DNA of 64,000 bases from Trypanosoma brucei. Lineage: Eukaryota. The stretch lies in contig CP000070.1 of NCBI GenBank assembly GCA_000002445.1, forward strand, positions 1,888,001 through 1,952,000. Direction: 5' to 3'. A program made the translations under genes and the position numbers. This document shows, one piece after another, positions 1-64,000 of the stretch; within the stretch, counting starts at the first letter, position 1; each line of letters begins with the position of its first letter. The notes beneath the pieces are model-generated. The model ran no database searches. It was not told the origin of the DNA and worked only from the letters and a program-made list of their open reading frames with translations.

Positions 1-23013: not shown

Positions 23014-26000
23014 CTTTTCCCGTTCGGTCCAGGTCGGGTTGGCACCGAAAAGTTGCCGACGTGACTGCGCCACCCCGTTCGCGCCCCTCACACCCGATGT
23101 ATTCCATCTTGTTAGCACAATTCAGTCGTACCACCGACTCCCAACACAGCGGTTTGTACTAAGAGGCTTCTCAGTGCCCTCACGCTCTTCCCTGACCCTC
23201 CCCCCCCTTCGTAGGGAGGCCCGGTAGTTGTGTCAAACCGCCGCGCCTTTCAGTCAGTTATACCAGCAACCTTGACAAGGACTGGGCAACAGTGCCCGGC
23301 TTAGGCGGTTACCGAAAGGCAGGACCCTGGCGTGGGTGAAGTTGGCCATGGCACAGCAGCAGAAACGCAGAGACAAGCGCCGAAGCAGCAACACAAAGGG
23401 ATTTTTTTTTCAACGTTAAGGACAGTGCCGGCACTTTGCTCTCCAGCAGCACGGAGCACGGGCCCTTGGGCCGGCAGCGAGACGGCAACCGCGCTCCGCG
23501 ACCTTGGGCAATGGGTCACAACCAGCCGCAAGTCACCAGCGGAAAGGAAAAAAAAACTCTTGGGGGGATAAAAAGAAAGGGCCGTGCGAACGCGTCGTCG
23601 TTAATACCCCAAATTCCACATACCTCACTGGAAAGATGAATTTGGAGAGGAAGCAATAAAACGGAATACGCACCACCAAAAAGGGCAAGGGAAATGGACT
23701 GGAAGAGCGGCCAGAAATGACCCGGCAGGCTCCATCCGGGCGCCTTCGGGACGGTCGGACAACACAAAAGCCGCTACGCCACGGGGAGTGGCGGAGGGCG
23801 GCGTGCATAACGAAACTAACTTAAGATATCGGTACTTCTCCACCCTTTCAGTCGAGCGCATCCTTCTTTTTTAAAAAAAGCCGAGGCTCATAGCATAAGA
23901 ATGCCCCTCAGCGCATTACTCAAACGTCAAAGCTGCATTACAGCGGCAGCTCCGCAGATATCTTTGCAACCGCGGAAAGGGGACTACAAATACTTTGGGA
24001 ACTGCCCGAATATAGCCGCATCATTAACTTAACCCCCCCCCCACACACACACACACCTACACACATCAAAATTGTAACAACCTCAATTCTTTGAGTTTTG
24101 AGAAGCGGTTGTAACAAGGCTCTCAGTAAAGAACATAATTTCCGCGGCGCACAGCGCAAAGATAACCACGGTGCCGAGGTAGAGGCACGGATTCGGAACT
24201 GCGTGAACTCTTGAAATTTGCTTCCCAACTCATGCGAGGTCAACTGACTTCTAGAGGAAACTCTTGCCACAAAAGAAAGAGGGGGAGTAATATTCTGCTT
24301 TTGCCGTAGTTTGACTACTCTTATTGGATTACTTTTGCTATCTCTTTCCATTTCAAAGGTTCGGCAAATTGATTTGTTTATGGCTTTGGCGCCGGTTAGA
24401 ACGACTTTCTTTTTTTTTCTTTCGAACTGAGAGTTTCTCTGCTACTAGAAAATATTGGCTTGGTTCCTCGCCCTGCAGCGGCCTTTTCTCTCGCAGAGAA
24501 ATGTAACGCTCAGTCGTCACAATCTGAGAGAATTGTGGCGGAATACTTCCCTTACGAGGCGCGTCTAACACCCACGTGTCGCTTCAGGAGGTGAGATATA
24601 CGTTGCGCTCTTCATACTAAAAGGTTGGCGCCATTGTTTTATACGGGTCACCGCGCACCTTTGGCATATCGATCATTCCCATACTTGAGCGCACGGGCAC
24701 CACACGCACCTTGTCTCAATGCTCAAACCCATGGCTTATTTCATGATGCTCCCCCAATTTTTCGGAGCCTCTTCTAGTAACGGGTAGTACCAGGCTTCTA
24801 GCAGTAGGGTTGTTGCGTCCACCACCATATTTAGCAACATTAGTTGTGCTGCTTGGAGACCTTCTCTCCACATTTCCTCTGATTGGATTCACTCAGCTTC
24901 CTTTTTTTTCTTTTCATTTCCCGTTGGCAGACCTCACTTCCCCACTGCAGTTTCAGGAAACATGGGCTTCTGAAAGCAAACTCATGTTAGGACAACCCCT
25001 ACTGCAGCATGCCAAATTGTCCGTTCAGTGCTGACCGCGTTGTGGTGCGATCTACTCCAGTTACATGCGGCCACAATTTTATTCCGGAGTATGCACTTGA
25101 ATTTAGTCGAACTCGCCTTGCCCCCACGAGAACAGTGAAGTTTCACTGCGCCACTGTAAGACACCTTCTTGGACGATGTGGACAACCGTCGTTTCCAGCT
25201 CATCGAGGAAATTTTGCGTACTCCTCCGCTTCTCGAAGCAAAAGCATGTCGAGGTCAGGTCCATCCCGTTGCTCTCCAACTGATGAATTGTTGCGGTCAC
25301 GTAATCATGGCCTGGCATTTCGGCGAGTCCTATTTTCATTCGGAAGCTTCCATGCGTTAAAGTTCATATGTCACCACCCCTGGCATTTCGTAATACGCCA
25401 GGCTGCCGTCGCGGAAGGAAACGGACAACAGACTAATTTGGGTCGCAGAATTTTCTCTCACGCACGACAAGCTGGAGGTGTCCTTCCCATGCCGAAAACA
25501 GCAGCGTAACCTCCATTGCTTATCAACGCTGAAGCCGCCACGCTACGGCGCAGTCCCTGGGGAAACTGGCGCAGGCGCTCAGCTACACCTAAGCGACGGA
25601 GGGCGTTGGATCCAGCCACCGCGTTAATACGGTTGATTTCATCGGCTCTATTCACCCTATTCCTCGAAAGACACAACCGTTGGCTGCGACACCGCCGGCG
25701 TTCCCTGTTATTACAACGATTTCGGCCCGCCCATGTAAGCGTGTTGCGCAGCCTACGGTGGTACACGGATTCTTTTTCTTTTTTTTTTGCGTAGGGCACC
25801 ACTTTCTCTACAAGATATCACATACCCTCAACACTTTGACCATAGATGCGGCACTATCCCTGTACGAAAACAAAAAGAATACCGTTGCCCTTTTTTTTCT
25901 TTTACGCTGGATCTCCCACGTGTGCATCAATTCATCCAGAAGATTCGGATGCAAGAACGTACTCAGCCTTCACTCATTTCCCTTACCCCCGTTGATGTTG

Positions 26001-28650
26001 CTTTTGGTCTCCACTTTCCGTCATCTATTGTCATCATGCCACTTCCATTCATCCGCAGCGTGCGGTCCGGATACTAAATCGTAAGCTTCGTGGCAGCATC
26101 GCTAAGGCTGAATACTTTCAATAATGAGCCAATCCAACCCACACATTCCTCCCCCCCCCCTCCCTCCAATTCCTCTGCCATCCCGCCTCCACCATGCGAC
26201 AGGCCATGCAGGCGGGGGGAAGTGTTCCGTTTTCATGGTTCAAAGTCGCCCTCGACCACCGTAACAAATCTCAAAACCCCAACAGAAAAATGGAGCTATC
26301 ACTTCAATTCCTCCACTATGCTCAGAGCACGCCTGACCTCCAGCCCCTTTGATCTTCTGTGCCTATCGCCTCCATTGCCGACATCAAGCCCTGGCGGTGT
26401 TTCCATTCCATTCCATCCCGCTCCGCTCCTCAGCCAAAGCAACCTCAAAACGCCACTTACCTTTCCACCATACCTTCCACACATTAACCCATTATGACCG
26501 ATTCCTTCGGTTAGATCAGGATCATTTTCCTCGTTTGTTTCTCCTGCAGTAGCGGTGTCAGAATCCCTCCCCCCCCCTGAACGGCAATGAATGTAATGCA
26601 GTGCCCGGTCCGAACCCTTTATCTTACGGGCGGCATGTTACCACCCACCAGCACTGCTTCCCCTTATTCCACTACTTGTGCTTCCCGCAACGCTGGAGAC
26701 TTTCGCCCAAGAAACGATGTGATGTCCGTGGTCTACGAATATTTCCCTAAGCGTCTTTTGCTTCAACAAAGTTGTAAGCCTATGCGCCTTGACGTTGGGC
26801 ACGGAGGGGACACATTCACAGCAAAGAGGAACCCACTTCCCACGGCACATTATGTAGAAGCTAATTGCAACAATCTCATTCCCGGCTATGAGGCGAAAGC
26901 TCGCACGACTAGTTAGTCCCTTCGAAGTCGATGCCGGTAAAGACAAAGGGCATGGACAAATAGAAAGTGAACCCCAGAACTACCACTCCTCATACCGGCA
27001 ACGTCAGTCGTTACCAGTGAGCTTAACGTCAGTACTAGCGTCTCTGGGAGCACACATACATACCATACATACGTAGATACCGCAGCGCTCTGGTTGTCAG
27101 CCTTACTCCCCAGGAGCTGCACCACTCCAAATAATAATGCTCAATCACGCATTGCGGAAGAACAAAATATCTGCATTTGTGTGTGAGCATGGCAACGAAC
27201 ATAGAGTTATGAGCGAATAAGAGTCTGTCATCACCCCAAACCAAAATGAAGAGCACCCACTAAACTTACAAACACCCTAAAAAACTCAGTATTTTGTGGT
27301 AAACCAAGGAGAATTCAACTCAGTTCACACACTGGGCCCAGACATCCGCCAACCTCACCTTCGGAGCCACCGAGGGTTTTCTCCTCTGCGGTGTTCTCTC
27401 ACATTCTTTAAAACCACCCACAACGTCAACAACAGACTAAATGAGATGCTGTACCACATAATGCGCGCGAGCGTTCGCACATCTATGTGTGCCAACCCCA
27501 AACGAAAGTAGTGGCAAACCAGCGGCCAAGCTGGTGCTCAACAACTCGAAATACGGTGCGAATGAAACCGAACACTGTGCTCACAAATGTGGCGGGAAGG
27601 CAAAGGAAAGCAAATGCGCGCCACGCCACAATACTTGCAGGAGCCGCAAAGGGGCGGGTAGAGGAATGCCCTTTCCGATAACGTACAGCACTCCTGAGTT
27701 AATCAAATGCGGTCACAACACCTCATCCGACAGCACACGCAGTTCAAATGACTTCCGTGGCGTGCAAGAACAAAACTCATGTTCATGCGCCCGTGGGACA
27801 TTCTACCAACGGACGAGCATAATACGAAAAAGAAGAGAAAGAAACATAAACCCAGGGAAGAGAAATAAGTAATAGGAAAAGATATAGGAGAAACCGCACC
27901 TCGCTACTACGGCCGCGACACTCGGTGGCACACAAGCATGTGCAAAACGGAAAAGAAGCGGGGGTAAAATTCACCTCGATGAGGTTCGCAACGCAGAAAT
28001 GTTCGTTGACAAAAGAGAAAAAAATAGTTATTTGAAACGTCGCACTCTGTGTGCGTGAGTGTGTGTTATTCCTTTTTTGGAAACAGTAACCCATGCTATG
28101 TCTAATAGGAAGAAGAGAAACATATATTTTTCGATAATGGATGTTCATAATTTAAATGTAAAAACAAAACAGGAAGGAACCATGCGTACAAACAAGGTGT
28201 TCTTGGAACACTCAAAAAATAAATAAAAAATAAAAATAAAAATAGAGAAAAATAGAGAAAAATAAACCTCGGAAGTTTGGTTGTGCATAAAAGGGGAAAT
28301 GGAATGTAAAGATTACACACCACATGCAATGTTGCTGACTCAGTTTCACGAATGGAGGGTGGCGACGAACCGTACGTGAGGGGAGCAGAAGGGTCCCATC
28401 GCGCCACGAATGCTACCATCCCCGTCCTCAACTAGTGGGCATCAACACAGAACAGCACGCATACATGCATGTTTCGCCCTCCTCACCCCGTACGCCTCCT
28501 CCCTTAGGTAACTATTATCCTCCAAATAAAAATTAAAAATGTCTGCACTAGTAAACAAAAAAAATACGTTAACAAGTAGAGGCGGTGCCTCTACAGGTGA
28601 GAGTAGACCCACCCAAGGGACAAGAAAAAACACATACGTACTGGAGAACG

Positions 28651-30966
28651 TCAAATCGCCAACACATACATTAAGATCAGCAGACAACATAACCGAGGTG
28701 CGCTCATACCTTCGGGGATACCAACTGCACTGACGACCGGTTGTATCTTTTCCCTGTTGCTATATAGCAGTTGCAGTTCGTCCTCATCGAGCTTTCGATT
28801 GTACAGAAGAACATTTCTGACGATCACATTATTGCCTCCCTCCCCACTGTCATTTACCGGCGCTCCAATAAAAAAGTGTGAGAGATGTAGATGTGCAGAA
28901 GATTCAGAAGCGCCTACACTCACTTCTTTTATTATGAGCTCTCCATTGACATGAGCATCCACTTTACCATCACGCAGTGTGAGCGCAATCTGATGGGTTT
29001 GATTCCAATCCATCGACGTGGTTGGGCCCTCTTTACGGACGGAGCCGTACGTTAGGACCCACTTCTTGCCGCCAACTGTGAGACTCAAAGTTTCGCTCGT
29101 TTTCCCCTCTGCGTTTGAAAATCCCATCAGCGGTGCCTCCGCCTTCGGTTCCCCCGCGAACCGAACGGTGGCAAGCAGCGTAAAGTGCGTGTTGGCGAAG
29201 TAATACCTCTGGTCCTGTCCCTGCTCGCTCACAGGCCACAGCACACGGCTGTTTCTTTTGCCTCCCAGCTGCACGCCTTCCGAAACCTTCACACCATCAG
29301 AGATACTGGCATTCACGCAGTCGTACACATCAGCCCACACACTCGCACCAACAGGGCCGGCGAGTAAACCAACAAGGCCATCGGTAGGGACACCGGAGCA
29401 GGTGGGGTCGTTCTTTTTCCGTGATGAAGAGCAAAGGCCAGCAAGTAAGGCGTCCTGGGCCTTCCATTTCCGCACCGTCGCGTTAACCTTCTCCAACTCA
29501 TCCACAAGGTGCACAAGATGAAGACCATACACTTCGTCAATGTTCTGCTCGTGCAGACAATAAAGCAGTCCATCACGGGCCAACAGCAAAGAACTGTAAG
29601 CGCTGTTATCGTCGCCCTCCGATATCTGGCCAACAAGCCACATACGGTTACCATCTGTCATCCACAGCTGTAGACGGTCCCGGCTCCATGCCCCCTTTGT
29701 GTTTTTCGGGTGGGTAATCAACATCACAGGCACATCCCCAAGCGTCACAGTAATAAGAGCCCCCGAACTACCGGGATAGTTGGCCGTTGGAGACGGTTTC
29801 GTACGGTCGGGTGAGTTCCCAATTACGCGGGAAATCGTTCCGAGTGATTCCTCCCACGTTGCCCCAAGGTTGTTAGATTCGAACACCTTGCGGAACCCAC
29901 CTTCTACGTTAACGCCAGAAGTGTCTGTCCGCGCGCTCATCAGCAGTTTCCCATTCCACTCAGTAAGAGAAGCTTCCGATGTGAGAAGCGCCGTTTCACC
30001 ACGGGCAAAATGCCAACTCACACCATCGTCAACAGAGTACATAACCATGCTTACAACGGCATTGTCTTCATTCCTCGCCTGCACCGGAAACAATATTGTA
30101 CCGTTCAATGTTACAACGCCGTTACCAGCTCCTCCAATGAACTGCGTGCCCTTGCTTCCTGCAACAGTGAAGTCGTAGAGGGGTTTCAGTGGTGTCTTTG
30201 TCCAAGAGATCCGCACATCACTGGTTTTACCGTCGGCACCCTTAGTCACTACACCCTTGTACATGAAAGGTTCCCAATCCGCTATACCCGCTGCGTTGTT
30301 TTCGTTGTGCCAATACCCCTTCGTGACATTGTATCTTGCCACAAGCACAAAGACACTGTCCGCCTTAGCAACGACAGTAGGATCCACAACACGAGAGTAT
30401 GTGGGATCCACGCGACCATTTTCAATGATGACCTCTGTTTTCCATGTTTTGCCCCCGTCCGCACTGTATTTAGCAACGGTGTCGGTGAAGAAGTAATCCG
30501 TGGAGGTAAGATACCGGGCATCACCAATACCCATCAGCACCCCATCAACCTCAACAAACGAAGGAATACGAAAGGAATGCACAGTGCGCTCTACCTTATC
30601 ACTACCCTCAATAGCAGATGAAAGTATCTTCGTTTTGCCGAGCGTTATGTACCCACCTGTCATTCGAGCGAACCATTCGCTACGCTTCTCAGACCCTCCC
30701 CAGGGACCTTTCTCTTCTTTGAACCATCTCTCCCATTCCTTATCATACTTATCCTTCCAATTGGGTCCATCCTGCCACCACCACACTTCACCATCCTTCT
30801 CGCTCAGCTTCTTTCTCAAAGCCCACGCACCGCCGGACAGAAATGCCTCACGCGTCGTCCCCTTGCCCGCAGCCTTGGAAGTCAGAGCGCAGCAGTGACA
30901 AACTGCAGTGAAAATCAACAGCAGTCTCGAGATTGGCATGCGCATTTGTTGGTGGAGTTCCTCCAT
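28651..30966 (-). CDS. Trans-sialidase/gp85-superfamily surface glycoprotein, 771 aa, apparently intact
   Basis: Hydrophobic N-terminal signal (MRMPISRLLLIFTAVCHCCALTS); FRIP motif (FRIPSFVEV); Asp boxes SADGGKTW and SVDDGVSW; subterminal VIVRNVLLYNRKL (VTVxNVxLYNR family signature); hydrophobic C-terminus (LCCLLILMYVLAI) compatible with a GPI signal. No SAPA repeats. Confidence 0.9.
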   Translation of the reverse strand: MEELHQQMRMPISRLLLIFTAVCHCCALTSKAAGKGTTREAFLSGGAWALRKKLSEKDGEVWWWQDGPNWKDKYDKEWERWFKEEKGPWGGSEKRSEWFARMTGGYITLGKTKILSSAIEGSDKVERTVHSFRIPSFVEVDGVLMGIGDARYLTSTDYFFTDTVAKYSADGGKTWKTEVIIENGRVDPTYSRVVDPTVVAKADSVFVLVARYNVTKGYWHNENNAAGIADWEPFMYKGVVTKGADGKTSDVRISWTKTPLKPLYDFTVAGSKGTQFIGGAGNGVVTLNGTILFPVQARNEDNAVVSMVMYSVDDGVSWHFARGETALLTSEASLTEWNGKLLMSARTDTSGVNVEGGFRKVFESNNLGATWEESLGTISRVIGNSPDRTKPSPTANYPGSSGALITVTLGDVPVMLITHPKNTKGAWSRDRLQLWMTDGNRMWLVGQISEGDDNSAYSSLLLARDGLLYCLHEQNIDEVYGLHLVHLVDELEKVNATVRKWKAQDALLAGLCSSSRKKNDPTCSGVPTDGLVGLLAGPVGASVWADVYDCVNASISDGVKVSEGVQLGGKRNSRVLWPVSEQGQDQRYYFANTHFTLLATVRFAGEPKAEAPLMGFSNAEGKTSETLSLTVGGKKWVLTYGSVRKEGPTTSMDWNQTHQIALTLRDGKVDAHVNGELIIKEVSVGASESSAHLHLSHFFIGAPVNDSGEGGNNVIVRNVLLYNRKLDEDELQLLYSNREKIQPVVSAVGIPEGMSAPRLCCLLILMYVLAI

Positions 30967-31402
30967 TCCTCCGACGGAGTGGATGTTTTGTGAGCAGAAA
31001 CAGCTGATATGTCCGGATGCAGGCGGTAATCCCAGGACCTCGCACCTTACGCTGACGCAGCTTAGTATGATTGGCTTCTACGGCACGTCCACAACAGGAT
31101 AATGCACCGTTGTCTTGCAAAGGGAAGCACAAAAAAACGGACAAAATGGAAACAGCAATGAAAATGGAAATCAAAAATGCAACTAGCGTAGTGGTTGGGA
31201 AAGAAGTGCAATCTGCAAAGTTAGAGAAACGCACAGGAGAGGCGATTGCACCTTTCCTTCAAGAATACGATGTTGTGGAGTACCTGCGTGTAAAGCAGGA
31301 TACGGGTGCCAACTGTGATAGAGGTCATGACACCTGACTGCTCAACACTTATATCGCGAGGTAGTGGTACAAGTTCTTCTAATGCAAAGGGCAGTCTCCT
31401 GT
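29800..31402. repeat. Segmental duplication copy B (direct repeat of 8098-9700), covering the 5' ~1.17 kb of the trans-sialidase CDS plus ~436 bp upstream
   Basis: See copy A. Confidence 0.9.
31114..31205 (-). promoter_or_regulatory. Putative polypyrimidine tract plus AG trans-splice acceptor upstream of the trans-sialidase ATG
   Basis: On the minus strand there is a ~85-nt pyrimidine-rich run (tttcccaaccac...tttgtccgtttttttgtgcttccctttgcAAG) about 150 nt upstream of the ATG at 30966. This is the typical trypanosomatid layout; the exact site was not determined. Confidence 0.3.
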
Positions 31403-34400
31403 CACGCTAAAAATACTTAGTGTATATCGTTTTTCCGTGCACGACGCTACCCACCTCCAATCGCACTCTCTGACAGGGCCAGGTGACATTAAAAGGAAAA
31501 TGTGAAGAGGAAGCACCAAGAACACCTCCCGAGGCGGGGTTGAAATCTCTTGGGCTGAAGCTGTGGATGTGCCCCTAGAGAACGCAACATCCCGCCTTCA
31601 ACTATCCCCTCCCCCTCGTGGTGCACATGACGGGCACCGACACCATTGACTCGGGCACGACCTAGCGACAGTGAAGGTACAACCAAACAGCAATGCCACT
31701 ACACAAGCAGCGGCACCGCCACGCCTAAGACCCTCTTCCCAGTGGAAGCTTGAACTCGAAACCACAATGGCGTAGATCCTCGTCTCTTCCATCAGTAGTT
31801 GATGAAAATATGTGTGTCGGTTTTCCGTTCCGGCAAATGGCACTGAGTGCTCTTGCGGGTGGTCCACCACCTTATGGCGTGCTAGACACTGTCCACAGAA
31901 GTAAAACTATACCCATACACTCCGGCAAAAGCATGTTTACAGTGCCGATATGTTACGAAACCCCCATGACATGGGTCAACCAAAGGACCACGGCGTGGGG
32001 CATATTTACGTAAAGCGAATACAATCAAGACTAAACACAAGCACGCACGCAGACACACCCGCACGTGCGCAAACAACCCGATACTTAGTGAAGACAAAAA
32101 TGATGACCAGAAAACACCGTCAAAACTGCTATTTACTGCTCGCTGAGGACAGCACTAATCCACTTACCTGCGACAACGGCCGATTCACAGGGTAGAGAGA
32201 GCAACCCCTCGAATTCAATATAGTGAGCGAAAGACCAACAAAGACTCCCGTGTTATTTACTTCATTTGTCAAGCATATACTCGTTGTGGGCACACTCAGT
32301 TGACCGTGCCTTCGGAGTCGGACAGAACAGTATTCGAACCACAAGCGGCGCCCGCCATATCGCCACGTCTGTGCGGTCATCTGCTGCAGACGGCGCTCCC
32401 GGCGTCTCAGTCGCACGTTCCCAGAAGATCTCGAAAACTTCCTTCCAGTTACAAAACTTCCGCGCTTCGCATGGTGCACTTATCCCACAACCTTAACATT
32501 TGGGCACATTTCTTGGAAGGATTGCAGAAAGTACTCAACATCGCCAGGGCGAGGGGAAACGCCGCCGAACGAAACCGCGTAGGCACAGTCGCTATCAGGA
32601 CGGTCACATTGACAAATGCCGGCCTTCGGTCTCCATGAAAATTGTGCCCGAAAACTCGGGCACGTACATCATTTATTTTTAGTTGTCGAAGCATTGCCTA
32701 TTTGCTCTGTTACTGTGCCGCTCCACCTTTCGCACGTTTATTGCACGACCGAACAAACCCCCGTTGACCTTCCCGTCTATCAGTGTACACTCAGATCCGG
32801 GTGAGGCACCTCGTTCTTCCTGTATTCATCGATCTTTGAATTTCCCTATATTACTTTTCCATTGTTTCAATTTGGACCTGAACCCAACAACCCCTGCTGG
32901 TAGAGACTTGACATCTTTCACTATTGGTCCAACACGTAAGTAAATGTAGTGTCTTGGTATTCCAGGCATACCACCTGAGCGGCTTACCACGCTTATGTAA
33001 CAGGAAAACCACATTTTTTTTTTTAACGAACAGCGGCGGGCAGCCTGTGCGTTAGGTGTCGATGGGGGAGTAGTCGTTTTCATAAAAGATTTTTCTTTTT
33101 TACTTGATAAACCATGCAGATGCGCGATCATCCACTGACTCTGCAAAGAGAATAAGCGTAAATCAAGATGCCAACACATAGCGTCTTGCCCCAGGACAGC
33201 GTTGTATTGCACATGAAAAACTCTGTTCTCACCACTAAGCATTTTTCGCTAATTGGTCGGCGGTGGTGAAAATCCACTTTTTGTTTCTAGGAGCGAGTCA
33301 GGGTGGTGAACAGACCGGCTCTCGTTCCAAATAAACTACAAACTTCATCATGCGAAAAGCGTGTCACTTAGTGATAGCGTGATCGGACACGTAGCGTCGA
33401 AGTGGCGAAGCACCCCTCCCCTGGTGCAAGAAGTCTTCTAATTGAAAAACTTTGTTTCGTCCGTCGTCACCGGCTGCACACCCCCTCCCGATGGCGTACT
33501 TGATCTAACACAGCGTGAACAATCACGGGCACTTTCAATGTATTCACTCCCTCCATTCACCAAGCATAGCCACTATACTTTGTGAATCATAAATTTGGGT
33601 GAGTTCGATTGCCGTGATACCACAACGGAATGTTGCGCCCAACTAATTAGCGTATTTATGCTCCCTCGACAGCGAGGTACGTTCGTCCATCCTGCACCGG
33701 GTGGTAGTGTTTTAGAAAGGGAGAAAGGAAAGTTTTGGATTTCCATGCAGACAACTATTACCTACTGCCTAGATTTTGTTCTTTAAATGCAGGAAAAAAA
33801 TAAAAACGTCCTTCCGCTCGAAAAGGAAGTGCAATGGTAGAAACTGTGATTCAAATCCAAAAGCCTAGGTATGTGATTCACCACCCACAAATGAGCAACA
33901 AACAACACAGGTTCTGCGTCAGCGCATCAGACTTAACACGGCGTTCCATGTTCCTTCAGTGCAACGTAAATTCAGGAAGAGCAACAAGGGAACGCTAAAT
34001 TGCATAGCCTGATGGAAGTGAATGCACCACAACTGCCTGAAATGAAACACTACCGTCCCTCCCCATATTAGTATGCACTCCGAACTACGTTGCATACTTG
34101 TATTATCCCTTTGGCCTTGTAACTCATGTAACCAGAACCTTACCCTTATCCCCCTAAACGCAGCTTAGGCAGGGATGCAATGAACTGGACCTCACTACTC
34201 AGCCATTGCAGGTGCACAACCACAAGACTACAACACCCAGTTTACCACGGTGTATAAGCTTTAGCACCACAGCACGTGAGAAAGGAAAGATAACCAAAAC
34301 AACGTCCGCAAATGTCACTGGGAAGCTGCGTCATTACTATTCAGATATGCTCCTGGGAAACTGCTTCAGCATTTAGCCCGCAACGGTGACGAAACCCTCC

Positions 34401-37143
34401 CCTCCATTGGGTAGTTTCTCAGCGGTGCTCGCGTCACATTGAATGTTCAGCTCAAATCCATAGCCGAGCCTCCATAGTAGTTGCGATGCCCTCGGAAACT
34501 TATGCGTAACCCTGATTTGCCTTGCTTCTGTATGTAATCTGTCACCTTCACTACGGTATCCTTCAGTCGCCCCAACGGATTTCTGAACAGCGTGCGGGAG
34601 CACTATATCACAGGCACGCCAGTACGAGGATGACTATGCCTAACTTGTTGCCGAGTGGGACCGTACCACAAAGCAAAGGTGCTGCGTCACCGGCATCCGA
34701 TTTCGCCGTAATTGTCCACCATTGTTTCTCTATGTGCCCTCTCCCCCCCCCCCCCGATCCCCCACGCCACGCAGAGAATCCGGCAGCGCATAAACCCCAC
34801 AAGATGTGCCATCGTGCATACTAATAAACCGTCAACATTTTCCCGTATAAATTTTTTACGGACTCTTCCAGCTCCGTGTGTGCACCCCTGGAGAACCTGT
34901 TCTTCGATCTCCTCCTTGGAATAGTCCTGAAGGACTCACTTTCCCGCCAGCTGCGAACCGGCATTACACGTATATGCAACGTCATCCCATCAACAATGCA
35001 GGAACCGCTCCACTCCATGATCAGCACATTTGATTTAGAGCGTGTCATTACATCGTGAATAAGCATGTGTTTTGTTTCCTTATCGAACAGCAAAGGACGG
35101 CCCACAGAGTCCTCTAAGCAAGCGCTCCAGGTGTCGAGAGCATTCCCCTTACATCTCGATTGTCACTTGTGTCACAGAGGTCTGTAGAGTAACATCCCGC
35201 CCTATGTCCGCAGCTTTCGGATACGTTTTCAAAGCGCAAATGACGATGCGGGGTTTGAGTATCACTCCGCCGCTGTCACAACAATGGCAGCCATCGCCCA
35301 GACCCTCTTCCCTCAGTGCTCAACAAACAAAAAACAGTGTCATAGAATGTCATGTGTGATGTCAAATGCGGCACTGAAGCACTGACTCCCCGTTACATCC
35401 ACCACAACAGAACGTACGATAAAATAATAAAAAGTCACTAGTGTTTGACGAAGGTCATTGTTCATACAGTCGGTCCCAAAAAGATACGTGGTCTCTGATC
35501 CGCTACAACGACAGCAGAATATGTTAATGCCCCCACTTTGATGTGACATCCACACCCGAAAGCTTTTACTAGTGCAAGTGTATTGCAGATGGCACCATAA
35601 ATTCTGCGTGTGTGGGGGGAGGGGGTCGAAATGTCGAGAAGTAAGCAACAAAGATCGCTGCATGACACTTGGCGAGTGCAGATAAAACGTTGTAGCCTCA
35701 AAAATATTCCACGTCCACATGTCAAGTTCAAAAATCAAGTGTTGATTTGAGAATCGTGTATACTCATATCCACTTTCAATTACATTTGATCTCTGCCACT
35801 AGAAACGCTATCATATAATCATGCACATGATAAGATTTAAAAAATGCATGGGACCGGGAGACTGCATATGGGCAACAAAAGATCAGTGGCCGGGGAATAA
35901 GAATAACAAGGCTCAGTTAATCTTTCTTCCGAATGGTGTTGTGCTACCCATAATTCAAAGCACGGTTTTAATACGGGTTCTAATTGCGCGACAAATGCTT
36001 TCACTGCTCTGCCTCACAGAACAACTGCATTAAAACCACTGCTAGTTAGAGGTTATGACCCCAGCGCTGCTGAAAGTAACCTCCTTCGGGGGCCGCGGTG
36101 TCATTGCTCGATGAAATATTATGTCCTTATGGTTAGTTGGGTCGAAAGACGCTCTCCTCGTTTGTTGCGTCCATGAAACAAAGTGTTCAGGAGTTCGTTA
36201 AAAAAAAAAACTGGGGCGGATTGCACAACTCCCTCGCAAAGCACACTCGATGCTACTAATAATTCTACAAGGCACCACAGCAGCACCTGCACCCGATATT
36301 TAACAAGCAGCGCACGATGAATCTCCAACAGAATGTTGCATGTAGACATCGGGTGTCGAGCGATCGAATGCAGATAGCTGCATCAATATAAAAATACATA
36401 TCCGAGATACAGGGGAAATCCCACGTACCTACGTGTAAACTATTGTTGCGTATCACTGATTTTAAATCAGGAAAGTTCCCGCTGCTCTGCGACAGACAGA
36501 GCGGGACTACATGTTCATATGGACTTTCTTTTGCGCATATTCACCGTGTATTTCCCTAGCGTTAAACACCCTAGAAAGAGTGATTTGCTGCTTTCACCAA
36601 CTTCAAAATTACATCCCCTCCCAATGGCTGTGAACGCCATGCGCCGAAGCTTTAAATTGATCATGGCACATCATCAGCCGCCACTGTGCATTTCAGTGAA
36701 TGCGAACCTGTTCGTTAGGCAAATAGTGGCAAACCATTTTTATTTTTATTTAGCATTCTGTGCTGAACCGCGTATATGCTTGCTCCAAAGAATAGAGCCG
36801 CTCGCAAACCATTGCCTCCATCGTATATTATTTATTTATTTACGAATGGGGAAATACACGCGGCCGTCGCCCAGTATTCGCATAGAAATATATTGCGAAT
36901 GTCTGCAGTCCTCATAGCAATCCCTTAAGCACCACCGTGACGTCAGACGAGGCCAGTTGGCTGTCACGTCTTAGAAAGAATGGCGCGATCGAAGCTAGAA
37001 TCGATGCAATGCCCACTCCTCCTAATAGCGTGAAGTGTTTTCATAAACCTACCCAGACCCACTACTCCCGGGACATGGAGCACATTTTAATTTAGCAAGA
37101 ATCCAGCAGCCTGCATCTGATACTTGCCCATCCCCCCCCCCCC

Positions 37144-37203
37144 NNNNNNNNNNNNNNNNNNNNNNNNNNNNNNNNNNNNNNNNNNNNNNNNNNNNNNNNN
37201 NNN
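37144..37203. other. Assembly gap (60 N) inside a long poly-C tract (11 C, N60, 20 C)
   Basis: Literal N run flanked by C homopolymers. Confidence 0.95.
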
Positions 37204-40200
37204 CCCCCCCCCCCCCCCCCCAGTCTCGCGTAACAATTGGCGCTGAACGATCCCCAAGGGAAGACCCGGCACCTAGAAACGGCTTGTGTAGATACTTCCA
37301 CTGCCTCTGAAGACGCCCCACGCACCGCCCGTGCGCCGTTGAGGTCTCGCTAAGGCGGTCGCGGCGTCAACGCCTCACCGCATCCATCCGATCTTCATAC
37401 ACGCGCACATATGTATTTCAGCGCCGCGCAGCCAACTTCCCTCCGGCAATCTTCCACGACGGTCGCAACCACTACCGCCCTTCCGTACGCCAACCGTCGG
37501 CTCGTCCTCCAGCACGCTGCAGTGACGTTCGAGCTCCCGCCTACTGCCACCGAGCGCAGAGGCCGAAGAGACGGAATCAAATGGAAGGAGGGTGGCCAAC
37601 CCCAAGCTAGCGGTTTGTGGTGACGTAACGCCATGGCCTCCGCGAGAAGAGCGGACCTCCTGAGCACCCGAAAACTCGACGGCGCTCTCCGTACGGTTGC
37701 CCCTGCTCGGAGACCCTTTTGTTAATGTCGCATCTGTCTAAGGTGGGGTCGGCCTCGGCGCACCATCGTCAGTACCTGCGGCGGTGTGTGGACATTGTCC
37801 TCTCCCCTCGGCGTGAAGAGGGTAATACGGGGCCCGTGAACACCCTACGGTTCGCACGTGGTTGGCACTACGGCGCGGGAACTAAGGCAGTGCCCTAAGC
37901 TTCGCGAATCCTCTTTAGTTCGTTGGTTGACCGTACCTGCCGATCCGGGAGCCACCTTGCGTTGCTTTGCGGGTGTTCAACGTGGCCGTCCGGGGTCCGC
38001 GTGCTTTGGATGCCGCTGTGCGTCGTGTTGAGGCGACCCGGACGCTATTCCGTGCCGCTACCCCTCGCTTCACTGCTTGTAAGTAGGTTTGCCCCCCGCT
38101 TTGAATGCTGTCCCAAGGAGCGGTGGTCGGCGTCATGGGTGCGTATTTTGTGCGCCGCAGCGGGTTTGTAGGGTTCGTTTGCTCTTGGTTCGGTACAGTT
38201 TTCGCACGGCCCGACAGCACAAGTGAGTCTTCTACGGTACATGATTGTTGAGACCTTCGCATTTGTACGGGCACAAATTCCGCTTGTTGCACACTGGCCA
38301 TCGTGCTGACAAGGGTGAGGTAACTTACTTAAATGTGCTGTTGGCTAATTGGATTGGTTACTCTTGGAACTGCGGTGGGGACTTTGTGTGCGAAGAGCAT
38401 CCGATTGTGCGATTCGTTTACGCCCATTATTGGCACAGTTGGTTTGGTCAAAAACACTTTCGGATATGATAGACACACAGAGGATGCACCTCTTTAGCAG
38501 TTTCATTTGCGGTTGATTGTATACTTGAAGATCGATAATTTTTGTTATATACAACTGGGCTTAACGTTCACTTATAATGTCACGAATAGTTTCCTATTGC
38601 GAAGTCGTGCTTGCGCACTCACTGGCAACAGGGTCGCATTGTTTATGAACTTTGCGTCACTTCGCTAGATGATTAATATGCACGTCGATGTTTACTTATC
38701 TTCCGTGATAAAGCAGATTGCATAAGCTGTTGCCGTTATTGCCATCCGTATCGCTTGTGAAGGAAGACTTTGCTGGGGACTTTTTTTAAACACAGGTGGC
38801 ACCGCTAAACTTTGTTCTCCGGACCTCTGCGCCTGTGTGCAAACCATTTCCAGGGTAAAATATTAAGTAGTAGAGGAGGATGCGTTGGCCGTTGCGTTCG
38901 TTGGGAAGATTGTCAAGAGAGTTGTTGAGGTGCAGGTTCAATTTGCTTTGGCATTTTTTTCTTGGCAGCAAACGTTTTTCTTTAGTACCTTCAGGATTTG
39001 TTTAGTTCGTGTACTTCGCCATCATGTTCTTAATATCTTTATACCGCCGAAATGCTAGCACATAATCGAAACGGTAAGCGAGTTTATTCTTAACGATTTG
39101 ATTATTCATCTGTGTGCCTACTGATATGGTTAGTACCGTGTTTTTTTTTTTTTTGCGCCGTGCTGATGGAAACCGATATTTGCTTCTGAAGCGTCTTCCC
39201 TCGATGGCTCACGTTTGGGAGACTGACCGTATGTAGTATATTTGTTATACAAAGTTAAGTATTGATGTCGGAATGTGTTGGTTGTACGCAAGTGCCTCAT
39301 TTTTCCTCCCGTTGAATGGTTTTAGGCACCTTTGCACAATTTCGTGACTAATGTAAAGGATTCCTTGGGAAAAGATGGGGATTGCGTAGTGTTGGTGTAT
39401 AAAAAAAAAACAATGTTACTCGCTATGAAATTTGTTCAAAATCTCGTTTATTTTTCCTTCGAACACCTTTTTGCAAGCGTGGGAGAGTTTCAATTAAGCG
39501 AACAGTCGACAGTCCCTTTCGAATTGAATACAGACTGATATATGAAAGGCACGTTTTGCTTTGGTGTATCTTCACACCAGTGGATTTACAAACTTTTGCA
39601 GCCATATGTGCGCTACACTGTGGGGAAAATGTATACGAAGGGTTGACAATCTGTTATGTCTCTGTGTTTGTGCATTGATAACTTTCGTCGCTCTCCGTTG
39701 GCTTCTGCTCGCACCTGAATGTCCGCTATTGTGTGCTCTGTGGTGCATGAGAAAATGCAATAAAGGCTTGATGGGGAAAGAATGTCTAACTTGTTGGAAC
39801 GATAGTTCTATCTCAAACCGCTCCGGAATTACTTTCGTAACGCGATTTCCTGTCTAACCGTAACTGCTGCCTAGCAACAATTTCAACTCTGTATTATGTT
39901 GGGTATCCACATCCCCCCCCCCCACTGTAGCGCGCCTAACTGGTGAGAATTGACCAGGAATGCCTCTATTGGGGTGCGCATACTGCGCAATTAACGCTTT
40001 TGTGATCTCGAATACACTGTGCGGACGCTAAGTGAAATCTCAACGACAACCCTTGGAATTTCACTTCGCTTGTACTCGATTCCCCTCCACATCGCCGCTT
40101 GGGGTGGCGACAGAGAAAATGTGATCCGTGTGGGACTTAATCCCACCGCCGGTCACCGCTGCGGTGGAGTATGCAAAGGAAAATGTTCCCCCTTCTGCTA

Positions 40201-41063
40201 ACCGTATTATTGTAGCTAATCTTCCCAATTCAAGTGCAGAACTTGTTTGCTTAAAGCTGGCATTTGTCGAGTGCTACACAAATCTTTGTTCGCAGAGAAT
40301 TTCAGTGTACAAATAGAACTGCCTGTAACAAATTTTTTTTGTCATTGGTTCAGTTTGTACTTGACGCTAGCCAACAGTTGTGTAAAGAGCACATGGCTCA
40401 ATTCTGGTGTTGTAAGTTGTTCCTAGCCCGCTCTTCAGGAGCTGTTTGCCGGTATGCGTTGTGGTAGGTTTCGTACTTTCTGTCGTTGCCAGAGAAGGGG
40501 AGAATGCATAGTGTTCCTCCACCTCAATTTGTTACTGATTGAAAGGGCCTTTGCTTACCCAATTTAAATCGGTTGGTGATTTGTTGGTGTCTCTACGGAG
40601 GGGAAGGAACCAGAAGATGGAAGCTCGGAGATCCCATCGCGGAAATGCAGACATATAGATGTCACTGACTAATAGAAATGAATATCTGAACAGAAAGAAA
40701 TACTTGCGGTTAAAAAACGTCTGCTCACTTGGTATTAGCTAATCCTTATTGCGCCATAAAGTTTGTTGGGCGTGGAAACACTAGTCACGCGACCAGTGTG
40801 GCCGCCAACCCTAATCCTAAAATGTCTTTTGCTTCCACTGATGCGCTCACCATTTACCAGCACTACTCAGTTATGCAGAATAGCTCGTAGCCATGTTACC
40901 GGCTGTGGAAGTGGAGTAAAATATGTGTGATGTGCACGTTGGTTTGAATTAAAGCATCGTTCTGCAGTTGAAACACCTGTGTAAGCGGCCGCTTCGAACA
41001 TGCGTTCGAACAGCGGCGCACAGTAATCGTCTGTCACTATGTCGGCCTCGGAAGCAGTGTGTT

Positions 41064-41064
<1 letters not shown>

Positions 41065-41096
<32 letters not shown>
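41065..41096. repeat. (GT)n microsatellite, about 16 units
   Basis: gtgtgt... run read directly. Confidence 0.9.
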
Positions 41097-41100
<4 letters not shown>

Positions 41101-41787
41101 ATTAAACAGATGTATCATCGGAGACATCTTTTCACAAGAAGAGGAAGTTTCAGTTGTGGTCACGGACGCATTACGCAGGTTGTTGGGTTGAAACAACACA
41201 AACGTGGCAACCATTTAGGATGTTTTGGGCCTTTGGCGGTGGTTGTACTGCACTTTGTATACTCCTTTAAGAGAAGAAATGGTTTGAAAGTGTAGATTTT
41301 TTTTTTAAGTCAAGTATGTGCATTCAAGAAGCCATATCACAGTGTTGCGCGGCGCGTCGTCAAGACAGAACCTTGCTGCATTGAGAGTGCATGTACGAAA
41401 GCGGCGCCAGGATGCTATGGGTCCAAGTGGTTCGAGGCTGTAGAAGTTTGCTTGGTGATAAAACGTGTGCGGGCATTCATTACATACCAGTCGCAAAGTA
41501 TCCCCAATCTCAATGCTGGAGTGGGCGTTGCTTTGTCCATACGCATGCTTTTTTTTTTTGTTCTGTCAGAAGTCCCTTCTCGCGACGCGAGTATCAGCTC
41601 TCCACACTCTTATTTTTTAAGTATCCGTTTTTCAGACCACTCGCCTCCATCGACTTCAGTTTTGTTACACTCCGCACATCTTTGTTGCTATGTTGTTTTT
41701 CTACTTTAGTTGCTCTAAGTGTAACCAATATTAATTTAAGGTACAAACTCTATCCTCAGCAGGATTCGGTGTTATTTCTCTTCGACG

Positions 41788-43230
41788 ATGTCATCAGTAT
41801 CGAGCGTACCTGTTTTGGTGCTGTTCAATTCCGTTCTAACACTTCTGTGTTGTATCATCAGCTCTGGGCAACGGTCAAGAAGTCCCTTTACGAGACCGGC
41901 ACTCAAACCAGGGGGCGTTAAGGTTGCCATTCAAGAAGCGGCCGTTACGCCAGCATTACCCACACTTGTGGAAGAGTCGGAAAAGGTTATGGAGAATCTC
42001 ACCATTCCCGAGCAAAAGGTTAATGGTCTAAGTCTAGGGGAGGCTCATATTCGGGACGTGACGGTTGGGAGCGCGACAGTTAAATTCGAGGAACCAAATA
42101 AAATGATTTTGAAGTTTTGGAACGTAAGCGCTACTGTGCCTTTTACGCGTTTTTCATACCACTCTTTTTGGTGTCATGTATATCCTTGCAGTGGGACGAC
42201 ACAAATGGAAATACGCAACGCAAGTATGACACTGTTGCTCGAAGTGTCTGCTGCAAGCGGCGGACCACTAAACGTAGGTGTGGTTAGTGTGGTAACTGAC
42301 ATCGGGGACCCAACGATAACTCTCATCGGTGAAGGGAAATCAAAGGTGCCCAAGTGGCTTGGTGGTAGTGTCAAGGATCTATTTAAGAAGGATATTCTAG
42401 GCAAACTCGAGCAGCAAATAATTACTGCAGTGAACCCCATTTTGACCAACAAAACGAGGGAAATATCCCATATGTTCCCAATTGTCTTCATAGGTAATCC
42501 GAAAATCAAAAATGGACAAATGAGACTCGCATTGGCCGTTCTTCCAGGCACCACAAAACAATCAACGCTGACGAGAAAGCTTTTTACTCCGCCCCAGCCA
42601 TTTCCAAACTGGCCTGTTGCTGTTGTTTCCTCGTATACGGCTTTGAATAATGTATTCCGCTTGCTGATTAAAAAGGGCCACTCGAGGATCCGCGTGCCCT
42701 TTCCACTGAAATATGTTCTCTCCAGCGAGGCCGCGCATCATCAGTTGGACAGTCTTTGCTCTGGATGTGCCTCTGAGGCCTCACTTGAACTAAAAACAGC
42801 CCCGTGGTTGAAATACCTGAATAAGAAACTGTTTACAGTTAACTTTCGGGGCGTTGACGTTGCCGTGGGTCTGTTGCCAAGGGGTGGTGACCCCATTCCC
42901 TTGTTTAGTATGTTAATGAACGTGTCCGTCCGGGCGGCGCATATCGCTGTCGTCGACAGCATCGCCCATGCGAAGTTGGATTCCATTGATGCTACGGTGA
43001 GCGTCACATCCTCACGTATCGATGGCCTGGACTCAAGTACAATGAACACAAAAATTCGTGATTTGATCAACGGGATGGTGTTGCCGCTGCTCAACTTCAA
43101 GAAGGATGGCTTTCCCGTTCCCTTCGACTTGTCTGGGATCCACCTGAATATTACAGGTGAAGGCGGTAAAGCGGGAGTTGACCCGGCACGCGCTTTTAGA
43201 TCGCTCAGCACATTCCTTCACCTCCGATGA
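41788..43230 (+). CDS. Secreted protein, 480 aa, with a possible BPI/LBP-like (TULIP) lipid-binding fold
   Basis: Longest plus-strand ORF in the window. N-terminal signal-like segment (VPVLVLFNSVLTLLCCIISS). Overall size and pattern (e.g. KDLFKKDILGKLEQQIITAVNPILTN) resemble the N-terminal barrel of BPI-fold proteins. Similarity judged by eye only. Confidence 0.45.
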   Translation: MSSVSSVPVLVLFNSVLTLLCCIISSGQRSRSPFTRPALKPGGVKVAIQEAAVTPALPTLVEESEKVMENLTIPEQKVNGLSLGEAHIRDVTVGSATVKFEEPNKMILKFWNVSATVPFTRFSYHSFWCHVYPCSGTTQMEIRNASMTLLLEVSAASGGPLNVGVVSVVTDIGDPTITLIGEGKSKVPKWLGGSVKDLFKKDILGKLEQQIITAVNPILTNKTREISHMFPIVFIGNPKIKNGQMRLALAVLPGTTKQSTLTRKLFTPPQPFPNWPVAVVSSYTALNNVFRLLIKKGHSRIRVPFPLKYVLSSEAAHHQLDSLCSGCASEASLELKTAPWLKYLNKKLFTVNFRGVDVAVGLLPRGGDPIPLFSMLMNVSVRAAHIAVVDSIAHAKLDSIDATVSVTSSRIDGLDSSTMNTKIRDLINGMVLPLLNFKKDGFPVPFDLSGIHLNITGEGGKAGVDPARAFRSLSTFLHLR

Positions 43231-45954
43231 AAGATTGCAACATTCCCGCCCACTTCGTAAAACACACTCCCATGCGCTTATATGGAAGGGGGTAACGCTC
43301 AAACCTATCTTGCCTTCCCCTGTTTACGCACACTTTCACATCGCACTTCCTCTCACAAGATGTTCGCATGTTGTAGCAACCACCCTGCGCAATCGATGAG
43401 AAGCTATCCGTGTCTACGGGTGACCCTTCGAATTATGGCGGAGGAGTAAAAACCTAATCGTGTGTAAAGTGCTGTGGTCAAGGAAGGAAATAAAGTGCTC
43501 TTTTTTTTTTTTGATTGTTTCTGTTTTCGCTTTTGCTTTCCATATCCCTCGTTGCTGACATCTTTTTTAACAGTGTCACTCACTCTCCGGTCCGCACAAA
43601 TAGACCAAGTTCTAACGTTGAATGCCTTCAATCAGCGTCTCTTCCCCTCTTCTTGCGGTAGTGTATGAGCAGCTACATCCTTTGTTATGCCACCTTTTAG
43701 ATGAAACAGCCGGAAACTGGTGTCGCAAAGGTTTTGGAGGGTCAAGCGTACGACGAGTTTGGCGCCCCTACACCCGGCCTACGAACACAATTGCTTCCCC
43801 TCCATGAGAAGGGAGGAAGGTTTGGGTGGGGGCGCGGGTTTTGAATGCATATTTCTTTTCCACTCGCCCAGTGGGGCGAAAAACGTCTCTACACGCCCGC
43901 GAAGCCACAACGAAATTGCGCGCCACACAAAGGTTGAGAGCACATACCGCCCGAGCGTTCGTTTTTTTCTTGCCAGCGAGGTCCAAAGACTTTTGCCCAA
44001 TCCAAACCAACATGCCGATGTTGAATCCTAAACCGCGGAAGCCTTCCACCGCTCATGCGCCTCCGGGGAGGGAGGGGGTCAAACGGCGTGGCCTGCATGG
44101 AACCGGCTTCAGAACTATGTGATTGGACACGCCATGCAGCAGGTTTCGTCGGAGTAGACGAAACGCAGGCGGTGTTTTAGTACTAAATGGCGTCTGCTTA
44201 GGACTCCAAAAGCGGTGCGGCGGCGGAGTGGCCACTCCGCCGTGGCGATGGGCAGAAACAGATCCCTTCCCATACGACAGAATCTGATGGACAGTGTACT
44301 AAACTCTGGATTTTGCCCCTTCGTCAGATACTGCTAGCAGCCCAGGTGTCCGCAATTCTGCCGTCTCTACCACGGCCCACGGATCAGTGCGACATGCGCG
44401 AGGAAAGAAAAGGCAGTTCCGTTGGATTTTTGTGGGCAACGAGAGTCTCCAGAAGGGTGGGTAAGTCTGTCGATATGTCCCAACGCATTCGCCCTCGTTG
44501 GTGTGGGAAACAGGGTTTTTCTTGTTTGGCGTTCGCCGCACCAATGGCACGCTGGGTGGGTTAGGGTCCGGAACTTTCTCAGGATGCAGCCGCGACGGAT
44601 GAAGGTTCCTCCACCGAATCAGGCCGGGGCACGCTCCTTGTCGCAAGAAATTTGGGAGTTGCACTTTTTCGTCGTCCGGTTTCTCGTTTATTTTTTTTTT
44701 CTTGGTGTGTATTCGATCCCTCCCAGCCTACAGTATTTTTTTTGGCGAGTGTAATAGTATCTGTCATGCGTGCTCCTCCAACTTGTGTCATGGTTGATGT
44801 ATTGGTTGCTTCAACTTCAGCCTGTTCATTTATTGCTTTCATACGTCGGCTAAAGACAAGTTGAAGCCCCAGTCGAGGTAAGCAATGTTGGACGTAGTCT
44901 AGAAGTGACCAAACATCCATGAACGAGTGACCTCTTTCTACTTTGGGCTCCGCTCTCATAACTTTTAGGAGAGGCACAGGTCAGTAAAGGCGGATGCCTT
45001 GCACCTTCTGGCATCCCTGGCCTCGATCAGTCCAAGAAGTCTTTGTCGTCCGTGTCGGAGCGGCCGACATCGCGTACCGTATATAGCGTGGGAACGCTAC
45101 ACCACACCCACCGGTGGGCGTTACGATGCCCTTTATAACATGACCAATTCACTATGTTTCCCTCCCCAGGTAAGGGAGCCATGGTTCTGCACCTCAAAAT
45201 GTCGTTTGAGGAGCAATTTTTCCTTGCCTTGCGAATGGTTAGTTTCCCAACTTTTTGGCATTTCCTTTCCTGTTGAAGCCAAAATTGACTTTTTACGTTT
45301 GGTGAGATAGTGTCTCGGAGGCAGTACCATAGAGGACACAACTGGATGAACCTGCCGTTGGTGCGTGTCGCTGCTCCCCCACGGCCGGGTGTGGGCGCAC
45401 GCCTTGGATCTATTGCGTCCCATCCTCCGACCTAGCAATCTGGATGAAGTGGCAGGTTGGCGCTTTCGTCGGGGACGCCCCCCACGCACTCCGCATTTTA
45501 GCAGACAGTGAAGAACCGTGGCGAGTGCGGCCCGTCCGCTTTGCCCCCCCCCCCCCCCCCCGGACATACGGGGCGTGTTTCCTCTTGCGCTGTTTTAGGT
45601 CGTGCCTTACCTCACCCCCGTTCGGCTACAATGTATCCTTGCGCCCTTCCCACTCCATGGAGAATCTTACACCGCATCTGAGCAAGGTGAAATCTGGCTG
45701 CGTCTACGAGAGGGCCCCATGGCAGGGGGACGGACACCCCCCGTTGAAGTTTCATATGGGTTGCTGATGGTTTGAACTTTGCGACTGCCGCGAATCCTTC
45801 GTTGACTTCCAGTGTTAGTGATACGATGGAACGACACCGGCGTTCCGTAATTAATTGGCCCTGGGCGAGTGAGTGCAATTACTCCCTCAGTTTGGTGCCA
45901 ACGAGTGAACATTTTTCTCCATTTTCTAGGCATTCAGTCTACATGTGCCATCTC

Positions 45955-46150
45955 ACAGTAAGCCGTCTTGACCTTTGTCCTGAGGAGGGTTGAGCCTCGA
46001 ACGATGTCTTCTATATGACATGACTGGTTTTTCAGCCTCCGAGTTTGATTTTTTTTTTCCGTTACCTCCCGAACGCGCTTCACGAATAGGTGAAATTTTG
46101 ACACTTTGCGGGAGCGAAACACTTCCGTTAGGATTAACGCAGTGAGAAAG
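45955..46150 (-). repeat. Diverged partial copy (~190 bp, roughly 85% identity) of the ~385-bp dispersed repeat
   Basis: ctgaggagggttgagcctcgaacgatgtcttctatatgacatgactggtttttcagcctccgagtttg...ttaacgcagtgag aligns with 21510-21677. Confidence 0.55.
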
Positions 46151-47124
46151 TCCGCCGAAAGGGGGGAAGGTGACCGTCCGTTTTTCAATTCTAACTGCGC
46201 AATCATTTTCCGTGGCGATGGCTTTCTCCTGGTTCGATTGTTTTGACGGAGAAGGAACCGCGGCAACTTCACTGAGTGGCGCCGCTGCCATGTTGAGTGA
46301 GTCAACTTTTCTTTTCATTCTTTGGTTTTGGCAGCGCGGGGCACCCAAGCGAACGAGCGGATGTGCGATGACACGCTGGTATCAAATGGTTCCAAATTTT
46401 CCTATCCTTTTATAGACATACTCGTCGTAGCCTCCTCGTTGGACTATTTGTTCCCACATCACAGGCGGAAGTTACAAACAGTATCGAGACCGCTGCGATT
46501 CTTCATGTGAGTGCTGAAATCACCCTTCATGTACAGCGGGTGTTTCCATCCTGCACCCGAGCCTAACCCACCTTCGGCACTAGAGAGGGGAATGTTGTGG
46601 AGCTTGTAAACATTGCCGCCTTTATCTTCCACACCTGCACAGCTCTTTTTTTGTTTAGAACCGTGCCTGATCCTATTTCCGTTGGCACCGCCTATGAGCG
46701 CTATGTGAATACAAATCCCCAAGCATTCCGATATTCCACCGCCCTTTTTCACTTCAGAACAAAGGCAGAAGCACCTGGATCCGAGGGGCGCCGAGTTTTC
46801 CCCTCATCGGCAAGTGTTTCTCCTCGGAACCGTGTTTGCCGAACGGGAGCTCCCCAGTAATGTCAAAAGTTTTTTCCATGAACCATTCCAAAGTGCGTGC
46901 TTTTTCTTTTTCTACGATATTGGTGCTAGCTCCTTCCCAGTCGGTCATTAGGCAAGGGCACTCGAAGGGTGTGTGTAGCATTCCTTACGGGCCTTAAGTG
47001 TTGTTGGAGGTTGTCGGTTGTTTTGGTGGCAATCGGGACCTCCTCCTCCTGCTACTTTTTCGATGCCCAGTGGCGTTGGGTTGTGAGCACAACGTCGTCA
47101 TGTTTCGTTTCAAACTGCGTATAT

Positions 47125-47552
47125 CCCTGGTGATGCTGGCCACATCAACGTGGTGCCAGGGTCCAGTACCCCGTATCATCGGGGGAAGCCAAGAGCCAGC
47201 AGCGTTCTTCTCATGGGGAACACTGCTGTGCTCCGGCTACGGCATCATACAGCACAGGGATCAGCAGCGTCTTTCTGGGACACCGTTTTTCATTTGTCGG
47301 TCCCTGGGAACGTGACAGCGTGCCATCAGCAGTATCATCCGCACTAAGATGCTGCTGTCCGGTGATGTGGAAGAGAATCCCGGCCCGTCGTTGCGCGGGA
47401 TGCAGTGGAACTGCGCCGGGCTATCTCAAGGAAAGAGATTAGCACCCCACTTCGTGTTGGGAATACTACGTCGCATGAATCGTGCTACAGCCCGTCTGGG
47501 GGTAGCGGACTGTCTGAACACTTCTGCTTGCAGTGATTTTTGTGATTTTTAA
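47125..47552 (+). mobile_element. 5'-terminal fragment of an L1Tc-type non-LTR retrotransposon: Pr77 hallmark (47125-47201), then an ORF starting at 47349 with a 2A peptide (DVEENPGP, 47364-47387) and the N-terminus of the AP-endonuclease domain; truncated by a stop at 47552
   Basis: CCCTGGTGATGCTGGCCACATCAACGTGGTGCCAGGGTCCAGTACCCCGTATCATCGGGGGAAGCCAAGAGCCAGCAGC matches the remembered Pr77 signature of L1Tc/NARTc. The downstream ORF reads MLLSGDVEENPGPSLRGMQWNCAGL... (2A motif followed by an APE-like WNCxGL). Confidence 0.75.
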
Positions 47553-49029
47553 ACCCTTTAAGCCGACCACCGCAGTGAGGGCGGTGCTCCCGACGTCTAT
47601 TCACTGAGGGCCTCCTTGTTTCTGTGTGCGTCACCACTTCTTATGTCTAATTTCGAGTCGTATCTTGTGTAATTGACTCACATGATGGGCTAGTGTGGGC
47701 GTGTTGTTCCGGGGAAAGGTTGAAAAAGCGATGCGTGCTTGTGCAGTTTCACTGCCAAGTTAATCCTGCCAAATGGCTTGGACTCCCCACATCCTGCGCG
47801 TGCTAAGTGAGGCAAGTCTGCCTTGCTCCGTGGTTCTCCAATAATAAGGTCTGAGCCACCAATATCGTAGGCTTTGGCCCCACGTATTTTGTATCTGCGG
47901 ATGCCCTTACGAATGCTGCCACACCATTCTTTTTGAGGCTGCAATACACGTAAGCAGATCAATGTGCCGTGGTGGCACAGTTTTTGTTCTGGTGTATTGA
48001 CTGCTGCTTCAAACTTCCGTGGAAAACCTTTCTCCAGGCTCGTTAACACGCACTCTACAATACCCGTAGAAAAACTGAAGATGTATCGTCCATCCGGTCT
48101 CACTTAGCGCGAGGAACCTTCGCCACATCTGATCTTCTGCCAAGTCGGTTTGAGTTCCCGGCCCTTTCTTTAAGGTCCTAAGAAGGGATTGGCCGTCCGC
48201 CACCGGCGGTAGGGATTTACTTTTATCATCTTCGCGCGGCATTGTGTTTTTTTTTCAAGCTTTTTGGCACCGCAGTGGATTTAGCCCTGTAACTACGGAG
48301 CCGGGAACCACAGTTGACACCCGCCCTTTGTATAAGTTCATTTGAGCAGAGAAGTGAACAGTATTCCAACCCCTTCCGATCTCAGAGGACCCGCACCGCC
48401 GTCGGTTGCTAGAATCCACGCTTTGTCTCTGTGACGTGAATCTGCTCCTTCGATAACTCAGCGTCTTTCCCAAAATAACTCTTTTTCCCTTCGGAGAGAA
48501 AAATCTATCTCGAGCTCCGTTCCTACGGTAGCCCCGCACGCTGTGCCTCTCAACCACGGGGAAACCACCCTGCGATGCAGAAGGTTCTCAAATGCCGTGG
48601 CCTGTGATGACCTATCCGGTGGCACGTTCGTCTAACAAGGGAGCTACGCCATCACGAAATATTGAAGGCACACGGGGGACGACCCCCGTTTTCGGTTCAC
48701 TCAGCGGTGTGCATACCCACTCCAAGTTACTTACATTTGGTTTTTCGTACATGACAACAGGTTCGCGTATACACGGAGAATAAACAAAAGACAGGTATGC
48801 TTCTGCATTAATAAAAAGCAAGACCATCGCGCCGTATGTTCACATCACAAAGAGCAAATGACAAAAAAAAAAATTCTCATCTCCTTCTTCAACGACAAAC
48901 TCACATTCACCAAACCCTCGCACCCCACCCCCAACAAAAAAAAACCATATTCAGCCACACAAGCGCAATGCAACCTAACATTTATAAGAAAAAAACAAGT
49001 TCCGCTAAATTGATTCAAATGAATAGATA

Positions 49030-64000: not shown

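Follow-up and report, generated by a model that had tools for sequence, protein, structure and literature searches.

A 3'-truncated ingi fragment, very probably a dead relic, near the centromeric repeat array of Trypanosoma brucei chromosome 7

Analysis of a 64,000-nt stretch of Trypanosoma brucei chromosome 7 (contig CP000070.1, positions 1,888,001 to 1,952,000; hereafter the window) revealed on the plus strand, at 47125-47450, a fragment that is very probably a dead relic of the T. brucei LINE ingi (Tbingi), consisting of element nucleotides 1 to 326 only. The fragment can neither move nor make an endonuclease or a reverse transcriptase (RT). It corresponds to positions 1935125-1935450 of Tb927 chromosome 7 (NC_007280), and exactly this interval is listed in Supplement 1 of Khan et al. 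2015 (PMC4660242) as INGI 1-326, plus strand, "5' ok, 3' tr". Furthermore, the 100-nt upstream flank given in that catalog is identical to the window. We conclude that the fragment is already known and that, though genuine, it is an ordinary relic; neither the fragment nor its setting is mentioned in a T. brucei pangenome preprint from 2026. The fragment itself matters little, but its analysis corrects two assignments of the original prediction: the family, which is ingi and not L1Tc, and the setting, which is the pericentromere of chromosome 7.

The 5' end of the fragment was read directly from the sequence. The element starts at 47125 with CCCTGG (opening letters CCCTGGTGATG), and its first 77 nt (47125-47201, plus strand) constitute the Pr77-type 5' hallmark of the ingi/L1Tc clade. 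In this hallmark, the DPE motif CGTG, as defined in PMC4748587, is intact at +25 to +28 (47149-47152). From 47133 onward, a single frame reads MLATSTWCQGPVPRIIGGSQEPAAFFSWGTLLCSGYGIIQHRDQQRLSGTPFFICRSLGT*QRAISSIIRTKMLLSGDVEENPGPSLRGMQWNCAGLSQGKRLA, so that the hallmark and the downstream open reading frame share one frame, which is interrupted by the in-frame TGA at 47313-47315. In intact copies, this codon is TGC (Cys). Exactly 147 nt past the hallmark, an ATG (47349-47351) opens an ORF of 67 codons, which starts with MLLSGDVEENPGPSLRGMQWNCAGLSQGKRLA and ends with a TAA at 47550-47552. The conserved ingi ATG and the 2A-like peptide MLLSGDVEENPGP occupy 47349-47387 according to the protein alignment. 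The C-terminal consensus of 2A peptides is D(V/I)ExNPGP, and in the fragment DVEENPGP (GAT GTG GAA GAG AAT CCC GGC CCG, 47364-47387) is in frame with the protein sequence on either side; 5 codons separate the ATG from the motif, and 13 codons lead through its last Pro. The same 2A-like peptide is found in the annotated ingi proteins P0022, P0032-P0036, P0043 and P0048. Downstream of it, MQWNCAGL begins at 47400. Here, protein and DNA alignments revealed the first approximately 15 to 17 codons (MQWNCAGLSQGKRLA..) of the ingi AP-endonuclease (APE) region, at 47400-47450; the Exo_endo_phos domain of intact copies starts at the M of MQWNCAGL (P0050 residues 18-220). Thus, the hallmark, the ATG, the 2A motif and the APE start were all located where the original prediction had placed them, and the sequence and the ORF list agree on this. 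Its statements that a stop follows after 67 codons and that RT is absent downstream were also borne out, by the ORF list and tblastx.

The reading frame is of ingi origin only in part. Its translation agrees with P0022, an annotated T. brucei ingi N-terminus, at 98 of 104 positions, among them the 31 residues of MLLSGDVEENPGPSLRGMQWNCAGLSQGKRLA, and contains one in-frame stop, the TGA in place of Cys. The similarity to P0022 ends after ...GKRLA, and the retrotransposon-derived part stops abruptly at 47450, directly after ...TTAGCACCCCAC. Past this position, blastn and tblastx detected no ingi nucleotide similarity and no plus-strand protein similarity. The tail of the 67-codon ORF (47451-47552, plus strand) is non-ingi sequence and, judged from these comparisons, its last 34 to 37 codons are a fortuitous read-through into flanking DNA up to the TAA. 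The frame proposed earlier is therefore genuine to 47450 and a chance continuation beyond it, and the interval 47125-47552, which had been given for the element, includes approximately 100 nt (47451-47552) that do not belong to it. In line with this, the 67-codon ORF was absent among the annotated proteins by exact look-up, and Pfam found no domain on its 67-aa product or on the ORFs adjoining the breakpoint. The N-terminal 2A peptide of ingi is active according to Heras et al. 2006, as cited in PMC3708506. Translation of the 2A peptide from the copy studied here is unlikely, given the upstream in-frame stop and the meaningless downstream protein that would follow.

To assign the family, DNA comparisons were made with three full-length ingi copies (L002, L004 and L005) and one RIME (L003), and the hallmark (47125-47201) aligned from nucleotide 1 in all four. 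Over 326 nt, 47125-47450 is 94.2% identical (blastn, E ~1e-143) to the full-length ingi of T. b. equiperdum (L002; 5262 bp with poly(A)); for nucleotides 1-326 of the other two copies, the identities are 93.6% (L004) and 95.8% (L005). At the protein level, a first search with the 67-aa ORF matched only one T. theileri "Tbingi" protein, and later searches matched annotated T. brucei ingi N-termini. With ingi, a 5.25-kb autonomous LINE, the fragment shares nucleotides 1-326, and with them the hallmark, the leader ORF, the 2A peptide and the APE start. It lacks the remaining approximately 4.9 kb (APE body, RT, RNase H and zinc-finger region), the RIME-B end, the poly(A) and the target-site duplication. 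In place of the single long ingi ORF with APE, RT, RNase H and zinc-finger regions, it retains approximately 15 to 17 APE codons, and the in-frame TGA is present in the fragment but not in intact ingi copies. The resident members of the clade in T. brucei are ingi and its deletion derivative RIME. Identity with SIDER or TSIDER was ruled out: rather than being degenerate, the fragment is nearly identical to active ingi, also in the coding sequence that is specific to ingi.

Three other readings of what the fragment is were weighed against an ingi relic. The original prediction had favored a truncated L1Tc. [quoted passage not shown] However, they belong to another species and differ in sequence: the hallmark similarity between L1Tc and ingi is 76.6% (PMC1874656), and in a comparison limited to the primer-defined ends, the published L1Tc nucleotides 1-11 (CCCTGGCTGAG) and 68-77 (GCGCCTGCTG) differ from the window (CCCTGGTGATG and AGAGCCAGCA, respectively). 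Because window ORFs are identical to chromosome 7 proteins of T. brucei brucei TREU927, the host is this subspecies and not T. cruzi, and the resident family is ingi; together with the 94 to 96% identity to ingi, this refutes a 5'-only truncated T. cruzi L1Tc, to which we attach next to no probability. A second proposal, also raised in the original prediction, was a short non-autonomous derivative; this could be RIME or a new SINE-like ingi derivative distinct from RIME and NARTc and mobilized in trans. In its favor, the 5' end needed for a transcribed, mobilizable element is complete, and lengths near 320 to 326 nt recur among the 3'-truncated catalog entries. RIME (TbRIME), the 0.5-kb non-autonomous deletion derivative of ingi, indeed shares its first 248 nt (RIME-A) with 47125-47372 at 96% identity by blastn, but from approximately nucleotide 248 it continues into RIME-B and poly(A). 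In the fragment, there is no RIME-B-like sequence; instead, 78 nt (47373-47450) that match ingi and not RIME follow the RIME-A part, and for this reason the fragment is not a RIME. A new short family is contradicted by the lack of a poly(A) within 1.4 kb and of a target-site duplication, and by a junction at nucleotide 326 that was seen only once. Moreover, 47451-49029 matched nothing elsewhere in the window or in eight T. brucei loci, the flank is cataloged at a single locus, and the lengths of the cataloged stubs vary widely. The catalog (PMC4660242) holds several dozen other 5'-intact, 3'-truncated ingi entries (approximately 25 to 30 distinct loci) of 46 to 450 nt, and such a spread of lengths is better explained by haphazard truncation after insertion than by a defined short family. 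A short derivative is accordingly very improbable. About as improbable, in our estimate, is that the end at nucleotide 326 is a mis-join of the TREU927 assembly. The pericentromeric DNA is repeat rich, the T. b. gambiense DAL972 assembly links the same stub to other DNA at nucleotide 243, and it has gaps near the array. Against a mis-join, the size of the array, 3.0 kb, is as published, and single Sanger reads would be long enough to cross the whole stub. The TREU927 chromosome 7 sequence, which we take to be finished and clone based, also counts against it. Separately, in the RIME used for comparison (L003, T. b. gambiense chromosome 1), an internal run of approximately 16 A (3240-3260) is located exactly at the RIME-A/RIME-B junction.

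Alignment placed the truncation point of the ingi relic, whose determination had been proposed as a check, at ingi nucleotide 326 (47450). The poly(A) and the target-site duplication that were to be sought past the fragment are not present: the nearest A-run is at 48863, and the flanks share one chance 8-mer. Target-primed reverse transcription truncates the 5' ends of non-LTR elements, so a 5'-complete, 3'-truncated copy would have arisen after insertion. A full-length, 5'-complete ingi may have inserted by target-primed reverse transcription among degenerate ingi relics; a subsequent deletion or rearrangement would then have taken everything 3' of nucleotide 326, and a point mutation from TGC to TGA at 47313 would also have disrupted the frame. 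The compared loci contained no "parent" sequence for the DNA from 47451 on.

The fragment is located 1.6 kb from an AT-rich array of 29/30-bp repeats (49030-52104, detected with TRF; approximately 71% AT in the composition profile). The array had been labeled a minisatellite, but it is the published centromeric repeat of chromosome 7: Table 1 of Obado et al. 2007 (PMC1868937) gives for this chromosome an array of 3.0 kb with a 29-bp unit, between Tb927.7.6860 and Tb927.7.6870. According to the same source, every mapped T. brucei centromere zone contains at least one INGI or DIRE together with an AT-rich array, and the zones adjoin rRNA genes on chromosomes 1, 2, 3, 6 and 7. In addition, KKT2 occupies divergent repeats of centromere 7 (PMC12975129). 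In T. b. gambiense DAL972, the array length is more than 7 kb with gaps on chromosome 7 (L006) and approximately 0.55 kb before a gap on chromosome 2 (L004). The SSU rRNA gene starts at 63181, 16 kb downstream of the fragment, and between them lie the repeat array, a minus-strand gene (54255-54773; Tb927.7.6870, XP_846307 by exact look-up) and a DIRE. The earlier location "inside the rDNA spacer" was accordingly too loose. Exact look-up also identified other ORFs of the window, as a trans-sialidase (XP_846305) and an ESAG5-like protein (XP_846306; 41788-43230, plus strand).

On the other side of the array, blastn and alignment revealed a second, inverted ingi 5' stub (57560-57787, minus strand; element nucleotides 1-231), in which the DPE is mutated to GGTG. 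It is cataloged as INGI 1-220, chromosome 7 1945567-1945787 (PMC4660242). Over 193 nt, the complementarity between the stubs is 93%, and each of them points to the array from its side. A 35-mer from the hallmark, for which shuffles gave an expectation of 0 matches, has one further copy in the window, which is the inverted one at 57722-57756. The 5' end of the second stub abuts a DIRE that is colinear with ingi nucleotides ~441-3929 (57799-61231, minus strand; tblastx chain), 12 nt off its 3' side. Within this DIRE, an ORF at 59224-59691 (minus strand) matches RVT_1 with E = 8.7e-6, which is under the gathering score. The second stub looks like a younger ingi that was nested in the old DIRE and truncated afterwards.

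Local tblastx searches detected two further DIRE relics, weak but significant at the protein level, both on the minus strand and thus opposite to the fragment. One, from the RNase H-like region (ingi nucleotides 3291-3452; E = 9.6e-9), is at 48039-48200, 0.6 kb past the breakpoint, and the other, from the region that follows the RNase H-like one (ingi nucleotides 3588-3737; E = 2.7e-5), is upstream of the fragment, at 44538-44687. Since opposite-strand relics flank it, the first stub lies within or beside an older inverted DIRE. A T. b. gambiense locus on chromosome 2 shares 97% identity with the block 52924-61447, and the second stub recurs together with its flank on chromosomes 1, 2, 3 and 7 (PMC4660242); its presence on several chromosomes makes it part of a centromere- or rDNA-associated block common to chromosomes. 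The zone around the fragment matches the pericentromeric INGI/DIRE zones of Obado et al. 2007, with the 29-bp AT-rich array and the rRNA genes alongside. For chromosome 4, these authors describe head-to-head DIREs at the array, and chromosome 7 likewise has relics on both sides. We found no substantive difference between the fragment's setting and the organization set out in that table and description. The general point, that T. brucei centromeres are located in strand-switch regions with ingi/DIRE relics and adjoining rRNA genes, is already published, and the fragment is one instance of it.

For the comparison between subspecies, the only view of the stub was provided by a DAL972 chromosome 11 locus (L001, L008), since at the chromosome 2 and chromosome 7 loci gaps or the repeat array precede the equivalent position. 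The chromosome 11 locus is colinear with window positions 18652-47367 at approximately 98% identity. The 5' junction is unchanged there and the TGA is present; the locus then diverges within the stub, at element nucleotide 243. Since the 5' junction and the TGA are common to T. b. gambiense, the insertion is older than the divergence of the subspecies. At least 28.7 kb (trans-sialidase, ESAG5 and stub) are thus assigned to chromosome 11 in the DAL972 assembly and joined, inside the stub (L001 15330-15572) at nucleotide 243, to unrelated DNA; the DAL972 chromosome 7 and chromosome 11 loci overlap on window positions 18652-19267. At a comparable position of TREU927 chromosome 11 (2,189,400), a 243-nt ingi stub with a different upstream flank is cataloged (PMC4660242). 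This suggests an exchange, or a mis-joining, between two ingi stubs. The chromosome 11 placement may reflect a segment that was translocated or duplicated by way of ingi relics, or else an error of the assembly. Short stubs of ingi are possible markers of sites at which the subspecies became rearranged relative to each other, with misassembly as the alternative. Furthermore, hallmark nucleotides 17-18 are CA in both 927 stubs (47141-47142 and 57770-57771) and TC in all three gambiense stubs (L001, L004 and L006). This lineage-specific difference suggests gene conversion (concerted evolution) between the inverted stubs, or assembly cross-talk.

The stubs raise the question of a function at the centromere. 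The fragment might be a domesticated module in which Pr77 serves as a Pol II promoter, an HDV-like ribozyme or both for transcripts that run into the array, with the second stub convergent to it. Apart from the intact CGTG, all candidate HDV-like helices can pair in the fragment (P1, 1-7/31-37; P2, 11-16/71-76; P3, 17-19/26-28; P4, 45-49/56-60), although this assignment is our own and was made by eye. The orientation of both stubs toward the array and the retention of the 5' junction in T. b. gambiense would also fit, and PMC4035085 cites unpublished work on active ribozymes in LINEs of the T. brucei clade. The hallmark is unusually well preserved in the fragment, which at the sequence level is compatible with some retained function. 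However, according to the account of Garcia-Salcedo et al. 2003 in Heras et al. 2007 (PMC1874656), the first 55, 250 and 500 bp of ingi/RIME were tested in T. brucei and gave no reporter expression or transcription; Pr77 promoter activity was found for L1Tc in T. cruzi, but not for ingi/RIME in T. brucei. Small RNAs do not accumulate at the chromosome 7 centromere (Tschudi et al. 2012; PMC3447711). Moreover, the DPE reads GGTG in both the second stub and the T. b. gambiense copy, which have helix mismatches too, so that the motif is under no visible constraint. Rfam found no ribozyme or other family on the element, either across the window at gathering thresholds or in 46900-47800 at permissive E-values; the matches were at chance level only. 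Finally, the rRNA gene toward which transcription had been proposed is 16 kb away, past the array, the minus-strand gene and the DIRE. We therefore regard domestication as improbable and a promoter role of the fragment as doubtful, and the promoter activity suggested for it earlier is unsupported. If the region is transcribed, residual activity of the relic would be limited to protein binding by the hallmark or to ribozyme folding. In a related reading, gene conversion has kept the hallmarks of the convergent stubs similar, and the stubs either act in transcription directed at the centromere, as boundaries, ribozymes or promoters, or provide sites for recombination by which pericentromeric segments pass from one chromosome to another; in either version, we give it little chance.

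Several other repeats were observed in the window. A dispersed repeat of approximately 395 nt is present at 4291-4685 and 21281-21675 (99% identical, inverted), and a partial copy (45972-46149; 81 to 93%) is located 1 kb upstream of the ingi fragment. A perfect 2520-nt inverted repeat (1776-4295 versus 4640-7159) with a 344-nt spacer mirrors three tRNA genes (2511-2881 versus 6054-6424). In addition, 8098-9700 corresponds to 29800-31402: here, a 427-aa trans-sialidase-like gene (7981-9264) repeats part of a 771-aa trans-sialidase gene (28651-30966) in nearly identical form, which suggests that the segment was duplicated recently.
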